64,000 bases of DNA from an uncultured Candidatus Saccharibacteria bacterium (GTDB lineage Bacteria > Patescibacteriota > Saccharimonadia > Saccharimonadales > JAGQNJ01): the NCBI GenBank assembly GCA_964577565.1, contig CAZNZL010000001.1, positions 78,566 through 142,565 on the forward strand, read 5' to 3'. Both the position numbers and the translations under genes were made by a program. This document shows positions 1 to 64,000 of the stretch, one piece after another; within the stretch, counting starts at the first letter, position 1; each line of letters opens with the position of its first letter. The notes under the pieces are model-generated. The model was not told the DNA's origin. It ran no database searches and was given only the letters and a program-made list of their open reading frames with translations.

Positions 1-2232
1 ACGTTTCCGAGCTTTGAGGTTGACCCGCTGGCGGCTATTACTGCCTCATTAGCCAAGCTCGAAGAAAATGAGCGGGCGGTGATTCAGTTTTTGGTACGCC
101 CAGCCTTTAATAGTTGGTATAGCAAGGCGCAAAAGTATGCTGCCAGCATTCAAAATGGCACCAGTTTTGGCGGTCTGGCAAAAGCCTTAATGAGCGGTAC
201 TGATAACACCACCGCTCGACAATTGAGCCCTGTAGAACAAGCGCGCATTAAAGCTGCAGAAGAAAAGAGCCAAAAATTAGCCTACGAGACCAAAATTCGC
301 GTTATTTATGAGGGTAATGTAAGTTCGGTAGAGGCGAATATGCGCCTGCAAGCCATCATTGCCAGCTTCAAACAGTTTAACTCAACTAATCTTAACGGCT
401 TCACGGCCAAGCGCAACCATACGTTTAACCCCGGTGACGCTTCAATTATAAACCGAGTTTTTAGCGGTACTGGTTTTGTGTGCAACATTGAAGAAGTTGC
501 TAGTTTGTATCACCTGCCCCACACCAACGTAGAAACGCCATTTATTCAGTGGGCTACGGCCCGAACCGCCGAACCACCGGCCAATTTGCCGATAGTTTCT
601 GCTAGTGGCTATGATCCGTCGAGCGTCAGCCCGATTGGTGTCACTAACTTTCGTGGCGGCAATACGGCGTTTGGCTTGCCCAGGACCGATCGAGGTCGGC
701 ACCTCTATATTATTGGTCAAACCGGCGTAGGTAAATCGGGTTTACTTGAGCTGTTGACTATATCCGATATTCATAGTCCGTTTGGCTTTGCGGTAATTGA
801 CCCGCACGGCGATTACGCTATTAATATTTTGCGGCGTATTCCGGCTTCACGCGCTAAAGACGTAGTTTATTTTAACCCGGCCGACACAGACTATCCGATT
901 GCCTTTAACCCAATGGAGGTTTATGACGACAAGCTTAAAACTCATACTACTTCAGAGCTTATCGGTGTCTTAAAGCGCATGTTTGAATCTTGGGGCCCGC
1001 GCCTCGAGTACATTTTGCGCTATACCTTGCTTGCCCTGCTTGATTATCCAGAGTCAACCATGCTTGATATTACGCGCATGTTAACCGACAAAAAGTTCCG
1101 TAGCGAGGTGCTTTCGTATGTCAACGACCCGGTCGTAAAAAACTTTTGGTTGGTGGAGTTTGCCAGCTGGAACGACAAATTTGCCGCCGAAGCCGTTGCA
1201 CCAGTGCTCAACAAAGTCGGTGCCTTTACGGCTAACCCAACCGTTCGTAATATTATTGGCCAGCCAAAAAGCAGCTTTAATATCCGACACATTATGGATG
1301 AAAAGAAAATTCTTATTGTTAATCTATCTCGCGGTTTGATTGGTGAGGACAACGCTGCCCTGCTTGGTGCGTTGTTGGTTACCAAAATTCAGATGGCGGC
1401 CATGTCGCGGGCCGATATTGACGCTAGCGAACGCACACCGTTTTATCTGTACGTTGACGAGTTTCAAAACTTTGCCACCGACTCGTTTGCAACCATCTTG
1501 AGTGAGGCACGTAAGTACGGTCTATGCTTAACCGTTGCCAACCAATACATTGCTCAGATGAGCCAAGAGGTACGCGATGCGGTGTTTGGTAACGTTGGCT
1601 CGACTGTTGCCTTTCGAATGGGTGCGGATGACGCTCGCGTGATGCAGCGCTACTTTGAGCCTAAGTTTGAAGAGCATGACCTGGTGCACATGCACAACCG
1701 CAACTTCGTTATTAGCCTTACTATTGGCGGCGAGAAAGTCCAGGCTTTTTCGGGTACCTCACTTAACTTGCCAGCTCGAACCGAGACTGACCAAATGAGT
1801 GCCATTATTGCTCATTCACGTGAACAATACGCGCGCCAATTGCAGCATATCGAGTCATTCGTACAAGAGCGCTACGTCACGCCGTCGGTGCAAGCGACCC
1901 AACCTAAACCACCAAAACCCACACCTAAACCTACACCCGTTGAGCCGCCCAAAGCCACACCACCCGCTAAACCTGCAGATGCTACCCCTGCGCCATCTGC
2001 GCTAGGGGCAGTTATTGTGCCCGAGCCAGAAGTTCTAGATGAAACAAAGCCCAAGCGTAAACGCCGTCGGCGCCGCAAAAAGAAGAACAGTGATAGTAGC
2101 CAGCCTGTCACGCAGTCCTCTACAACTACCGCTATTGAAGAGCGCCCTGAGCACGAGCTTGCCAAGCCAGAAGACGTTGCGCCGCCTAGTGATGGCCATT
2201 TGGGCGACGAAGACACCATCCACCTCCGGTAG
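1..2232 (+). CDS. Type IV secretion coupling-protein-like ATPase (TraD/VirD4/TraG type), 5' end outside window
   Basis: The frame is open from nt 1, with no stop upstream of the track start at 79. Walker A GQTGVGKSG; Walker-B-like FYLYVDEFQNF; C-terminal Pro/Lys/Arg-rich tail (PKPPKPTPKPTP...KRKRRRRRKKK). Confidence 0.75.
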   Translation, partial: TFPSFEVDPLAAITASLAKLEENERAVIQFLVRPAFNSWYSKAQKYAASIQNGTSFGGLAKALMSGTDNTTARQLSPVEQARIKAAEEKSQKLAYETKIRVIYEGNVSSVEANMRLQAIIASFKQFNSTNLNGFTAKRNHTFNPGDASIINRVFSGTGFVCNIEEVASLYHLPHTNVETPFIQWATARTAEPPANLPIVSASGYDPSSVSPIGVTNFRGGNTAFGLPRTDRGRHLYIIGQTGVGKSGLLELLTISDIHSPFGFAVIDPHGDYAINILRRIPASRAKDVVYFNPADTDYPIAFNPMEVYDDKLKTHTTSELIGVLKRMFESWGPRLEYILRYTLLALLDYPESTMLDITRMLTDKKFRSEVLSYVNDPVVKNFWLVEFASWNDKFAAEAVAPVLNKVGAFTANPTVRNIIGQPKSSFNIRHIMDEKKILIVNLSRGLIGEDNAALLGALLVTKIQMAAMSRADIDASERTPFYLYVDEFQNFATDSFATILSEARKYGLCLTVANQYIAQMSQEVRDAVFGNVGSTVAFRMGADDARVMQRYFEPKFEEHDLVHMHNRNFVISLTIGGEKVQAFSGTSLNLPARTETDQMSAIIAHSREQYARQLQHIESFVQERYVTPSVQATQPKPPKPTPKPTPVEPPKATPPAKPADATPAPSALGAVIVPEPEVLDETKPKRKRRRRRKKKNSDSSQPVTQSSTTTAIEERPEHELAKPEDVAPPSDGHLGDEDTIHLR

Positions 2233-2235
2233 CTA

Positions 2236-2265
2236 TTGACAAAACTGCACAAAGTATGCTATAAT
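2236..2265 (+). promoter_or_regulatory. Near-consensus sigma70-type promoter with extended -10
   Basis: TTGACA at 2236-2241, an 18-nt spacer, then TGcTATAAT (TATAAT at 2260-2265). It lies directly after the stop of the upstream gene and faces the 2445 ORF. Confidence 0.5.
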
Positions 2266-2328
2266 AGTAAGATAGGGTGTTGAGTATCTATATCTATTCC
2301 ACCCCTGTTATTTGACAAGCAGGCTTTT

Positions 2329-2379
2329 ACCAACGGAGCTACGGTTATATATAAAATGTATAACTATAACTCCGTTGGT
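2329..2379 (+). promoter_or_regulatory. Leader hairpin in the predicted 5' UTR
   Basis: ACCAACGGAG (2329-2338) pairs perfectly with CTCCGTTGGT (2370-2379). An inner AT-rich stem pairs GTTATA with TATAAC. Confidence 0.35.
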
Positions 2380-2444
2380 GAGATACAGAATACTCACGTC
2401 TTGCAGTGCAGGATGCCACTCTGGCAATGGAGAGGAAGGTAAGC

Positions 2445-2858
2445 ATGTCGGATTGTACATTCAGCAACCATGGCCGGACTGTTCAGTTCAGGGATGTCGA
2501 GATCACAATCAATCGTGACCTCGATCGGGAACGCCTGTGGATGTTGGCAGTCCTCTTCAACCCGCTAAGTCCGTCGTGGTCAACCATGGCTGGCGGTTTT
2601 CTACTGCCACTTCCCGAGGAGCGCACCAATGCGCGTGTCGAGGTCATGGTCGTTCGTAACGAGTACGCGGAGCCGCTGACCATCAGCATCCAGCTGCTCA
2701 ACGCAGCAGTGGATCTCAAGCAGTATGTCATGGCGGTCGACTTCCTCGCAAGGCTGATCTCTATGGGGGGTCTGAGCCACGAGCTCTCGCCCTTCGTCAA
2801 TGATCAGCCCATCGAGAGCGACCAGACGACGTACTCGCACGTGACGGTCCATCCGTGA
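2445..2858 (+). CDS. Hypothetical protein (orphan, GC-rich relative to neighbours)
   Basis: The in-frame ATG at 2445 is preceded by GGAGAGGAAGG. The ORF is 137 aa and I recognise no motif in it. Long shadow ORFs on the opposite strand (2483-2800, 2601-2852) are consistent with locally elevated GC. Confidence 0.5.
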   Translation: MSDCTFSNHGRTVQFRDVEITINRDLDRERLWMLAVLFNPLSPSWSTMAGGFLLPLPEERTNARVEVMVVRNEYAEPLTISIQLLNAAVDLKQYVMAVDFLARLISMGGLSHELSPFVNDQPIESDQTTYSHVTVHP

Positions 2859-2960
2859 TCCCCCGGGGGTAATGAGCAGACGTGAGAGTATGTAATTAAA
2901 TGAGTTGTGAGTAGTTACTAACTACGCCCTCTTTATTACTTATTCTGACGCCTGCTTGTT

Positions 2961-3015
2961 ATTCCCTCCATGAATGTGCGTTCATGCTGATGAGTCCAAA
3001 AGGACGAAAGCGAAG
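2961..3015 (+). ncRNA. Candidate type III hammerhead ribozyme
   Basis: CUGAUGA at 2987-2993. Stem II is G-UCC/AAAA/GGA-C (2994-3005). GAAA at 3006-3009. Stem I is the closed hairpin CATGAA-TGTGCG-TTCATG (2969-2986). Open stem III pairs 3009-3014 with 2962-2967 (5 of 6 pairs). Predicted cleavage is after the CUC triplet, at 2968/2969. Confidence 0.6.
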
Positions 3016-3054
3016 ACCCCCAATAATGTTCTTTCCAAAAGAACCAAACCCTCT

Positions 3055-3506
3055 CACACCTTTTGTATGGCCAAAAGGTGTAACCAAAAGGCCACTGGCG
3101 ACTGAAAAACAATGATGTTCATTCACGTGTCTGGTATCCGGATTCTACGTAACGACCCTTCGGGGTCGCCCGGCTTATTGCCGGGTGAGCCTCGAATCAC
3201 GGTATACCAGACTACGCTCATTCTCTTCAGTTTTTCAGAGCCAGAATCCTAGGCTCTGAACACACCCGAATAAGCCAGTCAAAGCTACAACTTCTAGGCC
3301 GAGGATGTTTGAGCCGGCAGCTGCCGGGGAGTTCCGCAAGGCTGTTGTAGTTCTTTGACATATGGCTTATGTCGAGTGGTGTTCAGTCGCCTAGTGGGGT
3401 TTTTGCCTTCTTTTTGACCTACAGCAAAAAGAAGGGCGCTTGAAGGTAACGAAGTTACCGAAGCGAAACTATTTAAACTTTGGTTACACTTTGGTCAATA
3501 CAAAAG
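3055..3506 (+). ncRNA. Large multi-branched structured element (candidate ncRNA; a MITE-like palindromic element is not excluded)
   Basis: Nested complementary segments: 3061-3085/3482-3505, 3092-3106/3382-3397, 3129-3140/3200-3212, 3141-3145/3194-3198 and 3262-3291/3344-3382. Local hairpins: 3154-3167 (UUCG loop), 3169-3185, 3235-3259, 3405-3415/3426-3437 and 3438-3464. Strand is uncertain; + is favoured by the upstream hammerhead and one G-T pair. Confidence 0.4.
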
Positions 3507-3516
3507 TTTCAAAGAC

Positions 3517-4974
3517 TTAAAGATTCTGCAGCTGTTGTTGGAGACGCCGAAGACTAACCTCTTTGCCCAAGACCGCGAGGGTCTCTGCTAAGCCCGGGCT
3601 GGCAGGTGCTTGTGTGACTGCAATGCGAATTAGGCTAAACAGTACAGCTGGCTTTTGGTCGGTGTCTTCAAGCAATTGGTTTAATCGTTCTGTGAGGTCT
3701 TCAACCGAAAAATCACTTTGCTCAATTGAGTTTATGGTAACCTCTAACAGGTTTTTAAGCTCTTGAGCCGACATTTTCTTGAGTTGCTTGTGAGAGGAAA
3801 TAAGCGCATTATCGAGCGGCAAATCTTTAAAGAAAAATATCGTTAATTCTGACAGCTCAGCAAAGTATTTTAAGCGTTCTTGCACAAGGCCCAACACCTG
3901 TTTTTTATATGCATCATCATAATCAGCAGCTTCTTTTGGCCAAAAGCCATCAACCCGGGCGTATAAGTCATCAAGCGATAGCTGTCGGATAAAGTGCCCG
4001 TTAGTCCAGGCCAGGCGGCGCTCATCAAAGTGCGCCCCACTTTTGCCAACACGGCTGAGGCTAAATTTTTGAATGAGCTCATCGGTAGTAAAAATCTCTT
4101 GCTCGGTGCCGTCATTCCAGCCGAGGGTCGCAATAAAGCTCCGCAGCGCTTCCGGCAAATAACCCCGTTTTATGTAATCAAGAATATCTTTGGCGCCATC
4201 GCGCTTAGAAAGTTTTTTGTTGCCTTGTTCATTTAGAATATGCGGCATCGTAGCAAAAATCGGTGGTTTTATGCCGAGGGCTTCGTACAAGTTGAGGTAA
4301 TTTGGTATGCTGGCAATAAACTCCTGGCCGCGAATAACGTGCGTAATCTGCATCTCTGCATCATCAACAATGTGCGCAAAATTATAGGTTGGGTAGCTAT
4401 CTGACTTAATAAGAATAAAATCGTCAATTACCTCCGGGCCGGTTGATAAATCACCCATGACCTCGTCATGCCATTGATAACTTTTAGGGTCGGATTTAAA
4501 ACGCAAGGGTTGGGTGCCATCCCAGGCTGGTGGGTTCTCTGGCCGGTGGTTGCGGTATAAAAATGGTTTTTTGCTTGCTTTAGCTTGTTCACGGAAGACC
4601 TGAACTTCTTCAGGGCTGTATGGGTCTGCATAGGCTCTACCCTGCTCAATTAATTTATTGGCCCATTGTTTGTAAATTTCAAGCCGCTCGCTTTGGCGAT
4701 ATGGCCCGAAGTCACCCGCTTTGTCTGGACCCTCGTCGTACTCCAAGCCAAGCGCATCAAGGCTTTGAATTAAATGTTCGGCTGAGCCTTCGACTTCCCG
4801 TTTCTTATCGGTGTCTTCAAGTCGTAATATAAATTGTCCGTTATGCTGGCGCGCTACCAACCAGGCAAATAAGGCGGTGCGGATGCCGCCAACGTGTAAA
4901 AAGCCCGTTGGGCTTGGCGCAAATCTAGTTCGCACCCTGTTCACTTGAGACTCCGTTATTAGAATGTGTCGCAC
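3517..4974 (-). CDS. gltX: Glutamate--tRNA ligase
   Basis: RFAPSPTGFLHVGG (HIGH-type motif) and KLSKR (KMSKS-type motif). Full length is typical of bacterial GluRS. The true start may be slightly downstream of 4974. Confidence 0.95.
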   Translation of the reverse strand: MRHILITESQVNRVRTRFAPSPTGFLHVGGIRTALFAWLVARQHNGQFILRLEDTDKKREVEGSAEHLIQSLDALGLEYDEGPDKAGDFGPYRQSERLEIYKQWANKLIEQGRAYADPYSPEEVQVFREQAKASKKPFLYRNHRPENPPAWDGTQPLRFKSDPKSYQWHDEVMGDLSTGPEVIDDFILIKSDSYPTYNFAHIVDDAEMQITHVIRGQEFIASIPNYLNLYEALGIKPPIFATMPHILNEQGNKKLSKRDGAKDILDYIKRGYLPEALRSFIATLGWNDGTEQEIFTTDELIQKFSLSRVGKSGAHFDERRLAWTNGHFIRQLSLDDLYARVDGFWPKEAADYDDAYKKQVLGLVQERLKYFAELSELTIFFFKDLPLDNALISSHKQLKKMSAQELKNLLEVTINSIEQSDFSVEDLTERLNQLLEDTDQKPAVLFSLIRIAVTQAPASPGLAETLAVLGKEVSLRRLQQQLQNL

Positions 4975-5206
4975 TATGCACTTTTAAAGCGTACCCTAGT
5001 TTAGCTACCCCACCCATGGTTAAGGCTAATCCGGTAACACCAGATATTCCACTTGGTACTTCGGGTATAAAGTCTACTACTGCTTCAGCAACAAAACCTG
5101 CGGCGACGACCAGATGACCTATCCCGATAAGGGCTAATTTATTCCGAAGAGAATGGCCTTCATGATCAATAGATGGATTGACTTCTTGGGGTTCATACTG
5201 TGGCAT
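4925..5206 (-). CDS. Small hydrophobic hypothetical protein
   Basis: 93-aa ORF with a Gly/Ala/Val-rich hydrophobic core. Its 3' end overlaps the annotated gltX start. Confidence 0.3.
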   Translation of the reverse strand: MPQYEPQEVNPSIDHEGHSLRNKLALIGIGHLVVAAGFVAEAVVDFIPEVPSGISGVTGLALTMGGVAKLGYALKVHSATHSNNGVSSEQGAN

Positions 5207-5275
5207 GTTTCAACTATTGTAACAGATATAGCCCTTTACCTCTATGACTTTGGCGGGCTGGTTTGGAGTGTGTGG

Positions 5276-6340
5276 TTACAGGCTGCTAGCTATGTTGACT
5301 AGCTGATCGCTGCTCAGTGACGTGCTTTCTATGCGATACCAAACGCCGCCGTTAACCCAGGTTGCATTACCCCTGTCGTACAGGTAGATAGTTTTGCCTT
5401 TTTCTTGTTCTATTTCAAACTCTTTGTCGTTGGTGGCAAGAAAGTTCTCTTGCAAGCTGCTGCTGTTCCAGTGGGATACTTCTTGCGTTAGAGTGTAAGC
5501 CCGATCGTCGGTATTTGAGTTAAACGAAATAACCACTTGACCAGGTTTGTAGCTAATAGGAGCTTTAACTTTATAACCCGATGGTTGATACTCGGGCAAA
5601 TTAGCATCAAAACCAGCGCGAGCACTGGCCAGCTGCATATTAAAGTTTGGAATATTCATATACGCTATAAAGCCAATGAGCGCCAGGCCGGCAAGCAGGC
5701 CGCTGCTCCAGGCAAACTTCTTACTCTTGCGATTTTGTCTTTTAGTGCGAGATTTTATTGCGGGCTTTGTTGCCTCGGCGCTGCGTTGCATAGCCTTATT
5801 AAACAGCTCTTCAGAGGCAGAAGATCGAACAGTTGCGTGCTCGGTGTGCCTTACGGGGGTGATAGGCTGGTGTAGGCGAGGCTTATGAGCGGGCGGCGTC
5901 TTCACTTGCAGTGGTTCGTGGCGCTTTTCTACGGGACGATGTACGGGGTGATTGCCAAATTTGCTGATGTATGGACTTTTAGCAATGGTTTGCGCTCGCG
6001 TTTCTCTTAACGGGTTAATAAGGCGTTGTCGATGAATTGGTTTTATTTCATTAATTTGACCCAGCGTAGCCGGCTTTTTAACTGCCCTGCGCATAAGGGT
6101 TTTTGACTTTTGTGGTTTGTGATGTTTGACACTATGACTGACATGCTGGCGCACCGGTTTTGGTTTTAGGGTTGGTGTGCTGCGCTGAGGGGATACTTTA
6201 GCGGGGCTGGCTTTTGTAGTAACTGATTTAACAACCCGGGGCTGTACAAATCCATCAACCGATTGCCCGCGTATTGGTACGCCAGTTCGTACATCGTACA
6301 CTCGTCCGTTAATTTCTAGAACGTTTTTGTGCTTACTCAC
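5276..6340 (-). CDS. Membrane-anchored hypothetical protein
   Basis: 354-aa ORF. It has a very basic Pro/Lys-rich N-terminal half, one hydrophobic segment (WSSGLLAGLALIGFIAYM), and a C-terminal globular part. Confidence 0.6.
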   Translation of the reverse strand: MSKHKNVLEINGRVYDVRTGVPIRGQSVDGFVQPRVVKSVTTKASPAKVSPQRSTPTLKPKPVRQHVSHSVKHHKPQKSKTLMRRAVKKPATLGQINEIKPIHRQRLINPLRETRAQTIAKSPYISKFGNHPVHRPVEKRHEPLQVKTPPAHKPRLHQPITPVRHTEHATVRSSASEELFNKAMQRSAEATKPAIKSRTKRQNRKSKKFAWSSGLLAGLALIGFIAYMNIPNFNMQLASARAGFDANLPEYQPSGYKVKAPISYKPGQVVISFNSNTDDRAYTLTQEVSHWNSSSLQENFLATNDKEFEIEQEKGKTIYLYDRGNATWVNGGVWYRIESTSLSSDQLVNIASSL

Positions 6341-6461
6341 AGATTAGTTGGCCCTCTGTTATGAATGTCCTTATAATCATAACCTCTTTATGTCGTCTTA
6401 CGCAAGCTTTAGCCTGCCCTAGTCTTATACTGGTCGACATGCTATAACTATAATAGTTGTT

Positions 6462-7940
6462 ATGGATTTTTTAGACCCAAACAAAAAACGCTCAAATCGA
6501 ATTAAATTGTACGTAGGCTACGGTCTTATGGCGATTTTAATTGGTATCGCTACTTCTATTTTGCTGCTTGCAGCTTCTGGCTATGGCTTAGATGGTTCTG
6601 GCAAGGTTATTCAAAACGGCTTAGTTTTTGTTAACTCGCGGCCTGGCGGTGCTGATGTGTATATTGAAGGTATTCATAATAAATACAAGCAGCAGGCCAA
6701 AACCGATACCCGCCTGGTGCTTAAAGAGGGCCGGTACAGACTTACGTTGGTTAAGGATGGTTATCGTTCGTGGCAACGAGAATTTAGTCTTGAGGGCAGC
6801 AGCGTAGAACGGTTTGCCTATCCATTTTTATTCCCAGAAAACATTAAAACCGAAGATGTTAAAACCTACGCCACCCCACCAAAGTTTATCGCGCAAAGTC
6901 CCTCACGCGAGTGGATTGTAGTTCAGCAGCCTGACAAGTTTGACACATTTGATGTTTATAACGCTAATGATCCAGACAAACCACCGGTTTCGTTTGCGGT
7001 GCCGGCCACTATTCTAACGCCTGCTACAAATGATCAATCGCTTGAGCTGGTTGAATGGTCTACCGATAACGCCAACATGCTGCTCAAACACACGTTTGAT
7101 GGCCAAGAAGAGTTTGTCGTAATTAACCGAGATCGTCCAGCAGAATCTTTTAATGTTACGGCGCGCACCAACCAACGCCCGTATCGAGTGGCCCTCAAAG
7201 ACAAAAAGGTCGATAAACTCTACCTTCATATGGCAAAGGATGGCCTTTTACAAGAAGTAGATTTGGCGTCCGGTGTCTTGACGCCGCTGGTAGCGCGAGC
7301 CTTTGCATTTAAACCGCACGGTGATGACATGGTGGTGTATGTTACGCCGCATGCAAGTAAAGCAGACAGAACATCGGTTCGCTTATTGACCCGTGAAAAA
7401 GACTATGAGCTGCGCGAGTTGCCCAGTAACACTACGTATGTCGTAGATGTAGCTCGTTTTGATGATGCCTGGTATGTGGTAGCAGGTGCCGCCAGCGAGA
7501 ACCAGGTGTTTGTTTACAAAGACCCGTTGAGCATCCTGACCAACGCTAATTCTAAAGAATCCCTGTTTGCCCGGACGCTGCGGATTGATAACCCCCAAAA
7601 AGTCTCGTTCTCTGCCAACGCAAGAATGATTGCGGCTCAATCAGGCCAGTCATTTGCGGTGTACGATGCAGAGACCGACCGCCAGTACCGCTATACGCTG
7701 CCCGCACCTATTGACTCCGGTCGCCCGGCCGAGTGGATGGATGGTCACCGTTTGCTAACCTCTACAGAAAAAACGGCTTACGTCTTTGATTTTGACGGTA
7801 TTAATCCGCAAAAATTACTCTCGGCTGACCCTTCGGTTACTATCATGTTCGATCGTGATTACGAGCTTTGTTACAGCGTAACAACCAATAGCGATGGCAC
7901 TGCCGTACTAAAACGGGGCAAGCTCGTCATCGAAGATTAG
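6462..7940 (+). CDS. PEGA domain-containing membrane protein
   Basis: N-terminal TM helix, then a PEGA-like segment (VNSRPGGADVYIEG...GRYRLTLVKDGYRSWQREF). Confidence 0.7.
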   Translation: MDFLDPNKKRSNRIKLYVGYGLMAILIGIATSILLLAASGYGLDGSGKVIQNGLVFVNSRPGGADVYIEGIHNKYKQQAKTDTRLVLKEGRYRLTLVKDGYRSWQREFSLEGSSVERFAYPFLFPENIKTEDVKTYATPPKFIAQSPSREWIVVQQPDKFDTFDVYNANDPDKPPVSFAVPATILTPATNDQSLELVEWSTDNANMLLKHTFDGQEEFVVINRDRPAESFNVTARTNQRPYRVALKDKKVDKLYLHMAKDGLLQEVDLASGVLTPLVARAFAFKPHGDDMVVYVTPHASKADRTSVRLLTREKDYELRELPSNTTYVVDVARFDDAWYVVAGAASENQVFVYKDPLSILTNANSKESLFARTLRIDNPQKVSFSANARMIAAQSGQSFAVYDAETDRQYRYTLPAPIDSGRPAEWMDGHRLLTSTEKTAYVFDFDGINPQKLLSADPSVTIMFDRDYELCYSVTTNSDGTAVLKRGKLVIED

Positions 7941-9124
7941 CCCGATAGCCACTCCATTAAGCGGCTCCATAAGCTCGGTGCATTACCTGGTACAATTGCT
8001 GGGCGTGCGTTTGCGGTGCGAGCCGTACTGGCTACATTTGTAGCGGGGTCAGGTGTGATTTGCTCACCAACCACAATCAGCCGATTAATCGAAGTACCGG
8101 GCGGGTCACAGGTAATAAGTGTGACTGTTGCAGGTTTATCGGTTTTGCCCAGTACTGATACATCAGTTGGTGACACAATTCTTTTCTCATAAATCCGGTA
8201 GACGTATCGTTTACCGTTCTTAGTGAGAGAAAACGTATCTCCCTCCTCGAGCTTATTAAGCAACACAAAGGCAAACTTATACTTACCGCGATTAAAGAGA
8301 TTGTTGCTTGAGTGACCGACGATGACACCATTACCTTCTTCACCAGGGTTAGGGGTTGTGGCATAGTGAACCACACCGTTCTCAAGTGCCGTCTGAATAT
8401 CTTTCTCTTGAATTGAATTAACGTTATAAACAACCGGCACTTCAACGTTGATTTTAGGAATTATCACTTTGGTTTCGGGGCCAACAGCGGTTGAATCGGG
8501 GTTAATAATAATTGGCGTTGAACTTACATTTCTGCTAGGGGTTATAAAAGGCGTAATAAACCGCTCGTTAAAAAAGCTAAACAATAAAATTACCATTACC
8601 GCAGCGCCAAGACCCAGCCCAAAAAGCAGCGACTTAAAGTTTTGTTTTGCAGTCGCGGTCGCTTTTCGCCGGTTTTTTACCGTGCGGCGAATGTGTGATT
8701 TAGTGGCTTGCAGGGACTTTTTAGGGGCGCGCTTTTGCGTCGGTTTTGGTTCATGATATGTATGGGTGGTTGTAGGTGGATGTTGCGCTGTAGGTTCTGG
8801 TGAAGGCTCGGGTTTATGCACTGCCTTTTTCTCGTGGGCTTTGTAAAATTCTTGCCAAACTTCGTGTTTTTCTTTGTCGTTTAAGTTTTGGTAGTATTCA
8901 TGCCACGCAGTTTGAATTTCAGCCATTGACTTGCCCGAATCAGTCAGCTCTTTCATGTATTGTTGATGCTTTGATAGCTTTCCGGTTTCTTGTGCCACCT
9001 CTTTAATTTCCGCCTTCGCGCTCGGTTCATCACCATAAATAGCATTAATTTTTGAGCGAATAAGATTAACCGCTGGATCTTCCGTTTGATTTTGCTGCGA
9101 CTGATTAGAGTGGTTATCTGACAT
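7937..9124 (-). CDS. Sortase family transpeptidase with long N-terminal extension
   Basis: TLITCDP (TLxTC catalytic Cys motif), a VGHSS His motif, and one TM helix. Confidence 0.8.
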   Translation of the reverse strand: MSDNHSNQSQQNQTEDPAVNLIRSKINAIYGDEPSAKAEIKEVAQETGKLSKHQQYMKELTDSGKSMAEIQTAWHEYYQNLNDKEKHEVWQEFYKAHEKKAVHKPEPSPEPTAQHPPTTTHTYHEPKPTQKRAPKKSLQATKSHIRRTVKNRRKATATAKQNFKSLLFGLGLGAAVMVILLFSFFNERFITPFITPSRNVSSTPIIINPDSTAVGPETKVIIPKINVEVPVVYNVNSIQEKDIQTALENGVVHYATTPNPGEEGNGVIVGHSSNNLFNRGKYKFAFVLLNKLEEGDTFSLTKNGKRYVYRIYEKRIVSPTDVSVLGKTDKPATVTLITCDPPGTSINRLIVVGEQITPDPATNVASTARTANARPAIVPGNAPSLWSRLMEWLSG

Positions 9125-9377
9125 AAGCTTTATTGAACTCTAGTTTAACAGATAAGACTATAGTATAATACCCCCCGTCATAAGATGCGACTTGCTGGTT
9201 GATGGATACAAGCATCTCGGATAGCCGCATTACGTATGGCTTGTAATTACTAGTTTTGCAAATTAAGGAGCGGCTTAGCCGACTCGACTGTTTGCAAAAC
9301 TAAAAGGAAGAAGCGACTAAAGCGTGAAACAAAAACCTTAATTAGTTTTTGTGGAAGGCGACCGTCGATTCTGACGC

Positions 9378-9462
9378 GGGCGAGTGGCGGAACTGGTAGA
9401 CGCGCACGACTCAAAATCGTGTATCTTCGGATGTGAGAGTTCGAGTCTCTCCTTGCCCACCA
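9378..9462 (+). tRNA. tRNA-Leu(CAA)
   Basis: Acceptor GGGCGAG/CTTGCCC, anticodon loop CT-CAA-AA, long variable arm, T arm GAGAG-TTCGAGT-CTCTC, encoded CCA. Confidence 0.9.
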
Positions 9463-9472
9463 ATCAATTACT

Positions 9473-10117
9473 ATGAAACAGATTTTTATACTAGGTGCCA
9501 GTAGTGTTTATGGTGTAGGTGCAAAAAACTCGGGCTGGGGTGATCTCATCAAGTCATACGTACATTCAAAGATGTATGATGACAATGGGGTTGGCGAAAA
9601 GTACGAAGTATTTAATTTCTCAAAAGCAGGTGCAACTGTCGAGTTTGTCGAGGATGCAATCAAGCCAATCTACAATTTATTTGCAAGAAACAAAGATCTT
9701 CTAACTCTGATATCTGTGGGCGGTAATGATGCAAAAGCAGAGCACAGCACAGAAAATTATGTGTGTTCACCAGACGAATTTGCAATTAAGATAGACAGAC
9801 TTATTAACAAACTTAAGAAGTACAGTAATCATATAGTTTTTGTTAGTAATAATCCTATCGATGAGTCAAAAACCAATCCAAAGCTTAGTCCCTTCGGTGA
9901 TAATAAAAAATCTTTCTTCACAAACGAGCGAAGAGCTCTATTTAACATCATTATCAGAGAAGTATGCGAGAGGCAAGGCATAAAGTTTGTGGTCACGAAA
10001 ATTGAACAACAAATATGGATCAACAATTATCTTTACAGTGACGGCTTGCATCCGAATCAAGCTGGCTATTATAAAATTTTTGAAAGCATTAAGCCGCTAA
10101 TTGATAGCTATCTATAA
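9473..10117 (+). CDS. SGNH/GDSL-type hydrolase
   Basis: GASSVYGVG (block I Ser), GGNDA, and DGLHPN (block V). A paralog lies at 37192-37845. Confidence 0.8.
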   Translation: MKQIFILGASSVYGVGAKNSGWGDLIKSYVHSKMYDDNGVGEKYEVFNFSKAGATVEFVEDAIKPIYNLFARNKDLLTLISVGGNDAKAEHSTENYVCSPDEFAIKIDRLINKLKKYSNHIVFVSNNPIDESKTNPKLSPFGDNKKSFFTNERRALFNIIIREVCERQGIKFVVTKIEQQIWINNYLYSDGLHPNQAGYYKIFESIKPLIDSYL

Positions 10118-10909
10118 ATTATTAAGTTCATAAATTGCCGTGGTGAGGGCGGCGAAGATTTTGCTGGGGTTTTGCATGGTCCACACAGCACAGCGCGTGG
10201 CGGTTTGTACGCGCCAGATGCTCTCGTCATTGCTGTCTTTGGTGGTTGAAACTTCACCGTCTTTGGCACAATAAAAGATATCATTGTGTTTAATAACAAT
10301 TGCAGCACTATGTATCGTCGTAAATAAATGTAGGTTTTCAACCATAATTGCAAGCGGCATATCATAGGTAAAGGCCTCTGTAAAACGCATGCCGGTTGCG
10401 ATTTTTTGCAGTTGAGCAAAACTGGCTACGATGGTAGTGTCGGCTCTGTCAATAAGTTTGTCAGGTAGATTCGTAAAGTAATCGAGCGCATCGTGCGTAA
10501 TGGTTATCTGGCCGGAGTATTTTTGAATAAACTGCTCTAAGACAACGGCGGTTTCGCTATTGCGACCCATATCGCCCGACAATAGTACTCCATCACTCCA
10601 TTGAGCAAAGTCAAGCCACTGGGCAAGCGCTTCTTTACTAAAGCTGCCGCTTTTTGTACTTGGTGCAAACTCGCCGTTTTCAAATATACGGCCAATGGTC
10701 TGTTTTAATGCGTCAGGTAGTAGTACTTTTACCGCGCCCGCTCCGGCACTTGCGGCAGCTTGATATGCCGTAGCGGGCACCGTAAAGCTATGAGCGTTAC
10801 CGCCAACTATAAGCAGCTTACCAGCGTGTTGCTTGTTTTCCGGCTTATCCCACAGTAGCTCGTCGTAAAGCGGTTTGTCGCCTTGTTTATGCCAGTATGT
10901 AGTGCTCAC
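10112..10909 (-). CDS. YjeF C-terminal-like (NAD(P)HX dehydratase-fold) protein
   Basis: HAGKLLIVGGNAHSFTVPATAYQAAASAGAGAVKVLLP resembles the N-terminal signature of YjeF_C. I did not recognise the C-terminal GxGD motif. Confidence 0.5.
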   Translation of the reverse strand: MSTTYWHKQGDKPLYDELLWDKPENKQHAGKLLIVGGNAHSFTVPATAYQAAASAGAGAVKVLLPDALKQTIGRIFENGEFAPSTKSGSFSKEALAQWLDFAQWSDGVLLSGDMGRNSETAVVLEQFIQKYSGQITITHDALDYFTNLPDKLIDRADTTIVASFAQLQKIATGMRFTEAFTYDMPLAIMVENLHLFTTIHSAAIVIKHNDIFYCAKDGEVSTTKDSNDESIWRVQTATRCAVWTMQNPSKIFAALTTAIYELNNL

Positions 10910-11597
10910 CTTGTTTCTCCAGTTGATAAATTACATTCTTTCTTTCGATAATTATCTTCCATCCATGCTGTTGAGCAATAGCAAAGAGCTCTTGGTTAGG
11001 GTTAAAGGCAATCGGGTTCTCTACCATCTCAAGCATAACCGCATCAGACTTGCTGTCGCCTATAGCATAACTATCCTTCAACGACAGATCGTGTAGTTTA
11101 ATGAGTCGTTCAAGCTCGGTTTGTTTGTGCAAACTGGCTATATACTTTTTGCCGGTAAAACCTTGTTCGTCTCGTTCGTAACGGGTACCGACGCTTGTAT
11201 CAAAACCATAGGTTTTAGCAATGTGCTCAACAATTTCTTCGTGTGAGCCCGACAATGCAATTAAAAAGTACCCCTGGTCTTTCAATTGTTTGGCTAGGTT
11301 TCTGGTGTAGAGATAGGTTTGTTTTTTATATTGCGTGGCAATCTCGTCTATCACCTCATCAAATTTGGCTGACTGAATGTAGGCAAGCGAGGCTTCGTAA
11401 ATTTTTACCAAAACACCCTCATAGTCGTGAAAAGCTTCTTCAGATTCACGGTTTTTCCAGCGCATAAGGGCTGATTGAAGTTGTTCATTGGCACCAGGCT
11501 TAAGGAGATCTTTCTTTGCCAAGCGGTTTACAATTGCGTGATACAGTTGCCAGCGTATAAGCGTGCCATCAATGTCAAACACGGCAAACTTTTTCAT
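10887..11597 (-). CDS. HAD-IB family hydrolase
   Basis: FDIDGTLI (motif I) and GDSKSD (motif IV-like). Size is typical. Confidence 0.8.
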   Translation of the reverse strand: MKKFAVFDIDGTLIRWQLYHAIVNRLAKKDLLKPGANEQLQSALMRWKNRESEEAFHDYEGVLVKIYEASLAYIQSAKFDEVIDEIATQYKKQTYLYTRNLAKQLKDQGYFLIALSGSHEEIVEHIAKTYGFDTSVGTRYERDEQGFTGKKYIASLHKQTELERLIKLHDLSLKDSYAIGDSKSDAVMLEMVENPIAFNPNQELFAIAQQHGWKIIIERKNVIYQLEKQGEHYILA

Positions 11598-11601
11598 AAG
11601 A

Positions 11602-12090
11602 CTATACTCTTAAAATATTTCCTACTATCACACCAATAAGAGTTGCGATGCCGCCGATTAGTAAAACTTCTAAAGCGCTTTTGAGAGGCGAAACTTTAAC
11701 AATCTTACCTTTGTAGTAGCCAAGTATAAATAGCGCAAGTAATGCCGCCAGAATGGTAACATTGCGCGAGTATGCCGGCGGAAACAATATGATAGTTAGA
11801 AGCGGAACAAGGCCTGCCAAAAAATAAGACCCAAACATTATCAACCCGCTGATAAACGGTACTCTGAATGAATCAGCCTTATCTAATTGATGGGCTGATT
11901 TTGAACTTAGGTACTGGCCAGAGCCCATCGACAGGGCTTCTACCAGTATGGTTACCACGCCAGCTAGAATAACCACTTGTTTATTATTGGTGCCGGTGCT
12001 TACGCCCACGATTACGCCCGTAGTAGAAACGAGCGCATCATTGAAACCAAACATAGCACTTTGTAAATACTCTTTTTTGACATTTGTCAT
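11602..12090 (-). CDS. VIT1/CCC1 family membrane protein
   Basis: FGFNDALVSTTGVIVGV motif and multiple TM helices. Confidence 0.7.
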   Translation of the reverse strand: MTNVKKEYLQSAMFGFNDALVSTTGVIVGVSTGTNNKQVVILAGVVTILVEALSMGSGQYLSSKSAHQLDKADSFRVPFISGLIMFGSYFLAGLVPLLTIILFPPAYSRNVTILAALLALFILGYYKGKIVKVSPLKSALEVLLIGGIATLIGVIVGNILRV

Positions 12091-12241
12091 ACCATCATAA
12101 TATCAGAAGGCAGTGAATCTATGCGTTTTTTAGTGAAGGCACTACTGTTATAGCATAGCTAATTAACATATCTTATTCGCGCCAAATTAAAAGTGCGCAG
12201 ACACGCTATATATGGTGTATATACGCTATATATAGCGTAGT

Positions 12242-13207
12242 TTATAGAACAATTTCGATACTAATTGGGCAATGGTCAGAGCCCATCTGCTTTGGGTGGA
12301 TTTCAGCTGTCTTAATCTTGTTTTTAAGTGATTCTGATACCAGAAAGTAGTCAATCCGCCAGCCAACGTTGCGTGCACGACTATTGGCAAAGTGACTCCA
12401 CCAGGTGTAGTAGCCCTTACCTTGTTTAAACATGCGAAACGTATCGACAAAGCCAGCTGCTAGCCACCTGTCAAAACCCGTCCGTTCTTCTTCGGTAAAA
12501 CCTTTTTTGCCTTTGTTCGGGCCAGGGTTTGCTAGGTCGTCTTCGGTGTGGGCTACATTCATGTCACCGCAGTAAATAACCGGCTTTCCTCCGGAGCTTT
12601 TTGCCACACCGGCCTGTCTTCTAGCAGAGCCAGAAGTACTGCCGTTGTTCTTGGCAGGTTGCTGCGTTGCTGCCTGCCGTGCTCCTTCATCGTACTCCTT
12701 GTACGTCTCAGTTTGCTCCTCAACTGCGCCTTGCTCTCTATACAAGCGAAAAGCTCCGGATTCTAAGGCTTTACAGTAGGCAATCATGGCTTGGTCCCAT
12801 TGTTGGCGCAACGGAATACGCGTGAGGTCGTCTTTGGCGTTTGGTGTATAGGCGGTTACAACGTAAAAATCATCAAATTCGGCAGCGATTACCCTGCCCT
12901 CATCATTACTATGGCCGTAGTTATCAAGTACCAAGCCACCTTCTTTCACAAATTTTTCGGGGATGTCATTAATAATTGCAATTGGCTTTATTTTGGTAAA
13001 AATTGCCGTGCCGCTGTAACCCTTTTTTGCTTTGGATGAGTTCCAGTATTCTTCATATTGCGGTAAGTCGATTACAGCTTGCCCCTGTTCTGCTTTGGTT
13101 TCTTGCAAGCATAGTATATCGGGGTCGTGCTCGGTGATAAATTTTTGAAACTCACCCTTACGTACGACGGCACGAATACCATTGACGTTCCAGCTATAAA
13201 TCTTCAT
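12242..13207 (-). CDS. xth: Exodeoxyribonuclease III with internal low-complexity insertion
   Basis: MKIYSWNVNGIRA, LCLQETK, and SDHCP at the C terminus. There is a roughly 55-aa Gln/Ala/Gly/Ser-rich insert (about aa 150-210). Confidence 0.9.
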   Translation of the reverse strand: MKIYSWNVNGIRAVVRKGEFQKFITEHDPDILCLQETKAEQGQAVIDLPQYEEYWNSSKAKKGYSGTAIFTKIKPIAIINDIPEKFVKEGGLVLDNYGHSNDEGRVIAAEFDDFYVVTAYTPNAKDDLTRIPLRQQWDQAMIAYCKALESGAFRLYREQGAVEEQTETYKEYDEGARQAATQQPAKNNGSTSGSARRQAGVAKSSGGKPVIYCGDMNVAHTEDDLANPGPNKGKKGFTEEERTGFDRWLAAGFVDTFRMFKQGKGYYTWWSHFANSRARNVGWRIDYFLVSESLKNKIKTAEIHPKQMGSDHCPISIEIVL

Positions 13208-13238
13208 GCCTAACAGTATATCATCGCTAATTATGTAT

Positions 13239-14033
13239 TCAGACCTGATACTTATCTAAGTCTGTTGCAATGTGTACGGCGCCCTTATATCCAGTTTTCT
13301 TGACTTGTGCTTTCATGTCGTTGGGATTGGACGAATAATGAGTCAAGACAAGTTTTTTGGTATTTGCTTGGATAGCTACTCGTGCGGCGCCACCTGCATT
13401 AACGTGCCTTTTATTGCTTTCTAGGCCTTCAGTTGGTAATGCTGCCTCACACAAAAACACATCAGCATCTTGTGCGGCAGCAATTAGGCCTTCGCAGATT
13501 GTTGCATCGCCTGAGTAGGCTAACGACTTATTGCTATCCTGGAGTTTATACGCCAATGCCTCACGGTCACCATGCACGACTTTATGTGCAGTTATAGCGA
13601 TACCTTTATATTCTAGCGTCTCCCCATTTGCTAATTCGCGGATATGTAGATCGATATTCTCTAGTAGTTTGATTTTAAATTGGCCTTCGCCCCAGGCGGC
13701 CTCCCAATTATTCACGATTTTCTCGGTAAGCCCTTTAGGACCAAAGATATCTAATGATAATTTTTCTTGCTTATTATTGAAATGATTTGTATGCCATCGA
13801 ACTAGATAATCTTGTAAAAAGCAGTTAGGTGAAAAGTGATCCGGGTGAAAGTGACTAAAAAAGATTGCATCGATATCTAAACTTGTAAGGCCGCATTTTG
13901 CCAATTGACCGCGCGTGCCATCACTGCAATCGAGAAGTAGTTTAACGTTGTTTGCGGTAACAAGATGTGCTGCCGTGTTTCTAAATTCTACGCCGATATC
14001 TGATTTGCCTGAGCCGAGTACAGTTAATTCCAT
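13239..14033 (-). CDS. MBL-fold metallo-hydrolase (RNase Z-like)
   Basis: HFHPDH metal-binding motif and downstream His/Asp ligands. Confidence 0.8.
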   Translation of the reverse strand: MELTVLGSGKSDIGVEFRNTAAHLVTANNVKLLLDCSDGTRGQLAKCGLTSLDIDAIFFSHFHPDHFSPNCFLQDYLVRWHTNHFNNKQEKLSLDIFGPKGLTEKIVNNWEAAWGEGQFKIKLLENIDLHIRELANGETLEYKGIAITAHKVVHGDREALAYKLQDSNKSLAYSGDATICEGLIAAAQDADVFLCEAALPTEGLESNKRHVNAGGAARVAIQANTKKLVLTHYSSNPNDMKAQVKKTGYKGAVHIATDLDKYQV

Positions 14034-14057
14034 ATGTAAAAGTTTAACACTATTTTA

Positions 14058-14149
14058 TGGCGGAGAGAGAGGGATTCGAACCCTCGATACGCCTCGCGAC
14101 GCATACACGCTTTCCAAGCGTGCTCCTTCAACCACTCGGACATCTCTCC
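14058..14149 (-). tRNA. tRNA-Ser(GGA)
   Basis: Reverse complement reads GGAGAGA...CT-GGA-AA...long variable arm...GAGGG-TTCGAAT-CCCTC-TCTCTCC-G-CCA. Confidence 0.9.
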
Positions 14150-14241
14150 GTATTTGCTGGATTATATCTTAAAAATTACTACATTTACATAGCTCTTAAC
14201 CTTGCTCTTCCCTTGATTAACAGCGTACACTAGAGGTAGAC

Positions 14242-15111
14242 ATGGCATTAATTGAGATTAAAGAAGTCAGCAAGCTGTTTGGCTTTGGCGACGCCGCTAC
14301 CATAGCGCTCGACGAAGTTGATTTTAGCGTGAACAAAGGTGAGTTTGTGGCTATTATGGGCCCGAGCGGTTCTGGCAAATCTACGTTGATGAACATTATT
14401 GGCTTGCTCGACCGTCCCACATACGGGGTTTATAATTTAAATGGTCGTTCTACTGCTAAACTGCGTACTAAACAACGTGCTAAAATACGGCGTGACAACA
14501 TCGGCTTTGTGTTTCAATCATTCAATTTACTACCTCGCCTAACCGCGATTGAAAACGTTGCCCTGCCGCTGGCTTATAAAGGTTTAACACCAGTACGCAG
14601 ACTAAAACGAGCCGAGCAAATTCTTGAGCGCGTGGGCTTGGCCGATAAAGATGCATTTTATCCCCATCAACTGAGTGGCGGTCAGATTCAGCGCGTCGCC
14701 ATTGCCAGGGCGCTTATTAATAACCCTGATTTGCTCATTGCTGACGAGCCAACTGGCAACCTTGATAGCTTATCTAGCCGCGTTGTTATGGAGCTGTTAA
14801 GCGAGATCCATGCCTCTGGCAACACCATCTTGATGGTAACGCACAACCCAGAGCTGACGCGGTATGCAAACAGAGTGGTTTATATGCACGATGGCGCGAT
14901 AATCCATGATGAAAAGAGCGCAATTGGTGAAGTCCCGACTGCTATTCGCCGCAGCCTCTATTTTGCGCCGCGCACAACTGAAGAAGATGATCTTGCCGGC
15001 ATCTCTGCTTTAATGAAGACTATCCCCGGCGACTTAGCACCGAAGCGTCAAAAGAAGAAACCGGCTAAAAAAGCCCGTAAAGTTTCTAAAAAGCGAGTGA
15101 GAAAAGTATGA
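14242..15111 (+). CDS. ABC transporter ATP-binding protein (MacB/LolD-like) with Lys-rich tail
   Basis: [24 protein letters not shown], and [12 protein letters not shown]. Confidence 0.9.
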   Translation: MALIEIKEVSKLFGFGDAATIALDEVDFSVNKGEFVAIMGPSGSGKSTLMNIIGLLDRPTYGVYNLNGRSTAKLRTKQRAKIRRDNIGFVFQSFNLLPRLTAIENVALPLAYKGLTPVRRLKRAEQILERVGLADKDAFYPHQLSGGQIQRVAIARALINNPDLLIADEPTGNLDSLSSRVVMELLSEIHASGNTILMVTHNPELTRYANRVVYMHDGAIIHDEKSAIGEVPTAIRRSLYFAPRTTEEDDLAGISALMKTIPGDLAPKRQKKKPAKKARKVSKKRVRKV

Positions 15112-16328
15112 TGAACGGCAACACCAGATTAGCTCTGCAGTCAATTAGAAGCTCTAAGTGGCGCAGCTTGTTCACTATGTTGGGCGTCATTATTGGCGTG
15201 GCATCAGTTATCACAACCGTAAGTTTAGGTGAAGGCGTTAAGCGTCAAGTCAGTGACCAAATCAACCAGTTCGGTAATGATCTTATAACCATTCGCCCAG
15301 GCAGCATGTCAGCAAAACAACAAAATAGTCCTTTTGGTATTAGCATATTTAATAATGTGACTACTGTCTTTAACGACAACGATGCACGTGTGGTAAGCAA
15401 AGTACCGGGTGTAGAATCAAGTGCGCCTCTTAGTCTGGTTAGTGCGGTGCCCCGGTACGAAGGTAGAGAATACGCTGGTGGCCTCGTGATGGGAACAACG
15501 TCTAACCTGCCCCAACTCATGAACCATAAAGTACAGTACGGTTCGTTTTTTAGTGTAGGTGACGAAGGCCGCAACGTTGCGGTTATGGGTCCTAGGGTAG
15601 CCCAAGAGTTGTTTCAAGAAAACGTACCGGTTGGTAAATCGTTTCAGCTGCGTGGAGAAGAGTTTATTGTGCGTGGTATTTTTGAAGAGTTTGAAAGCAA
15701 CCCCATTACACCTGGTGCAGACTTTAATAATGCTGTATTTATACCCTATGTAACCGGACAATCATTAGTAGATGGCAACACCCAGGTTTTTCAAATCTTT
15801 GCCAAACCCCAGGATGCTAGCCAGGTTGACGCAACAGCAGACGCTATCAAACAAGCACTGTTGCGCTCACGTGACAATCAAGAAGATTTCACTATCTTAA
15901 CGCAAGGAGAATCGGTGGCCGAAACCTCTACGACACTTTCACTCATTACGGCTATGATTGCCGGTGTTGCAGCAATTTCACTACTGGTAGGCGGTATTGG
16001 TATTATGAATATTATGCTGGTGTCTGTGTCTGAGCGTACCAGAGAAATTGGTATTCGTAAGGCAGTCGGCGCAACCAACCGTCAAATTATGCAACAGTTC
16101 TTAATCGAGGCCGTAATTTTAAGCCTGGTCGGTAGTATTATTGGTATTCTGCTTTCATTACTCGCAAACTTTCTAATCCGTCTGGCGACAGACCTAGAAC
16201 CGGCAGTAAACCTGACAGTTGCCGGCATTGCTATACTGGCAGCTATTGGGGTTGGTATACTATTTGGCGTGGCACCCGCTATTAGGGCAGCCCGAAAAGA
16301 CCCGATTCAAGCACTTCGTTACCAATAA
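15108..16328 (+). CDS. ABC transporter permease (MacB/FtsX family)
   Basis: The start overlaps the ATPase stop. N-terminal TM helix, a periplasmic domain, and a C-terminal FtsX-type 3-TM bundle (RTREIGIRKAVGA). Confidence 0.9.
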   Translation: MMNGNTRLALQSIRSSKWRSLFTMLGVIIGVASVITTVSLGEGVKRQVSDQINQFGNDLITIRPGSMSAKQQNSPFGISIFNNVTTVFNDNDARVVSKVPGVESSAPLSLVSAVPRYEGREYAGGLVMGTTSNLPQLMNHKVQYGSFFSVGDEGRNVAVMGPRVAQELFQENVPVGKSFQLRGEEFIVRGIFEEFESNPITPGADFNNAVFIPYVTGQSLVDGNTQVFQIFAKPQDASQVDATADAIKQALLRSRDNQEDFTILTQGESVAETSTTLSLITAMIAGVAAISLLVGGIGIMNIMLVSVSERTREIGIRKAVGATNRQIMQQFLIEAVILSLVGSIIGILLSLLANFLIRLATDLEPAVNLTVAGIAILAAIGVGILFGVAPAIRAARKDPIQALRYQ

Positions 16329-16373
16329 AAAACCGCCCTGAAAAATAACGGGCAGTTTTTTATTGGTAAAAAC

Positions 16374-16946
16374 TTAGCGTCGACGATTAGTTTTTGGTAT
16401 CTCTGGTTCTTCTGAAGCATGCTTTGCATCGATACCAAGTGCAATGAGCATAGGGCCGGCAAGTAGCGCGTAGAGGCCTAGAATCCACACAAAAGCTACT
16501 CCGCTAGTTTCTGGTTGGAGCAAAATAACGATTCCAACTACAACGGCCAAGCCTCCGCCGATAATCATTAAGGTTTTCTCGGTGGCGCTGTTGTCCTCCA
16601 GGACGGCCATTAATACTTCAAACACCCCTCGAGCAATTAAGACGAGTCCTAAAATAAGTATCAAAGTTGCAAACGATACATTAGGGTGTCGTACAAGGTA
16701 AACACCAACCCCTAACTCAGCAAAGCCAACGAGCAGTCTCCATAACCAAGAGCCGCGTCTACTGAGAGCCATTATTGCATCAACAATACTGACCACTCCA
16801 CTTACGAGTATGTATATACTAAATATATATACGAGTGTCACCAATGTTAACCCTGGCCAAAAGACGGCTGCTATTCCAAACAAAACACCAGCCACGCCAC
16901 GCAAAACCAGAGACTCCCACATTACTCCGAGCCTATCTGCACGCAT
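16374..16946 (-). CDS. HdeD/DUF308-like membrane protein
   Basis: Repeated TM pairs, with GVLFGIAAVFWPG typical of DUF308. Confidence 0.65.
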   Translation of the reverse strand: MRADRLGVMWESLVLRGVAGVLFGIAAVFWPGLTLVTLVYIFSIYILVSGVVSIVDAIMALSRRGSWLWRLLVGFAELGVGVYLVRHPNVSFATLILILGLVLIARGVFEVLMAVLEDNSATEKTLMIIGGGLAVVVGIVILLQPETSGVAFVWILGLYALLAGPMLIALGIDAKHASEEPEIPKTNRRR

Positions 16947-17077
16947 ACGTACCTCCCCTTCGTTAATTTATAATTTTGTTTTACTCCTCTTTTGAGACCT
17001 TGTCAAATAGTTGTTAAGATAACAACCAAAATACTTCTATAATGGTGGAGCGTGATGCGTTTAGGAGGTACTATTTG

Positions 17078-17317
17078 TTAGCGGGTACCAAGCAACATCC
17101 AGTTGCCGTTTTCATAGCGCAAACGATACGTGGTATGGCCGTCAGTCATGTCAAATAACCGAATAGCGCGAGAGCCCTGCTTAACTAAGTACTGAATGCC
17201 ATCAGTAAAGGTGCATCGAGTTGTGCCAAATTCGATTTGTTTGGGGTATGATTTTAGGTCTCGTCCGTTAGCAAAGTAAAAAGAGTTAACATTGATAATC
17301 TGATTTATAGCGTACAT
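17078..17317 (-). CDS. Hypothetical small protein
   Basis: The internal ATG at 17317 is preceded by AGGAG. The longer track start at 17353 lacks an RBS. Confidence 0.4.
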   Translation of the reverse strand: MYAINQIINVNSFYFANGRDLKSYPKQIEFGTTRCTFTDGIQYLVKQGSRAIRLFDMTDGHTTYRLRYENGNWMLLGTR

Positions 17318-17612
17318 ATTCAAACTCCTATAATGTAGTAATAAAAAAACCAACTCGCATGGCTACGAATTGAAACGGATTTTTGGGTGATGAGCTGCCC
17401 GGTAGAGGTCTCCGACCGTTAACGGATATGTCTCATGACAGGAAGCTGTTTGAATATGTATGGATTAGCAGTGACCGAAGTGTACCATCCAATCGAGTGA
17501 TAAAGCCTGTCAGCAAAAAGGGCGACCCAGTGCTCACATGACTACTAACATAGTAGCACGAGCGGTTTCGGTTTGTCTGTGGTATTTTTTGCCCCGATTT
17601 TACAACAATAAA

Positions 17613-17638
17613 ATACAGCTCTCGTAAGAGAGCTGTAT
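17613..17638 (-). terminator. Intrinsic terminator-like hairpin
   Basis: ATACAGCTCTC-GTAA-GAGAGCTGTAT, an 11-bp perfect stem. It lies just downstream of the 17660-17932 gene, with an A/T-rich flank. Confidence 0.55.
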
Positions 17639-17659
17639 AAAGCTACTGGCTTAATGCGC

Positions 17660-17932
17660 TTACAGGGCGCGATGCGAGCGTGATGTAAACATCTTGACGA
17701 TTGCTATCAAGACAATCGCTCCCAGCAACGCGATGATGAAGCTGGTGAGGTTAAAGCCAGTTATGCCCTCGGCGCCCAGCATCTGGGCAACTAAACCACC
17801 CAATATGGCGCCCGCTACACCAACCAGTATGTTGGCAATCGCTCCCTGCTCTTCGTCAGTTTTCATAATGAGCGATGCAATCCACCCAACCAGAGCTCCA
17901 AATAAGATCCACAGTAAAATTCCCATATTCAT
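17660..17932 (-). CDS. GlsB/YeaQ/YmgE family (transglycosylase-associated) membrane protein
   Basis: ILLWILFGALVGWIA plus Gly-rich TM helices; about 90 aa. Confidence 0.85.
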   Translation of the reverse strand: MNMGILLWILFGALVGWIASLIMKTDEEQGAIANILVGVAGAILGGLVAQMLGAEGITGFNLTSFIIALLGAIVLIAIVKMFTSRSHRAL

Positions 17933-18196
17933 TCCCTCCTGTTGTTAATGTTGTTCACGAATAGGGGTCGTCTCATAGTCACCCCAGCGTTCCAGCAGCT
18001 TTAGATCAGGATATTGCCGTGATTTTCTATCCATAAATTTATGGATCCTGTCCTCTACCGTGTAACTCATACCTCACCTCCTTATTGGTTACCACACCAT
18101 CAGCATAGCGACTACGGTACAGAAGGTCTGTAAGCTTAATTACATATTGTTTGTAATATAATTCACACACGTAAGAGTATAATCACCTACAATATA

Positions 18197-18895
18197 ATGG
18201 TCGGACTACGTAAACGAATAAGGGGTACTATGCTGACACATCTTGAGTCACTCTTAAACAATCACGTTAAGCGTAAGTTTAGCGCGGGGTCTACCATTTT
18301 GTACCAAGGTGAGGTGCCACGTTCGGCCTGCATAATTGTGAGCGGCATTGTGCGGGTCTTTAGCATATCGTCGCACGGCGACGAGCAAATTGTGATGTAT
18401 CATGTGCCGGGTGAGTTCTTTCCTTCTTCGTGGATATTCGATAAATCACCCGGTACGCTCTTTTTTTACGAGGCAGTTACCGATTGCGAGATTGCCTTTG
18501 TGCCAAAGCACGAGCTGGTAAATTATATGCTTGCCAAACCTGCCAGGTTATATGCCCTGCTTGATTATTTTACAACCAACTACTCCGCTTCGTTAATACA
18601 CGTAAATGCCCTCGAGCAGCCCAAAGCTCGCGAAAAGCTGCTGTACACCATTTATTACCTGTGTGAGCGCTTTGGCGAAAGACATCGTTCCAAAATACAC
18701 ATTCCCCTTACCCTTACCCACCAGAATTTAGCTAGTCTCGTAGGCTTAACACGCGAAACTACCGCGACAGAAATGAATAAACTAAAGAAACAAAAAGTTC
18801 TAAAATATGATAACCAGCGCTATATAGTTGATGAAGAACGTCTGCTTGATTTAATTGGCGAAGATAGTTTTCGCGGTATAAAAATTAGCGTTTAG
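18197..18895 (+). CDS. Crp/Fnr family transcriptional regulator
   Basis: N-terminal cNMP-binding-like beta-roll and a C-terminal HTH (LTHQNLASLVGLTRETTATEMNKLK). Confidence 0.85.
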   Translation: MVGLRKRIRGTMLTHLESLLNNHVKRKFSAGSTILYQGEVPRSACIIVSGIVRVFSISSHGDEQIVMYHVPGEFFPSSWIFDKSPGTLFFYEAVTDCEIAFVPKHELVNYMLAKPARLYALLDYFTTNYSASLIHVNALEQPKAREKLLYTIYYLCERFGERHRSKIHIPLTLTHQNLASLVGLTRETTATEMNKLKKQKVLKYDNQRYIVDEERLLDLIGEDSFRGIKISV

Positions 18896-19274
18896 CTGGC
18901 TTCTTAGAAGACAGCGTTTCTTTTACAAGCTGAGCTAGCTCGTTAGGTGATGCCCACGCTTTAAGCATGTAGCGGTCAGTGCCTAGCGAATATGCTTCGT
19001 CAATATCTTGCTGGGTGTCCAAATTACTAAAGACAATAACTTTAACGTTTGGATGGTCTTTCTGTAGGTTATAACGTTTTAAAAACTCGGTGCCGTTAAC
19101 TTTTGGCATACGCAAGTCAAGTAAAATTAAGTCTGGTTCGTCTTCCTTAGTTTTTTTAAGGGCCTCTTCACCGTTGGACGCAGTTGTAACCTGGTAGCCT
19201 TCTTTGTCTAAAATAGTTTTGTAAGCTCGGCTTAGAGCCGGTTCGTCTTCAACAATCAAAACTTTATACTTCAC
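18885..19274 (-). CDS. Stand-alone response regulator receiver protein
   Basis: VLIVEDEP, DLILLDLRMP, and a conserved Lys region. There is no output domain. Confidence 0.9.
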   Translation of the reverse strand: MKYKVLIVEDEPALSRAYKTILDKEGYQVTTASNGEEALKKTKEDEPDLILLDLRMPKVNGTEFLKRYNLQKDHPNVKVIVFSNLDTQQDIDEAYSLGTDRYMLKAWASPNELAQLVKETLSSKKPAKR

Positions 19275-19920
19275 GCTTACTCCTCTCTCATGCTACCTTT
19301 GTCTTTAAGATCTCGTTACTTGTCCATAATATAAAACAATAAATATTTACGTGTAATATATTTTACAGCTAGTTGGTTATTTGCCTTAAAAGTATTAAGA
19401 TTACATGCGCTATAGTATGAATTGTAGTGTGCGCATGAAAAAGCACCTGTTCCTGTATCAAACTTATGTGGCTGGATAGCAATGATAAATCTCAGCGTTG
19501 ATCAGGGCAAGGTGCTTCTGACGTTTTACCTCCTGTGGTTGGAGTGTGCGGTCGACTGTCTCTCAATCGACTACTTGTAGTGTAGGCAAGCTCCCCCCTA
19601 CTTGCTATGAATTATTTCACAGCTGACTCCTTACCCTTATCTGTTATAAGTACGCTATTCATCAAGCACTTTTCTCTTTGCGGCCGCGAAGCTGCCTTTA
19701 GGTTTTTGACAACACGAGGTATTGTTATGTTGTTACAAAGTCAACAATTGCTTTATAGCAACGTTTGCATAAGTGGTATTTCACTACTTTGTTTTCAGTA
19801 TCGGGTGGGCTTAGCAAAATTCCGCCGTAATCGTTGAGAGTGTTCTTGCATTTGTCGCATATTGGTTCTATAGCCATGTTTTTTATCCTAAATATTACAC
19901 TGAAATTTAATCACGACCAT

Positions 19921-20346
19921 TTATTCATCAATATAGGTCTTAACATGAGGAATACGCGCGATGAGCACAGCATACAATGCGGCCATGATTGCAATAACAT
20001 ACATTTCAAATCCAATGGCCATGCCAACCGCAGCCGAAAACCATATGCTGGCAGCGGTAGTGACATTGGTTACTTTTTTAGATTTTTCTGACTTTAAAAT
20101 AATACCGGCGCCCAAAAAACCAATACCAGATACAATTTGCGCTGCTATGCGGCCAGGGTCACCGCTATTCAACACGCCTGAAAAAAATGCAAACATCATA
20201 GAACCAGTCACAACTAAAATTTGAGTACTGATTCCTGCCGGCTTACGTTTTAGTTCGCGCTCAACGCCAATCAGCAACCCACAAATTAAGGCTACACCCA
20301 GGCTAATTGCAAACTGAATTTCGGTTGATCCCAAAACACTATCCAT
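19921..20346 (-). CDS. MgtC/SapB family membrane protein
   Basis: GLLIGVERE and GAGIIL motifs; 141 aa. Confidence 0.85.
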   Translation of the reverse strand: MDSVLGSTEIQFAISLGVALICGLLIGVERELKRKPAGISTQILVVTGSMMFAFFSGVLNSGDPGRIAAQIVSGIGFLGAGIILKSEKSKKVTNVTTAASIWFSAAVGMAIGFEMYVIAIMAALYAVLIARIPHVKTYIDE

Positions 20347-20423
20347 ATGTAGTCATTATAGCATTGATATAGGCATATCTCTTGGAGTAGTCACAAATCG
20401 TATGAATAGCGTATCATGAGACT

Positions 20424-20813
20424 ATGAACGCTGACATTCAAACATACAATGCTAATTTAAAGGTACATGATAAAACAATTTGCGATAAACTGGCGAATAT
20501 TATAACGCGCGGGCTACCAGAGGCAGAAAGCAAAATTTGGCATGGTTCACCAGTATGGTTTTTAGACGGCAACCCCATTGTTGGCTATGATAAGTTAAAG
20601 GATTCTGTTAGGTTATTATTTTGGAGTGGCCAATCGTTTGATGAAACGGGGTTAAAGCCAGAAGGTAGTTTTAAGGCGGCTGAGGTGCGCTACACTGACG
20701 CCAACCAAATTAATGAATCAGATATTCAACAATGGCTGCAAAAAGCTACAACTATTCAGTGGGATTACAAAAATATCGTCAAACGCAAAGGCAAACTCGA
20801 ACGCTTACAATAA
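20424..20813 (+). CDS. DUF1801 (YdhG-like) domain protein
   Basis: Size and the WHGSPVWFLDGNPIVGY pattern are typical of DUF1801. Confidence 0.65.
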   Translation: MNADIQTYNANLKVHDKTICDKLANIITRGLPEAESKIWHGSPVWFLDGNPIVGYDKLKDSVRLLFWSGQSFDETGLKPEGSFKAAEVRYTDANQINESDIQQWLQKATTIQWDYKNIVKRKGKLERLQ

Positions 20814-20859
20814 CTATTAATCATTGCCATTAACATACTTCTTTAGATAGTATAGTGGT

Positions 20860-21162
20860 ATGCTTAAGACAATGTTAGCTGAAGGCACGGCACACCAGTT
20901 GCCTGTTGATTTAAAAAAAGCTTTACTGTCAAACAAAAAGGCTCTTGCGGCTTGGCAAGACATTACACCCTTGGCGCGTAACGAGTGGATTTGTTGGACG
21001 GTAACGGTCAAACAACAAAAAACGCGCGACGATCATGTTAAGCGTACTATAAAAGAATTGGTTGAAGGCAAACGCCGCCCATGTTGTTGGGCTGGTTGCA
21101 TTCACCGGCAAGATAAAGCCCCGAGCCTATCGCAAAAATTTGTTTTTAGCAAGCGAAAATAA
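20860..21162 (+). CDS. YdeI/OmpD-associated family protein
   Basis: LPVDLKKAL...ALAAWQDITPLARNEWICW...KTRDDHVKRTI pattern. Confidence 0.7.
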   Translation: MLKTMLAEGTAHQLPVDLKKALLSNKKALAAWQDITPLARNEWICWTVTVKQQKTRDDHVKRTIKELVEGKRRPCCWAGCIHRQDKAPSLSQKFVFSKRK

Positions 21163-21313
21163 CGTATAGGCAGATTTTTTAAAACAGGTGCAATAATATT
21201 TGTTGCACATTCCGTAAAACAGTCCCCACATTCTAACTTTCTTAAGAATGTTAGAAATATTTTTTAGACAAGTACCTTACAAACTATTAACAACCCCTGT
21301 TTGAGTGTAATAA

Positions 21314-21775
21314 CTAGTACTCGCTGATAACAATTTTCTTTTGCTTCATTAAGGTGGCGAAGGCCCCGGGTTTTTTCATAAGCTCTTCCATGTTTGCAGG
21401 TATAATTTGCCAGCTCAGGCCATATTTATCTTTGCACCAGCCGCACTGTTCGGCTTCTGGCACGCTCGAAAGTTTACTCCAATAATAGTCAATTTCTTCT
21501 TGATCTTTACAGTACACTGCAAATGACACCGCCTCATTAAACGTAAATTCAGGGCCCGCGTTAATGGCCGTAAAACGGGTGCCATCCAAAACAAATTCAA
21601 CAGTCAACACCTGACCCGCTAAGTTTTGCTGAAAATCCGCCAAACCCTCTTCGGCGGTTTTAGGATAATGCGCGGTCGAGATAATTTTACTGTTCGGAAA
21701 AACCGATACATAAAAATCCACCGCTTCTTGTGCGTTACCATTAAACCATAAATTTGGTACTATTTTGTGCTGCAT
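21314..21775 (-). CDS. VOC family protein (PhnB / 3-demethylubiquinone methyltransferase-like domain)
   Basis: IVPNLWFNGNAQEAVDFYVSVFPNS and CGWCKDKYGLSWQI motifs. Confidence 0.75.
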   Translation of the reverse strand: MQHKIVPNLWFNGNAQEAVDFYVSVFPNSKIISTAHYPKTAEEGLADFQQNLAGQVLTVEFVLDGTRFTAINAGPEFTFNEAVSFAVYCKDQEEIDYYWSKLSSVPEAEQCGWCKDKYGLSWQIIPANMEELMKKPGAFATLMKQKKIVISEY

Positions 21776-21799
21776 ACGAACCCTTTCTTAAGACATTAT

Positions 21800-22435
21800 T
21801 TAAACAGTATACGTCTCTCCGGGAGTTACGTATATCAATTTTTGGTTTTCTAGCGCATTATTAACGAGGTAGTTGTTGGTAACTTTATTGCCGATATCGC
21901 TATTCAGTGCATTATGTGTTGCTAAGGCAACATTAAAATTACTTGCACGCAGAAACTCAATTGACTCAGAAACCTTAAACCATGGTCCTGATGTAGGAAC
22001 AGCCAGTACTTTTACAGAATCTGGAATGGTTTTGTATGAATCACTTGGGTAATACAGTAAATCATCTATCTTGATTGCAAGTGACCTGCATGGTGATTGC
22101 TGATAAACGACTGCGTGATCCGTCTCATAAAAAGTCACCGTGCAATTACCTAAAGTCTTTGTTTGTTCACCTGTGATAGCGGTTGCGGGTATGCCTTCTT
22201 TGACAAGTTCTTCAACGACAGTTTTAGTTGAAAATATTTTTGCATCAGGGCTCTGCTTTAGGATTTTACGAATATTTTCTACATTAAAATGATCGTAATG
22301 CTCTTCTGTTACGATGATAAAATCAATATTTTCTAGATTGCTGGGCAGGGTGGTGAAGCTGCCCGGATCAACTACTATGTTTGTTGATTCTTTTTCTATG
22401 AATAAGCATGCGTGTTCGTACTTTGTAATTTTCAT
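21800..22435 (-). CDS. MBL-fold hydrolase
   Basis: VTEEHYDHF (degenerate HxHxDH) and the beta-lactamase-fold pattern. Confidence 0.65.
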   Translation of the reverse strand: MKITKYEHACLFIEKESTNIVVDPGSFTTLPSNLENIDFIIVTEEHYDHFNVENIRKILKQSPDAKIFSTKTVVEELVKEGIPATAITGEQTKTLGNCTVTFYETDHAVVYQQSPCRSLAIKIDDLLYYPSDSYKTIPDSVKVLAVPTSGPWFKVSESIEFLRASNFNVALATHNALNSDIGNKVTNNYLVNNALENQKLIYVTPGETYTV

Positions 22436-23391
22436 TGGTTCTCCTCAATTTCTTTTAATGTCACGGGCTGTATGCCGGCTTTGTGAAACTGGAGCGTGCC
22501 AGCAAGCACTGCGCTACGAACGGCATTTTCAAGTGACTCTCCACCTAGTAAACGCGCACATAACGCTGCCAGTACTTGATCACCACAACCCGTCTCATCT
22601 TTGATTTTGCTTTTACTGAGAGATGGAATGGGAATATGCTGTTCTATTGTGTCGCTAAAAAGATACGCACCCTGCGCCCCGGCGGTGATAAGAATATTTT
22701 TAACACCTCGTGATTGAAACACTTTTGCTGCTTGCTTGGCACTCTCAAACCCTGAAATAGGAATACCACTTAAAACCTCTGCTTCATGTTCGTTGGGTTT
22801 AAATAAGAAAATTTTTTCATCTAAAAGTTGCTCTAAATTTTTAGTATCATCAGCGCCGCCCGGGTCAAAGACTACTCGTACGCCTGTTGTTGTAGCTTTT
22901 TCGATGGCGTATTTTGCGGTTTCAATCGGGCAATTACCGATGAATGCCATCAGTCCGTTATTGTTGCCAACTTCATTAAAAAGTGTCGAGGCGGCATCAA
23001 TATCTTCTGGTAAAAAATTTCTGGTAATGCCTGGGGCGCCAATGATCTGGTTATTCCCTTGCTGATCAACAAGAATTAACGCGAAGCCCGGCGATTGATC
23101 GGTGTGGGTACTAACTGCTACATACCTGGTATTAACGCCGGCTTGCTCTAAGGCTGTTACAGGGATTTCCCACAGGCCATACGGGTCTTTAGTAGTTTTG
23201 GAAACCATCGCTACGCTATTTTTGGGCATTAATATCCCAGCCATCGCCGCAATGTTACGTGATTTACCGCCGGGCCCGATTGAGAGAGTTTTACCATTTA
23301 TAAGCTCGCCCTTTTTAGGAAATCTCGGTAACCCATTTACGATGATGTCTGTATTGACCTCACCAATCACAATTAAAGAATGCGTACCCAT
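22432..23391 (-). CDS. PfkB family carbohydrate/nucleoside kinase
   Basis: N-terminal GG motif (GPGGKSRN) and C-terminal DETGCGDQ (DTxGAGD-like). Confidence 0.85.
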   Translation of the reverse strand: MGTHSLIVIGEVNTDIIVNGLPRFPKKGELINGKTLSIGPGGKSRNIAAMAGILMPKNSVAMVSKTTKDPYGLWEIPVTALEQAGVNTRYVAVSTHTDQSPGFALILVDQQGNNQIIGAPGITRNFLPEDIDAASTLFNEVGNNNGLMAFIGNCPIETAKYAIEKATTTGVRVVFDPGGADDTKNLEQLLDEKIFLFKPNEHEAEVLSGIPISGFESAKQAAKVFQSRGVKNILITAGAQGAYLFSDTIEQHIPIPSLSKSKIKDETGCGDQVLAALCARLLGGESLENAVRSAVLAGTLQFHKAGIQPVTLKEIEENQ

Positions 23392-23525
23392 AACTTTATT
23401 ATAGTGGTACGCTGTTGGTATTCAAATTGCTTGCGGTATATACCGGAAACCTGTGACAGATAAGTTTAGTTTTTTACTAGAAGTATTTTAGTAAATTTGT
23501 TTTAGAGTGTTGAAAATAAACTTGT

Positions 23526-23966
23526 TTACTGGATTAAAAGTTCTAGGTCTGGGTGACCTAGTGGCAGCGAAACCAAAAAGTTGTGTACGGGGCTAGTGTT
23601 ACGGGGGTCATCATTTGGAATATACAGATCAATGTGTAAGTCGGGAAGCTCACCGGCTACAACAAAACTAGAAAACTGATGACGAGGAGCCTCCACCACA
23701 AGCGTATCATCTGTTTCTAGCGTGCTACCCCTACTGCCTATAAAATGGCTTAGAAGAAGAGTATCAACAGCTTTACTATCTTTTTTTGCAAATACGACAA
23801 TACTCGAATCTGGATCGCATGTGTCTAGCTCACTGCGTAGGCTTTCTGCGGCCTGAAGAAGTTCATCACTAGTTTTCTCGACTGCCTTTTTGAGGCCCAT
23901 AAATTGGTTAAGTTTGCCAGTTTCTTTAGTGTCGTCTGTTGCTGCACCCTTAAGCGTTTCACCCAT
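23526..23966 (-). CDS. Hypothetical acidic protein
   Basis: 146-aa ORF with no recognisable motif. Confidence 0.45.
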   Translation of the reverse strand: MGETLKGAATDDTKETGKLNQFMGLKKAVEKTSDELLQAAESLRSELDTCDPDSSIVVFAKKDSKAVDTLLLSHFIGSRGSTLETDDTLVVEAPRHQFSSFVVAGELPDLHIDLYIPNDDPRNTSPVHNFLVSLPLGHPDLELLIQ

Positions 23967-24142
23967 ATTTAAACTTCCATGAAATTATATACTCTTAGCA
24001 TAAAGGTACAGTTTCTAAATGCAACCATATGCAACAAGCAGTTCTTGCAAAGCGTCCCTAGATATCTTTATCTACAGAGTCGCTTTTTTTGTGGCCTCCA
24101 ACGATTGAGGAAGTTATAGCGGTCATTAAAAAGGACTGTCGC

Positions 24143-24436
24143 TTAGCTTGAAGTGCCTTTAACAATCTTTTTGGTTATTGATCCTACAAACAGTCGGTAA
24201 GCTGGTCGGTTTTCTTTTTCGTAAATAATTCCAACTCCAAGAACAGAATTGCACTTTGAGCATATCAACTGACTTTTCGTGGTAGAGAAGCCTTCTATTC
24301 TGTCGTAATACATTCGTTTTAATGGGCCTGGGCCGTCCTTCTGGTAATAACAAATATGGTTACCACAATGCTCACAGCAAATATCGAGCATTCTTGACCA
24401 TCCGCCACGAGCTTTCTTGTACTTATCGGTTTTCAT
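24143..24436 (-). CDS. Small zinc-ribbon protein
   Basis: CEHCGNHIC ... CSKCNS (two CxxC pairs). A truncated copy of the first ~55 codons is repeated at 35384-35548. Confidence 0.55.
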   Translation of the reverse strand: MKTDKYKKARGGWSRMLDICCEHCGNHICYYQKDGPGPLKRMYYDRIEGFSTTKSQLICSKCNSVLGVGIIYEKENRPAYRLFVGSITKKIVKGTSS

Positions 24437-24542
24437 ATCTTAATTATCCCATAATTACTGATAAGGGTTTCAATTCTATTCTGGGTATACAAAAAGTCAG
24501 AACCATTTTCACAGTTCTGACTTTATCTTTTCTGGCTTGGCT
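24272..24542. repeat. Direct repeat R1, copy a (271 bp)
   Basis: Matches 35384-35654 at a constant offset of 11112 nt; I noticed only one mismatch by eye. It covers the 5' half of the zinc-ribbon gene plus its upstream region. Confidence 0.85.
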
Positions 24543-24642
24543 TACACTGGCAGACGCATTGCGAACTGCAAGTGTAAATATAAACGATTATAAATCACAA
24601 GCTATTAAAGAAATCTTAATCTAATTTGGATCTGACGGTATA

Positions 24643-24960
24643 TTATATTGAACTTGGATCTATGCCAGAATCTTCTAGGAAAACTCTGTCAGCTGCAATT
24701 CTTAATTCACGGTCGGCATTGTCTGGATCAAAAATAACCTTTTGAAGCATCGCAAGTGCTTCTTGTTTTTTGGCTTGTAATTCAGTGACAAGCTCAGTAG
24801 AAGGATCTTCAATCTCTAAAATTTTAGAATTCAATCGTGAATCGTGAGGTGTAAATACAGAAAATACTCTTCCGCTTTCATCAACTGTTAAATGGCTAGA
24901 GCCACCAGAGGGTGCTTTTTCAATTCTGTTGTAGTATAAATCTTTGTCACAAAAGGCCAT
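24643..24960 (-). CDS. Hypothetical protein
   Basis: 105-aa ORF with no motif recognised. Confidence 0.4.
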   Translation of the reverse strand: MAFCDKDLYYNRIEKAPSGGSSHLTVDESGRVFSVFTPHDSRLNSKILEIEDPSTELVTELQAKKQEALAMLQKVIFDPDNADRELRIAADRVFLEDSGIDPSSI

Positions 24961-24999
24961 AAAATCATAATACTATAATTATATTAATATGTCAAATCT

Positions 25000-25186
25000 T
25001 GGCCCCAGGGATAGGATGGATCAAAAAGATCCGCTACGTCGCTTTCTCGAAGCTAGCTTCTGCGACAGCTCCTTGCGAGCGCACCTACGACCTTTCTGTC
25101 TGCTATCTCATCCAGGTTCGTAGTTTCAAACCCTACCCAACCAATGAAAAAACGACCCTACAAAAAGAGTCGCTTTTCCATGGCTC
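25000..25186. repeat. Direct repeat R2, copy a (187 bp), beginning with a degenerate att-like/tRNA-3'-like sequence
   Basis: Matches 35822-36008 at a constant offset of 10822 nt, with a few substitutions. It starts TGGCCCCAGGGATAGGAT (compare TGGCTCCGGGGATAGGAT of the tRNA-Asn 3' end) and ends TGGCTC. Confidence 0.8.
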
Positions 25187-25213
25187 AGCATACGGGTCAC
25201 GGAATCAATAACA

Positions 25214-25771
25214 GTGTTAAACGAGACAAATGAGACACAGCAAGGACCTTTATGCAAAATCAATTGTGATAAGATTAAGGCTATGCAGAAATTTACTCAA
25301 AAATATACAATCATTTGTTTGCTAGAAGATATTAAAGAAGGATATGAATATCCTTCATCAAAATGGCCCCTTCATACTACCCTTGCGGACACTTTCTCCA
25401 TAGATAAATCCATACATGAATTAGAGGACCTACTGGATCGCATTGCTGCAAGCTCCCGGGGTACAGAGTTGGTCGCTACACACAGCGAATTCTTTGGCCC
25501 TACTCAAGAAATAAAGGTTACAATTTATGAAAAAAATGAAGGCATCAAAAAGCTTCATTATGACATAGTAGAAGCATTGCAAGATCTAGGCGTAGCCTTT
25601 AACGATCCGCAGTACACAAAAGACGGGTTTAAACCACATTCAACCGTCCAGAGTCACGCTGAAGTAAAAGTCGGAGATATAGTTAGGGTAAATAATTTAG
25701 CTATCGTCGATATGTTCCCCAATAAAGATCCTTTCCAAAGGAAAATCTTAAAAAAAGTTAGCTTAAAATAG
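25214..25771 (+). CDS. 2H phosphoesterase superfamily protein (LigT-like)
   Basis: Two HxT/S motifs (PLHTTLAD and KPHSTVQS) at the spacing typical of 2H enzymes. The likely true start is the internal Met (MQKFTQ). Confidence 0.55.
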   Translation: MLNETNETQQGPLCKINCDKIKAMQKFTQKYTIICLLEDIKEGYEYPSSKWPLHTTLADTFSIDKSIHELEDLLDRIAASSRGTELVATHSEFFGPTQEIKVTIYEKNEGIKKLHYDIVEALQDLGVAFNDPQYTKDGFKPHSTVQSHAEVKVGDIVRVNNLAIVDMFPNKDPFQRKILKKVSLK

Positions 25772-25775
25772 TAAG

Positions 25776-26390
25776 TTATAGCTCAAATCTTCTCGATAAG
25801 TATTCTAAGTACTCTGATTGTAAATCAAAATTATTGTAGATATGTATATCTGCTTCATCTCGAACTGCACCCATATTAACTCGTGCGGGATCTGCGTCAT
25901 CTCCTGGGTACATGTCTGCGTCTTCTTCTTCTATAAACTCATCGAAAGTTTTTTTGTCGTCTACCCTGCCTCGCACTGAATTGGATACTCTTTCATATCT
26001 TCTACCTGGCTCTGCGTCAACCCAAACCACAACTCCGTCATGTTCTTTAATTCGCATTGCCTCCTGAGGGTGTCGAATACTAACAACAGATAAACCTCGA
26101 TATCCAATCAGTGCTTTTTCGCCAATATAAGTATGTATCGTTTTGGTAACGAGAATTCCATGATCTCCTGATTCTTCTCGCCATTGCCGACTTAAATCTG
26201 AGAGATTCTTACGCTCAAGGGGAATCCCTTCAGCACGAAGATGCTCACGCAAAATGTCACTAACGGTAACATGTTTACAGGGCGCCTTAATAGACCGGTG
26301 ATATGCAAATGTATCCTTACCAGATCCATTTGTGCCTGCCACTCCAACAACCTCTGGTAGTTTCATGACGTAATTATACAATAAATTCAT
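25776..26390 (-). CDS. P-loop nucleoside/nucleotide kinase-like protein
   Basis: Walker A GVAGTNGSGKDT near the N terminus. Size is about 200 aa, as in dNMP or dephospho-CoA kinase-like enzymes. Confidence 0.55.
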   Translation of the reverse strand: MNLLYNYVMKLPEVVGVAGTNGSGKDTFAYHRSIKAPCKHVTVSDILREHLRAEGIPLERKNLSDLSRQWREESGDHGILVTKTIHTYIGEKALIGYRGLSVVSIRHPQEAMRIKEHDGVVVWVDAEPGRRYERVSNSVRGRVDDKKTFDEFIEEEDADMYPGDDADPARVNMGAVRDEADIHIYNNFDLQSEYLEYLSRRFEL

Positions 26391-26430
26391 CGATTGTCTA
26401 TTAATTACTCGAGAAAGATGGTACTATGGC

Positions 26431-28092
26431 ATGAAAATGAGTACAAAAACTACATTTAATGACTATCTTCATTTTTACCCTAACGAAACTTCAGAACTTG
26501 GTTTGCTTGCCCAATTAATCGACAGTGGTAGTGACATTTTTTCTAGGAAAAACTTTACTGGTCATATAACTGCTAGTGCGTTTGTGGTTAATGAATCAAG
26601 TAGGCAAGTTCTTCTACTGGAGCATAAGGCGTTAAAGAAGTTGTTGCAGCCAGGTGGTCATATTGATCCAGGAGATAAAAATCCAATTGCTGCCGCATTA
26701 CGAGAAGTAGAAGAAGAGACTGGGCTTAGGCCACGTGACCTTACATACCATCCAGCCGTGCCCGGCAGCGATCAAATACCTTTTGATATTGATACTCATG
26801 AGATACCGGAGAATAAAAATAAGGGAGAACCCTTTCATTATCACCATGATTTTAGATTTGTGTTCACAACCAATAAGAGTGATGTGGCTTATGATTCATC
26901 GGAATCTAATAACTTTAAATGGATTGATTGGGAGGATTTTAGAGAGCATCCCAACTTTCGTAAGATTGCAACTAAGATAGAGAGAATCTTCAACCCTAAT
27001 ACAGAGTTTTTCTTCCGCTCACTCACTTCCGGAACTAGTAAAAAAATATCAGTTATTGCCGTTTCGCATATAATTCCAAGTTCGGAAGAGTATATTAAAG
27101 CATTGCAGCAAAACTTCAATTTAATTGGTATAGTTCCCAAGCCGAAATCTATAAATAAAAACTCTCAACAAAGACTTGAGTCGGCTGGTGTAAAAATTCT
27201 ATACGATTTTAATAGAGAGACCATTCTAGAAAACCCAAAGAAATTTATTAGATTATTTAAAAACGAGCAAAAAGTTTGCTTGGTTGATATCGGGGGTTAT
27301 TTTAGCTCCATTACTAAAGAGTTAAAGAATCAACTAGGTGATAAGCTTATCGGCATTATAGAGGATACCGAGAATGGACACCAGAAGTATGAAAAGAATC
27401 CACTCAATGATGTAACGATACTCTCGGTTGCTCGGAGTCCGCTAAAAAACTACGAAGATCAACTTGTTGGTCACGGCGTTGCTCATGCCACTGAAACTGT
27501 GCTCAGACAGATCAATGTTTTAATGTCTTATCGAAGCTGTGGTCTTATTGGTTATGGAAAAATTGGACGTGGAATTGCTGAATATCTTCATCAGCGAAAT
27601 ATTCGCCCAAGGGTCAGTGATGTTAATCCCCTACGAAGCATCCAGGCATCTTGTGATGGGGCCTATGTGTGTAGTACCACTGATGTAATAAGTAAAAGTG
27701 ATATAGTCTTCTGTGCGACCGGAGCTCAAGCAATAGATTTGGTAAATATAGGTGAGCTAAAATCCGGTTCGTATATAGCATCTGCTACTTCATCGGATGA
27801 TGAGTTTAATTTTGAGAATATTGATAAGGAATACAAGAAGGAAATAGTTGACCCACACATAACCAGATACTATAAGCGTGGCCATGAATTCTATCTGTTA
27901 AATGATGGTAATGCAATTAATTTTCTGTTCTCTGCGGCAGTTGATAATTACATTAATCTAGTACAGGGTGAACTAATTTATACGATAGATAGAATTGCAA
28001 ATAAAAAGCCGAGTAAGAAAATACTAACTAACTCTGAGGCTGATCATCACTTTATTGCCAAATCTTGGCTAGACTTCATTAAGCGGCGGTAG
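26431..28092 (+). CDS. Fusion protein: N-terminal NUDIX hydrolase + C-terminal Rossmann NAD-binding domain (adenosylhomocysteinase / 2-hydroxyacid dehydrogenase-like)
   Basis: Nudix box GGHIDPGDKNPIAAALREVEEETGL. The C-terminal half has GLIGYGKIGRGIAEYL (GxGxxG). Confidence 0.6.
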   Translation: MKMSTKTTFNDYLHFYPNETSELGLLAQLIDSGSDIFSRKNFTGHITASAFVVNESSRQVLLLEHKALKKLLQPGGHIDPGDKNPIAAALREVEEETGLRPRDLTYHPAVPGSDQIPFDIDTHEIPENKNKGEPFHYHHDFRFVFTTNKSDVAYDSSESNNFKWIDWEDFREHPNFRKIATKIERIFNPNTEFFFRSLTSGTSKKISVIAVSHIIPSSEEYIKALQQNFNLIGIVPKPKSINKNSQQRLESAGVKILYDFNRETILENPKKFIRLFKNEQKVCLVDIGGYFSSITKELKNQLGDKLIGIIEDTENGHQKYEKNPLNDVTILSVARSPLKNYEDQLVGHGVAHATETVLRQINVLMSYRSCGLIGYGKIGRGIAEYLHQRNIRPRVSDVNPLRSIQASCDGAYVCSTTDVISKSDIVFCATGAQAIDLVNIGELKSGSYIASATSSDDEFNFENIDKEYKKEIVDPHITRYYKRGHEFYLLNDGNAINFLFSAAVDNYINLVQGELIYTIDRIANKKPSKKILTNSEADHHFIAKSWLDFIKRR

Positions 28093-28936
28093 CGCTAAGT
28101 CCTTTTAATGCCCTGCCAGTTGAGACGTGCGCTCTCCTCACGCATTCCTCGGTTTTTTCATTGCAAATAATTTTCTCAATAGCCACACAGGCGCTGAAAG
28201 TATCTCCTCCTCCAACTGGATTTATGATCCTCGTAACAGGAATGGGAATGGTAGATATATGTTTTGTACTATTGACGTCAACAAGCGTAGCGCCTTTGCC
28301 GGCTTGTGTAACTATCACCTCAAGATGCGTATTGATGGAAGCCCATTTCGATGCTTGAGAAATTGCATTTTCGGTATCCTCTTCAGACAAGATTATTAAA
28401 TTAAACCACTTAGCAAGTGAATCTATTTCCTTAAACGCCCGTGGGCTAATTGTGCCGTTTGCGTTAATATTGCGCATATATCCCTGAGGGAGCAATACTT
28501 TTAAGGCTCTAGAATTCGCATGCTTCATTAGGTCCGAAACATACTCGGCGTTATATTGCGGGGTCATTGGTGAAACGATTATAAGTTCACTCTCTTTTAT
28601 GCTTCTCGTGATGTGGCTATTGATCGGAGGCAAACTGTAATTTGGGGGTAGTTCACAAAATTGCGTTCTTTTTCCTGCTTGAACTATATTTCTGTAATGT
28701 AACGTTTTCGAAGATGTTGACTTGTTGAGTATTTTAATTGAAGCATCAATATACTCTAAGAAATCATTTCCATATGGACTAAATGCACTTACTACAAGTC
28801 CATATGTTTGATATAGATAATGAGCAATATACATGATCGATGAGCCCCATCCAGACATCTGTTTGCCTTCAATAGTATTGTTATCGATGCAAAGTTCGCC
28901 TGCTAAAAAGACCTTATGATTTTTAACTACTTGCAT
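28079..28936 (-). CDS. PfkB-like kinase
   Basis: C-terminal NPVGGGDTFSA matches PfkB signature 2. Confidence 0.6.
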   Translation of the reverse strand: MQVVKNHKVFLAGELCIDNNTIEGKQMSGWGSSIMYIAHYLYQTYGLVVSAFSPYGNDFLEYIDASIKILNKSTSSKTLHYRNIVQAGKRTQFCELPPNYSLPPINSHITRSIKESELIIVSPMTPQYNAEYVSDLMKHANSRALKVLLPQGYMRNINANGTISPRAFKEIDSLAKWFNLIILSEEDTENAISQASKWASINTHLEVIVTQAGKGATLVDVNSTKHISTIPIPVTRIINPVGGGDTFSACVAIEKIICNEKTEECVRRAHVSTGRALKGLSATAA

Positions 28937-29639
28937 AATCGTTATTTACAATTTTACCGAAAATAGCCCTGTGATCTGAAACATAACTTTTTAGACATAC
29001 TACTTCGTCAAAATCATAGCCATTATCCGGGATAACGATATAATCAAGGGTGCCGTTATCTTTGGGATAAGAAACATAAGGGGTAAATTCCGTACTTATT
29101 CTATAGTTATGTAAAATATTTTTGTAATTGTCTAGTTTATAGATATTAAAATCGCCTAAAATAATGGGCAGTATTCCTTTGTCATGCATTAAATTCATGG
29201 TTTGTTTTAACTGTCTTTCTGCCGCACGATCATTATTTTCAAAATGAACATTACAAATGTGCAGGCTTTTATCCTTAAATTTAATCTTGGATAATACGAT
29301 AATGGCCTGTTCATTATCCTCAGGGAGTTTTTCTAAAAATATAGCTTCTGACTCTAATATTGAATACTTTGAAAGTAGCGCCAACCCATGGTCGACGTTT
29401 CTCTTTTCTACGCCTTCAGTAATTACTTTTTTATGGGAGGGAACATAGATACGGTATTTGTAATCGCATAATTTTGCAATTATAGATGATTGAGGTTCCT
29501 GAAAGAACTTATCATCACTTCTTACTTCTTGAAGGGCAACAATATCGGGCTGCAGTTCATTCAAGATTCCAGTTATGTTATTTTTGCGATTAGACCAGTC
29601 ATTAAATCCCCAAAGGTTTAATGTCAATAACTTAATCAT
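28923..29639 (-). CDS. Endonuclease/exonuclease/phosphatase (EEP) family protein
   Basis: LTLNLWG, IVALQEV, GDFN and SDHRAI motifs. Confidence 0.75.
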   Translation of the reverse strand: MIKLLTLNLWGFNDWSNRKNNITGILNELQPDIVALQEVRSDDKFFQEPQSSIIAKLCDYKYRIYVPSHKKVITEGVEKRNVDHGLALLSKYSILESEAIFLEKLPEDNEQAIIVLSKIKFKDKSLHICNVHFENNDRAAERQLKQTMNLMHDKGILPIILGDFNIYKLDNYKNILHNYRISTEFTPYVSYPKDNGTLDYIVIPDNGYDFDEVVCLKSYVSDHRAIFGKIVNNDYASS

Positions 29640-31021
29640 TACATGATTATTTCTTTGTCTTTGTAATAACGCAAGGCTTTTTCTTTTGTTTCACGAGACG
29701 ATTTTGGGTTTCTCGTTATGAGTTTTAATAAGTAAGCACCCTTTTCATTTTCATAAAGCCACTCAGATAATTCAGAAAGCATTAGATCGCTCGTATCCGG
29801 TGAGCAAGCAACTGCCATTAGCCCACCCCACACTCGATCAATGGACTGCGACATTAAGCTTCTGGCTATAGCATCCATCTGCTGGGTATCTGGGCGTCTT
29901 CGCATTAGCATCCATGAAGAGAAAGATATTAATGATTGGGGATTATCAAGATCTGCATTTTGGATTATTTCAACAGTTCTTTTTACTAATTCATCTGTTG
30001 GTAAATCAATAATCTCCTTAAACGCCTCCTTATCAGGATGATTATTTAGTACCGCATTAAATAAGCTGTCGACACTAAATTCTATCTCTCGTCTCGCTGC
30101 CTTATAGGACTGGATGAAGTGGTTTGCATCTTTGTAGCCGAGTGCCACAAACTTATCTCTACAATAGTCGTAGATTAATCCAAGGCTGTGGTGAGATACA
30201 TATCTGCTGCGTCGATCACCCGTTTTATCAAAAACTGATATTGCAGCGTTCTTGACGGTGAATATTAAATTCACAGCCTCGATTGGAGGAGTTACTCCGT
30301 GGTTTTGATTGGCGGTTTTCATTACTGAAATAATTTCCGGCAAACTGCCCCTTGAGGCCGGGAATTCGCCAGTCTCGATTCTGCTCATCATGTTAAAAAA
30401 TATCGTATCCCTACTAGAACCGGTACTATACTTTAGATTCGGTCCCATATCGGTGGTTTTCTGAGTAAAATCAAAATAACGATAATAAAAATATTCGCAT
30501 AAGTTGTTTGCATGCTGTCTGTCTTGAGTATTAACTTCACGTATCATCTGACCAATCTCATCTGTTGGTACAGGCCCTATACCCCTTCCGTCAATGAATC
30601 TATTTGCGTCTACATATGAATATTGTAAAAGATCTCGCAGTCTATCCTTCGTAATATGGCCTATTTCAAATTTATCAACGCCGTAAACTATAATTTCATT
30701 TCTAGGCTGATCTTCGTCATCATAAACCACAAACAAATCGATATCTGAGTTTGGCATCATCTCTCTTCTGCCCATTGATCCACCAACCCAGAGCATGTTA
30801 CTGGGAAAATGTCTACTCAGTTCGGCTAAATAGTTCTCAGCTGCTTCCGACATTTCGAACATGGCATCGAAAACAGTAAACGATGGATCATTAAATAGCC
30901 TGTCTGCTACGTGCCTTCTTATATCTTGAAAGTCACTAGCTTGCATTTGTTCACGACTTAAACGTCCGCTATCGATATGTTCAATGCTATTCATTGCACA
31001 TATCCTCAACGATCTTTTCAT
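29639..31021 (-). CDS. Pol-beta-superfamily nucleotidyltransferase with large helical C-terminal domain
   Basis: GGSMGRREMMPNSDIDLFVV (GS...DxD) followed by about 330 aa of helical sequence. Confidence 0.6.
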   Translation of the reverse strand: MKRSLRICAMNSIEHIDSGRLSREQMQASDFQDIRRHVADRLFNDPSFTVFDAMFEMSEAAENYLAELSRHFPSNMLWVGGSMGRREMMPNSDIDLFVVYDDEDQPRNEIIVYGVDKFEIGHITKDRLRDLLQYSYVDANRFIDGRGIGPVPTDEIGQMIREVNTQDRQHANNLCEYFYYRYFDFTQKTTDMGPNLKYSTGSSRDTIFFNMMSRIETGEFPASRGSLPEIISVMKTANQNHGVTPPIEAVNLIFTVKNAAISVFDKTGDRRSRYVSHHSLGLIYDYCRDKFVALGYKDANHFIQSYKAARREIEFSVDSLFNAVLNNHPDKEAFKEIIDLPTDELVKRTVEIIQNADLDNPQSLISFSSWMLMRRRPDTQQMDAIARSLMSQSIDRVWGGLMAVACSPDTSDLMLSELSEWLYENEKGAYLLKLITRNPKSSRETKEKALRYYKDKEIIM

Positions 31022-32321
31022 ATTCCGTTAGAAGCGCGGCTAGCTGAGACGGCGAAAAAATATGATCATAATCTGAGAGTGAGCCCAGTGCATCCCTTGC
31101 ATCGGTGTCCATATCAAATCTATTAGCAACATTATCAATTGTGCTGGCATTATCTAGCCTTGAAATTTGACTAAGCTCTACTATTCCTTCAAAGAGTAGT
31201 ATATCCTTGAACATTTTAAGGCTATACTTTTTGAATTCTTGTGTATCTTCTGGCGATAACGCAGCCATAACTCTTAATCTTGATAAATATTCTCTCACAG
31301 TGATCATTAAAGAGGGTCTAATAGAATCAAGATCTAAACTGGTTACGATATCGGCATATATATTGTCGCCGTAAAGTATCTTGCCCTCTGCTAGAACCTG
31401 CATAAAGAACAGACCTTTAGTGCCATCATGAAATATGATATTTCCTTTTCTGTCGACTATATCCTTCAAGTACATAATACTAAGGTCAACATTAGGATAA
31501 TCCTTGAGGATTTTATTAAGCTCAATTGTAAGCGCAGTGCTTGGTTGATCTAATACAATTTGCACATCAAAATCCGACCTAGCGTGGACATCCTGTTTAT
31601 TTTTTCGAGAGCCAAACCAAATAACAGATTTTAGATGTGACCTAATGACTTCATTCTCGGCGAGCAGATAATTGATTTCCATTGGATCTATCATTTCTAT
31701 GTCAAGCTCATCAGGTCTAGCTCCTATTTGTTCAGGAATCCACAATTTGTCGGTTTTACTGAAGACGCTCAGTGATACATGATCTGGTCGGGTATTATAC
31801 GTTCGCTCATGGGTCCAATCTTCAAGATATGAGGCAAGTGCTCTAATTGCACCGCCATGCGTAAAGGCGAAAACAATGCCGTCACTCTGCTCGCTAGCGG
31901 TAGTTAGCCAATCAAACATTCTCTCTCCGACATCATTCATGGATTCACCATTAGGTGATCTAAAGTCTTTACCTAATTTTTCAATTTCCGCAACTTGAGA
32001 TTCTGTGAAAATTTCAGTTGCGACACTGCCCGTCCAGTCACCAGTATGCTGCTCTAAAAGCCTCTCATCCTCAATTCGATCAGCGTTAAGGCCCATTCCG
32101 GCCAGTGCAAAATGTCCCGTTTCGATTGCGCGCCTTGCAGTCGAAGTGTAGACGGCATCTGGGATTAAGCCGATTCTTCTTAAACTTAATCCCAAATCCC
32201 TTGCCTGTTGAATCCCCTGGTCTGTTAACGGTGCATCTAGGGCCTGACCAGCAATGGTGTTTGCTTGGATATTGTTCATAGCCTCACCGTGGCGAATAAG
32301 GTAAACACGGGCATCCGACAT
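30987..32321 (-). CDS. Fusion protein: histidine phosphatase (PGAM-like) + Pol-beta nucleotidyltransferase
   Basis: N-terminal LIRHGEAMNN and a later FTHGGAIRA; central FGSRKNKQDVHARSDFDVQIV (GS...DxD); helical tail. Confidence 0.6.
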   Translation of the reverse strand: MSDARVYLIRHGEAMNNIQANTIAGQALDAPLTDQGIQQARDLGLSLRRIGLIPDAVYTSTARRAIETGHFALAGMGLNADRIEDERLLEQHTGDWTGSVATEIFTESQVAEIEKLGKDFRSPNGESMNDVGERMFDWLTTASEQSDGIVFAFTHGGAIRALASYLEDWTHERTYNTRPDHVSLSVFSKTDKLWIPEQIGARPDELDIEMIDPMEINYLLAENEVIRSHLKSVIWFGSRKNKQDVHARSDFDVQIVLDQPSTALTIELNKILKDYPNVDLSIMYLKDIVDRKGNIIFHDGTKGLFFMQVLAEGKILYGDNIYADIVTSLDLDSIRPSLMITVREYLSRLRVMAALSPEDTQEFKKYSLKMFKDILLFEGIVELSQISRLDNASTIDNVANRFDMDTDARDALGSLSDYDHIFSPSQLAALLTEYEKIVEDMCNE

Positions 32322-32374
32322 AATAAGAAAAATTATAAACTAAAGTAGTTAAATAACAAAAAATATATTATTAC

Positions 32375-33427
32375 TTAAGAAAGATTGGTTATTTCGCTTG
32401 GGCTGAGTAGAGCTCCGTTATTGTTTGCGGATTCACGAGCGGTAATGGCTAAATTTAGCGCAATTCTAGCATCTTCAATACCTGGTGAAGGTAAAGTATT
32501 TTCTATAATAGAGGCTATAAATGCATCAATTTGGTTTCTATACGATTTTGCAAAAACATCAGTTACGGCTGGGGCTTTATCATTTTTTTGAATCACAGAA
32601 AAATTTTCAATGTTATTCTGACTAATTTTTATAATTCCATCTGTGCCGATGATTTCGAGGCCAATATCGTAGCCATATGTGGCATATCTGCTCCATTCGG
32701 TATTGATAACAATACCCTCCTTTGTAAGCATGGTTGTGATGGCGGTATCATAATCATCATAGTCTTTCAGCGCTTTATGATGGACAACTGCGCCAATTGC
32801 ACTTACTTGAGATATTTCCTGCCCCAGGATAAATCTAGCTGCATCATAATCATGGATGGCGGCATTTAAAAACAGTCCGCCATTCTTATCTATCCCCCAG
32901 TTTACAGGATTTGAAGCGTCAGGATCTCTACCGTATGCTTTATACATTAAAGGCTGGCCTATTTTGCCCGAACCAAGTAATTCTTTTGCTTTTATGAAGC
33001 GATCGTCCCACCTCCTTTGAAAGCCTATCTGGAAAGTTATATTTGCCTGACTGATTGTGGAGAGAACATTATCGGTTTCTTCCATCGTTAGACCTACTGG
33101 CTTTTCGGTGAATATTGCAATGCGGTGTTTGCTGGCTTCTTGAATGTGTTTTAGGTGCTCGGGTGTGCTCGAGGCGATAACTACCCCATCAAGACCAAAG
33201 TTAAAGAAATCCCGGACATTATTAAACGTGGCGCATTGATATAAGCTTTTTGCATTTTCAAGCTTGTCTTCGTCAAGATCACAAATGGCCGCTACGAATG
33301 CTTTTTTGGACTTTGAAACATTATTGGCATGAATTCCGCCTAATTTACCAAATCCAATAATACCAATTTTTAACATAGCTGAATGATAAAATGCCCTAGC
33401 ATTTAGTATATTTATATTGTTTAGCAT
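32375..33427 (-). CDS. Gfo/Idh/MocA family oxidoreductase
   Basis: KIGIIGFGKLGGIHA Rossmann motif and an EKP motif (FTEKPV). The probable start is the internal Met before KIGIIGFG. Confidence 0.8.
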   Translation of the reverse strand: MLNNINILNARAFYHSAMLKIGIIGFGKLGGIHANNVSKSKKAFVAAICDLDEDKLENAKSLYQCATFNNVRDFFNFGLDGVVIASSTPEHLKHIQEASKHRIAIFTEKPVGLTMEETDNVLSTISQANITFQIGFQRRWDDRFIKAKELLGSGKIGQPLMYKAYGRDPDASNPVNWGIDKNGGLFLNAAIHDYDAARFILGQEISQVSAIGAVVHHKALKDYDDYDTAITTMLTKEGIVINTEWSRYATYGYDIGLEIIGTDGIIKISQNNIENFSVIQKNDKAPAVTDVFAKSYRNQIDAFIASIIENTLPSPGIEDARIALNLAITARESANNNGALLSPSEITNLS

Positions 33428-33465
33428 TATATAATTAAGAGTAATCTAATACAACAATAAGGAGA

Positions 33466-34671
33466 ATGATGGCAGGCCCCGGCGCATATTATTTTGGCAA
33501 AGAAGAACGCAAAGAAGTAATGGACGTTTTATCAAGCGGACATTTATCCAGATATGGGGATCCTAATGACCCAGGATTCAAAAAAAAGGTGTATAAATTT
33601 GAGCAGGAATTCTCTGCATACTGTGAAAGTAAATATGCGGTCGCAACAAATTCTGGCACTGCATCTCTTTTAATCAGCTTGCTAGCTCTGGGGATTGGTC
33701 CCGGTGATGAAGTTTTAGTTCCTGGCTACACCTACGTAGCTTCAATATCATCGATCGTACATGCCAGGGCTACTCCAGTATTGGTTGAAATAGATGAGTC
33801 CCTAACAATAGACCCAGATGATATTGAAAGAAAAATAACCAATAATACAAGAGCAATTATGGTTGTACATATGCTTGGTAATCCGGCTGCAATGGATGCT
33901 ATATGCGCAATCGCTAAAAAGCATAAGCTACATATAATAGAGGATGGCTGTCAAGCTGCTGGCGCGTCATTTAGCGGTAAGAAAATTGGTTCCTTTGGAT
34001 CAACTGGCGCATTTTCGTTAAACCGGTACAAGAATATTGCGGCTGGCGATGGCGGAGTGGTTGTTACCGACGACGAAGAGTTATACAAACGACTTTTTGC
34101 TATACATGATCAAGGGCACACGCCTAATCGCATAGGAAAAGATGCAACAGGCAGTTTAGTTGGCTTAAACTTTAAGATGAATGAGCTAACGGGCGCTGTG
34201 GCACTGGCCCAACTTAGAAAACTCGATACCATGCTAAAAGTTTTAAGGCAAAATAAAGCAAAACTAAAAACGCTAATTGGTGAGATTCCAGGGGCTCAAT
34301 ACAGAAGAATCAATGACCCTAACGGAGAGTGTGCCACACTCTTATCGATAATTTTTGATGATAAAAGCAGAGCCGAAGAAGTTGCCGAAAGGTTAGCTAC
34401 GCGAACGCTTATTCATTCAGGGTGGCATGTTTACAGAAACATGAATCAAATTATTGAACATAAGACTCCGACAGAGAATTGGTCTCAACCTTCACGTTAT
34501 GCCCACCCTGGCGACCTTCCGATTACCGATGATATTCTATCGAGAACTATTAATCTCAGCATCGGCGTTGTTGATGCGGGCTTGGGCTCGGCTTTCGGTA
34601 TACATATTAACTCTAATGAGCAAGAAATACATAACGTAGCTGAAAAATTAAATAGGGTCCTAAAATCGTAA
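33466..34671 (+). CDS. DegT/DnrJ/EryC1/StrS family PLP-dependent aminotransferase
   Basis: NSGTASL, an HMLGNP-type region, and FSLNRYKNIAAGDGG (Lys-containing PLP motif). It is divergent from the oxidoreductase gene. Confidence 0.85.
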   Translation: MMAGPGAYYFGKEERKEVMDVLSSGHLSRYGDPNDPGFKKKVYKFEQEFSAYCESKYAVATNSGTASLLISLLALGIGPGDEVLVPGYTYVASISSIVHARATPVLVEIDESLTIDPDDIERKITNNTRAIMVVHMLGNPAAMDAICAIAKKHKLHIIEDGCQAAGASFSGKKIGSFGSTGAFSLNRYKNIAAGDGGVVVTDDEELYKRLFAIHDQGHTPNRIGKDATGSLVGLNFKMNELTGAVALAQLRKLDTMLKVLRQNKAKLKTLIGEIPGAQYRRINDPNGECATLLSIIFDDKSRAEEVAERLATRTLIHSGWHVYRNMNQIIEHKTPTENWSQPSRYAHPGDLPITDDILSRTINLSIGVVDAGLGSAFGIHINSNEQEIHNVAEKLNRVLKS

Positions 34672-34731
34672 CTTATTATGATCGGAGTTGTGTCCAAATC
34701 TATATACTAAGGTGTATGGTAATTTGGACAA

Positions 34732-35379
34732 ATGGCAAAGTTAGTGAGATATTATAGGCATATGCAACAATCAATTCCGTTTTTGAGATGGTTTGAAAAA
34801 GATAAAAAACGAAAAAGCAGTATTACTAGTGTTGCGCCGGAAGCACTATATGTATTTGTGATTGTTATGTCATTCAATTCTTGGCCAACGAAATTAAATA
34901 TGGTCAGTGATTACATATTCTTTGCGATATGGGCGTTAGTTGCAGGGATGTTGTTTGCCTTAGCGATAGACAACGAAAGAACAATGCTTCTCAAAAACGA
35001 GATGATAAGCAAGTTATTGCTCATTGTACTTGTATATCGGTTGGCTGAATCTGTTCGGCTCGAATCATTTAGCAATATTCCCGATGCACTCTTTGGCACG
35101 GTGATACTTGGAGGTTTTCCGTATCTCTTGTTTCAAATTTCTCAAGGTAAGTGGATAGGTGGAGGTGACGTAAAACTTGGTTTCGTTGCTGGATTATTAT
35201 TAGGCTGGAAACTGGCCCTAGTTGCACTAGCTTTATGGGTGATGTTCGGTTTACTGGCGTTTTTGTTGATCAAGGTATCTGAAACAAAAAGTAATTCTAG
35301 AATACCGAGTGGCGTCATATGGGTGGTAATAGTATTCGTCACCTTTTTATATGGTGAAAAGCTAATTAGTCTACTATAA
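34732..35379 (+). CDS. Prepilin peptidase (A24)-like membrane protein
   Basis: Multiple TM helices and GGGDVKLGFVAGLLLG (the second catalytic Asp motif of A24 peptidases). No N-terminal methyltransferase region. Confidence 0.5.
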   Translation: MAKLVRYYRHMQQSIPFLRWFEKDKKRKSSITSVAPEALYVFVIVMSFNSWPTKLNMVSDYIFFAIWALVAGMLFALAIDNERTMLLKNEMISKLLLIVLVYRLAESVRLESFSNIPDALFGTVILGGFPYLLFQISQGKWIGGGDVKLGFVAGLLLGWKLALVALALWVMFGLLAFLLIKVSETKSNSRIPSGVIWVVIVFVTFLYGEKLISLL

Positions 35380-35548
35380 ATTTACTTTTCGTGGTAGAGA
35401 AGCCTTCTATTCTGTCGTAATACATTCGTTTTAATGGGCCTGGGCCGTCCTTCTGGTAATAACAAATATGGTTACCACAATGCTCACAGCAAATATCGAG
35501 CATTCTTGACCATCCGCCACGAGCTTTCTTGTACTTATCGGTTTTCAT
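35366..35548 (-). pseudogene. Truncated duplicate of the zinc-ribbon gene
   Basis: The first ~55 codons are identical to 24143-24436. Homology then ends at the R1 boundary (35384) and the frame runs into unrelated sequence. Confidence 0.55.
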
Positions 35549-35654
35549 ATCTTAATTATCCCATAATTACTGATAAGGGTTTCAATTCTATTCTGGGTAT
35601 ACAAAAAGTCAGAACCATTTTCACAGTTCTGACTTCATCTTTTCTGGCTTGGCT
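35384..35654. repeat. Direct repeat R1, copy b (271 bp)
   Basis: See 24272-24542. Confidence 0.85.
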
Positions 35655-35667
35655 CCGGGGATAGGAT
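35648..35667. repeat. attL-like 20-bp direct repeat (copy of the tRNA-Asn 3' end)
   Basis: CTTGGCTCCGGGGATAGGAT is identical to 44719-44738. Confidence 0.75.
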
Positions 35668-35821
35668 ACGCTTCGCTTGCACGGATCTCGCTTGATCGGT
35701 GCAAGCACCTGCACGCTCAATCATGTACGAACCTTCGTTCGCTTTGCTCACTACAAGATTCTCATCTTCGCCATAAAAACAAATGAGTCTACCTAGAACA
35801 TAAAAGTTCGAGCCAGACTCG

Positions 35822-36008
35822 TGGCTCCGGGGAAAGGATGGATCAAAAAGATCCGCTGCGTCGCTTTCTCGAAGCTAGCTTCTGCGACAGCTCCTTGCGA
35901 GCGTACCTACGACCTTTCTGTCTGCTATCGCATCCAGGTTCGTAGTTTCAAACCCTACCCAACCAATGAAAAAACGACCCTACAAAAAGAGTCGCTTTTC
36001 CATGGCTC
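35822..36008. repeat. Direct repeat R2, copy b (187 bp)
   Basis: See 25000-25186. It starts TGGCTCCGGGGAAAGGAT and ends TGGCTC. Confidence 0.8.
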
Positions 36009-36122
36009 CGTCTAGTGGAAACTCTACGAACCGCCAGCAATAACTTTGAGGATTATGAGTTTGAGGATTTGGCAGCCGCTGTTAAGCAATATGAGCCTGA
36101 ACTTGCGTTATCGTTTAGCGAG

Positions 36123-36485
36123 TTATAAACCTTTGAACAACTGTTCAAGTGACATATCAAGTGATTTAGCGATTTTAAAGAGTGTAGATAGTGTTGGTTT
36201 TCTGCGACCTTGCTCTATAAAACCCATATGTGAGCGGTCTATACCACTATTAGCAGCCAGCTTTTCTTGGCTCATACCCTTATCATTACGCCCTTTAACA
36301 ATACGTTTGCCAAGCTCGGTATAGATGTGGTCAACAGATGATTGTTTCACATCTTTTAGCGTATTGCTTACAATTGTAAGTAACCACTGACAAATGTCAG
36401 CTAATGGTATATACTGATGACAATTGTAATCAAGAAAGGACAATTCGTTATGGCAGATAAAAGTAAAAATTGGTTCGTAAGGCAC
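36123..36485 (-). CDS. XRE-family HTH transcriptional regulator
   Basis: ELGKRIVKGRNDKGMSQEKLAANSGIDRSHMGFIEQGRRKPTLSTLFKIAKSL. The true start is probably the internal GTG near 36350, which would give a roughly 75-aa protein. Confidence 0.75.
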   Translation of the reverse strand: MPYEPIFTFICHNELSFLDYNCHQYIPLADICQWLLTIVSNTLKDVKQSSVDHIYTELGKRIVKGRNDKGMSQEKLAANSGIDRSHMGFIEQGRRKPTLSTLFKIAKSLDMSLEQLFKGL

Positions 36486-37025
36486 AAAATACTTACAGGT
36501 ATTTTGGTGTTAGTTGTACTTGGTGTGATTGTGAGTGCGGCAGGTGGTGGTACTGACACAAGCAATAACCAAGCAAACAACAGTGGTTCAAGTGACACCT
36601 CAGCGAGTGAAAAGCCAGCAGCTACAACTGCTAAGATTGGCGAGGCTGCACGGGACGGCAAGTTTGAGTTTACCGTTACTGCTTTCAAGTGTGGTGCTAA
36701 AACACTTGGCGATAATGAGTTTCTACGAGAGGAAGCCCAGGGTCAATTCTGTGTGATGGACGTAACTGTTAAGAACATTGGCAACGAGGCTCAAACTTTC
36801 TTTACATCTGAACAAAAAGTTAAAAATGCAGAGGGACAAGAGTTTTCTAATGACACCTCAGCAGAAATTGCCGTTGCAGGCGGCGATGCTTGGGTAAACG
36901 AGATAAACCCAGGTAACACAGCTAAGGGTAAAGTAGTGTTTGATGTGCCTGCTGACGCAACTATCGTTTCAGCTGAACTACACGACAGCTCATTCTCAAA
37001 TGGCGTTGAAGTAAAACTGAACTAG
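36450..37025 (+). CDS. DUF4352-like secreted/membrane-anchored protein
   Basis: Start taken at MADKSKNWF (GAAAGGA upstream). TM helix, a Ser/Thr/Asn-rich linker, then FEFTV...CVMDVTVKNIGNEAQ...GKVVFDVP, typical of DUF4352. Confidence 0.65.
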   Translation: MADKSKNWFVRHKILTGILVLVVLGVIVSAAGGGTDTSNNQANNSGSSDTSASEKPAATTAKIGEAARDGKFEFTVTAFKCGAKTLGDNEFLREEAQGQFCVMDVTVKNIGNEAQTFFTSEQKVKNAEGQEFSNDTSAEIAVAGGDAWVNEINPGNTAKGKVVFDVPADATIVSAELHDSSFSNGVEVKLN

Positions 37026-37191
37026 CACCCTAATTACAGGTTGGACAAAACTTAGGCAAGTCTTAGGCAGATTTGCCTATTTTTGTGTCAAGGTATAGGG
37101 GGGTACTGCCCCTTAGTTCCCAGATTTGGGATACCGCATATGAAATACCGAATTTTTTCGGCTGCAAAAATACCAACGTTTTTTTGGTCGG

Positions 37192-37845
37192 CTATTTATT
37201 GCCCAAATTACTATCAATGACAGGTTTTAATGCCTCAAAAACCTTTTGGTAACCTGCTTGGTTTGGGTGCAAGCCATCACTGTAAAGGTAATTTTTTACC
37301 CAAGTGTCTTTATTAATATCAACGCTTACAAAATCTATGCCCTTGTTCTCACACACTTGCTTAGTAATGTCGTTGAACAAGGCACGCCGTTCATTCGTAA
37401 AATATGAAACCTTGCCATCGCCAAACGGACTTGGCTTGGGACTTGTTTTCGTCTCATCTACAAAACCATTGCTCACGAAAATAACTTTTTCGCTGTACTG
37501 TTGCAATGTTTTAAAAAGGTTTGTAACTTTATCTTTAAAATCATCTGGCGTACAAACAAAATTATCAGGTTCATTTTCAGCCTTTGCGTCATTGCCGCCA
37601 ACTGAAACAATAGTCACTACATCACTACTGCGAGCATACTTGTCAAAAATCCAAGCTGCACTATCTGCTACAAACTCTATTGTTGAGCCTGCTTTTGAAA
37701 AATTGAAAACCTCATACTTTTCGCCAACTCCATTAGCACCATACATTTTTGAGTGCAGATATGCCTTAATAAGGTCACCCCAGCCATCTGTTTCTGCACC
37801 AACACCATAGACGCTACTAGCACCAATAATAAAAAACTGTTTCAT
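37192..37845 (-). CDS. SGNH/GDSL-type hydrolase (paralog of 9473-10117)
   Basis: GASSVYGVG, GGNDA and DGLHPN. It is collinear with the chromosomal copy over its full length. Confidence 0.8.
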   Translation of the reverse strand: MKQFFIIGASSVYGVGAETDGWGDLIKAYLHSKMYGANGVGEKYEVFNFSKAGSTIEFVADSAAWIFDKYARSSDVVTIVSVGGNDAKAENEPDNFVCTPDDFKDKVTNLFKTLQQYSEKVIFVSNGFVDETKTSPKPSPFGDGKVSYFTNERRALFNDITKQVCENKGIDFVSVDINKDTWVKNYLYSDGLHPNQAGYQKVFEALKPVIDSNLGNK

Positions 37846-38336
37846 ATTCCAAGCTCGCTTACAATCTGGTTCATTGCAGGTACATATTTGTCTGGATTTG
37901 TTGCTAACTCTTGTTTCATTTGCTCAGTATCTACCCAAGCAAGCTCATCAACCTCGTTCTCTTGCATAACAAAACTGTCAACATCTCGGTCTAGTGTTAC
38001 AAAATACCACTGGCAAAAGTATGTACGAGGGTGCTTAATTAGTATTTTAGGACCTTTTTTAAACTGCTGTCCTGTTAGCCCAATTTCCTCATCTGCCTCT
38101 TTATAGATGTTTTCATCATAGGTTTCACCCTCATCAATTGTGCCAGCAACGGCAGGTCCCCATTTGCCTGGGTCTTTATCTTTTACAATTGCCCTTTTTG
38201 CAAGTAGTGTTTGACCTTTTGAGTTAGTTAGCCAGAGTGCAGACACACGGTAAATATCGGACTGAAAATCAACCTCTGAACGTTCCTTGTTTGCTACAAA
38301 CTTATCATTTTCATCAACTATTTGTATTTTCATCAT
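37842..38336 (-). CDS. NUDIX hydrolase
   Basis: Nudix box GTIDEGETYDENIYKEADEEIGL. Confidence 0.7.
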   Translation of the reverse strand: MMKIQIVDENDKFVANKERSEVDFQSDIYRVSALWLTNSKGQTLLAKRAIVKDKDPGKWGPAVAGTIDEGETYDENIYKEADEEIGLTGQQFKKGPKILIKHPRTYFCQWYFVTLDRDVDSFVMQENEVDELAWVDTEQMKQELATNPDKYVPAMNQIVSELGI

Positions 38337-39067
38337 TTACCCTTTATCGAATATCCGCCATCAGCAAGGTAGTCAGAACCAGTAATGTAACTTGCATCAT
38401 CAGACGCTAAGAACATAACAAGCGTGGCAATTTCATCTGGTTTAGCAATCCTGCCTAAAATCGTGCCGTTGTTGATACGGTTAAATGTTTCCTCGTTCCA
38501 GTCATTGACTTGGTCGGTTTCAACGTAGCCAGGGGTAACAGTATTAAAGCGAACTGACGGATAGGATTTAGCAAGTGCCTTTGTAAGCGAAATGACACCA
38601 GCTTTGGCAGGTGCATAAGTGAGCGTACTCATAGTGGCTAGATTTGAGTAACCCTTGATTGAGCTAATGTTAATGACGCTACCATTACCTTTTTCTATCA
38701 TTTTAGGCAAAACAGCTTGAACACAGTGGACCGTGCCGAGTACATTTACTTTATATTCCTCAATAGCCTTTTCGTCATCAACTTCTGATATGTCTTTGAT
38801 AAAATTACGAGCAACACCAGCGTTATTAACCAGCACATCAATTGTTCCCACTTCTTTGAGCAGCTCAGATATTGCTGAGTGAGTTGCTTGCTTTTCGGCA
38901 ACGTCAAATACAGTTTTTAGCGACCCATTTAGCTGCTTATGAACTTTGTTTAGCTCGCTACTGTCTGACTTGCCGTGAATTATGACCTTATATCCTTGCT
39001 TATGAGCAAGTGACGCAATTGCTTTGCCTATGCCTCTGCTTGAACCTGTAACTAGAATTGTTTTCAT
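38333..39067 (-). CDS. Short-chain dehydrogenase/reductase (classical SDR)
   Basis: TGSSRGIGKAIA, NNAG and YAPAKAG (YxxxK). Confidence 0.9.
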   Translation of the reverse strand: MKTILVTGSSRGIGKAIASLAHKQGYKVIIHGKSDSSELNKVHKQLNGSLKTVFDVAEKQATHSAISELLKEVGTIDVLVNNAGVARNFIKDISEVDDEKAIEEYKVNVLGTVHCVQAVLPKMIEKGNGSVINISSIKGYSNLATMSTLTYAPAKAGVISLTKALAKSYPSVRFNTVTPGYVETDQVNDWNEETFNRINNGTILGRIAKPDEIATLVMFLASDDASYITGSDYLADGGYSIKGK

Positions 39068-39085
39068 TTCATATCCTATCCTATC

Positions 39086-39811
39086 CTATACAATTGGCGA
39101 GCTTAGACCGCCATCAATTACTAACGTTGTTGCGTTAATACCATTATTTTTAATAATTTGTTCCGTTAAATCAGCTATTTCGTCAGGCTCAATTAACTTA
39201 GTAACCAAGTGTTTTTCGGATACCATTTCAGCTATGTCTTGCTCAGACATATCTTTGTTCCAAGCACTCCTAACCCAACCAGGTGATATGCCAACGACCC
39301 TTATACCCTTTGAGTGCCAACGTTTTGCATAGTTTTCGGTTAGTAGATTGAGTGCGGCTTTTGATGAACCATACATTGTAAACTGCATATCGCCCATATA
39401 TGGCTGCCCATAGGTTGACGATATGTTCACAATCACACCATTGTCATTAACTAGGCTATCAGCGTGTGCCATTAACATACCTGCTGACGTAGTGTTTATT
39501 GCAAAGTTTTTTTGCCACTCGTTCCAGTTAAGCTGTGTTTTCCAATCATCTGCCTCTGCGTAGTAAACAGCTCCGTTTACAACAACGTCGAACTTACCAG
39601 CTTTTAATACTTGTTGCATAAAGCCAGTAAAGCTCGCTTGGTCCGCAAAATCAGCTTGTACAAAAGTTGCTTTCGAATAGTCTCTCTTTAGTTCGGCAGT
39701 AATTTCGTTATCGCTATGGTAGTGTGCTGTTACCTCATAGCCCAGCTTGGTTAGTCTATCTAAAATGGCTTTGTTAACAAGGCTGTTTGCTCCTGTAAGC
39801 AGTGCTTTCAT
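39086..39811 (-). CDS. Short-chain dehydrogenase/reductase family protein
   Basis: LTGANSLVNKAI (degenerate TGxxxGxG) and YGSSKAA (YxxxK). Confidence 0.8.
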   Translation of the reverse strand: MKALLTGANSLVNKAILDRLTKLGYEVTAHYHSDNEITAELKRDYSKATFVQADFADQASFTGFMQQVLKAGKFDVVVNGAVYYAEADDWKTQLNWNEWQKNFAINTTSAGMLMAHADSLVNDNGVIVNISSTYGQPYMGDMQFTMYGSSKAALNLLTENYAKRWHSKGIRVVGISPGWVRSAWNKDMSEQDIAEMVSEKHLVTKLIEPDEIADLTEQIIKNNGINATTLVIDGGLSSPIV

Positions 39812-39993
39812 TACTTTTGCTCCATCAATTTTAGTAAATCGCTTTTTTTGTAACGTCTTAAATTACGTCCGCCAATACGGACAGCTTTGAGCGTGCCGTT
39901 CTTGTCCCAGTTACGCAATGTGTTTGGGTGTACTTGCAGCAACTCGCTTGCTTGTTTCAGTGTTAGTAATTCTGGTAATTCTTTCTGTGACAT
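39811..39993 (-). CDS. Excisionase/MerR-type HTH DNA-binding protein
   Basis: LLTLKQASELLQVHPNTLRNWDKNGTLKAVRIGGRNLRRYKKSDL, the canonical excisionase-family HTH pattern. Confidence 0.75.
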   Translation of the reverse strand: MSQKELPELLTLKQASELLQVHPNTLRNWDKNGTLKAVRIGGRNLRRYKKSDLLKLMEQK

Positions 39994-40029
39994 AAAACCT
40001 CACAATTGATACTATTATGATACAAGAGT

Positions 40030-41313
40030 GTGAACACCTGCGATAGTGCAGTTTTGGAAAATGTGATGAAAAAAGATGACAAGCAGCCCAAGAAACCAAA
40101 CAAAAAGCCGCAATCAAAAGCGGCTAAGCAGCCTGTCAAAAAACCAAAGACCGATGACGTTAAACCAGTCGAGATAACTCTACCTGCAAAACAAACACCG
40201 CCAGAGGCAACGCCAGCACAAGTTTTTCGTGATAGACGTATCGCTAGGCAAAAGAGTTATGACCTAGATTTGGACGCTAAAAAGTATCGTTCTGGGTTGT
40301 CTGTTGATGAGTGGCAAGAGTTACTGAAAAAAGACCCTAGTCTATTAACGCCAAGACAAGCAAAGCAACTTGAACAAGCCAACGAAATGGCTATGGAAAT
40401 AGCAAAGCGTATATCGGCTCAGTATGACTTTTCAGGCATTGCCAAGATGTTTAGTACGCTGGAAACCCTGCCAATGGCTCGTATTGCACAAGACGCTCAA
40501 CGGTTTGCCCTCGCAACCCAAAAACTACAAACCAGCTTTATTGTGCCTGCTCAACAGCTCGTCTCAATACAGCAAAAACTCGCTATTACTACTGGCATAA
40601 TCGGACAATCGTTTATGGCAACTGCTCACGCTGCAAATCTTACTCGCAGTCTGTTTGAAAGCATAAACTCAATGAGCGAAATGATTGTTAAGGCATTTGC
40701 TGTTGACCTAGCCTCAATCAGTACGACATTTGCTAAGTTTACGCCTGTTGAAACAATCAACCTCGATGACATTGAGGTAATTGACCGTGACGGCAATGTA
40801 ACCGTTGTTAGCGACACAAGCCGCACAAAACGCATAGATGATGACTACCAGCTTATAGAAACGGCTAGGCTAGATTTGTTGTTTACCGAGCTAAAAGCCA
40901 CACGCAGCGAGCTTAGCGAGGTAAAACGGCTCGTTACAGGCAAGCTGGAAAGTGGTATTACAAAAATTGCATATGCAGATATTAAGTTTTTGATTGAAAG
41001 CTCAAAGCTGCTTATCAAAGGCTATCCAGTGTTCGTACAACGCAGCTCAAAGCAAGCCAAGTTTTGTAACTTTTTCTTTAACTCAATAGAAAACTTTACA
41101 AAAAAGTGGGACGTTACACATCTGATGGAACTGGTATTTACAATGCATATTGGAACTGATGGCAGTGAGGACAACTTTAATGCGATTATCAAAGGCTATG
41201 TTGAGGCGTTGAATATCAAGATTGCAGCAGCTACAAAGGGTCAAGTAACTGACTTTTTCGTACTTTTGAACTACGAGGTTTATATAAACCCAAAATACTT
41301 ATCTAATCTGTAA
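40030..41313 (+). CDS. Hypothetical protein with Lys/Pro-rich N terminus
   Basis: 427-aa ORF, divergent from the excisionase-like gene. No motif recognised. Confidence 0.55.
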   Translation: MNTCDSAVLENVMKKDDKQPKKPNKKPQSKAAKQPVKKPKTDDVKPVEITLPAKQTPPEATPAQVFRDRRIARQKSYDLDLDAKKYRSGLSVDEWQELLKKDPSLLTPRQAKQLEQANEMAMEIAKRISAQYDFSGIAKMFSTLETLPMARIAQDAQRFALATQKLQTSFIVPAQQLVSIQQKLAITTGIIGQSFMATAHAANLTRSLFESINSMSEMIVKAFAVDLASISTTFAKFTPVETINLDDIEVIDRDGNVTVVSDTSRTKRIDDDYQLIETARLDLLFTELKATRSELSEVKRLVTGKLESGITKIAYADIKFLIESSKLLIKGYPVFVQRSSKQAKFCNFFFNSIENFTKKWDVTHLMELVFTMHIGTDGSEDNFNAIIKGYVEALNIKIAAATKGQVTDFFVLLNYEVYINPKYLSNL

Positions 41314-41372
41314 AATCACAATTATCCACAAGTTTAAACTCGGCTAAATGCTGAGTTTGTCGTAATGGCTGT

Positions 41373-41561
41373 ATGCAGCAGCAAGACAGCCAACAACCTA
41401 ACGCCATCAGCTTGCAAGAGTTTCTTGCCGAGCTAGGTCGAGATGACGTAGCCACTGCCAACCTAGTTGGCTATTTTGACGTGCTGATAGAAATGGACCT
41501 TGAACTAAAAGAGCAAGAAAGGATTGATGATGAACGAGGAAACAAAACAACGGATAGCTGA
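41373..41561 (+). CDS. Hypothetical small acidic protein
   Basis: 62-aa ORF in the co-directional element gene string. Confidence 0.35.
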   Translation: MQQQDSQQPNAISLQEFLAELGRDDVATANLVGYFDVLIEMDLELKEQERIDDERGNKTTDS

Positions 41562-41832
41562 TAGCGTTTTGGCTTGGTGTAACGACTGCCGTCTTTATGC
41601 CGCCCAAGTGGTTATATGGAACGCTGAACTAAGCGAGGTTGAACATTTGATAAAGATTGCTGAGGGTTACTTACCTGCCGATATTACAGGAGATGAAACC
41701 TCAAACAAGATTAAGTCTTTGTTGAGCCAGTTGGACCACAAGCAAATGCGTGCAATACGAGCATACATAAGTTTAACACTTGAAGGTCCGTGTAAAACGG
41801 AACAGTGCCAAAAGGATTGCAATGACAATTAG
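41524..41832 (+). CDS. Hypothetical small protein
   Basis: 102-aa ORF whose stop overlaps the next start. Confidence 0.4.
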   Translation: MMMNEETKQRIADSVLAWCNDCRLYAAQVVIWNAELSEVEHLIKIAEGYLPADITGDETSNKIKSLLSQLDHKQMRAIRAYISLTLEGPCKTEQCQKDCNDN

Positions 41833-42169
41833 CGAGGTAAACATAGTGCCGATTAAGCCAAATAGTGGTCTTGTAGCATTTGCCAGCGTGGTAATTGATG
41901 GCAGTCTCTATATTGGCTCAATTGGCATACATAGTCGCTTAGACGGCACGTATCGTATTACCTATCCGACCAAGAAAATCGGTAAAAAAGAGTTGAACCT
42001 GTACCACCCAATTAACAGGGTTGTTGGCAACCTGATTGAGCAAGCCGTTTTAGCTGAGTGCAAGCGGCTTTTTAAAGGACGTGATGACGATGATAGACAC
42101 AATAAAGCTGGTAATCAAAATGGACAAACCATTGCACGCAAGAGCCAACTTCCAGCCAACGCTGGATAG
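41822..42169 (+). CDS. SpoVG-like protein
   Basis: Start taken at MTISEVNIVPIK. The pattern V..IKPNSGLVAFASVVIDGSLYIGSIGIH....G.YRITYPTKK......LYHPIN resembles SpoVG. Confidence 0.55.
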   Translation: MTISEVNIVPIKPNSGLVAFASVVIDGSLYIGSIGIHSRLDGTYRITYPTKKIGKKELNLYHPINRVVGNLIEQAVLAECKRLFKGRDDDDRHNKAGNQNGQTIARKSQLPANAG

Positions 42170-43211
42170 CATTAACCCAGACTACTTTGGTTATTTTAAG
42201 GCTGTGTCAAATCCGTCAGCCGCATATAAGAAACTCGGCAAGTATCAGCCACGACTAACATACACACAACGACCAAGAGGCTATAAACGTGCCAGTTACG
42301 AGCTTGCAATTGAGCTTAGCCTACCGAAAATTACTTTTGGCAATAACTTTGACGAACTAACCAACGCTGACTACTCGCTTGTCATTAGCCAATTGCAGCT
42401 GACGTTGAGAGAAATGGGCGTTTGGCTATTCACTAAGCAAATTGAGCAAGCTGAGGTACGAGCGTTGCATTACAGTAAAAACTTTGTGTTCAACGATTAC
42501 ACCTCTTGTTCTGCTGTGCTACAAATGCTCAGAGCAGCTGATATTAGCAAAACCTACGATGTACAAAATACCGACTTTCGTAATGGCGGCTATGTACTGC
42601 ACGTTCACACTAATTCGCTTGATATTGCGATTTACGACAAATTAGCCGACTTACGACAGTCAAAGGTTAGTGAAAAACGCACACAGGAAAAAGATAACTT
42701 TGTGCAGCTTGATTTGCTAGACCAATTGGCTCGCACACAGCCAGTGGCAGTTATGCGTTACGAGGTACGACTAAACGGCAAAAAGAAAATAACAGACGCA
42801 TTAAATGCAGTTGGGTTTGACGAGCCACTGACTTTTAAAAACGTGTTTTCTGCTGAGTTAGCAAAGGCATTGCTGCAACACCATTGGCAAAACTTTTTCA
42901 GCAACCTGCCTAAGCTGGCACTAGATAGTAATGACCCTCACAAGATATTGGCTAACATTTTGCAGACTGATGAGCTAAAAGGTCCGCAACAGGCAGCGGC
43001 ACGGCTTGGTATGGCTCTATTGCTTACAAAAGCTGACCAACGCCACGTTAGAGCATTGTTTGAGGACCGTTTTGGTAAACACGCTTGGTCACGATTAAAG
43101 CCGCTGACAAAGCCAACACAAAAAGTTCAATACAAAACGATAGTAGGCATTAACCAAATGCTTGAACAATTTGAGCCGACAGTAATGGACCAAATAAAAG
43201 GCTCATTATAA
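42081..43211 (+). CDS. Putative phage/plasmid replication-initiation-like protein
   Basis: The N-terminal MIDTIKLVI... pattern and the ~370-aa size resemble gene II/X-type or Rep_trans initiators. Assignment is tentative. Confidence 0.35.
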   Translation: MMTMIDTIKLVIKMDKPLHARANFQPTLDSINPDYFGYFKAVSNPSAAYKKLGKYQPRLTYTQRPRGYKRASYELAIELSLPKITFGNNFDELTNADYSLVISQLQLTLREMGVWLFTKQIEQAEVRALHYSKNFVFNDYTSCSAVLQMLRAADISKTYDVQNTDFRNGGYVLHVHTNSLDIAIYDKLADLRQSKVSEKRTQEKDNFVQLDLLDQLARTQPVAVMRYEVRLNGKKKITDALNAVGFDEPLTFKNVFSAELAKALLQHHWQNFFSNLPKLALDSNDPHKILANILQTDELKGPQQAAARLGMALLLTKADQRHVRALFEDRFGKHAWSRLKPLTKPTQKVQYKTIVGINQMLEQFEPTVMDQIKGSL

Positions 43212-43262
43212 TTGTCACTAATTGTTATATAATGGTATATAGTAACAGAGAAAGGATAATCT

Positions 43263-44735
43263 ATGAAAACTAAGGCATTTTTAATAGCAAGGGTATCAGA
43301 CCCTGAACAACGGCAGGCACTACCTGCACAGGTTTTACGGCTTGAAAAATACGCAAAAGATAAAGGCTACGACTACGAACTATTTGAGTTTGATGAAAGT
43401 GCATATAAAGATAACCGCAAAACTTTCAGCAAGATTGTTGAAAGCATACGCAACTACCCTGAAAACTGCATTGTGGTCTTTGATAAGATTGACCGCTATA
43501 CAAGGGATAGTTCGGCTGATGAGGTTAAGACACTGAACAAGCTGCGTGAGGACGGCAAGATTGAAATACACTTTCCGTCTGATAACTTGGCTGTTCATAA
43601 AAACTCGCCAGCACCTGACTTGTTCCGTCTAGGTATTGGCGTTGCACTTGCTCGCTACTACTCTGACAGCATTAGAGATAATGTTAAACGCCGCTTTGAG
43701 CAAAAGCTGAACGATGGCGAGTGGCCTGGTAAAGCACCGATTGGCTATGTAAATCACAGGATTAGCGACAAAGAAACAACGGTGCTACTTGATCAAGAGC
43801 GAGCTGGCTATATCAAAAAGGCATTTGAGCTGAGACTAATCGGTACACCATATAGAGGCATTGCCGCCCAACTCAAAAAAGAGGGTTTGCGAAACAATAC
43901 AGCCAAGCGTACACCAATTGGGCAAGGCTATATTGAGCAGATACTAAAAAATCCGTTCTACTATGGCGTTATGCGGTACAACGGCAAGCTGTACCCTCAC
44001 AAGTACGAGCCACTTATCAGCCGCAAGATGTTTGATAAGGTCCAAGCCGTAAATGAACAGCGAGGCACTAATCGCACCAAGAAACAAGCAATTGACTACA
44101 CCTTTAACGGCTTACTGAAATGTGGCAGTTGCGGTTGCAGTATTTCGTCTTATACAGCCAAAGGTAACGTCTATATGCAATGCAGCAAAGGCAAAGGTCC
44201 GTGCAAACAGCCACACATCAAAGAAAAGGACCTTGTGCCGCAGGTTGCTGCTATGGTTGGTCAGCTTGAAATGAACGAGGATATTGTTAACTACGTTATT
44301 GATGAACTACGCAAGCACCACGATAACCAACAGCTGTATTATGCAAATGCCATTGAGCAGACACGCACCGAGTACGACACAATACAGAAAAAGCTGCGTG
44401 TTTTGTATGACGATAGGCTCGATGGGCGTATTACTCTCACTGACTATGACGAATATGTAAAGGACCTAAAAGCTCGACAAGAGCAATTAGACGAACAGCT
44501 AGTTAGCTTGACGCATAACGATAAGAGTTTTATGCTAACCAGTTCGTATCTGTTAGAGATAGCTACAAAAGCCCCTCAATTGTTTCAAAGTTCGAAAGCG
44601 GCTCTAAAATCTAAGTTATTAAGGTTTTTACTTTCGAACTTGGTAATTCACGATAAAAAGCTCGTTTTCAATCTAAAAGCACCCTTTGATGTAATCGCCG
44701 AGTGCTCTCAAACTCAATCTTGGCTCCGGGGATAG
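43263..44735 (+). CDS. Large serine recombinase (integrase)
   Basis: N-terminal resolvase-type catalytic region (FLIARVSDPEQ), a recombinase domain, a Cys-rich zinc ribbon (CGSCGCSISSY...CSKGKGPCKQPH), and a coiled-coil tail. The last 5 codons and the TAG stop lie inside the tRNA-Asn 3' end. Confidence 0.9.
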   Translation: MKTKAFLIARVSDPEQRQALPAQVLRLEKYAKDKGYDYELFEFDESAYKDNRKTFSKIVESIRNYPENCIVVFDKIDRYTRDSSADEVKTLNKLREDGKIEIHFPSDNLAVHKNSPAPDLFRLGIGVALARYYSDSIRDNVKRRFEQKLNDGEWPGKAPIGYVNHRISDKETTVLLDQERAGYIKKAFELRLIGTPYRGIAAQLKKEGLRNNTAKRTPIGQGYIEQILKNPFYYGVMRYNGKLYPHKYEPLISRKMFDKVQAVNEQRGTNRTKKQAIDYTFNGLLKCGSCGCSISSYTAKGNVYMQCSKGKGPCKQPHIKEKDLVPQVAAMVGQLEMNEDIVNYVIDELRKHHDNQQLYYANAIEQTRTEYDTIQKKLRVLYDDRLDGRITLTDYDEYVKDLKARQEQLDEQLVSLTHNDKSFMLTSSYLLEIATKAPQLFQSSKAALKSKLLRFLLSNLVIHDKKLVFNLKAPFDVIAECSQTQSWLRG

Positions 44736-44738
44736 GAT
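44719..44738. repeat. attR-like 20-bp direct repeat
   Basis: CTTGGCTCCGGGGATAGGAT is identical to 35648-35667 and overlaps the CCA, acceptor and T arm of tRNA-Asn. Confidence 0.75.
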
Positions 44739-45052
44739 TCGAACCTACGACCTAGTGGTTACACATTACCCATTATTTTCATAATGGCATGGACTATCTC
44801 ATCATCCGGCTATTGCCGGATGCTGGGCGCTAGTGAAGGATTATTGTTGGGCTCACCTTCTAGTCTCTGAACCTTCCGAAGGGCATGACCCCACCTTCGG
44901 CTTGGCTGCGGATTACCATGTCCGCCTTCTGGCGGATTTAGGCTTCCCGCAATTCACCCAGTTTTCACTGTTTTGTTGCCAAAACAGGCTGCACTTTATT
45001 GAGTAACTCAATGTGACTACAGCCACCCGCTCTACCGCTGAGCTACCCCGGA
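44721..45052 (-). tRNA. tRNA-Asn(GUU) interrupted by a group I intron
   Basis: Exon 1 (45052-45019) is TCCGGGGTAGCTCAGCGGTAGAGCGGGTGGCTGT. Exon 2 (44761-44721) is TAACCACTAGGTCGTAGGTTCGAATCCTATCCCCGGAGCCA. Joined, they give the loop CU-GUU-AA, a 5-nt variable loop and discriminator G. The UCC...GGA-G-CCA ends match my recollection of E. coli tRNA-Asn. Confidence 0.8.
44762..45018 (-). ncRNA. Group I intron (IC3-like), 257 nt, in the anticodon loop
   Basis: The 5' exon ends in U, and the P1 guide GCAGCC (44987-44992, reverse complement) pairs with GGCUGU with a terminal U-G. The intron ends in G. Core blocks AGCCAAGCCGAAGG, GGAAGGUUCAGAGACUAGAAGG and AGAUAGUCC resemble the tRNA-Leu and Azoarcus-type introns. 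Confidence 0.75.
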
Positions 45053-45294
45053 ATAAATTGTGATATGTACTCTCGACCCTTGTGCGACTTGAGTTGTTTT
45101 TCTCTCTCGATCGCTTCAGAGCGAGTGGCAAATGATTCTTTATAAATCATCTCCCATCTACCCTGAAATCGTGCAGTATAACTTTTTGATTTATGTTTAT
45201 TATTGTGCGCAATAAGTCGCGCGTCAATATTCTGGGTCTGGCCAATGTATACTTTCTTTACCGTGGGGTTGTATATTACATATACAAAAAACAT
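45043..45294 (-). CDS. GIY-YIG nuclease family small protein
   Basis: FVYVIYN...KVYIGQTQNIDARLIAHN...AIEREKQLK. The stop codon overlaps the first 10 nt of tRNA-Asn. Confidence 0.8.
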   Translation of the reverse strand: MFFVYVIYNPTVKKVYIGQTQNIDARLIAHNNKHKSKSYTARFQGRWEMIYKESFATRSEAIEREKQLKSHKGREYISQFIPG

Positions 45295-45304
45295 ATCTGA
45301 ATTA

Positions 45305-45348
45305 TAAAACAGCCACCCTCCGGCAACTGCCGGATGAGCTACCCCGGA
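45305..45348 (-). pseudogene. Degenerate duplicate of the tRNA-Asn 5' half
   Basis: Reverse complement is TCCGGGGTAGCTCA-TCCGGCAGTTGCCGGA-GGGTGGCTGT. It equals exon 1, with the D-loop segment replaced by a 16-nt palindrome. Confidence 0.6.
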
Positions 45349-45385
45349 TTATTAATTGTGCATATTCAGGCTATCTCAAAAATAT

Positions 45386-45401
45386 GAGCTACCCCGGAAT
45401 A
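45386..45401 (-). repeat. Third copy of the tRNA-Asn 5'-end boundary (16 nt)
   Basis: GAGCTACCCCGGAATA is identical to 45040-45055. Confidence 0.5.
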
Positions 45402-45524
45402 CGAATGATTATTATATACAATTACCCTGTTTTCCACAATCCGTTTTATCTTAAAAAAGTTTATGTTTACATTATAAAAAATGCTAAAATAAGTATATTA
45501 TTAAACTGTAGACGTACAGGTAGA

Positions 45525-48500
45525 ATGGGTAAAATCAAAGAGAAGTCAAAACGCGCTGTTCGCGTTGCTGCCCACAAAGGCAAGCGCGCTACTATAAAAA
45601 CCGCTCTCACCGCTAAAAAAGCGGCAGCGTTACCTACCAAAGGCGCCAAAATGGTTGCCAACACTAAAACCTACCAAAAAGCCAAAACATCTTATAAAAA
45701 AGCCCATCACAACGTAGCCGAAACCCCCCATAAACGTCTTATGGAGCAGTCTCCTCGCTACGCTGCCTGGCACAGTTGGCAGTATAAGAAGGTTCACCAC
45801 GGCCATATACACGGTGCTGTGGTACTTGCCTGGGTATTGTTTGTAGTATCGCTTATTGGTGCTGTGGTGCCATCTGTCTCTGCTCTTAATGTTTGGGAAC
45901 AAAACGATTGGAGCGGAGGCCAAGGCACGAATACAGGGAGTCAGTATAGTACCAGTAGCAGTATTGATACCTCTACTGAAGGTCAGCTATCATTAGCAAA
46001 GTCTGATAACTACTTTTCTAATGGGGGCTTTGATTCAAATACAGATTCGTGGAATGGATATGGCTTTTCGCATGAAACCACCACAAAATATGAGGGATCA
46101 GGATCGGCCAAAATACAAGCTGGGGTGCAGTCGTCCTCAAATTTTTATGCACATACTACTTACGATGGCGCTTCTACCAGGCAGCGGCGTATGGCAAGCG
46201 GTGATCTCAATGGAGATGGTAGAGATGATGTAGCTATTGCGAATATCGATAACTACACAATATCAATTCATTGGGGTGGAGCTTCTGGCCAGCTTTCTAC
46301 ACCTACCACGGTTGCTACACACACTTCTGGCAACCCATATGATGTAAGTATTGGCGACATTAACCGTGACGGGCATTTGGATATGGTGCTTACCTATACT
46401 GCAGGCGTCAATCTTTCAGTATTTATTAACGATGGCGAAGGTGGATTTGAGCGGAGTGACTTTACGGGCATTTCAGGTCAATGTGCGCACACGTTAGGAA
46501 ACTTTAACAACGACGACTATTTGGATATTGCTGCGCTCTGCGTCCACTCAAGCAGCTACTTGGTGTACACCAATACTGGCAGCAGTACCTACTATGGTAA
46601 TTCTCCGCAACAGTTTGGCATTGGAGCTAGTGCAGGGTCAGACAGGAATATCGCAGCAGTAGATATCAATGGGGATGGATATGACGACCTGAGTGTTGGT
46701 GTGAACGGCCGGTCTGATTGCAAACTATACTATTCTTTAAGTAACGGCGGTGGATTTGAAGCTGGTACAACGGTCGATATCAATGATTGCGGCCCTACAA
46801 ATTCACAGGGCTATATGGTCGCCGGTGGTGATTTCAATAAAGATGGGTACGAAGATATTGCAGTGGGTCGCAGAACAGGTACGGGTGGCACGAGTGCAAG
46901 TAGTCGTAATATGCTTACCATCTATCTTGGGGCGAGTGATGGTGTGCTTACCTCACAAGCCGACTATGGGGCTGTTGGCAACATGTCAGTCATGGGGTCG
47001 ATGATGGTATCGGACTACGACCTAGATGGCCACCTAGATGTATCGGTGGCCAATAGCTCGAGTAATATCTCAGTTTTCTACGGGGTCGGTGATGGTACGT
47101 TTGGAAATAGAACGGAATTTCCCATGACATCGAGCGCATTTTATGCAGTAACCGGGGATATGAACGGTGATGGTAAATACGACATCGCTACATCAATCAA
47201 TAGCAGTACTACTACGGTAAATAGCGTGGGCTTATTTATAAATAAAATAGGCGGAGACGCGGTTTCTCAAAAAGTAACACTCGGTAGCGCCGGAACGTAC
47301 TATTTGAGCGCTTATGTGTATACAACGGGCGATGAGGTAACAGCGGAAGATGTAGATTTGTACCTGGATGGTAAAAACGTGCCAACCCAATATTCATCTA
47401 CGAATATTTCGGGATGGTATTCGCTGAGCGCTGAAATAGAGATCAATGAGCCAACTGAGAAAATAGCAGGAGTTATCGCTAAGCAAGGAAAAACTATCTA
47501 TGTCGATAATGTAGCCTTATACAAATTTGCTGATGCAGGTACGCTTGTCTCTGCTGTGCATGATTTAGGTTTTGGTGGTGATTGGGGGACGCTAACCTAC
47601 ACTACCTCACACCCACAATTGACTACCGTAAAGGTTAGGACAAGCGACAGTCCTACCATGGATGGCGCACCCGAATTTAGTGGCTGCCCTAGTCTTGTTA
47701 GTGGTACGGACCTCACTGATCAAAATTGCGTTACCAATAATCACCGGTATGTACAGTACCAGGTAAGTTTAGTTGCCGATGGCGAGACGCGCCCCACCTT
47801 AACAGAAATAAGCATAGCCTATGCGCCATGGGATACAACCCCGCCTGTAGCGAATGCCTCAGATATCATCATGAAGAAAGAGGCAGGCGGTGCGACAATT
47901 AATTCGAATGGTTGGACTAATGGCCCTGCCCCCTATTTTGAGTGGACCGAAGGAGCTGATGGCGAAGGTGAAAGCGGCATTAAGGGTTATTGTTTGTATC
48001 TTGGCCAAGACTCGACCGCCAATCCCGTTACCGCTAAAGGTTTGCTGGGAGCTAGTCCGCTGAATACAGACGGCGTGTGCCAGTTTGCGGTTAGTACAAC
48101 CAACATAGATTTGAGTGTTGATGGGCTCATCTCTACGGCGCTTACTACATCGGACGACCCATATTATTTGAGTATCCGTACCTTTGATAACGCCGGCAAT
48201 GTCTATGAAGAGAATGCTCAATTTCAATTTAAATTCGATAATACACCGCCTACTAATCCAGCTTTTATATCGTCTCCGTCACAATTTGTGGCTGATAAAA
48301 CAGTGACGTTAACGTGGCCTAATTCTGGAGACGGTGCACCAACTGACGCGCACTCCGGCGTTGCTGGCCTACAGTATCGCATTGGGTCAAACTCGTCTTG
48401 GTATGGAGACGGTGAGAATGGTGATGGATTATTAGAAAACGACGGCTCTTATACTACACGCGATGCGCTTGACTTCGACAACATCACAGAAGGTAACAAT

Positions 48501-50402
48501 GTCGTCTATATGCGGACGTGGGATCAGGCCGGTAATATCACGACCCAGTATGTTACCACGGTAATTAAACTAAACACTGCTTCCCCGGGTAGCCCACAAA
48601 ACGTGACGGTTACCCCAACCACAAATACTACTAATAGTTTTGCCTTTTCATGGATGCCTCCAAGCTCATTCCAGGGTTCGGCCAGTAATCTTACCTATTG
48701 TTACACCGTTAATACAACCCCAACCGTAAATACATGTACATTTACAACAGCAGGTCAGACTTCTTTACCAGAAGGAGCCTACGCAACGCAGCCGGGCGAA
48801 AACACCTTTTACGTCGTTGCGAAAGACGAGGCTGGCAATATTAACTATGCCACAGCAGCGTCTACTACTTTTACTGCCAACACGTCGGCACCCGGTATGC
48901 CGCTTGATCTTGATATTGCTGACGTTTCAATTAAAGCTAGTGCGTCTTGGCGGTTGGCGTTATCGTGGAATGTGCCCGCCAGCACGGGTGCGGGAATCGC
49001 CTCGTACCGTATCTTAAGATCAACAGATAACAATAATTTTTCACAGGTAGCTTCAACGGCCGGAACAAGTTATGTTGACAGCGGCTTAGGCCAAAGCAAA
49101 TATTTTTATAAAATTCGCGCGTGTGATAGTGCCAATAACTGTGGTGCGTTTAGTTCAACGGTTTCGCTGACACCAACCGGAAAATTCACAAGCTCTGCTA
49201 CACTGACAGCGCAACCAAGCGTATCTGGCGTCAGTACCAAAAAAGCTACCATAAAATGGGCTACTAACAGAGAGAGTGACAGTAGAATTTCTCTGGGTAC
49301 TAAACCAGGTGAATATGCGCCCTTCCAAGTTGCCAGCGCCGAGCAAGTAACTGACCACAATGTTGAACTTAATAACCTAACGCCCGGTACAACATATTAC
49401 GCAAAAGCCTCGTGGACAGATGTTGATGGTAATACTGGTTCGTCAAGTGAGTTTATCTTTAAAACCGAGCCGGCACCTTCAACGCAAGAAGTTCAGACAT
49501 CGCGTGTTACGCTTTCGACGGCACAAATCACGTTTACGTCTGTGAGCGCTGCCAAAGTAGTAATTCAATACGGCAAATCAGATAGTTTTGGCGGGGTTAA
49601 AGAAATCCAGACTTCACTGGCAAAATCCACCTATGCGGTTGAGATTAATGGGCTTGATGATGGCTCTAAGTACCTTTACCGACTAAATACATTTGATGCC
49701 GAGGGTAATGAATATACAGGTAGTACTGTGCTTTCATTTACTACCCCTGCCCGCCCTCGCATTGAAAACCTGCGTTTTCAACCCATTGATGGAGAACCCA
49801 CCAGCACCCAAAAAATAACGTGGACTACCAATGTGCCCGCCTCATCACTCGTGCGCTTTACTCCTGAAGGAGGTCCTTCACGTGAGGTTAGTAGTTCACA
49901 ATTGGTTAGTGAGCACGAAGTTATAGTAAGGGACCTCCATGATGATACCAACTATACGCTTGTGGCTGAGTCACGCGATAAGGATGGTAACCTAGCGGTT
50001 TCAGATGCACAAAATTTGCGTACCGCCCTTGATACGCGTCCACCAAAAATTAGCGATATAACTGTAGAAACCACCATTCGTGGTGCTGGCGCTGAAGCGC
50101 GTGGACAAATAATTATTTCATGGAAGACTGACGAACCAGCTACAAGCCAAGTAGGTTATGCTGAAGGTTCTGAAGTGACAACCTTTAATAACCGGTCATC
50201 TGAAGATACCGGCTTAGCAACTGAGCATGTAGTTATTGTGTCAGATCTACCAACCTCTCGGGTCTATAGTATTCAACCCATTTCAAGAGATCGTTCCGGC
50301 AACAGTGGTGTGGGTGAGATTGAAACAGCGATTATTGGCCGTGCTTCTGATAGCATTATAACGATAGTGCTTAATACATTACGAAAGGTATTTGGTTTTT
50401 AA
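45525..50402 (+). CDS. Giant surface protein with FG-GAP/VCBS-like repeats and multiple FN3/Ig-like modules
   Basis: Start taken at MGKIKEK (45525). The longer track start at 45384 runs through the tRNA-fragment repeats. The protein has a basic N terminus, a TM helix, at least 6 repeats of type GDxNGDGxxDhxh, then serial beta-rich ~90-aa modules and a hydrophobic C-terminal end. Confidence 0.85.
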   Translation: MGKIKEKSKRAVRVAAHKGKRATIKTALTAKKAAALPTKGAKMVANTKTYQKAKTSYKKAHHNVAETPHKRLMEQSPRYAAWHSWQYKKVHHGHIHGAVVLAWVLFVVSLIGAVVPSVSALNVWEQNDWSGGQGTNTGSQYSTSSSIDTSTEGQLSLAKSDNYFSNGGFDSNTDSWNGYGFSHETTTKYEGSGSAKIQAGVQSSSNFYAHTTYDGASTRQRRMASGDLNGDGRDDVAIANIDNYTISIHWGGASGQLSTPTTVATHTSGNPYDVSIGDINRDGHLDMVLTYTAGVNLSVFINDGEGGFERSDFTGISGQCAHTLGNFNNDDYLDIAALCVHSSSYLVYTNTGSSTYYGNSPQQFGIGASAGSDRNIAAVDINGDGYDDLSVGVNGRSDCKLYYSLSNGGGFEAGTTVDINDCGPTNSQGYMVAGGDFNKDGYEDIAVGRRTGTGGTSASSRNMLTIYLGASDGVLTSQADYGAVGNMSVMGSMMVSDYDLDGHLDVSVANSSSNISVFYGVGDGTFGNRTEFPMTSSAFYAVTGDMNGDGKYDIATSINSSTTTVNSVGLFINKIGGDAVSQKVTLGSAGTYYLSAYVYTTGDEVTAEDVDLYLDGKNVPTQYSSTNISGWYSLSAEIEINEPTEKIAGVIAKQGKTIYVDNVALYKFADAGTLVSAVHDLGFGGDWGTLTYTTSHPQLTTVKVRTSDSPTMDGAPEFSGCPSLVSGTDLTDQNCVTNNHRYVQYQVSLVADGETRPTLTEISIAYAPWDTTPPVANASDIIMKKEAGGATINSNGWTNGPAPYFEWTEGADGEGESGIKGYCLYLGQDSTANPVTAKGLLGASPLNTDGVCQFAVSTTNIDLSVDGLISTALTTSDDPYYLSIRTFDNAGNVYEENAQFQFKFDNTPPTNPAFISSPSQFVADKTVTLTWPNSGDGAPTDAHSGVAGLQYRIGSNSSWYGDGENGDGLLENDGSYTTRDALDFDNITEGNNVVYMRTWDQAGNITTQYVTTVIKLNTASPGSPQNVTVTPTTNTTNSFAFSWMPPSSFQGSASNLTYCYTVNTTPTVNTCTFTTAGQTSLPEGAYATQPGENTFYVVAKDEAGNINYATAASTTFTANTSAPGMPLDLDIADVSIKASASWRLALSWNVPASTGAGIASYRILRSTDNNNFSQVASTAGTSYVDSGLGQSKYFYKIRACDSANNCGAFSSTVSLTPTGKFTSSATLTAQPSVSGVSTKKATIKWATNRESDSRISLGTKPGEYAPFQVASAEQVTDHNVELNNLTPGTTYYAKASWTDVDGNTGSSSEFIFKTEPAPSTQEVQTSRVTLSTAQITFTSVSAAKVVIQYGKSDSFGGVKEIQTSLAKSTYAVEINGLDDGSKYLYRLNTFDAEGNEYTGSTVLSFTTPARPRIENLRFQPIDGEPTSTQKITWTTNVPASSLVRFTPEGGPSREVSSSQLVSEHEVIVRDLHDDTNYTLVAESRDKDGNLAVSDAQNLRTALDTRPPKISDITVETTIRGAGAEARGQIIISWKTDEPATSQVGYAEGSEVTTFNNRSSEDTGLATEHVVIVSDLPTSRVYSIQPISRDRSGNSGVGEIETAIIGRASDSIITIVLNTLRKVFGF

Positions 50403-51203
50403 ATGGGCGGTGGGCTACTAGATAAAACTAACATTATTAACGTTCAAAACGTTCAACAACAATTTATTGTAGGTGGCGAGGTAGTGCCAGCACTGCGTGA
50501 TGTAACATTCACGATCCAGGCCAACTCATTTAATATTATTTTTGGGCCATCAGGAAGCGGTAAATCTACGCTTCTTAACGTTTTGGCAGGCTTGCAGGCT
50601 CCGGTTAGTGGACAGGTTGTCGTTGAAGGCAGTGATATATATTCCCTGAAGCCAGACGAGCTGGCAAACTATAGGGCAAACCGGGTTGGTTTTGTGCACC
50701 AAACCAACCATTGGATAAAAAGTTTAAATGTTATAGAGAACATTGCTATACCGCTTTACTTTTTAGGCTACTCAAGAGCCAAAGCTGAAAAACTGGCAGC
50801 CATTGCGCTAGAGCGTGTAAATATGGGCGAATACGCCAAAAAGTCTCCAATGCTGCTATCAGGCGGTGAGCAACAACGCCTTGGTATGGCGCGCGCTTTG
50901 GCTAATGACCCGCTTTTTATTATTGCCGACGAGCCAACCGGCAACCTTGATACCGCCAATGGCGATATTATAATGAATTTACTGCTAAATTGTCAGACTG
51001 AATTTCGGCGCACCGTCATATTGGTTACGCACAATATGGAATATATATCGTTAGCAGATCATTTATTAAAGATTCAAGACGGTGAGGTTGAAGATATTCC
51101 AAGCGGTGATACCGACAAAGTTATGAAAGTTCTTTTGCAAGACATTGAGGACAGAATAGATCATTTATCAACGGTAAAAAAACATGCAGCCAAAGCCTCC
51201 TAA
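50403..51203 (+). CDS. ABC transporter ATP-binding protein (MacB/LolD-like)
   Basis: [24 protein letters not shown] and [11 protein letters not shown]. It starts 1 nt after the giant gene stop. Confidence 0.9.
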
Positions 51204-52410
51204 AACTAAATACGTATCGATTCCCTTTCATGTAGAGTTATATCTTGCATGGCGTAATCTTGTTACAAAAAAATTACGCTCGTTCCTGACTATCATGGGT
51301 GTCATTATTGGTATTGGCTCTATATTTTTCTTGTTGTCGCTTGGCCTGGGCCTTGAAAATCTAGTGACCGAAGAAATAATTGGTAATCAATCGGTTAAAT
51401 CAATTGATGTTACTAGCCCCAATTCAAGGATAGTTAAACTCGATAAAGACGCTGCGGCAAAAATTGAGGGCTTGTCGCATGTGGAGTCGCTCGGTACCTC
51501 ATATTCATTTGCAGGTAGCCTCAAGCTAAACAAAAGCGAGATTGACACAATAGTATACGGAATTGATACTGACTATCAAAAACTGGCAACGCTTGAGGTA
51601 GAAAACGGTCGATTACTAGAAAAAGACGATCAGAATGCGGTCTTTATTAATAAGGCAGCACTTGAAGCAATCGGTCTTACCAAACCAGATGAGATAGTTG
51701 GCAAAGACCTTGAACTGCGTATTCCCGTTAAGCTCGAAGATACGTCAGAAACTACGATACTCGAGCAAAAAATGAAATTGGTCGGTATCATTAACTCTGG
51801 TGCCGGTAGCGAAGTCTTTATACCTGGCGAGATTTTTGAGCAAGCCCAAGTGAAGCAGTATTCTCAAGTAAAGTTGTTGGCTGACGCAACCGAAAATGTA
51901 GGTGAACTGCGTCAGAAAGTCGAAAGTATGGGGTTTGAGACGTCTTCCCCGGTTGATACAATTGACCAGATCAACCAAATTTTTAAGTACTTTAATGTTA
52001 TTTTGGTGGGCTTCGGAGCTATTGGTATGATTGTGGCAGTGCTGGGTATGTTCAACACCCTAACCATCTCGTTGCTTGAGCGCACCAAAGAAATTGGCCT
52101 GATGATTGCGTTAGGTGGTCGGCATAAAGATATGCGCACTCTGTTTATTCTTGAGGCAGTGCTGCTATCACTGATTGGTTCGGTAGTAGGCATTGTTTGT
52201 GCCATTATTGGTGGCAAAATCATAAACCTTGTGATGAACCATCTCGCGTCAAACAATGGCGTGCGCGAAGGCTTTAACTTATTTGCAACGCCACTGTGGC
52301 TGATTGGCGGACTCATTATATTTATGGTGGTTGTTGGTCTACTGGTTGTCTTGTTACCTGCTCGACGAGCACAAAAAATTAACCCAATAGACGCTTTGCG
52401 TCGCGAATAA
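51184..52410 (+). CDS. ABC transporter permease (FtsX/MacB family)
   Basis: It overlaps the ATPase gene. N-terminal TM helix, an extracytoplasmic domain, and a C-terminal FtsX bundle (RTKEIGLMIALGG). Confidence 0.85.
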   Translation: MQPKPPKTKYVSIPFHVELYLAWRNLVTKKLRSFLTIMGVIIGIGSIFFLLSLGLGLENLVTEEIIGNQSVKSIDVTSPNSRIVKLDKDAAAKIEGLSHVESLGTSYSFAGSLKLNKSEIDTIVYGIDTDYQKLATLEVENGRLLEKDDQNAVFINKAALEAIGLTKPDEIVGKDLELRIPVKLEDTSETTILEQKMKLVGIINSGAGSEVFIPGEIFEQAQVKQYSQVKLLADATENVGELRQKVESMGFETSSPVDTIDQINQIFKYFNVILVGFGAIGMIVAVLGMFNTLTISLLERTKEIGLMIALGGRHKDMRTLFILEAVLLSLIGSVVGIVCAIIGGKIINLVMNHLASNNGVREGFNLFATPLWLIGGLIIFMVVVGLLVVLLPARRAQKINPIDALRRE

Positions 52411-52851
52411 CTATACCCTTACATCGCGCATTTGATCACGCTTTTTAATTGCTTCGCGTTTGTCGTAACGTTTTTTGCCCCGCCCTACTGCTATTCGTAG
52501 TTTGATATAGCGGCCCATTGTTAAAAATTCTACCGGAACAATAGTTTTACCTTGTTGTTTTGCTTCAGCAAGCGCCGCGATTTGTTTTTGGCTTAAAAGA
52601 AGCTTTCGGCTTCTGGTTTGTTCTGTCTCTGGAATAGAAAAGGTGTTAGTACTGGTGACGGTTGCATTAATAAGTATTACTTCTCCATCTTTGATTGTTA
52701 CGTAAGCACCACGCAGATGACCATGACCCTTTCGAAGCGCCTTAGTTTCTTTACCTGTTAATACGATCCCAGCTACAAGCTCATCGCCAAGCTCGTAATC
52801 AAAACGAGCCCGTCTGTTAACAATTTTGCCGGGTGAGTTTTTTCTCTTCAT
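52411..52851 (-). CDS. smpB: SsrA-binding protein
   Basis: NRRARFDYEL, GTEVK-like GKETKALR, and a basic C-terminal tail. Confidence 0.9.
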   Translation of the reverse strand: MKRKNSPGKIVNRRARFDYELGDELVAGIVLTGKETKALRKGHGHLRGAYVTIKDGEVILINATVTSTNTFSIPETEQTRSRKLLLSQKQIAALAEAKQQGKTIVPVEFLTMGRYIKLRIAVGRGKKRYDKREAIKKRDQMRDVRV

Positions 52852-52887
52852 AACTATAGTATCACAATAATTATCAAAAAAAGCAAG

Positions 52888-54093
52888 TTACGAACACGGT
52901 AAGCGATGTTTGTCTTTACTATTTAGATCTGGACAGCTTTCAAGCGAGGTTTGCAAGCGCTTTATTTCTTCGCGAGCGACATCCCAGACGCCTGTATCGT
53001 TGTGCTTGACTTTACGCCAATACCACCACTCAACACCCCACAGATACATCTCTTTCATGCCCGTAGCTCTGCCATATTCAAAACGGTCTCGAAGCCGTTC
53101 AGGGTTAAGCGATTTGTCTTGCTCTTCTAGACTGGCTGCCTTAGTTTCAATTGGGGCCCACGGCTCAGCCTGGAGCTCATGAATAATCATATCTTTGCCA
53201 GTAACGATCTTACCTGCTCCGGCCAAGAAACCGTAAAACCAAGCCGGAAACGGGTATTCAAAATAGCGCTTGGTAATCGTTTTGTCCCACACTCGTTTAT
53301 AAATTGAAACAGCAAACATATCTGGTCGTGGTTGGCCAATCGGTATGCCGGCGGCATTATTACTGCGACTTATGATGACGGGACGAGTGGGGTCGTGCTG
53401 TTTGACATAATTAAACTCATCAATTAAGCGATCGCGTGAATGATCGGGGCAAATACCAAATACCTTCATAAAAAATTCATTTTCAAGCTGATAGCTGACC
53501 AATGCAGGGCTATGCTTGTAACGCTCTATGACAGCCTTCATATAGTCTTTTAATAAGGGCTGCCATTCTTCGCGCGGCATATTTTGTGCCCAGGCTGGCA
53601 TATGGCATTCTGGCCAGCGTGGTTGGCGCAAGCCGATTGCCAGCGATACTTTGGCGTTAGCTTCCTCGGCATAACGAAATTGCCAATCAAGTTCAGAAAA
53701 ATCATAATTGCCACGAACCGGCTCGTGGTCATCCCAGTAGCTAACTAACCTGAATTGTTTTATGTTTAATTCATCAATAAGCGCGCGCATGGTTTGTTGG
53801 GGGTCGAGCTCATAATACCGAGCGTAACGCGGAATAAACGTTACACCTACTATGGGTGCCTTGTTGCCGTTCTGGGCCATATACCAACGAGCAATACCAT
53901 ACATACATCCAACCACGACAGTAACTACTATTAGTAACCAAATCACAATTTTTTGAAATAACCGGCGTGTTTTGTACCAGCTGTGTGCCCGGCGGGCATG
54001 CGGTGAGACGCGTTTGTGGACGTGGCGAACTGCTTGTCGCGGCGCATGGCGTAGGCGGTGCGGGAGTTTATTGTTTCGGTGTTTTTTATTCAT
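52888..54093 (-). CDS. Membrane-anchored clan GH-A-like glycoside hydrolase (GH42/GH5-like)
   Basis: TM helix, WDDHEPVRGNYDFSELD (the W..EP..G.YDF..LD pattern), QLENEF (candidate acid/base) and HELQAEPW (candidate nucleophile). Confidence 0.45.
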   Translation of the reverse strand: MNKKHRNNKLPHRLRHAPRQAVRHVHKRVSPHARRAHSWYKTRRLFQKIVIWLLIVVTVVVGCMYGIARWYMAQNGNKAPIVGVTFIPRYARYYELDPQQTMRALIDELNIKQFRLVSYWDDHEPVRGNYDFSELDWQFRYAEEANAKVSLAIGLRQPRWPECHMPAWAQNMPREEWQPLLKDYMKAVIERYKHSPALVSYQLENEFFMKVFGICPDHSRDRLIDEFNYVKQHDPTRPVIISRSNNAAGIPIGQPRPDMFAVSIYKRVWDKTITKRYFEYPFPAWFYGFLAGAGKIVTGKDMIIHELQAEPWAPIETKAASLEEQDKSLNPERLRDRFEYGRATGMKEMYLWGVEWWYWRKVKHNDTGVWDVAREEIKRLQTSLESCPDLNSKDKHRLPCS

Positions 54094-54111
54094 TTGGTAC
54101 TATAGTTAGAC

Positions 54112-54954
54112 GTGAGCAAACAAACATTAACGTTATCAATTATTATACCAGTTTACAACGAAGAAAGTCACCTAAAACGGTGTCTAGAAAGTATTGCAAA
54201 TCAAACACAGCAGCCCGATGAAGTCCTTGTGGTTGATAATAACTCCACCGATAGATCGGTTGCCATTGCTAATAAATTCGATTTTGTAAGAGTAGTTCAC
54301 GAGCCGAAACAAAGTGTTGTTTTTGCTCGTAACCGCGGCTTTAATGAGGCACAATGCGATATAGTGGGTCGCATTGACGCTGATACCATTCTAGAACGCA
54401 ACTGGTGCAAAGAGGTACGAAAAATTTTTACTGATAAACGAGTAGGAGCCGCAACGGGGCCGGTTATGTACTATGACATGCCTTTTAAGCGGGTCGGATA
54501 TCATTTGGACAACACCATTCGCCGTAGTATTAAAAAATTGAGCAATAACTTTCCTTTTTTGTTTGGTGCCAACATGGCTATGAGGCGAAGTGTGTGGGAA
54601 GCGTATAAAAATGACTTTTGTTCGCGCAAGGACATACATGAAGATTTAGATCTTGCAATTCATCTGAGCCAGGCAAATGTCGTGATTGCCTATCGGCCAA
54701 AAATGGTAGCAGGAATGTCAGCTCGCCGCTATGATGACAAACCAAAAGATTTTTACCGGTATATGTCTTTTTATAGGTCTAGTTTTGAAAAACACGGCAT
54801 AGAATCAAATACCCCCGCTTTTGCCATGGCAGCATTTATATTTGGCTATTTTTTACTTAAGCCGCTCAGGTGGCTGTATGACCCGGTTAATGGTACGTAT
54901 TCTCCGCGGCAGCTTTTACGGCCAAAAGTCGCTCGTAAAAATCCAATGGATTAG
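54112..54954 (+). CDS. Family 2 glycosyltransferase
   Basis: LSIIIPVYNEE, VVDNNSTD and RIDAD (DxD). Confidence 0.85.
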   Translation: MSKQTLTLSIIIPVYNEESHLKRCLESIANQTQQPDEVLVVDNNSTDRSVAIANKFDFVRVVHEPKQSVVFARNRGFNEAQCDIVGRIDADTILERNWCKEVRKIFTDKRVGAATGPVMYYDMPFKRVGYHLDNTIRRSIKKLSNNFPFLFGANMAMRRSVWEAYKNDFCSRKDIHEDLDLAIHLSQANVVIAYRPKMVAGMSARRYDDKPKDFYRYMSFYRSSFEKHGIESNTPAFAMAAFIFGYFLLKPLRWLYDPVNGTYSPRQLLRPKVARKNPMD

Positions 54955-55538
54955 TCTTCTGGATTAATGGTATTAAAGCCGTTCTTATCTATGCCTGTTT
55001 GGCAGCTTCCCCACAAACCAAGGCTTTGCTCTCGGGCGGTTCTTTCGTATGATTTAAACTCCTCTTTTTTAGTAAACGGAAAGCTCGTATATGCAAAGCC
55101 GTAGCCCTGTTTGATAATTTCGGCGTTTAGAAGCACGTCGTCTACATATACATAACGGAGTAAACGATTGTAGCGATCGCGATTCGTGTTCTCTGGGTCA
55201 GCTTCTAAGCGGACACTCTTATTGGTAACTACGTTCTTTGTAAACTCGCTGGCTGCTCGGCCAAAACACTGAACAGGCTTACGTGGGTCTTGTGTTTCTG
55301 GTGTGTCAACGCCAATAAGACGAACGCGCTCTTCTCTGCCCTCCATTGCAATGGTAATCGTATCGCCATCTTCGGCACGAAGTACGTGGTACATACCTGG
55401 TTGCAAAATTTGATTAACTGGCTCTATGTTGGTTTGCGGAAGATTCCAGCCTAATTTTTCAGTTAATACGCCCAAACCAAGAATACACAGAGAGGTTACT
55501 ACATAGATTAACTTTTTACGATTCTGCCTGGTTACCAT
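54951..55538 (-). CDS. Thermonuclease (SNase-like) family protein
   Basis: TM/signal segment, DGDTI, RLIGVDTPE and YVYVDD...N.E....G. Confidence 0.85.
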   Translation of the reverse strand: MVTRQNRKKLIYVVTSLCILGLGVLTEKLGWNLPQTNIEPVNQILQPGMYHVLRAEDGDTITIAMEGREERVRLIGVDTPETQDPRKPVQCFGRAASEFTKNVVTNKSVRLEADPENTNRDRYNRLLRYVYVDDVLLNAEIIKQGYGFAYTSFPFTKKEEFKSYERTAREQSLGLWGSCQTGIDKNGFNTINPED

Positions 55539-55558
55539 CTCTATCCTTACGTCGCTGA

Positions 55559-56143
55559 TTAATAGTCAATGCCCTTATTTGCGAGATATTTATCATCAAA
55601 ATGATGTTTGATCTTGGTCATGTTGGTAGCTATGTCAACAAAGGGCAGCAATTGGAGCGGGAAGTTCCTGCCCGTTAGACACAGGCTGGTATTGGCGTGT
55701 TTGCTGGCTATTAACTTTTTAAGATCTGCCGTTGTGAGTAGGCCGTCATGAACGGCATTGTTTATCTCGTCGCAGATAACAACGTTAAACATACCACTTT
55801 TTATTGCCTTGAGCGCTTCTTGGTATGTCTCTTTTGCTGCTTGTTTGTGTTGGTCAGCGGTTACATGCTGGGGGCTAAGGTCGCCAGCTTTGTAAAATCC
55901 CTTACCGCCTTTGTAAAAGTACAGTTGGTCTTCATATAAAGACTGAATATCCCGAATAAAGGCATGTTCGCCCACGCCCCAATATTTTATAAATTGAATA
56001 AACGCAACATTCCATCGATTACCCAGTGCCCGCACCATTAACCCCAGTGATGCGCTTGTCTTACCCTTACTGTCACCAGTGTACACAATTACCACAGAGT
56101 CTTTCTGTTTGTAGTCCTCAAAAGCCATAAAGCTATTGTACAA
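55559..56143 (-). CDS. Cob(I)yrinic acid a,c-diamide adenosyltransferase (CobA/CobO/BtuR type)
   Basis: YTGDSKGKTSASLGL P-loop variant and VICDEINNAV. Confidence 0.8.
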   Translation of the reverse strand: MYNSFMAFEDYKQKDSVVIVYTGDSKGKTSASLGLMVRALGNRWNVAFIQFIKYWGVGEHAFIRDIQSLYEDQLYFYKGGKGFYKAGDLSPQHVTADQHKQAAKETYQEALKAIKSGMFNVVICDEINNAVHDGLLTTADLKKLIASKHANTSLCLTGRNFPLQLLPFVDIATNMTKIKHHFDDKYLANKGIDY

Positions 56144-56146
56144 GAT

Positions 56147-56662
56147 TTAGGCGGCGGTAGAATCGGGACTGTCAGTCGGCACTATATTTTTGGGTAGTGG
56201 CTGCACTGTTGCATTTGCTCGTTGACTCGCAATAATAGCTACTACCGATCGACGTATACGTAGTGCATGTGCAAAATCTTCAGGTTTTCTATCGTATCCA
56301 ATTGAGGTGCGACGAATGCGGTCCATGAGCATTTGCACTACCCTATCGTTAGAAATCACATCTTCTAAATCATCGTCATACAGAGCGGTATTGCACGCAA
56401 GTTTGCCAGCATATGTTGCCCGATTATATCTGCCTAAAAACTCTGCGGAGAAAGGTTGTTCAACCATTCGATCAATAACACTGGTTTCGTCACCAGGTTG
56501 CTGGTACGCATCAAGTTGCTGGATATCTGCTGGGTCAAAAGTAGCTACTAGTTCATCGAGGGGAACATCCGTCAATTCAGCAACTTGTAATTCAGCTACT
56601 TGCTCTTGCCAGGTCTGTTGGCGATGTTGATCGGGTGCTTGTTCAAAACTTTCTCGAGGCAT
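56147..56662 (-). CDS. Hypothetical acidic protein
   Basis: 171-aa ORF with no motif recognised. Confidence 0.45.
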   Translation of the reverse strand: MPRESFEQAPDQHRQQTWQEQVAELQVAELTDVPLDELVATFDPADIQQLDAYQQPGDETSVIDRMVEQPFSAEFLGRYNRATYAGKLACNTALYDDDLEDVISNDRVVQMLMDRIRRTSIGYDRKPEDFAHALRIRRSVVAIIASQRANATVQPLPKNIVPTDSPDSTAA

Positions 56663-56737
56663 ATAATACGTTATACACCAAATATAGGGGTACGGTCTGT
56701 GAATAACGCTACATATAGTGTGTGATAAATATCACAA

Positions 56738-56980
56738 CTATTTAATGAGCTTCTTTTCGCGCAACAGCGCATCAATTCGTGGCCGATCAAAACCAATAAC
56801 CACATTGCCCTCAATGTCGCTTACTGGAACGGCTAATTGCCCCGTATGATTTAATACCCACTTCTGAGATTCAACATCTTGCGTAAGGTCTTTTTCGGTA
56901 AATTTTACCTTACGAGAATGAAGGTATTCTTTCAAGGCATGGCAAAATGCGCACGTTGGTGTTGTATAAACAGTAACCAT
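56738..56980 (-). CDS. Glutaredoxin-like (NrdH/Grx) protein
   Basis: Start taken at MVTVYTTPTCAFCHALKEYL (CxxC). The upstream 36 codons in the track ORF look non-coding. Confidence 0.8.
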   Translation of the reverse strand: MVTVYTTPTCAFCHALKEYLHSRKVKFTEKDLTQDVESQKWVLNHTGQLAVPVSDIEGNVVIGFDRPRIDALLREKKLIK

Positions 56981-57117
56981 ATACTCAGTATACCATGTAT
57001 AGTTACTATTGCGCCACTGTTTTACCTCTGATACAATAAATAAAAGATGATTACTTTGGGCGGCACCAGTGTGACGACTATACCTCAAGCTGTGTACAGC
57101 TTTGGAGGCGATGCTTA

Positions 57118-57975
57118 ATGCTGCCGCGTATTTTTGCTGCGAGCTCTGGTATTCATATTAGTTTGCGGGCAGAACCTTTGTTTAAGCTGGGTCCGTTAAC
57201 CGTTACTAATTCTATGATTTATGGTCTGGTTTGTGCCGTCTTAATCGGCGCCTTGCTACTATGGGCCTCGAGGCGTATCAAAATCAATGGGCAAAAAGGT
57301 TTTTCACAGATTCCAGAAATTTTACTGGAATACGTCATTAACTTATTGGAAAGCCCGCTGGGTACGCGCGCGCGGGCAATAAAATATGCTCCTATCTTTG
57401 GTACATACTTTTTATTTATTATCTTCACAAACTTCTTAGCCCTTTTGCCTGTTGTTGGGCCAGGCCTGACAGTGCACACTGCTGCTGGGCATACCCCCCT
57501 GTTTCGCCCCTTTACCGCTGATCTCAATGGAACAATTGCGATGAGTGTCATCGCTATAATTATGGTGCAGGTCTTATCTGTTCGTGAGCAAGGCGGCAAA
57601 AAGCACCTTCAACATTATTTCAGTAATAAGCCACTTAACCCCATAAATATGTTTATCGGTGTATTAGAGGTCTTCGGCGAGTTTACACGCATCTTAAGCC
57701 TTAGTCTGCGTCTTTTTCTTAATACTGCAGTTGGTGAAATCTTGATAGCCGTCTTTACTTCTATGATTGCTGCGGGCGGTAGAACGCCGTTTGCGGTGCT
57801 TCCTATTTTGCTGTTTGAAATGCTTGTTGCCGGTATTCAAGCCTACGTCTTTACGATTTTATGCGCAACGTATCTGGGTCTTGCCATCGCCCATGCTCAT
57901 GATGGCCACGATGATGATCACCGTCCTGCTGAAATCCCTAAAGAGGTCGACTCAAGGGGTATGCACGGTGGTTAA
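57118..57975 (+). CDS. atpB: F0F1 ATP synthase subunit a
   Basis: Multi-TM protein with the LSLSLRLFLN region (essential Arg) and position at the head of the operon. Confidence 0.9.
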   Translation: MLPRIFAASSGIHISLRAEPLFKLGPLTVTNSMIYGLVCAVLIGALLLWASRRIKINGQKGFSQIPEILLEYVINLLESPLGTRARAIKYAPIFGTYFLFIIFTNFLALLPVVGPGLTVHTAAGHTPLFRPFTADLNGTIAMSVIAIIMVQVLSVREQGGKKHLQHYFSNKPLNPINMFIGVLEVFGEFTRILSLSLRLFLNTAVGEILIAVFTSMIAAGGRTPFAVLPILLFEMLVAGIQAYVFTILCATYLGLAIAHAHDGHDDDHRPAEIPKEVDSRGMHGG

Positions 57976-58033
57976 ACCATTTAATAAAGGTAAAATTAAT
58001 GGCGTTTTTTTAGCGCCTAAAAAGGAGAACTAA

Positions 58034-58273
58034 ATGGTACCAACACTAACAACCTTCGCAGCAACAGACCCAATTATGGCCAAAGCCTTAATGCTTGGGG
58101 TAGCTTTGGGTGCTGCAGCGCTTGGCCTAGGATGGGTCGGTGCAAACTATATGAAGGCTTTGGGGCGTAACCCAGAAGCAGGTAAGGCAGCTGGCCAGAT
58201 TATTATTATCGCGGCCATGATTGAGGTGACGGCCCTACTAGCCTTTCTATTGGGCGCCTTCTTGCTAAGCTAA
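58034..58273 (+). CDS. atpE: F0F1 ATP synthase subunit c
   Basis: 79-aa hairpin proteolipid with GRNPEA in the loop and a carboxylate in helix 2 (AMIEVTAL). Confidence 0.9.
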   Translation: MVPTLTTFAATDPIMAKALMLGVALGAAALGLGWVGANYMKALGRNPEAGKAAGQIIIIAAMIEVTALLAFLLGAFLLS

Positions 58274-58380
58274 TTTCATGGCACGGGACGTTGTTGTCTT
58301 TCAAAATTTTTTGCTTCACTGTACCCACAAGTACACCTCAACAAAAAATTTTGAGGCGCCTCGTCCCGCACTAATGAAAT
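58274..58380 (+). other. ~107-nt imperfect long hairpin in the atpE-atpF spacer
   Basis: TTTCATG...ACGGGACG (58274-58290) pairs with CGTCCCG...ATGAAA (58362-58380). An inner perfect 12-bp stem pairs TCAAAATTTTTT (58301-58312) with AAAAAATTTTGA (58343-58354). Confidence 0.5.
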
Positions 58381-58427
58381 GTAACTTAGGCAGAATAATG
58401 AGAATGATATAATTAACAGAGGAGAAC

Positions 58428-58976
58428 ATGGAGTTTACACATTTGATTACAATTTTTGGTGCAACTGAGGCTGAGCCGCAAGGTATAGCTGCGCTAGGTA
58501 TTGATCCGCTTGCTATTTTGGCGCAAGCTGCCACGTTTTTACTTCTTTTCTTTATCATTAAAAAATTCGCACTGGATAAAATTGTAAAGACACTTGAAGA
58601 TAGGCGTCGTACCATTGATGATGGCGTACGTTTGGGGCGAGAAATGGAGGCCGAGAAAGAGCGCCTCAACGAGGCGGTTGATAAAAAGCTTCAAGAAGCT
58701 CGTGTTGAGGCAGATAAGATCATTGCTGTCAGCCATGAAGAAGCCGGCGCAATCATGAGAGAAGCACAAGAGGCTGCTACTCGTAAGGCCGATGCTATTC
58801 TGGCAGATGCGCATGCCAAAATAGAAGAAGATATTATTAAGGCGCGTGCTGGTCTTCAAAAAGAGATCGTATCGTTAGTGGCTGATGCTACGGCTGTCAT
58901 CGTAGAAGAAAAGATCGATGCGCAAAAAGATATGAACATGATTGAGCGTGCGTTAGCAAAGGTGCGAGGAGTTTAA
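58428..58976 (+). CDS. atpF: F0F1 ATP synthase subunit b
   Basis: One N-terminal TM helix and a long charged Ala/Glu/Lys/Arg helix. Confidence 0.8.
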   Translation: MEFTHLITIFGATEAEPQGIAALGIDPLAILAQAATFLLLFFIIKKFALDKIVKTLEDRRRTIDDGVRLGREMEAEKERLNEAVDKKLQEARVEADKIIAVSHEEAGAIMREAQEAATRKADAILADAHAKIEEDIIKARAGLQKEIVSLVADATAVIVEEKIDAQKDMNMIERALAKVRGV

Positions 58977-58977
58977 G

Positions 58978-59367
58978 ATGGCGCGTCCAAGTCGCAAAGA
59001 TATTGCAAAGAGCATCCTTGCTTTAAGTGACAGGCAGCCGGCTACGTCTTTGGCGCGCGCGGTCGCAGCGTATTTAATACAAGAACGACGAAGTTCAGAG
59101 CTTGATGTGATTATGCGTGAAGTTAATCGCTTGCGTGAGCAACAAGCTAACATTGTTGAAGCTACGGTTACCACTGCCTCTCCGCTTAATCAAAAGATTG
59201 TGCAACAGATAAAACAATTACTGGGCGATAAAGTGATTGTGAATAATATTATTGATAAAAAGGTGATCGGTGGTGTACGAGTGGAGACAAGTGATCTTAA
59301 TTTGGATCTAACCGTACGCAACCGATTAGAACGGTTGAAAACCAGCAAACAAGGAGCAATAAACTAG
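58978..59367 (+). CDS. atpH: F0F1 ATP synthase subunit delta (short form)
   Basis: C-terminal OSCP-like VIGGVRVETSDLNLDLTVRNRLERL. At 129 aa it is shorter than the usual ~175-aa delta subunit. Confidence 0.7.
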   Translation: MARPSRKDIAKSILALSDRQPATSLARAVAAYLIQERRSSELDVIMREVNRLREQQANIVEATVTTASPLNQKIVQQIKQLLGDKVIVNNIIDKKVIGGVRVETSDLNLDLTVRNRLERLKTSKQGAIN

Positions 59368-60897
59368 ATGAACGATATTTCAGTAAAAGATTTAAGCCAA
59401 GAGGTACGAAACGCAATTGAAGAACTTAAAAGTACTCCCGGGGTTGAACAAGTTGGTGTTGTAACGCGGGTTGGAGATGGTATTGCTTGGATTTATGGGC
59501 TGCAAAATTGTGGTTTTAGCGAGATGATCGAGATTGACGGCGTAGACGGTAATGCGGTGCCGGCGTTTGCCCTGAACTTAATGGAAGACGAAATTGGTGC
59601 GGTATTGCTTGGTGATGAAATAAACGTACGCGCTGGTGCTAAGGTTCGGTTAACGGGCAAAATCTTAGAAGTTCCGGTTGGTCCCGAGCTGGTTGGTCGC
59701 GTGGTTGATCCGCTTGGCCGCCCGTTGGATGATCGAGGCCCGATCAATACTCGCCGCACGAGCCCTGTTGAGCGACCTGCTCCCGGTGTGCTTGATCGTA
59801 AAAGTGTGCACGAGCCCCTCATGACTGGATTGCTCGCAATTGATGCGATGGTACCAATTGGGCGTGGCCAGCGTGAGTTGATTATTGGTGACCGCCAAAC
59901 TGGTAAAACTGCTGTTGCGGTTGACACCATGATTACCCAACATCGTACAGGATCGGGGGTTATTAATATTTATGTAGCTATTGGCCAAAAGTTAAGTAAG
60001 GTTGCGCGATTGGTTGAGCGCCTCAAGCGCGAAGGCGTTATGGATCAAACAATTATTGTGGCAACGTCAGCTTCTGACGCGGCAAGTTTGCAGTACCTTG
60101 CGCCATATGCCGGTACCGCCATGGGTGAATATTTTCGCGATAACGCCCAACACGCGCTAATTATTTATGATGATTTAACTAAACATGCTGCGGCCTATCG
60201 GCAAATGTCATTGTTGCTTCGTCGTCCCCCTGGCCGAGAAGCATACCCTGGTGATGTCTTTTATTTGCACTCACGCTTACTTGAGCGGTCTGCAAAATTA
60301 AGTGACAAATTAGGCGGCGGTAGTTTAACTGCCCTGCCAATTATTGAAACCCAAGCTGGTGACATCAGTGCCTACATCCCTACCAACGTGATTTCTATTA
60401 CTGACGGCCAGATCTTCATGGAGACAAACTTGTTCTACCAGGGTATTCGGCCGGCTATCTCGGTTGGTTTGAGCGTATCACGCGTGGGTGGTTCGGCTCA
60501 GACAAAAGCCGTTAAAAGCGTAGCTGGTAACTTGCGCCTGAGTCTTGCGCAGTTTCGGGAGCTAGCCGCGTTTGCTCAGTTCTCTACCGATCTTGATGCC
60601 GAGACAAAACAGCGTATTGAGCGTGGACAGCGTTTGACCGAGCTCTTAAAACAGCCGCAATATTCCCCACTAAGCGTCTGGCAGCAGACTGCTAGTTTGA
60701 TGGCGGCTAATGAAGGCGCGTTTGATACCGTGCCAGTTACAGATATTAAAAAAGCCCAAGATGCCTTGCTGTCTACCCTTGCTCGCCAGCATAAGAAAGA
60801 AATGCAAGAGCTTGATAAAGGAGATAAACCAAGCGACAAAACGACTGCCCTGATTATTAAAGTGGCGAATGCGATCGCCAAGGAGTATAAGGATTAA
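59368..60897 (+). CDS. atpA: F0F1 ATP synthase subunit alpha
   Basis: GDRQTGKTA (Walker A) and the conserved ITDGQIF block. Confidence 0.95.
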
Positions 60898-60899
60898 AT

Positions 60900-61376
60900 A
60901 TGGGTGAATCTGAACGAAAAATTAATGAGCGAATTAATAACGCACGTGAGCTTGCAGATCGTTATTTTAATCGGGTAATAAGACGGCATCCTGCTAATAT
61001 ACCGCTGTCTGGAGTTATCAAACTACCCAACGGAGCAGAAGATACGATCGCGGTTGATGCTCCGGCAGGCTTGAGACAAGTAGAAGGCGTATGGGTTCCA
61101 CCAGAAGAGAGACTTGATCTGGCTTTTCAGCTTGGTGTGGCTGTGGGCAGTGCTTCGCTTAGAGGAGTGAGCATTGAAGCTGCTACGAGCCAAGGAGGTC
61201 CTGCAACAGCATTTCCGGGTCTTGTGCGTCCCGGTAGAGCACATACAAGTGAAAAAGCAGGTGAAGATACCGGACCCCAAGGTCGAACTAGTTATGAGGT
61301 TCTTGAACATACGGATCAAATACCTGATCAAGCAACCTTGTCGCCTGCTGACATGACAAGGTCGGAGGCAGAGTAA
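60900..61376 (+). CDS. Hypothetical protein encoded between atpA and atpG
   Basis: 158-aa ORF starting 3 nt after the atpA stop, with AAGGA 6 nt upstream of the ATG. It ends 13 nt before atpG. No motif recognised. Confidence 0.5.
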   Translation: MGESERKINERINNARELADRYFNRVIRRHPANIPLSGVIKLPNGAEDTIAVDAPAGLRQVEGVWVPPEERLDLAFQLGVAVGSASLRGVSIEAATSQGGPATAFPGLVRPGRAHTSEKAGEDTGPQGRTSYEVLEHTDQIPDQATLSPADMTRSEAE

Positions 61377-61389
61377 TCAAGATAATATT

Positions 61390-62256
61390 ATGGCTAACAC
61401 CACCGCGCTCAAGCGCCGAATTACCAGCGTAAAAAACACCAAGCAGATCACCAAAGCTATGGAGTTGGTGTCTGCGAGTAAAATGCGTCGCGCGCAAGAG
61501 CAAGCGCTTAAAACTCGTGATTATTCGCATTTGGCTCGGGCAATTTTAACGCGCCTTCGTGAAAAAACCGATGTAACAAAACACCCACTATTCATTAATC
61601 GACCCGTTGTTTCTAAGCTTTATATTGTCATAACAAGTGATCGTGGTTTGGCCGGAGCCTACAACAGTAACGTCTTGCGCCAACTAACGCGCGCCTTACA
61701 AGAAGATCAAGACAACAATGTTTCTGTGCAGCTAATTGTTGTCGGTAAGCAGGCGACTCGTTTTGTCTCGCGCTTTAAAGATGTTGAGATTCTTGCCGCT
61801 TACACCGATTTTTCTGAGCAGCCAACCGCAAATGATATCCGGCCAATTCTTAATACTGTTACCGAGCTATATGAACAAACTGCAGTAGATGCTGTAGATG
61901 TTATCATGACAGATTATAAATCAAGTATTAACCAAGAAGTTGAAGTACAGCGATTGTTGCCAGCCGCTTTTACCGATGTGCATATATACCCCGATATGGA
62001 TAACGCTATTTTTGAACCCTCACCGCAAGCAGTGCTCGACAACGTTACACTGCGACTGATTGAAGCCCAACTTGCGCAGATGTTTTATGAATCGCAAGCC
62101 AGCGAGCATTCAATGCGCATGATGGCCATGAAGAACGCGACTGATAACGCGAATGAGTTGGTAGATGACCTTACGCTGGCATTCAACACAGCTCGACAAG
62201 CAAGCATTACACAAGAGTTAGCAGAGATAACCGGTGGCGCGGAGGCGATAAAATGA
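61390..62256 (+). CDS. atpG: F0F1 ATP synthase subunit gamma
   Basis: N-terminal LKRRITSVKNTKQITKAMELVSASKMRRAQ and C-terminal ARQASITQELAEITGGAEA. Confidence 0.9.
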   Translation: MANTTALKRRITSVKNTKQITKAMELVSASKMRRAQEQALKTRDYSHLARAILTRLREKTDVTKHPLFINRPVVSKLYIVITSDRGLAGAYNSNVLRQLTRALQEDQDNNVSVQLIVVGKQATRFVSRFKDVEILAAYTDFSEQPTANDIRPILNTVTELYEQTAVDAVDVIMTDYKSSINQEVEVQRLLPAAFTDVHIYPDMDNAIFEPSPQAVLDNVTLRLIEAQLAQMFYESQASEHSMRMMAMKNATDNANELVDDLTLAFNTARQASITQELAEITGGAEAIK

Positions 62257-62705
62257 TAAATCCTACTCGACCTTCTATAAGTCCCGAAATCAACCCTGAA
62301 GCATATGATGCAGCAGAGGAAATATTAGGTGATGTTGTACAAAATTTAGCCCTTCATCTACTTGCAGAGTCTACTCACGAACAATATCACATGACTTTTT
62401 TTGGTAGACGTTATTCTCGTCATCTTGCTCAAATAGTCGACAATAACGCCAACTATGTTCGATACGTTGCGTTGCCAGATGCGTATGATGTAATCAGCGA
62501 CGATCGGATTCCTCTTGATGAAAGACTGCAATATGTTACTGCTCTAGCGGTTAATGAGTCTATAAACGGATACGATACTCCTAGAATATTTCCAGATTTA
62601 AGACATAAAACGGTTAGGCGTATCCAGTTTGCTATTAAGGGATTTGCTAGAAACTATGTTAATGACATGATTCAACTTGTCGCTGGTACGGAGGCAAAAA
62701 AGTGA
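62253..62705 (+). CDS. Hypothetical protein (cassette ORF 1 after atpG)
   Basis: Its ATG overlaps the atpG stop (ATGA). 150 aa, no motif recognised. Confidence 0.5.
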   Translation: MINPTRPSISPEINPEAYDAAEEILGDVVQNLALHLLAESTHEQYHMTFFGRRYSRHLAQIVDNNANYVRYVALPDAYDVISDDRIPLDERLQYVTALAVNESINGYDTPRIFPDLRHKTVRRIQFAIKGFARNYVNDMIQLVAGTEAKK

Positions 62706-63094
62706 ATAAAGCTGACAGTCCGGAAATTGTGATAATTCATGATATTGATCATGGTGAATATTCGCGCGTATTGAAACAACTTGATGGTCTTGAACTGCCT
62801 TTTGTTGTTACAAGCCTTACAGATTTAGTTGACCAAAAAAACCCTTATAATGAAGGCGATCGCGCTAGAACTGCCCTTGTATCCGCCGACAGGTTAATCA
62901 TTCAAGCTTCACTTATGCGTCCTATGACACCCCTCGTAAGACTAGCCCTGGCCGCGACTCTATCGCAGCCTGGTCTAGGTACCGAATATGGAATTTTTGA
63001 TGACGACTATAAATACCAACCACTGCAGCACGAACAAAGTATGCACAATGACGGCTTACCATTGCTAACAGGTGGCCCGGGGGTAGTTAAATGA
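62702..63094 (+). CDS. Hypothetical protein (cassette ORF 2)
   Basis: Its GTG start overlaps the previous stop (GTGA). 130 aa. Confidence 0.45.
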   Translation: MNKADSPEIVIIHDIDHGEYSRVLKQLDGLELPFVVTSLTDLVDQKNPYNEGDRARTALVSADRLIIQASLMRPMTPLVRLALAATLSQPGLGTEYGIFDDDYKYQPLQHEQSMHNDGLPLLTGGPGVVK

Positions 63095-63432
63095 CCGAAC
63101 GACCGCGTGCTGATTATTTTGTTGAGCTGACTCCGCTTGAAGGAGCTAGAATGGTTAAAGATTCAAAAGAAAAAATAGAATCAGCGGGATTGCCTACTGA
63201 CATTACTAGTACTATCTTTGCTAATATCCACGATGCAATCGATCGACGTAGGCTCGATAACCTCGATGTCGATTATACTTCCAGTGAAGAGGTAACGGGT
63301 TTAGTAAGTGCTGCTATGGGCGGGTTTGACCACTTAATGCCAGCCAGACGGGCGTTATATAGATACGTTGTAGGTATTATACAAACTAATGATGAGGCAC
63401 TACGTTCGGTTGATGCTGGAGATAATTTATAA
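63091..63432 (+). CDS. Hypothetical protein (cassette ORF 3)
   Basis: ATGA overlap with the previous stop. 113 aa. Confidence 0.45.
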   Translation: MTERPRADYFVELTPLEGARMVKDSKEKIESAGLPTDITSTIFANIHDAIDRRRLDNLDVDYTSSEEVTGLVSAAMGGFDHLMPARRALYRYVVGIIQTNDEALRSVDAGDNL

Positions 63433-63758
63433 TGGAAGGCACATCAAGGCTTGAAGCAATGGTTGGGATGGTTCGTGATGCAGCTCTGGTTGAGCAAGAT
63501 GCTCGTTCACCAGAGTCAGCTTTACCAGAAGATGTTTCTATTCATCAAATAGTATGTCTCGCCTATCTTGTTGGTCGTTGGGATCAAATCGTTGAGAGTC
63601 GTAGCATGCCGTTTACAAAAAAAGGAGTTAAGGCTGAAGAACTTCAGGAAGTAATTGCAACGGTGTCTGATTCTTTTCTTAACGGTGAGCTAAAGCTGGA
63701 GTTATCGCAGCTATTTTCTAAAAATAGAGGCATTGTATCTACAGAGGTCATAAAATGA
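63432..63758 (+). CDS. Hypothetical protein (cassette ORF 4)
   Basis: TAATG overlap with the previous stop. 108 aa. Confidence 0.45.
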   Translation: MEGTSRLEAMVGMVRDAALVEQDARSPESALPEDVSIHQIVCLAYLVGRWDQIVESRSMPFTKKGVKAEELQEVIATVSDSFLNGELKLELSQLFSKNRGIVSTEVIK

Positions 63759-64000
63759 GTGAGATAAACGTGACTTCCCCCGAGACAATTATATTAACCG
63801 GAGAGGCTGTTGAGTTCGCTGAACAAACATTAGAGCAAATGCACGCTGATTTACTGGTAGACATACCTCCAACAGGTCGGGCAGCGCACGATAGTGTCAA
63901 CGCCGACTTACGAGAGAAAGATCGGACGATTCAGCGAGAACTTGAAGGTACGGGATTTATTTACTTTGGGCATACGAGGAAGATCTGGCCGTATATGTAC
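63755..64000 (+). CDS. Hypothetical protein (cassette ORF 5), 3' end outside window
   Basis: ATGA overlap with the previous stop. My own translation (MSEINVTSPETIILTGEAVEF...) stays open to the window end. Confidence 0.4.
   Translation, partial: MSEINVTSPETIILTGEAVEFAEQTLEQMHADLLVDIPPTGRAAHDSVNADLREKDRTIQRELEGTGFIYFGHTRKIWPYMY

Follow-up and report, generated by a model that had tools for sequence, protein, structure and literature searches.

What kind of element lies between the gene of a T4SS coupling protein (T4CP; positions 79-2232, plus strand) and gltX (3517-4974, minus strand), two convergent genes of an uncultured Candidatus Saccharibacteria bacterium? For this part of the window, i.e., the whole 64-kb stretch of DNA that was analyzed, an earlier note had described five elements, namely, a promoter, a leader hairpin, an open reading frame (ORF), a hammerhead, and a region of nested complementarity, and all five were found. 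We assign a probability of about 60% to the reading that positions 2233-3014 form a moron-like cassette for the autonomous expression of a foreign gene, the 3′ end of whose mRNA would arise by ribozyme cleavage. The order of its elements is a perfect sigma-70 promoter, a 5′-terminal hairpin, the leader sequence ACAAGCAG, a GC3-rich coding sequence (CDS), a long 3′UTR hairpin with CUGCUUGU, and the hammerhead.

The cassette is an insertion at the junction of the two convergent genes. In relatives, the stop codons of the T4CP gene and gltX overlap or are at most 215 nt apart, and some of these junctions carry no insert, both stop codons overlapping. A search for a remnant of the small ORF sitting between T4CP and gltX in some relatives was negative, and further copies of any part of 2233-3516 were not found within the 64-kb window. 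The locus showed no prophage or integrase neighborhood, its flanks being the T4SS coupling protein gene and gltX, and protein and distant-DNA searches of GenBank phages gave no match. A tRNA and tmRNA scan (ARAGORN for tmRNA) detected nothing within the region, and Rfam, apart from a subthreshold hammerhead, returned no match up to E = 10, the structured region included. Together with the lack of corresponding ORFs, these results agree with the previous statement that the element is not a retron, a TnpB omega-RNA, a tmRNA, or RNase P.

The sigma-70-type promoter with an extended -10 (2236-2265, plus strand) consists of TTGACA at 2236-2241, an 18-nt spacer, TG at 2257-2258, and TATAAT at 2260-2265. 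The near-perfect promoter claimed before was thus confirmed, with a match at 12 of 12 positions plus the TG of the extended -10 (TGcTATAAT). Transcription would start near 2271-2273. A perfect -35 together with a TGnTAnnnT -10 was also present 45 to 75 nt upstream of the leader site in at least 8 of 11 related modules. A second promoter considered at TTGACAAGCAG was rejected on reading the sequence, as no -10 follows downstream.

The predicted transcript begins with a 5′-terminal hairpin (2275-2304, plus strand; fold predicted) that has a 2-nt UU bulge, GGGUG-UU-GAGUA pairing with UAUUC-CACCC. Comparison of the modules by eye showed that its outer helix varies yet stays complementary (CUUCG/CGAAG, GGGUG/CACCC, CCGU/ACGG) and that U(U/C)GAG is conserved inside it. 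This hairpin may protect the 5′ end of the mRNA; Emory and colleagues reportedly observed in 1992 that mRNA is stabilized by 5′-terminal stem-loops. It is followed by the leader strand GACAAGCAGGC (2314-2324, plus strand), which is complementary to 2950-2960 with a 10/10 inverted-repeat match, and by a 5′UTR hairpin (2327-2381, plus strand; -28.2 kcal/mol, z = -6.6). The latter had been described as a 51-nt leader hairpin with a perfect stem; the hairpin was confirmed, but its 24-bp stem contains two 1×1 mismatches, the arms being 83% complementary. Hairpins at the equivalent position were found in the loci L006, L243, and L118.

The orphan CDS (2445-2858, plus strand) encodes 137 amino acids and is preceded, 5 nt 5′ of the ATG, by the Shine-Dalgarno-like sequence GGAGAGGAAGG (2429-2439, plus strand; read from the sequence), at whose position relatives have GGAGAAAGCAA. 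The ORF has a GC content of 0.57 and a GC3 of 0.73, compared to a GC3 of 0.416 ± 0.047 (maximum, 0.51) for 28 long ORFs of the window, and is the only ORF of such composition in the 64 kb. The previous description of an ORF with a strong ribosome-binding site (RBS) that is GC-richer than its surroundings therefore survived the GC and codon calculation it had called for, and the long shadow ORFs on the minus strand are present as well. The order GC3 > GC1 > GC2 represents a coding signature. Pfam and PHROG profiles did not match the 137-aa protein, a word-indexed search of 5.8 billion proteins yielded no homolog, and an exhaustive HMMER search of 1.84 billion representatives gave only two weak repeat-domain matches. 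The structure prediction suggested earlier, a single-sequence AlphaFold2 model, had a pLDDT of 48.8. As the ORF has neither real homologs nor a confident structure, it is its composition and RBS that argue for translation. We propose that the CDS was acquired from a GC-richer gene pool. A similar bias was observed for 128 hammerheads of genome loci, where the ORF ending just upstream exceeds the median GC3 of its locus by a median of 0.16; for viral hammerhead loci, this excess is 0.01.

The hammerhead (2962-3014, plus strand) was delimited by its core and stems in the sequence, and the predicted cleavage site, C2968/C2969, lies 110 nt downstream of the ORF's stop codon. Stem I is formed by 2969-2974 and 2981-2986 (6 bp, 6-nt loop) and stem II by GUCC-AAAA-GGAC (2994-3005; 4 bp, AAAA loop), whereas stem III, composed of 2962-2967 and 3009-3014, has an open end and 5 of 6 pairs, with a C2965 × C3011 mismatch. 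The conserved core comprises CUGAUGA (2987-2993) and GAAA (3006-3009; GAA, 3006-3008), and the core-adjacent positions are as expected: A3009-U2967 corresponds to A15.1-U16.1, C2968 to H17, and C2969-G2986 and G2994-C3005 are paired. By core and topology the window hammerhead is a canonical type III ribozyme with three helices, of which stems I and II are loop-capped, in agreement with the canonical core noted previously downstream of the ORF, and it is predicted to cleave itself.

The hammerhead assignment was also examined with covariance models, as the earlier note had suggested, with a divided outcome. The Rfam model RF00008 gave 20.9 bits, below its gathering score of 48.5 and with stem I misregistered, whereas a family model built from 145 relatives gave 70.1 bits for the window copy, which was itself part of the training set. 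Only 1 hammerhead match at threshold was obtained among 13 loci that all contain the 23-nt core, which indicates that this clade is poorly covered by RF00008. In the alignment of the 145 copies, stem I is 97% paired with covariation at 6 of 6 pairs, and 5 of 6 pairs of stem III covary. Stems I and III were paired in 92.7% of the cells, compared to 64.7% after shuffling and 34 to 43% with slid partners, and the covariation score was 0.731 versus 0.169 (shuffled) and at most 0.133 (slid). As the copies were gathered by an exact 23-nt match, the invariance of stem II and the core within the family is given by construction.

Between the CDS and the cleavage site lies a long 3′UTR hairpin (2865-2966, plus strand; -44.8 kcal/mol, z = -6.8), the 3′ arm of which contains both CUGCUUGU (2952-2959) and the 5′ strand of hammerhead stem III (2962-2966). 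It is strand specific, with -44.8 kcal/mol compared to -32.8 kcal/mol on the other strand, and includes 6 G-U pairs. An equivalent hairpin was present in all modules examined. In 6 of 6 modules tested it overlaps stem III, and the active ribozyme fold lies 5.4 to 11.5 kcal/mol above the minimum free energy (MFE), the largest gap (11.5 kcal/mol by nearest-neighbor energy) being that of the window.

This gap and the C × C mismatch at the third pair of stem III, where relatives have G-C, mean that the window copy could be slow or inactive. The locus might then be a decayed relic in which the hammerhead no longer cleaves and an orphan gene is ended by hairpins. In favor of such a relic, C2965 and C3011 are mismatched where relatives have UUCGCUC with GCGAA, and in the competing hairpin C2965 is part of a perfect 15-bp run, opposite G2866. 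However, all 11 core nucleotides, stems I and II, the A15.1-U16.1 pair, and the core-adjacent G-C pairs are intact in the window copy, and 8 of the 145 family members likewise have no standard pair at the mismatch site. Moreover, the competing hairpin occurs throughout the family and is no local accident, and a single nonadjacent mispair is still acceptable under the rules of Perreault et al. (PMC3088659). We therefore consider the loss of cleavage rather improbable and retain the reading of a ribozyme-ended cassette.

The strand GCCUGCUUGUU at 2950-2960 (plus strand), located in the 3′ arm of the same hairpin, can pair with the leader strand at 2314-2324. Across 11 modules this long-range helix was 96.5% paired, three of its pairs showed compensatory changes, and none of 500 shuffles reached the observed score. 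In L243, the leader sequence ACAAACAG pairs with CUGUUUGU.

The exact 23-nt core of the hammerhead was found at more than 119 genome loci and on 36 viral (IMG/VR) contigs, compared to about 0.02 matches expected by chance in 596 Gb by simple arithmetic. Judged by their record titles, 96 of the 119 genome loci listed with this core belong to Patescibacteria, and 61 of all 119 belong to Saccharibacteria. The complete set of promoter, 5′ hairpin, ACAAGCAG, CDS, CUGCUUGU, and hammerhead co-occurs at eight loci (L006, L040, L056, L067, L079, L113, L118, and L243), and some genomes contain several copies of the cassette. L118 has three modules within 8 kb. Recent gene conversion among the modules of one genome was considered and rejected, as the UTRs of these three are only 53 to 78% identical. 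The window, L006, and L243 have the cassette at the same T4CP/gltX locus with promoter, leader, UTRs, and hammerhead in common but with unrelated proteins. Between L006 and L243, both UTRs are homologous as far as the start and stop codons. Among the cassette proteins, homology was found only between L243 and L113 (CDSs 44% identical, third codon position least conserved), and the L243 CDS matched only itself in the protein database; elsewhere in the family the cargo CDSs are diverse. These results show that a scaffold of promoter, UTRs, and ribozyme is conserved in many Saccharibacteria, whereas the CDS it carries is interchangeable, an exchange for which the cassette model does not account. 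Patterns derived from the 3′ site gave no match in IMG/VR. A literature search pairing "hammerhead ribozyme" with Saccharibacteria returned nothing, and pairing "hammerhead" with Patescibacteria or "candidate phyla radiation" returned few papers, with titles on unrelated topics; the family is widespread, and we could not find it described. The earlier note had mentioned neither the leader-3′-site pairing nor the overlap of the 3′UTR hairpin with stem III nor the multicopy family with exchangeable CDSs.

Exchangeable CDSs can also be viewed at the DNA level. The variable segment could move in the way of an integron cassette or a MITE, through transposition or site-specific recombination, with the inverted repeats TGACAAGCAG...CTGCTTGTCA or an attC-like 3′ palindrome serving as recombination sites and the RNA pairing being incidental. 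A perfect inverted repeat around the variable part, an imperfect palindrome 3′ of every CDS, several copies per genome, the T4CP/gltX junction as an insertion hot spot, and contigs that break at the module are in line with such a mobile cassette. The homology between L006 and L243, however, runs through the UTRs to the start and stop codons, and exchange is therefore not delimited by the inverted repeat. G-U pairs occur in both helices, and the 3′UTR hairpin is much weaker on the other strand. Furthermore, no integrase, transposase, or reverse transcriptase adjoins the module, the nearest recombinase ORF being 40 kb away, no target-site duplications were seen at the insertion borders, and the 3′ site reads GTTATTC rather than containing a GTTRRRY core. 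We regard recombination at these sites as quite unlikely and interpret both helices as elements of the cassette mRNA.

Downstream of the ribozyme follow a small hairpin, GUUCUUU-CCA-AAAGAAC (3028-3044, plus strand), which is conserved in L006, and a region of nested, almost purely Watson-Crick pairing according to fold prediction (3056-3506), which was assigned to neither strand. The motif UUCUUU occurs within 30 nt after the hammerhead, mostly at 6 to 10 nt, in 18 of 127 genome-locus copies but in only 1 of 127 control windows. In agreement with the nested long-range complementarity reported before, region 3010-3516 has an MFE of -206.4 kcal/mol (z = -9.7), and about 10 nt separate the end of its helices from the gltX stop at 3517. 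On the minus strand it folds equally well (-205.7 kcal/mol), and only 6 of its 166 pairs are G-U. Hammerhead cleavage might split the transcript into an mRNA and a functional, stable noncoding RNA of about 500 nt (2969-3516), the 5′ end of which would be defined by the ribozyme. The fold, far better than that of shuffled sequences, would fit such an RNA, as would the comparison with L006, where many helices persist in a diverged sequence (both partners differ in 29 pairs, among them five consecutive compensatory pairs of a 13-bp helix), although these values come from two sequences and a structure derived from them and are thus circular. In L006 the plus strand is favored (-168.9 versus -151.0 kcal/mol; 20 G-U pairs), but the window region folds alike on both strands with almost no G-U pairs.

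The distribution of the region does not match that of the cassette. In blastn and nhmmer searches of 244 loci with 3010-3516, only L006 and L236 matched, and patterns from the region found nothing in IMG/VR viral contigs. At the orthologous locus in L243, which carries the same cassette, no more than about 5 nt separate the end of the ribozyme from the gltX stop and the structured region is absent; other modules likewise lack it, the ribozyme being directly followed by a terminator or a convergent gene. The 3′ part may simply be a possible intrinsic terminator of gltX (3424-3465, minus strand), read from the sequence as a hairpin at 3465-3437 followed by CCCUUCUUUUU; it falls inside the block conserved with L006 and was not called by the terminator scan. 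The structured region of about 500 nt is a lineage-specific addition outside the cassette, one that the cassette model leaves without an explanation, and a functional noncoding RNA appears unlikely to us, albeit with a real chance of being correct. Of the proposed co-occurrence of ORF, ribozyme, and structured RNA, the scaffold of ORF and ribozyme was confirmed but the structured RNA was not, as it is restricted to L006 and L236. The idea of a single self-processed transcript fared similarly: the most likely interpretation is a primary transcript with self-cleavage at 2968/2969, but the structured RNA, absent in L243, is not an integral partner.

For the cassette, we propose the following course of events. 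The consensus sigma-70 promoter would start an mRNA with a short hairpin at its 5′ end, which would carry a structured 5′UTR, a strong RBS, and the 137-aa CDS from a GC-richer gene pool. Its 3′ end would be made by the type III hammerhead cutting after C2968 and not by a terminator; a scan of the cassette called no terminator, the ribozyme being in its place. The 5′ strand of stem III would double as the base of the 3′UTR hairpin, and the ribozyme would have to borrow these nucleotides for cutting. After cleavage they would snap back, burying the 2′,3′-cyclic phosphate 3′ end in a nearly blunt hairpin. The 11-bp helix 2314-2324/2950-2960 would compete for the 3′ arm of this hairpin and may either open it, thereby licensing cleavage, or tie both mRNA ends together. 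The downstream fragment would start with a 5′-OH and is probably degraded, or it may act as a spacer or terminator against oncoming gltX transcription.

A more far-reaching version, to which we give only a small chance, is that the scaffold is a dedicated platform with which Saccharibacteria and other Patescibacteria install and express CDSs from GC-richer donors, a ribozyme-based functional counterpart of an integron expression site, with the hammerhead as a gated switch. The leader ACAAGCAG, whose being free or occupied would depend on translation or a bound factor, would displace the G-U-rich arm of the 3′UTR hairpin; this would free the stem III strand and allow cleavage, so that events at the 5′ end would control 3′-end formation and stability of the mRNA. 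In a still bolder version, toward which the evidence is neutral, the GC3-rich messages would be tuned for use in a high-GC actinobacterial host.

Several known systems resemble the cassette in part. Phage morons, as reportedly described by Hendrix and colleagues in 2000, are autonomous units of promoter, ORF, and terminator that sit as insertions between genes and deviate in composition. The cassette shares with them the tight insertion between two genes, a strong promoter of its own, a single small ORF, and the deviant composition, but it lies at a chromosomal junction without a prophage, has a ribozyme instead of an intrinsic terminator, and belongs to a family with a conserved RNA scaffold. 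The glmS ribozyme is a metabolite-dependent 5′UTR element, the 3′UTR hammerhead of rodent Clec2 is eukaryotic and discontinuous, and RiboJ is engineered. Collins and colleagues are said to have shown in 2007 that the 5′-OH cleavage products of the glmS ribozyme are RNase J1 substrates. In these systems, including 3′-ribozyme insulators, cis-cleavage sets an mRNA end, as predicted here, the 5′-OH product is a decay substrate, and hairpins beside the cut protect the retained fragment, as may be the case in the cassette; the cassette differs in having a natural bacterial 3′UTR hammerhead that is linked to a leader helix and to a hairpin competing with it. Integron gene cassettes likewise have exchangeable small, often orphan CDSs, each followed by an imperfect palindrome, a strong upstream promoter, and arrays in some genomes. 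In contrast to them, there is neither IntI nor attI/attC core sites, each hammerhead unit has its own promoter, homology reaches the CDS borders, and the palindrome behaves as an RNA hairpin that is G-U-rich and strand specific.

The earlier note had also considered a viroid- or Obelisk-like agent. Obelisks replicate as circular RNAs, encode Oblin proteins, and fold into a rod along the whole genome (Zheludev et al., bioRxiv 10.1101/2024.01.20.576352). Like the locus described here, they are about 1 kb in size with a small novel ORF and, in some members, a type III hammerhead (10.1101/2024.01.20.576352), and the extensive self-pairing over about 1.2 kb would also suit a DNA copy of a viroid-like, Obelisk-like, or retrozyme-like circular RNA. 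The cassette, however, is a chromosomal DNA locus driven by its own sigma-70 promoter and orthologous in three lineages. It has one ribozyme and thus one cleavage site, which makes unit-length excision impossible, and it folds in local domains instead of a genome-wide rod, the coding region not pairing with the 3′ region. As there is also no reverse transcriptase and the family scaffold carries unrelated CDSs, the analogy was dropped, and we judge such an origin to be extremely improbable.

The statement that the arrangement matches no named system needs to be revised, since bacterial and phage hammerheads flanking single small, nonconserved ORFs have already been described (PMC3088659, PMC6155905), and in vitro and in vivo cleavage has been shown for other bacterial hammerheads (PMC3088659, PMC6155905). 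The hammerheads of Perreault 2011 and de la Pena 2017 (PMC3088659, PMC6155905) are likewise canonical, intergenic, located beside a small orphan gene of variable identity, and present in several copies per genome, their presumed role being the cutting of transcripts to single-gene length. The cassette is best read as a variant of this association. Differing from the published cases, the window copy lies outside a recognizable prophage, each unit has its own consensus promoter and a single 3′ ribozyme rather than a flanking pair, and the scaffold includes conserved 5′ and 3′UTRs, the leader-3′-site pairing, and a 3′UTR hairpin sharing nucleotides with stem III. In addition, the cargo is systematically GC3-rich, and the family has its center of distribution in Patescibacteria. 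The function of hammerheads in bacteria is acknowledged to be an open question (PMC6155905).

With regard to this question, the locus is an unusually clean case, as a single 3′ ribozyme is located on a one-gene, promoter-driven unit inserted into an otherwise empty junction. It also offers natural "experiments" at one site, in that three unrelated CDSs occupy one scaffold and the structured region downstream is either present or missing. The RNA design, in which stem III and the hairpin share nucleotides and a 5′-3′ helix covaries, suggests that cleavage is regulated or irreversible. The family is abundant in Patescibacteria, epibiotic organisms whose genomes are tiny, and some Saccharibacteria can now be cultured and genetically manipulated. 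If confirmed, the cassette would connect self-cleaving ribozymes with the way in which orphan genes gained by horizontal transfer are expressed, and it would provide a mechanism, open to testing, by which ribozymes generate the 3′ ends of bacterial mRNAs.

The T4SS coupling-protein (T4CP) gene (positions 79-2232, plus strand; Pfam TrwB_AAD_bind and TraG-D_C) and the convergent gltX gene (3517-4974, minus strand; Pfam tRNA-synt_1c) are separated by 1.28 kb in the window, and all five elements listed in an earlier note on this DNA (promoter, leader hairpin, ORF, hammerhead core, and structured RNA) were found in this interval. The promoter, described there as near-perfect with an extended -10 region, is located at 2236-2265 on the plus strand and matches at 12 of 12 positions, with the extended -10 confirmed. 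The leader hairpin (2327-2381, plus strand; -28.2 kcal/mol, z = -6.6) exists, but its stem is not perfect as claimed, because it contains two internal mismatches. The ORF that follows (2445-2858, plus strand) is preceded by a purine-rich RBS of 11 nt. Its supposed GC richness was upheld by calculation, with a GC3 of 0.73 versus 0.416 ± 0.047 for the window's 28 long ORFs, and no other ORF in the 64 kb shows a coding-type excess of this kind (GC3 > GC1 > GC2). Residues 7 to 67 (2445-2620) show a weak likeness to a tandem repeat unit of ~56 amino acids. Two proteins contain the unit resembling these N-terminal ~60 residues (E = 2e-5 and 1e-8), one of 214 aa and one of 3436 aa that has CARDB and dockerin domains, which hints at a small beta-rich domain.

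In the correct register, the hammerhead RNA reads UUCCCU-C/CAUGAA-UGUGCG-UUCAUG-CUGAUGA-GUCC-AAAA-GGAC-GAA-AGCGAA. It has the type III arrangement with all core nucleotides canonical, a stem I of 6 bp, a stem II of 4 bp, and one C x C mismatch in stem III. The Rfam model, whose threshold is 48.5 bits, scored it at 20.9 bits and aligned it in the wrong register. As only one hammerhead match in 13 related loci reached the threshold, the failed Rfam test reflects the model and not the RNA. The exact 23-mer core CTGATGAGTCCAAAAGGACGAAA, for which we calculated a chance expectation of ~0.02 matches, was present in at least 119 genome loci and 36 IMG/VR contigs; 96 of the 119 genome loci listed belong to Patescibacteria and 61 to Saccharibacteria, counted by record title. 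An alignment of 145 distinct copies kept a perfect register throughout. Stem I was 97% paired with changes on both sides at 6 of 6 pairs, and 5 of 6 pairs of stem III covaried, far above shuffled and slid controls. A covariance model of this family, the kind of check the earlier note had proposed for its canonical core, gave 70.1 bits for the window hammerhead, whose own copy is part of the training set. In sequence and structure, the Rfam score excepted, the RNA has the characteristics of the type III class. A scan of the window with the family model revealed no second copy.

Elsewhere in the window, Rfam gave a strong match to a group I intron (91.9 bits; 44770-45011, minus strand). No tRNA or rRNA host was detected nearby, and the match adjoins two ORFs, an 83-aa GIY-YIG-like one (45043-45294, minus strand) and one for a large serine recombinase of 490 aa (43263-44735, plus strand).

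In a subset of the hammerhead copies, a conserved CUGCUUGU lies upstream of the ribozyme, and its complement ACAAGCAG is found 480 to 1033 nt farther upstream. A perfect TTGACA / TGnTAnnnT promoter and a short hairpin that has a U(U/C) bulge lie in turn upstream of this complement. Such modules were present in the window and in loci L006, L040, L056, L067, L079, L113, L118 (three in 8 kb), and L243. Together with their flanks, the two 8-mers form a 13-bp helix, several pairs of which are G-U. It was 96.5% paired across 11 modules, with compensatory changes at three pairs, and its score was reached by 0 of 500 shuffles. The two positions after the helix core are AC, AU, GC, or AA on both sides, and in L243 the helix is formed by ACAAACAG with CUGUUUGU. 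By this comparison, the hammerhead closes a recurring cassette at its 3′ end.

Clusters of cassettes occur in several Saccharibacteria, including L118 and L065, and a Paceibacteria contig (L038, 4662-5684) carries three hammerheads within 1 kb, flanking ORFs of 67 and 95 amino acids. Some short-read assemblies stop within the module or at its border (L236, 270 nt past gltX; L244, just past the hammerhead), as expected for a repeated scaffold, and MAGs may for this reason contain too few of these cassettes. Of 127 genome-locus copies, 18 have the motif UUCUUU (window 3028-3034) no more than 30 nt downstream of the hammerhead, mostly at a distance of 6 to 10 nt and often ahead of an RBS and start codon; one of 127 control windows had it, and none of the 36 viral copies did. 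In the IMG/VR contigs (L120-L155), a local hairpin, e.g., GUGUCUUCAAAGACAC, usually directly precedes the hammerhead; an A-rich spacer and an ATG follow it, which places it between cistrons, and the ORFs upstream of it lack GC3 enrichment.

Every module has a long hairpin between stop codon and ribozyme. In the window it spans 2865-2966 (plus strand; -44.8 kcal/mol, z = -6.8), the other strand folding much more weakly. Its 3′ arm holds CUGCUUGU, and its base contains the 5′ strand of stem III; C2965, "mismatched" in stem III, pairs here with G2866. Because of this shared strand, the ribozyme-active secondary structure lay 5.4 to 11.5 kcal/mol above the MFE in six modules. The predicted folds suggest that the hairpin base must open, either transiently or with assistance, for cleavage to occur and that the freed 3′ end refolds afterwards into a nearly blunt hairpin.

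In the Saccharibacteria MAG L006, the promoter and leader are 89% identical to those of the window, the hammerhead is present, and the region downstream of it is shared in part; the L006 CDS of 131 aa is unrelated to that of the window. In the L243 assembly, found via an 80%-identical GltX, the promoter, leader, UTRs, and hammerhead (71.5 bits) are again the same and the CDS is a third, unrelated one; no more than ~5 nt separate the end of its ribozyme from the stop codon of gltX. Between L006 and L243, homology reaches the start and stop codons exactly, and in this alignment the CDS alone differs. The L243 CDS is 44% identical to the L113 cargo, with identities of 0.64, 0.67, and 0.49 at codon positions 1, 2, and 3; as the third position is the least conserved, the cassette cargos are considered real genes. 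Cargos elsewhere include DUF2807, an ion-channel domain, a zinc ribbon, a weak CPBP-like match, and many orphans. Cargo GC3 is high throughout, at 0.73 to 0.82. When the ORF that ends immediately upstream was compared with the median GC3 of its locus for 128 genome-locus hammerheads, the median excess was 0.16; in viral contigs it was 0.01.

Relatives at the junction were collected by a metagenome scan with the T4CP C terminus. T4CP and gltX converge directly in many of them, with stop codons overlapping by 4 to 14 nt in L202, L215, and L221 and gaps of 120 to 215 nt in L169, L177, and L156, and the whole 2233-3516 block is therefore regarded as an insertion. A different unit of promoter, GC-rich 382-aa ORF, and hammerhead occupies the L170 junction, and the insert in L201 and L225 is a WhiB-like ORF. 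Judged from these loci, this convergent junction is a hot spot for insertions in Saccharibacteria. L156 and L177 share a conserved ~52-aa ORF (LEWL..EAKTDYLEYRL) downstream of T4CP that appears to run on into the gltX 3′ end; no remnant of it was found in the window. GltX of L006 (4356-5954), L236 (5001-6596), and L237 (5001-6599) has 531 to 532 aa; an internal insertion of ~47 aa accounts for the difference from the 485 aa of the window protein.

Folding downstream of the ribozyme is much stronger than in shuffled sequences (z = -15 for 2859-3516; z = -9.7 for 3010-3516), in agreement with the strong structure the earlier note had seen there. Its proposal that ORF, ribozyme, and structured RNA form one co-occurring block did not hold: region 3015-3516 is common only to the window, L006, and the near-identical L236, and no counterpart was found in L243 or any other module. 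In those modules, the ribozyme gives way to a convergent gene, a terminator, or a new promoter. Blocks 3010-3105, 3395-3470, and 3485-3510 are conserved with L006, the interior is not alignable, and the L006 region is also highly folded (z = -6.6). A two-sequence consensus fold retained 94 pairs, 29 with both sides changed, in a test that is circular. The window helices are almost purely Watson-Crick, and both strands fold equally well. A conserved hairpin on the minus strand (3437-3465), followed by CCCUUCUUUUU, could be the gltX terminator. We concluded from these comparisons that the structured region is a lineage-specific addition and does not define the module. It may keep the converging transcription units apart, as a spacer or insulator, or be an ncRNA, the latter being the weakest claim of the earlier note.

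In the proposed mechanism, the promoter would fire, the 5′ hairpin would shield the message, and the ORF would be translated. The hammerhead would cut 3′ of C2968, and the 3′UTR hairpin would re-form on the cyclic-phosphate end. The leader-to-3′ helix would either aid hairpin opening or tether both ends. For glmS, the 5′-OH cleavage fragment is a precedent as an RNase J-type substrate, and by analogy the downstream 5′-OH fragment would likely meet the same fate.

The cassette resembles a published, unexplained pattern of bacterial hammerheads beside small, non-conserved ORFs (PMC3088659, PMC6155905). Unlike that pattern, it lies outside a prophage and has its own promoter, a single 3′ ribozyme, a conserved UTR scaffold, a covarying 5′-3′ helix, a hairpin overlapping stem III, and a compositionally foreign cargo. 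It would work like a phage moron, but with a ribozyme in place of the terminator. Defining features of integron cassettes were absent, as were those of retrons and TnpB elements, in line with the exclusion of retrons and omega-RNA/TnpB elements in the earlier note; its viroid-like or Obelisk-type analogy was dropped, since defining features of those agents were likewise lacking. A full-text literature search found no paper linking hammerhead ribozymes to Saccharibacteria, and "hammerhead" with Patescibacteria or "candidate phyla radiation" returned few papers, with titles on unrelated topics. The elements seen in the earlier note are confirmed, and its interpretation holds in part, with the ncRNA as its weakest point. 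The ribozyme family and the cassette architecture have consistent comparative support, are abundant in Patescibacteria, and are open to experiment.

Follow-up and report, generated by a model that had tools for sequence, protein, structure and literature searches.

The window, the whole 64-kb stretch of DNA analysed here, carries at positions 2961–3015 of its + strand a real type III hammerhead, ordinary in kind and a new member of a known family. That this segment is a true hammerhead homologue we regard as nearly certain. The fuller reading, a bona fide canonical type III hammerhead in a Saccharibacteria chromosome whose function in cis is RNA processing and insulation, is the one we prefer, with moderate confidence. 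The window is part of a Saccharibacteria chromosome, and the nearest relatives of its GltX protein are annotated as Saccharibacteria/Saccharimonadales.

Anatomy and relatives of the motif

The motif occupies exactly 2961–3015 (+), where an earlier note on this DNA had placed it. Aligned to the family model described below, it begins with the 5' strand of stem III (AUUCCCU, A2961–U2967, positions 16.7–16.1, with U2967 as U16.1), followed by C2968 (C17), the last base of a CUC cleavage triplet, with scission predicted between C2968 and C2969 (2968–2969). Stem I is a hairpin (2969–2986) in which CAUGAAU (2969–2975) pairs with GUUCAUG (2980–2986) around a GUGC loop 1. The catalytic core strand CUGAUGA (C3–A9, 2987–2993) leads into the stem II hairpin GUCC-AAAA-GGAC (2994–3005, with 2994–2997 paired to 3002–3005 and AAAA as loop 2), and the core GAAA (G12, A13, A14 and A15.1, 3006–3009) into the 3' strand of stem III (GCGAAG, 15.2–15.7, 3010–3015). 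The conserved residues C3 U4 G5 A6 N7 G8 A9 are thus all present in 2987–2993, and G12 A13 A14 as GAA in 3006–3008. A3009 pairs with U2967 as A15.1–U16.1, and position 17 is a non-G (C2968), which fits an N-U-H triplet. Stem II consists of G2994–C3005 (G10.1–C11.1) plus 3 bp and is capped by AAAA. Stem I is a closed hairpin on the core (C2969–G2986 and six further pairs) and helix III is open, which is the type III topology.

The two core blocks and the make-up of stem II, with its G10.1–C11.1 pair, 3 bp and tetraloop, are as the earlier note had described them. Its stem I, a closed hairpin abutting the core, also holds, but the 6 bp and 6-nt loop assigned to it do not: the stem has 7 bp, six of them Watson–Crick and the seventh a U2975·G2980 wobble, and the loop is GUGC. 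The five of six pairs counted for stem III were correct, and the unpaired position proved to be internal, U2967–A3009 and C2966–G3010 being followed by a C2965·C3011 mismatch (16.3/15.3) and then by 3 bp. The loop residues are those of the family, with U atop stem I, G first in loop 1 and a loop 2 rich in A. Across 76 relatives, the position of U2975, which ends the 5' strand of stem I, is always U, and that of G2976, which opens loop 1, is G in at least 90%. We take these residues to resemble those of sTRSV-type loops; in type III hammerheads, elements of loops 1 and 2 make the tertiary contact on which activity at physiological Mg2+ depends.

With our own type III descriptor (stem I of at least 5 bp on the core, stem II of at least 4 bp, GAAA, a U-H site and at least five of seven stem III pairs), 2961–3015 was the sole match on both strands of the window. 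Shuffling the whole window 300 times with its dinucleotides preserved gave a single match, corresponding to ~0.003 expected per 64 kb. The minimum-free-energy (MFE) fold of 2950–3025 contains both hairpins, but prefers another outer helix over stem III, and its stability does not exceed that of shuffled sequences (z = –0.9). This fold uses a pairing of UGCUU in the upstream motif with A14–15.4; the idea that this pairing is an OFF switch was rejected for lack of consistent covariation across the subfamily members.

Relatives were collected with a pattern that contained only the core and stem II (CTGATGAGTCC-N4-6-GGACGAAA) and left the flanks free, scanning one genome per bacterial or archaeal species. 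The scan returned at least 131 genomic matches at no fewer than 118 loci. Among the 131 matches listed, a hairpin sits against the 5' side of the core in 118, and 113 of these qualify as well-formed hammerheads of type III, with at least 5 bp in stem I (exactly 7 bp in 93 of them), a U-H site and at least 4 contiguous bp in stem III. As the pattern put no constraint on the flanks, the 113 of 131 matches listed show without bias that pairing of the flanks is under selection. The well-formed copies among these matches carry 81 distinct versions of stem I and 53 of stem III. For the 118 relatives that could be parsed among the matches listed, stem III has at least 4 contiguous pairs in 113, CUC is the commonest cleavage triplet (31/118) and AAAA the commonest loop 2 (73/118). 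One locus found by the pattern, L064, is presumably the sTRSV-derived RiboJ sequence (...UUCCGGUCUGAUGAGUCCGUGAGGACGAAACAG...).

In a gap-free alignment of 76 distinct copies, the rows of which were picked for intact helices, 91.7% of cells pair in the hammerhead structure, compared with 32–45% when the partners are slid. Double-sided changes in stems I and III amount to 403 cells over 12 pairs, against ~125 in shuffles and 41–67 with partners slid, and covariation is seen in six of the seven pairs of stem I. From the same 76 relatives we built a covariance model (R1), which detected further copies with other complementary versions of stem II (GCUC/GAGC seven times, GUCG/CGAC, GGCU/AGCC, GCCG/CGGC, GAGU/ACUC and GUCA/UGAC). 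Since stem II too varies yet stays complementary in these independently found copies, all three helices covary; the covariation in stems I–III for which the earlier note had looked to homologues is therefore present, in the 76 relatives and, for stem II, in the R1-found copies.

Run on the window with filters off, R1 gave one strong match, at exactly 2961–3015, with 68.4 bits and an E-value of ~7e-20 under a rough calibration. Its alignment reproduced the register drawn in the earlier note, with the C·C mispair as the lone internal defect in the modelled helices. Matches to the core-only pattern that lack the flanking helices reach 15–26.5 R1 bits, so that the fixed core does not account for ~40 bits of the window's score, which are owed to stem I, loop 1 and stem III. 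R1 in effect models the canonical loop-loop type III hammerhead. We conclude that the type III identity first proposed from the core, A15.1–U16.1, CUC, G10.1–C11.1 and the three helices is borne out.

At gathering thresholds, Rfam reported only a group I intron and two tRNAs in the window. Under permissive filters RF00008 (Hammerhead_3) scored 20.9 bits, the gathering score being 48.5, and aligned the site differently, with stem I deleted. At gathering the same model passes only 2 of ~40 R1-detectable copies in 18 related loci, and it misses L052 and L074 despite their perfect helices and the window's GCGAA-type stem III. Because relatives with perfect helices are missed as well, the low Rfam score is a property of the model and of its gathering score, which is a curation threshold and not a biological definition, rather than a sign of a missing hammerhead. 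The earlier note had named a score below gathering as grounds for rejecting the motif; formally that is the result (20.9 versus 48.5), but it is uninformative, since the model misses ~38 of 40 clear relatives.

The stem III mispair and expected activity

Close relatives have UUCGCU opposite AGCGAA, with a G at the position of C2965, and the window has UUCCCU. The junction probability of the hammerhead, a secondary-structure quantity calculated from nearest-neighbour energies that omit the loop–loop tertiary contact, comes to 0.015 for the window; the median of the 76 relatives is 0.36, and the window falls in the lowest 4%. With 20–40 nt of flanking sequence the window value drops to 0.0001–0.0007, and the single change C2965G raises it to 0.69; the C2965·C3011 mispair is predicted to lower folding ~25-fold. 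Of the copies detected by R1, 4 of the 126 genomic ones and 6 of the 85 viral ones have an internal mispair in stem III (3–7%).

The loop–loop tertiary contact stabilises natural hammerheads (PMC6155905), and a published acceptance filter rejects core-adjacent or multiple mispairs, not one distal mispair (PMC3088659). Hammerheads with a weak stem III can work, as in the dimeric cleavage by viroid and newt hammerheads (PMC6155905). Because the energies omit the loop–loop contact and the published filter tolerates one distal mispair, activity of the window copy is plausible and probably attenuated; on these predictions, its cleavage is probably slower or less complete than that of its relatives. 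The window copy, with one destabilising mispair, and its orthologue in a related Saccharibacteria locus (L012), which has an intact stem III, form a natural mutant/wild-type pair.

A serious rival to the preferred reading is that the motif is a true hammerhead by descent that is now a decaying, dead relic, the mispair being the first erosion step of an unselected element carried by a lineage-specific insertion. We judge this to be rather unlikely. The rarity of internal stem III mispairs in the family and the low folding probability, restored by C2965G, speak for such decay. So does the degenerate upstream motif: (G)TCTGCTTGTCAT is kept just 5' of the hammerhead in ~17 Saccharibacteria copies, and the window's form of it at 2952–2962 (+) reads CTGCTTGTTAT instead of the consensus CTGCTTGTCAT. 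(The same motif taken as a reverse-strand gene start, reading GGAG..ATGACAAGCAG, was rejected: the frames stop after 5–33 codons and are not conserved.) The sporadic occurrence of the hammerhead among syntenic relatives and the orphan status of the adjoining ORF150, both described below, point the same way. Erosion would, however, have spared all other core, loop and helix positions, which fit the family consensus (68.4 bits). The acceptance of a single distal mispair by published rules, the stabilising contact missing from the energies and the known activity of weak-stem-III hammerheads likewise argue against a dead element and for the canonical hammerhead that we prefer.

Genomic locus, adjoining domain and distribution

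Upstream of the hammerhead lies a gene for a VirD4/TraG-like type IV secretion coupling protein (79–2232, +; identified by Pfam, 78% identical to that of L012 and with 80 homologous loci), which marks the upstream boundary of an insertion. It is followed by ORF150 (2406–2858, +), an orphan candidate ORF that ends 102 nt before the hammerhead and is doubtful as a gene: it matches no Pfam family, a search of 5.8 billion proteins gave no relative, and it is not similar to the ORF that L012 has in this place. Downstream, gltX (glutamyl-tRNA synthetase; 3517–4974, –; identified by Pfam, 75% identical to L012) is convergent with the hammerhead and marks the other boundary. L012, a locus from a Saccharibacteria metagenome-assembled genome (MAG), is syntenic with the window (78%, 75% and 63% identity for the VirD4-like protein, GltX and ORF354, respectively) and has a hammerhead at the same position with an R1 score of 61.7 bits and an intact stem III (UUCGCU/AGCGAG). 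The two loci have conserved blocks in common across the spacer 3' of the ribozyme, and the ~720 nt from the VirD4-like gene to the ribozyme are non-homologous. Another locus, L252, belongs to the same lineage as L012.

In 80 metagenomic loci picked by VirD4-like homology alone, there were seven weak or moderate hammerhead matches, none of them just downstream of the gene. L174, L209 and L218 keep the VirD4-like/gltX order with a spacer of merely 200–300 nt, and in L215 the site holds other cargo ORFs, after which comes a distinct, well-formed hammerhead of type III, ~30 nt from the stop of gltX. In the six loci that surround the closest relatives of GltX, different genes lie beyond gltX and a hammerhead is missing, and an exact-block scan of metagenomes for orthologues of the spacer gave 0 matches. 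As judged from these sequence comparisons, the ribozyme is part of a lineage-specific insertion at a variable hot-spot and is common to just one related genome, L012. Since it is missing from most of the VirD4-like/gltX syntenic relatives and from the loci of the closest GltX relatives, the hammerhead lacks long-term positional conservation.

We detected no consensus promoter or terminator near the hammerhead, and Pfam and ORF analysis revealed no adjoining transposase, integrase or reverse transcriptase. The prophage-type proximity to integrase or phage genes is absent, the nearest recombinase being 40 kb off (43263–44735), and the locus has no similarity to phage or plasmid records. Prokaryotic hammerheads are sporadic, intergenic and located beside small non-conserved ORFs (PMC3088659, PMC6155905). 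The view in the earlier note that no hammerhead had been described in such a genomic context was thus not upheld, intergenic type III copies near small non-conserved ORFs being the published norm (PMC3088659, PMC6155905).

Directly 3' of the ribozyme is a hyper-structured domain of ~385 nt (3016–3404); the segment 3016–3400 has a folding z-score of –10.5 on either strand. Its outer helix pairs CCCCC (3018–3022) with GGGGU (~3395–3399) and is followed by a U-run (3400–3404). Within the outer helix are hairpin 1 (3028–3044), hairpin 2 (3056–3081), which shows two compensatory pairs relative to L012, and two long hairpins of ~150 nt each, A (3095–3244) and B (3249–3394). The L012 domain has the same plan (z = –9.0), its long hairpins being poorly conserved in sequence. 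The domain is single-copy within the 64-kb window, belongs to no Rfam family and has no match in ~250 other loci, plasmids or phages; an Rfam search of 3010–3530 detected no second ribozyme and no known RNA family at E ≤ 5. G·U asymmetry was rejected as a guide to the strand of the domain because the two loci contradict each other, the hammerhead strand being favoured in L012 (17 versus 9) and not in the window. A GTTCTTTGA-like motif, which in the window is the 5' arm of hairpin 1, lies at most 70 nt downstream of 27 of the 118 copies among the matches listed; a boxA or rRNA-leader role for it has no bearing on the window and, for the family, was not supported by 18 such loci, which contain no rRNA, or by the downstream genes, which are diverse. 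In a rough survey of 50 family copies (15 shuffles each), the 300-nt flank had z < –4 in 13 cases downstream and 19 upstream, from which we conclude that hairpin-rich RNA commonly accompanies the ribozymes of this family.

Well-formed copies among the matches listed come from 100 loci, labelled as Saccharibacteria/Saccharimonadia (51), other CPR (27), unclassified (10) and other phyla (12). The resulting CPR share (~78% among the matches listed) is indicative only, as the scan fixed one stem II, GUCC/GGAC. A viral scan identified 53 contigs with R1 scores of 65–75 bits, often with several copies per phage contig, and viroid-sized contigs of 322–377 nt scored 64–69 bits; an earlier viral scan with a stem-I-specific pattern had given 0 matches. 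The type III architecture is therefore not CPR-specific. Family copies are mostly intergenic. Among the matches listed, the upstream gene has the strand of the hammerhead in ~70 of the 90 cases that could be scored, and an ORF led by a Shine–Dalgarno (SD) sequence starts at most 160 nt downstream of 44 of the 113 well-formed copies; genes behind such copies include rpsB (Ribosomal_S2), groES (Cpn10), a uvrD-like helicase gene and rfbC (dTDP-sugar epimerase). A gene–ribozyme cassette was rejected, the proteins flanking the 113 copies among the matches listed having no family in common (blastp, 1e-5). Dense same-strand arrays occur in L040 (10 copies in 8 kb), L010 (6) and L106 (5). In L040 the hammerheads border homologous units of ~300 nt, each with three covarying hairpins and no SD-led ORF. 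Our literature search found no paper linking hammerheads with Saccharibacteria or CPR. The CPR concentration, the structured-RNA arrays and the housekeeping contexts may thus be an unreported lead, at the level of the family and not as a property of the window.

The insertion invites another explanation, namely that the hammerhead and the ~385-nt domain go back to a selfish or mobile element inserted at the 3' flank of gltX, for example palindromic and MITE-like or a DNA copy of a viroid- or retrozyme-like RNA, without host function. We consider this improbable. Orphan region, hammerhead and domain together are indeed an insertion relative to L174, L209 and L218, the same hot-spot in L215 holds other cargo with a different type III hammerhead, and the same architecture recurs on phage and viroid-sized contigs. 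Inverted repeats at the DNA level would, moreover, be equally stable on both strands and poor in G·U pairs, as the domain is in the window. A mobile element would, however, sit poorly with a domain that is present once in the window and nowhere else in ~250 loci, with the absence of plasmid or phage matches and of adjoining transposase, integrase or reverse transcriptase genes, and with a single ribozyme, from which no unit-length RNA could be excised. Moreover, the plan of the domain is kept relative to L012 despite divergence, and the G·U bias towards the hammerhead strand in L012 suggests selection on RNA. A chance hammerhead-like sequence with no evolutionary tie to ribozymes, to which the sub-threshold Rfam score and the unremarkable local fold might point, is effectively refuted by the single descriptor match in 300 shuffles, the wide R1 gap to core-only matches, the orthologous copy in L012, and the presence in the window of the family's loop 1 and loop 2 residues and of the subfamily's upstream motif.

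Putative processing role and comparison with known systems

In the preferred reading of a functional cis-acting hammerhead, read-through from the upstream VirD4-like/ORF150 unit would transcribe the region, and the RNA would fold into the three-way junction and cleave itself at C2968/C2969. By established hammerhead chemistry, the upstream fragment ends in a 2',3'-cyclic phosphate and the downstream one starts with a 5'-OH. The cut would detach the upstream message from a downstream RNA that would begin with the ribozyme body and continue through the ~385-nt structured domain up to the U-run. The ribozyme would thereby serve in cis to process and insulate RNA, a role that has been proposed for bacterial hammerheads in clusters. 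Such clusters have been suggested to cut long or polycistronic transcripts into unit RNAs, and tandem copies cleave in vitro (PMC3088659). We infer the same role for the window copy because the arrays and contexts of its family fit this published proposal (PMC3088659). More speculatively, CPR bacteria, notably Saccharibacteria, may use chromosomal type III hammerheads as a general RNA-maturation device, which would cut read-through or polycistronic transcripts before genes such as rpsB and groES and excise hyper-structured non-coding RNAs (ncRNAs), possibly circularised, from arrays; the window ribozyme would then be the 5' end of a hitherto undescribed ~440-nt structured RNA beside a type IV secretion system (T4SS) coupling-protein gene. 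This generalisation we offer as a tentative possibility.

The core, the open helix III, a stem I of 6–7 bp with a U-GUGC/U-type loop, stem II GUCC-N4-GGAC and a G/C-U-C cleavage triplet are all found likewise in the hammerheads of plant viroid-like satellite RNAs (sTRSV-type, RF00008). The window copy differs from these in its loop 2, which is AAAA and not GUGA, and in a stem III of different sequence that contains a mispair. It is also DNA-encoded, single-copy and located in a bacterial chromosome, not in a circular RNA replicon. In plant retrozymes and viroid-like circular RNAs, type III hammerheads flank highly structured non-coding RNA. We liken the window to retrozymes in that a type III hammerhead is joined directly to a strongly base-paired domain. 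The L040 arrays resemble them in having hammerheads with the same stem III on either side of ~300-nt structured units. The window has one ribozyme in 64 kb (R1, filters off) and no repeat, so that no unit-length RNA would be released.

That bacteria carry type III hammerheads between their genes has been known since 2010–2011. Like the published bacterial and prophage hammerheads (PMC3088659, PMC6155905), the window copy occupies an intergenic site by small non-conserved ORFs, and its relatives are likewise clustered around single genes with variable neighbours and would have the same proposed unit-RNA role. Ties to integrases and prophages have been stressed for the published copies (PMC3088659, PMC6155905). 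In contrast to prophage-linked hammerheads, the window copy has a chromosomal T4SS coupling-protein gene and gltX as neighbours, and related CPR copies precede rpsB and groES and punctuate arrays of structured ncRNA. The single element adds little by itself; the value lies in an architecture that is very common in Saccharibacteria and other CPR, mostly below the Rfam threshold, with copies in same-strand arrays, at sites before core genes and often within unusually structured ncRNA. As CPR genomes are reduced and CPR bacteria now partly cultivable, they may offer a tractable system in which to study what chromosomal hammerheads do.

Sequences flanking the hammerhead

The type III hammerhead at window positions 2961-3015 (+), between the VirD4-like gene and gltX, is preceded just 5' of stem III, its open outer helix, by a version of the motif (G)TCTGCTTGTCAT (window 2952-2962). 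This motif is conserved ahead of stem III in one Saccharibacteria hammerhead subfamily; outside the window it was carried by L052, L112, L073, L067, L057, L117, L063, L099 (two copies), L012, L098, L032, L097 and L113 (L-numbers denote loci from other genomes). At several of these loci a hairpin followed by a T-run (TCACGG-N4-CCGTGATGTTTTTC) lies further upstream. The motif was also considered as the start of a reverse-strand gene, and this reading was rejected.

Directly 3' of the hammerhead lies a structured domain of ~385 nt (window 3016-3404), in which two short hairpins and two ~150-nt hairpins are enclosed by an outer helix and accompanied by a U-run. Folding indicated extraordinary structure on either strand (z ~ -10.5). 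The architecture was equal in L012, the orthologous Saccharibacteria locus with a hammerhead at the same position, though the sequences have diverged. The window domain matched no known family.

A different element, GTTCTTTGA / GATCTTTGA, which we take to be boxA-like, was found downstream of 27 of the 118 family copies among the matches listed (for example at L003, L010, L022, L049 and L109), these copies being relatives retrieved through a pattern for the core and stem II. Many Parcubacteria/Paceibacteria copies place it 5–11 nt past stem III. No rRNA was found in 18 loci with this motif. Similar sequence at window 3027-3040 forms one arm of hairpin 1.

Genomic settings of the family

Dense same-strand hammerhead arrays were observed at L040 (10 copies; Parcubacteria MAG JANLIU010000041.1, 2474-6529, +), L010 (6 copies; 3338-6412) and L106 (5 copies). 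The L040 copies have a common stem III and flank homologous units of ~300 nt, each unit region containing three covarying hairpins; no Shine-Dalgarno-led ORF was found in these units. L040 is a structured non-coding RNA array punctuated by hammerheads, whose units could in principle circularise.

At the CPR loci L100, L033, L063 and L043, housekeeping genes start 58–128 nt downstream of the hammerhead, their products being ribosomal protein S2, GroES/Cpn10, a UvrD-like helicase and dTDP-4-dehydrorhamnose epimerase. The ribozyme thus also occurs outside mobile elements. In another Saccharibacteria lineage, the VirD4-like/gltX hot-spot (L215, 7815-10311) carries unrelated cargo ORFs of 66 and 414 aa without a Pfam family. 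The type III hammerhead that comes after them (10191-10247) is a different one and lies ~30 nt from the stop codon of gltX.

Other RNA matches and detection by known models

Elsewhere in the window, a complete group I intron match (44770-45011, -; 91.9 bits) directly follows a small GIY-YIG nuclease ORF (45043-45294, -) and adjoins a large serine recombinase (43263-44735, +); neither a host gene nor a tRNA split by this intron was identified. Three clustered weak matches to the family model, a covariance model built from 76 relatives, occur in AT-rich sequence at 41130-41298 (14.2, 12.8 and 8.0 bits; E 0.07–8); they lack an intact core and most likely arose by chance.

The 532-nt contig L064 (RAYF01000220.1, 'Bacterium D16-36') contains ...TTCCGGTCTGATGAGTCCGTGAGGACGAAACAGCCTCTACAAATA, which we take to be the synthetic RiboJ/sTRSV insulator, so that this sequence is probably vector contamination in the genome assembly. 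Across 18 related CPR loci, Rfam Hammerhead_3 (RF00008) at its gathering score found only 2 of ~40 clear type III hammerheads when compared with the family-model results, so most of the family will escape routine annotation.

Follow-up and report, generated by a model that had tools for sequence, protein, structure and literature searches.

The window, a 64-kb stretch of DNA from an uncultured Candidatus Saccharibacteria bacterium, opens with a gene encoding a VirD4/TraG-like type IV coupling protein (79..2232, + strand; Pfam TrwB_AAD_bind, DUF87 and TraG-D_C). The gene is truncated by the start of the window, which holds its C-terminal 717 residues (protein P0121, 868 aa). On the - strand lies gltX (3517..4944; Pfam tRNA-synt_1c and Anticodon_2), which encodes a glutamyl-tRNA synthetase identical to protein P0001. 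In relatives, the stop codons of the VirD4-like gene and gltX are 2-15 bp apart and no spacer separates them; VirD4 and gltX stand end to end in L087-L090, and in L001-L005 and L118-L124 gltX is followed directly by DUF3048. In the window, a 1.28-kb unit is inserted between the two genes. It begins right behind the VirD4-like stop codon and contains, in this order, a sigma-70 promoter, a conserved leader, a GC-rich orphan open reading frame (ORF), a type III hammerhead ribozyme and a structured RNA. Some 800 nt separate the VirD4-like gene from the structured RNA downstream, and the stop codon of the convergent gltX lies 10 nt past the final structured base. A sister species (locus L020) keeps the promoter, hammerhead and RNA as one unit; locus L091 comes from the same organism as L020 and adds no further orthologue. 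The preliminary description of this DNA had flagged the stretch 3055-3506, with mention of neither the hammerhead nor the promoter nor the setting within an insertion.

The promoter (2236..2265, + strand; TTGACA-18 nt-TG-n-TATAAT) starts 4 nt past the VirD4-like stop codon, matches the consensus at 12 of 12 positions and carries an extended -10 TG. The same promoter is found in L020 at 5707-5736, and on the + strand of the window no further promoter was found ahead of the structured RNA. It is followed by a conserved 5' leader (2266..2323, + strand), which is absent from the related loci compared other than the window and L020. The cargo ORF (2406..2858, + strand) encodes 150 aa from a GTG start or 143 aa from the ATG at 2427, and has 57% GC vs 43% for the genome. 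Its position is taken in L020 by an unrelated GC-rich ORF of 134 aa. Searches of the cargo ORF gave no Pfam family, no word-index homologue and only two weak matches among 1.84 billion representatives; its assignment as a CARDB-repeat protein, which came from a sole, weak and uninformative match, was rejected. The same cassette of promoter, ORF and hammerhead faces gltX in L019 and L033, where no large RNA accompanies it. In eight of the 12 hammerhead-bearing loci, less than 1 kb separates the cassette from the VirD4 stop codon, and the cassette ORFs have 55-60% GC.

The hammerhead (2962..3015, + strand) is a neighbour of the flagged stretch and not that stretch itself. Helix III is formed by 2962-2967/3009-3014 with a C2965.C3011 mismatch, helix I by 2969-2974/2981-2986 and helix II by 2994-2997/3002-3005. 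The core consists of CUGAUGA (2987-2993) and GAAA (3006-3009), with U2967 paired to A3009, and the predicted cleavage site is C2968|C2969, C2968 being the non-G nucleotide at the cleavage position. In an alignment of 14 copies, 96% of cells were paired, 14 of the 16 pairs showed a compensatory change and the catalytic core was invariant, with U or C at N7; none of 500 shuffles was as good, and slid controls were 32-44% paired. At the level of sequence comparison, all three helices of this predicted ribozyme family are proven by covariation in the 14 copies. Against the Rfam Hammerhead_3 model (RF00008, clan CL00010), the window copy scored 20.9 bits (E 0.12), below the gathering threshold of 48.5. 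It shares with RF00008 the full core (CUGAUGA...GAAA), the three helices of the type III topology and the UC cleavage dinucleotide, and differs in its 6-bp helix I with a 6-nt loop, its 4-bp helix II with an AAAA loop and the mismatch in helix III. The low score is explained by the minimal size of helices I and II, since both helix I and the loops are longer in the model.

The hammerhead copies of L020, L019 and L056 fold canonically. In the window copy helix III is not formed in the minimum-energy fold and, given this fold and the C.C mismatch, cleavage in the window genome may be slow or lost. A switch in which the D5 tail of the downstream RNA mimics a helix III strand was considered and rejected: a 9-bp pairing with the cleavage-site strand is present in L020 and none in the window. 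Hammerheads of this family very often have a convergent gene ending 30-230 nt away, and L015 contains three of them in tandem. Prophage hammerheads with in vitro cleavage have been documented at the borders of variable genes, where they process long transcripts (Perreault et al., 2011; PMC3088659). The hammerheads described here resemble these clustered prophage ribozymes in bordering small variable genes within what would be one long transcript. They differ from them in their location on a Saccharibacteria chromosome, in a hotspot behind a VirD4-like gene, and in that a 500-nt structured RNA rather than a gene follows the ribozyme in two species.

The minimum-free-energy fold of the flagged stretch 3055-3506 is -201.4 kcal/mol on the + strand (z -11.05; none of 100 shuffles as good) and -194.5 kcal/mol on the - strand (z -12.59), so that the folding potential claimed in the preliminary description holds on both strands against shuffled sequence. 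The z of this gap (-12.7) was the lowest of 95 ORF-free gaps compared, each 330 nt or longer, in the window and ~85 related loci. Upstream of the flagged stretch, a linker, or a-block (3016..3051, + strand), contains the hairpin GUUCUUU-CCA-AAAGAAC (3028-3044) and the tail CCAAACC. Over a long range, the linker elements CCCC (3017-3020) and AACCAAAC (3043-3050) might pair with the conserved 3'-proximal GGGG (3396-3399) and UUUGGU, to which they are complementary; these candidate pairings show no covariation. The folded body then begins with a predicted 5' H-type pseudoknot module (3056..3094, + strand), in which S1 is 3056-3064/3073-3081 (9 bp), S2 is 3068-3072/3090-3094 (4-5 bp), L1 has 3 nt, L2 is missing and the A-rich L3 of 7-8 nt is AACCAAAA (3082-3089). 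This module matches no Rfam pseudoknot family, and its likeness to other H-type pseudoknots with an A-rich L3 (frameshift signals, some riboswitches, exonuclease-resistant RNAs) is one of fold only.

Three central domains on the + strand are closed by P2, whose 5' strand (3092..3106) pairs with its 3' strand (3382..3397) in 15 bp with one bulge, as the preliminary description had it. In domain D1 (3126..3216), the stem 3126-3145/3194-3216 closes a three-way junction and encloses the UUCG-capped hairpin GACCC-UUCG-GGGUC (3154-3167) and a second hairpin, CCCGGC-UUAUU-GCCGGG (3169-3185), in agreement with the junction described previously. Domain D2 (3234..3260) is the hairpin UUCAGAGCC...GGCUCUGAA with the conserved block CAGAGCCAG. 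Domain D3 (3263..3378) is the long imperfect hairpin noted earlier and was recovered with the stem 3263-3291/3344-3378. The conserved 3' module (3398..3470, + strand) contains GGGGUUUUUGCC and the hairpins D4 (3406-3416/3425-3435) and D5, a stem-bulge-stem (3437-3441/3461-3465 and 3445-3450/3454-3459) with a GAA loop, and ends in AGCGAAAC. Within stems, TTGAC motifs are conserved at 3355-3359 and 3414-3418. The 3' tail (3471..3506, + strand) carries an 11-nt duplication (3473-3483/3484-3494) and the conserved UUUGGUCAAUACAAAAG (3490-3506).

The near-perfect inverted repeats that the preliminary description placed at the outer ends are present, with the 3' tail pairing to the 5' end in the minimum-free-energy fold (3060-3088/3479-3506, 27 bp). 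The nested inner helices of that description stand; its outermost arms as a closing stem do not. This outermost helix of 25-27 bp depends on the 11-nt duplication, which was found only in the window; L020 lacks the duplication and can form a much weaker version of the helix at most. In L020 and six further sequences, a local hairpin and the pseudoknot covary in place of the outer helix. The outer arms are thus window-specific and compete with the conserved pseudoknot. The window copy is also poor in G-U pairs (six of 159), and its fold is equally good on both strands. The L020 copy folds more stably on the + strand than on the - strand, by 17-18 kcal/mol and with 17-18 vs 7-12 G-U pairs. Over the three members of the family, 41 G-U pairs on the proposed strand vs 31 on the opposite strand represent a weak asymmetry.

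L020 matches the RNA along its whole length (E 1.7e-30). Fourfold-degenerate sites of VirD4 and gltX have an identity of 0.40-0.45 between the window and L020, which is near saturation. Identity between the two was 87% for the promoter and leader, 83% for the a-block, 64% for 3379-3470 (the 3' module and the 3' strand of P2, with long exact blocks in common) and 43% for D3; the L020 D1 is structured, but its 35% identity is at noise level. In a manual alignment of nine helices of the window and L020, anchored on exact matches, there were 16 compensatory, one one-sided, two broken and 47 unchanged pairs. In D3, three stem segments (3270-3291/3344-3370) showed ten compensatory, 12 unchanged and no broken pairs. 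The P2 core GGCGAC/GUCGCC (3097-3102/3386-3391) is replaced in L020 by GGCAG/CUGCC, with two compensatory changes, and reads GGCGGC/GUCGCC in L019. In D5, one pair shows a compensatory change from U-A to C-G and another has gone from U-A to U-G; D4 has a paired insertion/deletion. The covariation of the RNA helices rests on few sequences and on manual helix-by-helix alignment, since the known family comprises two orthologues and one distant relative. On this sequence comparison, the predicted helices are maintained by compensatory change despite nearly saturated synonymous sites.

The distant relative, 496 nt long (z -11.8) and with the same domain order, is located in L019 at another locus, after a DUF3048 gene and with no hammerhead in front of it. 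It contains a domain equivalent to D1 with an CCCUUCGG hairpin and, like the window copy, is about equally stable on both strands. The VirD4/gltX slot of L019 itself holds a hammerhead cassette with no large RNA behind it. Hammerhead and large RNA lie apart in this genome, which indicates that the two modules are separable. All three members of the family are found between convergent genes, at gene ends. The pseudoknot module is more widespread, with at least seven occurrences in one phage contig (61% GC). An alignment (A4) of the module from the window, L020, L019 and five phage copies had 90% of its cells paired and five pairs changed on both sides; none of 500 shuffles matched this, slid controls were 35-59% paired and every member was recovered by a 63-nt covariance model of the 5' module (R1).

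No second copy of the structured region was found in the 64-kb window, and 1.46 Mb from ~85 related loci contained none besides L020 and L019. Two weak R1 matches in 1.48 Mb were rejected, one (L033, 4651) being a different hairpin and the other (L038, 10397) coding. Two conserved 22-24-mers had no credible copy in JGI metagenomes or viral contigs; the one JGI metagenome match of the second block (L086) lies inside an unrelated coding region and was ascribed to chance. Similarly, a blastn search of 2860-3520 against phage and plasmid records gave no match. Rfam was searched at gathering and permissive thresholds with the window, the L019 relative, one phage unit and six other loci, and the matches in these sequences were confined to tRNAs, a group I intron and the weak hammerhead. 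In the window no family reached its gathering score, nothing credible was found inside 3055-3506 at E<=10, and neither 2750-3650 nor the L019 relative matched a known large-RNA family at E<=10. The covariance models of ROOL, GOLLD, OLE, raiA, HEARO, RNase P, tmRNA and 6S gave no match, and ARAGORN found no tmRNA, so that the earlier statement that RNase P and tmRNA signatures are missing can be retained. RNase P, tmRNA, a group II intron remnant and omega or bridge RNA were rejected as candidates, as no model matched and no partner gene lies nearby. The claim that no ORF of note lies in the structured region also holds: no conserved ORF was found there, and the matches, of 27 aa or less, fall in several frames on both strands, under conserved nucleotide blocks. 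No intrinsic terminator was found on either strand in 2150-3650, and no transposase, relaxase or replication gene in this region of the window.

The structure of the flagged stretch is real, and it probably represents an intricately folded non-coding RNA, ~500 nt long, that belongs to no described family. Like ROOL, GOLLD, OLE, raiA and HEARO, it measures ~450-550 nt, consists of several domains, has a closing helix, three-way junctions and the potential for pseudoknots, and is patchily distributed, with phage copies of its pseudoknot module as a link to mobile or phage DNA. It differs from these RNAs in being found in three genomes, in being preceded by a ribozyme and in the unusually G-U-free helices of the window copy. 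The preference of the preliminary description for a large non-coding RNA over a terminator, REP or MITE is supported by the promoter, the hammerhead, the compensatory changes, the L019 relative and the lack of any further copy in the sequences searched. Probably, if by no wide measure, 3016-3506 forms the main part of this large RNA, which would be made from the + strand at the 3' end of a ~1.25-kb transcript. This transcript would start at the promoter (2236-2265) and run through the leader, an exchangeable orphan ORF, the hammerhead and the RNA. The hammerhead would cut co-transcriptionally between C2968 and C2969, leaving a 2',3'-cyclic phosphate at the end of the mRNA and a 5'-OH at the start of the downstream RNA. 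The latter would form a compact particle, with the 5' pseudoknot, the P2-closed core of D1, D2 and D3, and then the 3' hairpins. Such a compact fold suggests a long-lived RNA that acts as a scaffold or has a protein or RNA partner, rather than a mere terminator. Counted against this reading are the few G-U pairs and the equal strands of the window copy, which are unusual for a strand-specific RNA, and the separable hammerhead and RNA, together with a 3' end or terminator that cannot be defined.

An unlikely alternative, weakened by the present data, is that the region is a MITE-like non-autonomous element of ~450-500 bp with inverted palindromic modules of ~60 nt, which landed behind a hammerhead cassette and whose RNA folds merely because the DNA is a nested palindrome. 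The differing loci (between hammerhead and gltX in the window and L020, after DUF3048 in L019), the occurrence of the module at least seven times in the phage contig and the almost purely Watson-Crick window copy with its strand-independent stability are in keeping with such an element. So are the ends of the L019 element, which both match the 63-nt model as inverted copies, with 57 and 31 bits; the 3' module of the window shows a weak likeness to the 5' module on its reverse strand (16 bits with R1). The palindromes (9-11-bp arms, 6-8-bp spacer) look like possible recombinase core sites. The 27-bp complementary ends of the window are not conserved in L020, and any RNA with a closing helix would look alike. 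Repeats such as Correia, BOX and ERIC, which fold when they are co-transcribed, are likewise intergenic, at 3' ends of genes, bounded by inverted terminal modules and transcribed together with the neighbouring gene, and the phage repeats of the pseudoknot module are modular; the present element, in contrast, is single-copy as far as seen, 3-4 times longer, multi-domain and maintained by compensation. The copy searches described above, in the window, the ~85 related genomes and, with the conserved 22-24-mers, the JGI metagenomes and viral contigs, argue against a MITE, as do the lack of a nearby transposase and of a visible target-site duplication. No direct repeat flanks 3055-3506, whose borders are inexact because the conservation with L020 continues into the hammerhead. 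Further, a dead MITE would have decayed, so that 16 compensatory changes where neutral sites are near saturation speak against it, and covariation in S2 would be meaningless for a DNA repeat. Finally, the members are alike in architecture and hardly in sequence, whereas MITE families show the reverse.

It also seems rather improbable that the region acts in cis as a bidirectional 3'-end buffer between convergent genes. Its stable fold would end or absorb read-through from the strong cassette promoter before this runs antisense into the essential gltX and, on the other strand, would provide a structured, exonuclease-resistant 3' end for the gltX mRNA. The convergent setting of all three members, with the gltX stop codon so near in the window, the similar stability of both strands in the window and L019, the lack of a canonical terminator on either strand and the frequent position of the family hammerheads close to the end of a convergent gene all fit this function. 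Against it, relatives manage with adjacent stop codons and no spacer, and the cassettes of L019 and L033 face gltX without the large RNA. A roadblock would need a long hairpin only, and not a multi-domain fold with conserved junctions and a covarying pseudoknot; moreover, the - strand of L020 folds clearly worse.

A structure of single-stranded DNA, serving as an initiation site, promoter or origin-like site for DNA handling in type IV secretion, is very unlikely: the nearby VirD4-like gene, the slight strand asymmetry of the window copy and the conserved TTGAC motifs inside stems would suit it, but the region has no relaxase or replication gene, the consensus promoter and ribozyme point to RNA, the L019 relative is not beside a VirD4 3' end, and in Patescibacteria type IV coupling-protein genes are common on chromosomes and mostly lack relaxases or a conjugative context (bioRxiv 10.1101/2025.01.22.634366).

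The reading as a large non-coding RNA leaves room for a role of the coupling protein that we regard as highly speculative and most improbable, namely that the cassettes make RNA substrates or cofactors of the type IV coupling protein for delivery to a high-GC actinobacterial host. The hammerhead would then set free RNA segments with defined ends, and either the folded RNA or the mRNA of the GC-rich ORF would be passed to the secretion machine, so that an epibiont would possess an RNA effector system. The VirD4-proximal cassettes, the high, host-like GC content of their ORFs and the module in common with the 61% GC phage are consistent with it.

Genomes of Saccharibacteria are smaller than 1 Mb and have discarded nearly all dispensable DNA. 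In genomes this small, a 500-nt RNA with a perfect promoter and a fold kept by selection is unlikely to be idle. A full-text literature search combining hammerhead and Saccharibacteria returned nothing relevant and only unrelated work; the ribozymes described here, if confirmed, would thus apparently be the first hammerheads reported in this phylum. Confirmation would also establish a hypervariable slot behind a type IV coupling-protein gene, in which small, foreign-looking genes are swapped between conserved RNA signals. The large RNA would add a new family to the few large bacterial RNAs with undeciphered roles, and its position behind a ribozyme suggests that bacteria may produce stable non-coding RNA through ribozyme processing, a connection open to testing.

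The structured region at window positions 3055-3506 lies between a VirD4/TraG-like gene (79-2232, +), whose complete product is a coupling protein of 868 aa, and gltX (3517-4944, -). These flanking proteins assign the window to Saccharibacteria (Saccharimonadales). The intervening sequence comprises a 150-aa ORF without family (2406-2858, +) and, between this ORF and gltX, a 660-bp gap holding the structured region. In relatives L087-L090, the stop codons of VirD4 and gltX are 2-15 bp apart, and in others (L001-L005, L118-L124) a DUF3048 gene directly follows gltX. This gene order marks window 2233-3516 (1.28 kb) as inserted between the two convergent genes. A sigma-70 promoter (TTGACA, 18 nt, TG-n-TATAAT; 2236-2265, +), matching the consensus at 12 of 12 positions, begins four bases past the VirD4 stop codon.

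The extensive structure claimed in the preliminary description was borne out by RNAfold, with energies of -201.4 kcal/mol for the + and -194.5 kcal/mol for the - strand (z -11.05 and -12.59, respectively), each unequalled in 100 dinucleotide shuffles. The gap holding the region had the lowest z (-12.7) of 95 gaps devoid of ORFs and no shorter than 330 nt, drawn from the window and some 85 related loci. All helices named in that description are present in the minimum-energy fold, including an outer helix (3060-3088/3479-3506), the P2 helix closing domains D1-D3 (3092-3106/3382-3397), the D1 stem (3126-3145/3194-3216), which surrounds a three-way junction with a UUCG-capped hairpin (3154-3167), and the long D3 hairpin (3263-3378). 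The outermost arms do form a 25-27-bp helix in the window fold, but this helix relies on an 11-nt duplication (3473-3483/3484-3494) seen only in the window and is not the conserved structure. As had been noted earlier, the gap contains no conserved ORF, and no tmRNA was found by ARAGORN. Similarly, no Rfam family matched the region at gathering or permissive thresholds. Elsewhere in the window, a group I intron (44770-45011, -; Rfam 91.9 bits) splits a tRNA-Tyr(GUA) gene (flanks 44700-45080), which ARAGORN missed with the intron in place and detected at some junction offsets after its removal.

The sister species L020, a MAG from Saccharibacteria with a VirD4 89-90% identical to that of the window, shares the arrangement and gave a full-length match to window 2872-3485 (E 1.7e-30). 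In a two-way alignment and its identity profile, identity was 87% for the promoter and leader, 42% (noise level) for the ORF region, 65% for the hammerhead, 83% for the linker (3016-3051), 54% for the pseudoknot and P2 5' strand, 35% for D1-D2, 43% for D3 and 64% for the 3' module (3379-3470). At four-fold degenerate positions in VirD4 and gltX, identity is 0.40-0.45, which places neutral sites near saturation and, in consequence, the conserved blocks under purifying selection. Across nine helices, aligned by hand around exact anchor blocks, 16 pairs were compensatory (10 of them in the D3 stem), 1 one-sided, 2 broken and 47 unchanged. The L020 RNA is also well folded (z -6.7); on the + strand it folds 17-18 kcal/mol more stably than on the - strand, with 17-18 G-U pairs versus 7-12. 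Over three members, the G-U asymmetry is 41 on the proposed strand versus 31. These G-U pairs indicate the strand weakly, and the + strand assignment depends mainly on the promoter and ribozyme.

At the 5' end, a local hairpin (S1, 3056-3064/3073-3081) and a second helix (S2, 3068-3072/3090-3094), both of which covary, together form an H-type pseudoknot whose third loop is A-rich. Pairing extends to 90% of cells (35-59% in slid controls) in an alignment of the window, L020, a distant relative in locus L019 and five phage copies, and five pairs change on both sides, including three of the five S2 pairs, a result reached by none of 500 shuffles. The pseudoknot and the outer helix of the window are mutually exclusive, and S2 overlaps the outer three P2 pairs there. 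A covariance model of this 63-nt 5' module, run against 1.48 Mb, recovered the module in the window, L020 and L019. Inverted matches lay at the 3' terminus of the L019 element (31 bits) and, more weakly, at window 3375-3436 (16 bits). Viral contig IMGVR_UViG_3300003844_000089 (61% GC) gave seven copies; two further weak matches were rejected. The phage copies (at least seven; loci L099, L103 and L106) read tcCACCTTTTGCTTCGCCAAAAGGTGgaGCCAAAAGGCGACCAC, and the module stands at the head of structured intergenic repeat units of about 240 nt, for which no Rfam match was found.

The L019 element (7590-8085, -) is a distant relative with the same part order, reached via a weak nhmmer match (E 0.41). 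It is a 496-nt gap after a DUF3048 gene with a closed multi-domain fold (z -11.8) and no Rfam match. Its 5' hairpin (CACCUUUUG...CAAAAAGGUG) is followed by a linker of sequence GCCAAAAGC, paired to GCGUUUUUGGC, and by a P2 helix (GGCGGC/GUCGCC). Next come three domains, of which the first has a three-way junction including a CCCUUCGG hairpin and the third is a long hairpin, and then a 3' hairpin (CCUUUU...AAAAGG). Both ends of the element are inverted copies of the pseudoknot module. No hammerhead precedes this element. Between VirD4 and gltX, L019 also bears a promoter-ORF-hammerhead cassette of its own, whose hammerhead stops 35 nt from the gltX stop without a large RNA, and in L033 a 62-aa ORF takes the position held by the large RNA elsewhere. 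Thus, the large RNA is a module separable from the hammerhead cassette, and it sits at different sites in different genomes. The family evidence comes from three members (window, L020 and L019); two conserved 22-24-mers gave no further homologue in viral contigs or JGI metagenomes, and blastn against phage and plasmid records found nothing. Other large closed multi-hairpin intergenic structures occur in Saccharibacteria (L029 16154-16677, z -8.7; L074 1321-1830, z -9.6), which match no Rfam family at the gathering threshold and do not resemble the window RNA in sequence.

Variable location is also what a MITE-like element, the strongest rival, would show, as are inverted terminal modules, a 5' module that is multi-copy in one phage, and a window copy that is almost purely Watson-Crick and strand-symmetric. 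However, the element is single copy wherever its sequence was searched, in the 64-kb window and 1.46 Mb of related loci, and has neither a transposase gene nearby nor a visible target duplication. Its compensatory evolution against saturated neutral sites, the covarying pseudoknot helix and members alike in architecture rather than sequence further argue against a MITE. A bidirectional buffer between convergent genes would fit the position and the absence of canonical terminators, none of which were found around the inserted unit, but relatives do without such a spacer and a multi-domain fold does not fit this role. Least supported is a single-stranded-DNA element linked to type IV secretion; coupling-protein genes are common and chromosomal in Patescibacteria, mostly without relaxases (bioRxiv 10.1101/2025.01.22.634366), and a VirD4 neighbour alone therefore implies neither a conjugative element nor an oriT. 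Unit conservation, compensatory maintenance of helices and the covarying pseudoknot support 3055-3506 as a hammerhead-preceded large structured RNA of a new family, in keeping with its original reading as a large RNA rather than a terminator or REP element.

The hammerhead, a CUGAUGA-GUCC-AAAA-GGAC-GAAA element about 40 nt upstream of the structured RNA, scores only 20.9 bits (Rfam Hammerhead_3). The same element was found by nhmmer and pattern search in many of 80 VirD4-centred GTDB loci. In an alignment of 14 copies, 96% of cells in the three helices are paired (32-44% in slid controls), with compensatory change in 14 of 16 pairs and none of 500 shuffles as good. By these patterns, the window element belongs to a genuine type III hammerhead family, with a predicted cleavage site between C2968 and C2969 (+). 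Its activity is uncertain, since C2965.C3011 is the sole unpaired cell in helix III pairs two to five of that alignment and helix III is absent from the best fold of the isolated window hammerhead, whereas those of L020, L019 and L056 do form it. The closest precedent for the promoter-ORF-hammerhead cassette is the prophage hammerheads beside non-constant genes, which cleave long transcripts in vitro (Perreault et al., PMC3088659).

Promoter-small ORF-hammerhead cassettes recur, in either orientation, in the 3' flank of the VirD4-like gene, a hotspot for them (L019 13311-13373, L033 12433-12495, L025 5074-5136, L037 9550-9612, L040 8662-8724, L056 12211-12273, the window and L020), and the hammerhead lies less than 1 kb from the VirD4 stop in 8 of 12 hammerhead-bearing loci. 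A same-family hammerhead in viral contig L117 (IMGVR_UViG_3300027816_000524, GC 0.39; 6571-6594, -) precedes a series of small genes, every one of which has TTTTAGAAATCATG ahead of it. L015 carries a second class (helix II GCUGU-AAA-CAGC) as three tandem copies 0.8-1.4 kb apart (6836-6898, 5462-5524 and 4689-4751, all -), separated by ORFs and resembling the clustered prophage hammerheads of the literature. In L020, the tail of the 3' hairpin D5 (GGAGCGAAA) has 9-bp complementarity to the hammerhead helix III 5' strand and cleavage site (6421-6429 and 6902-6910) and could keep the cleaved mRNA end bound or act as a competitor to folding of the ribozyme; this complementarity is not conserved in the window.

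Ahead of the hammerhead, the conserved leader (to 2323) and the conserved stretch from 2872 enclose unrelated ORFs in the window and L020 (within 2233-2871 and 5704-6333, respectively), the GC-rich L020 ORF of 134 aa being unrelated to the 150-aa ORF of the window. The slot ORFs have 57-60% GC versus 43-46% for the genomes, and ..AGCAG terminates both borders of the variable slot, which looks like a cassette-exchange site. Among 1.84 billion representative proteins, the window ORF (2427-2858) has only two weak relatives, the better of which (E 4e-8) is a repeat stretch of a 3436-aa CARDB/dockerin protein. On the simplest account, transcription from the consensus promoter would yield a + strand RNA that begins with a swappable orphan gene and ends in the body of the structured RNA. 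Cleavage by the hammerhead would separate the orphan-gene part from the structured RNA, which may then be stable once released and may act in trans.
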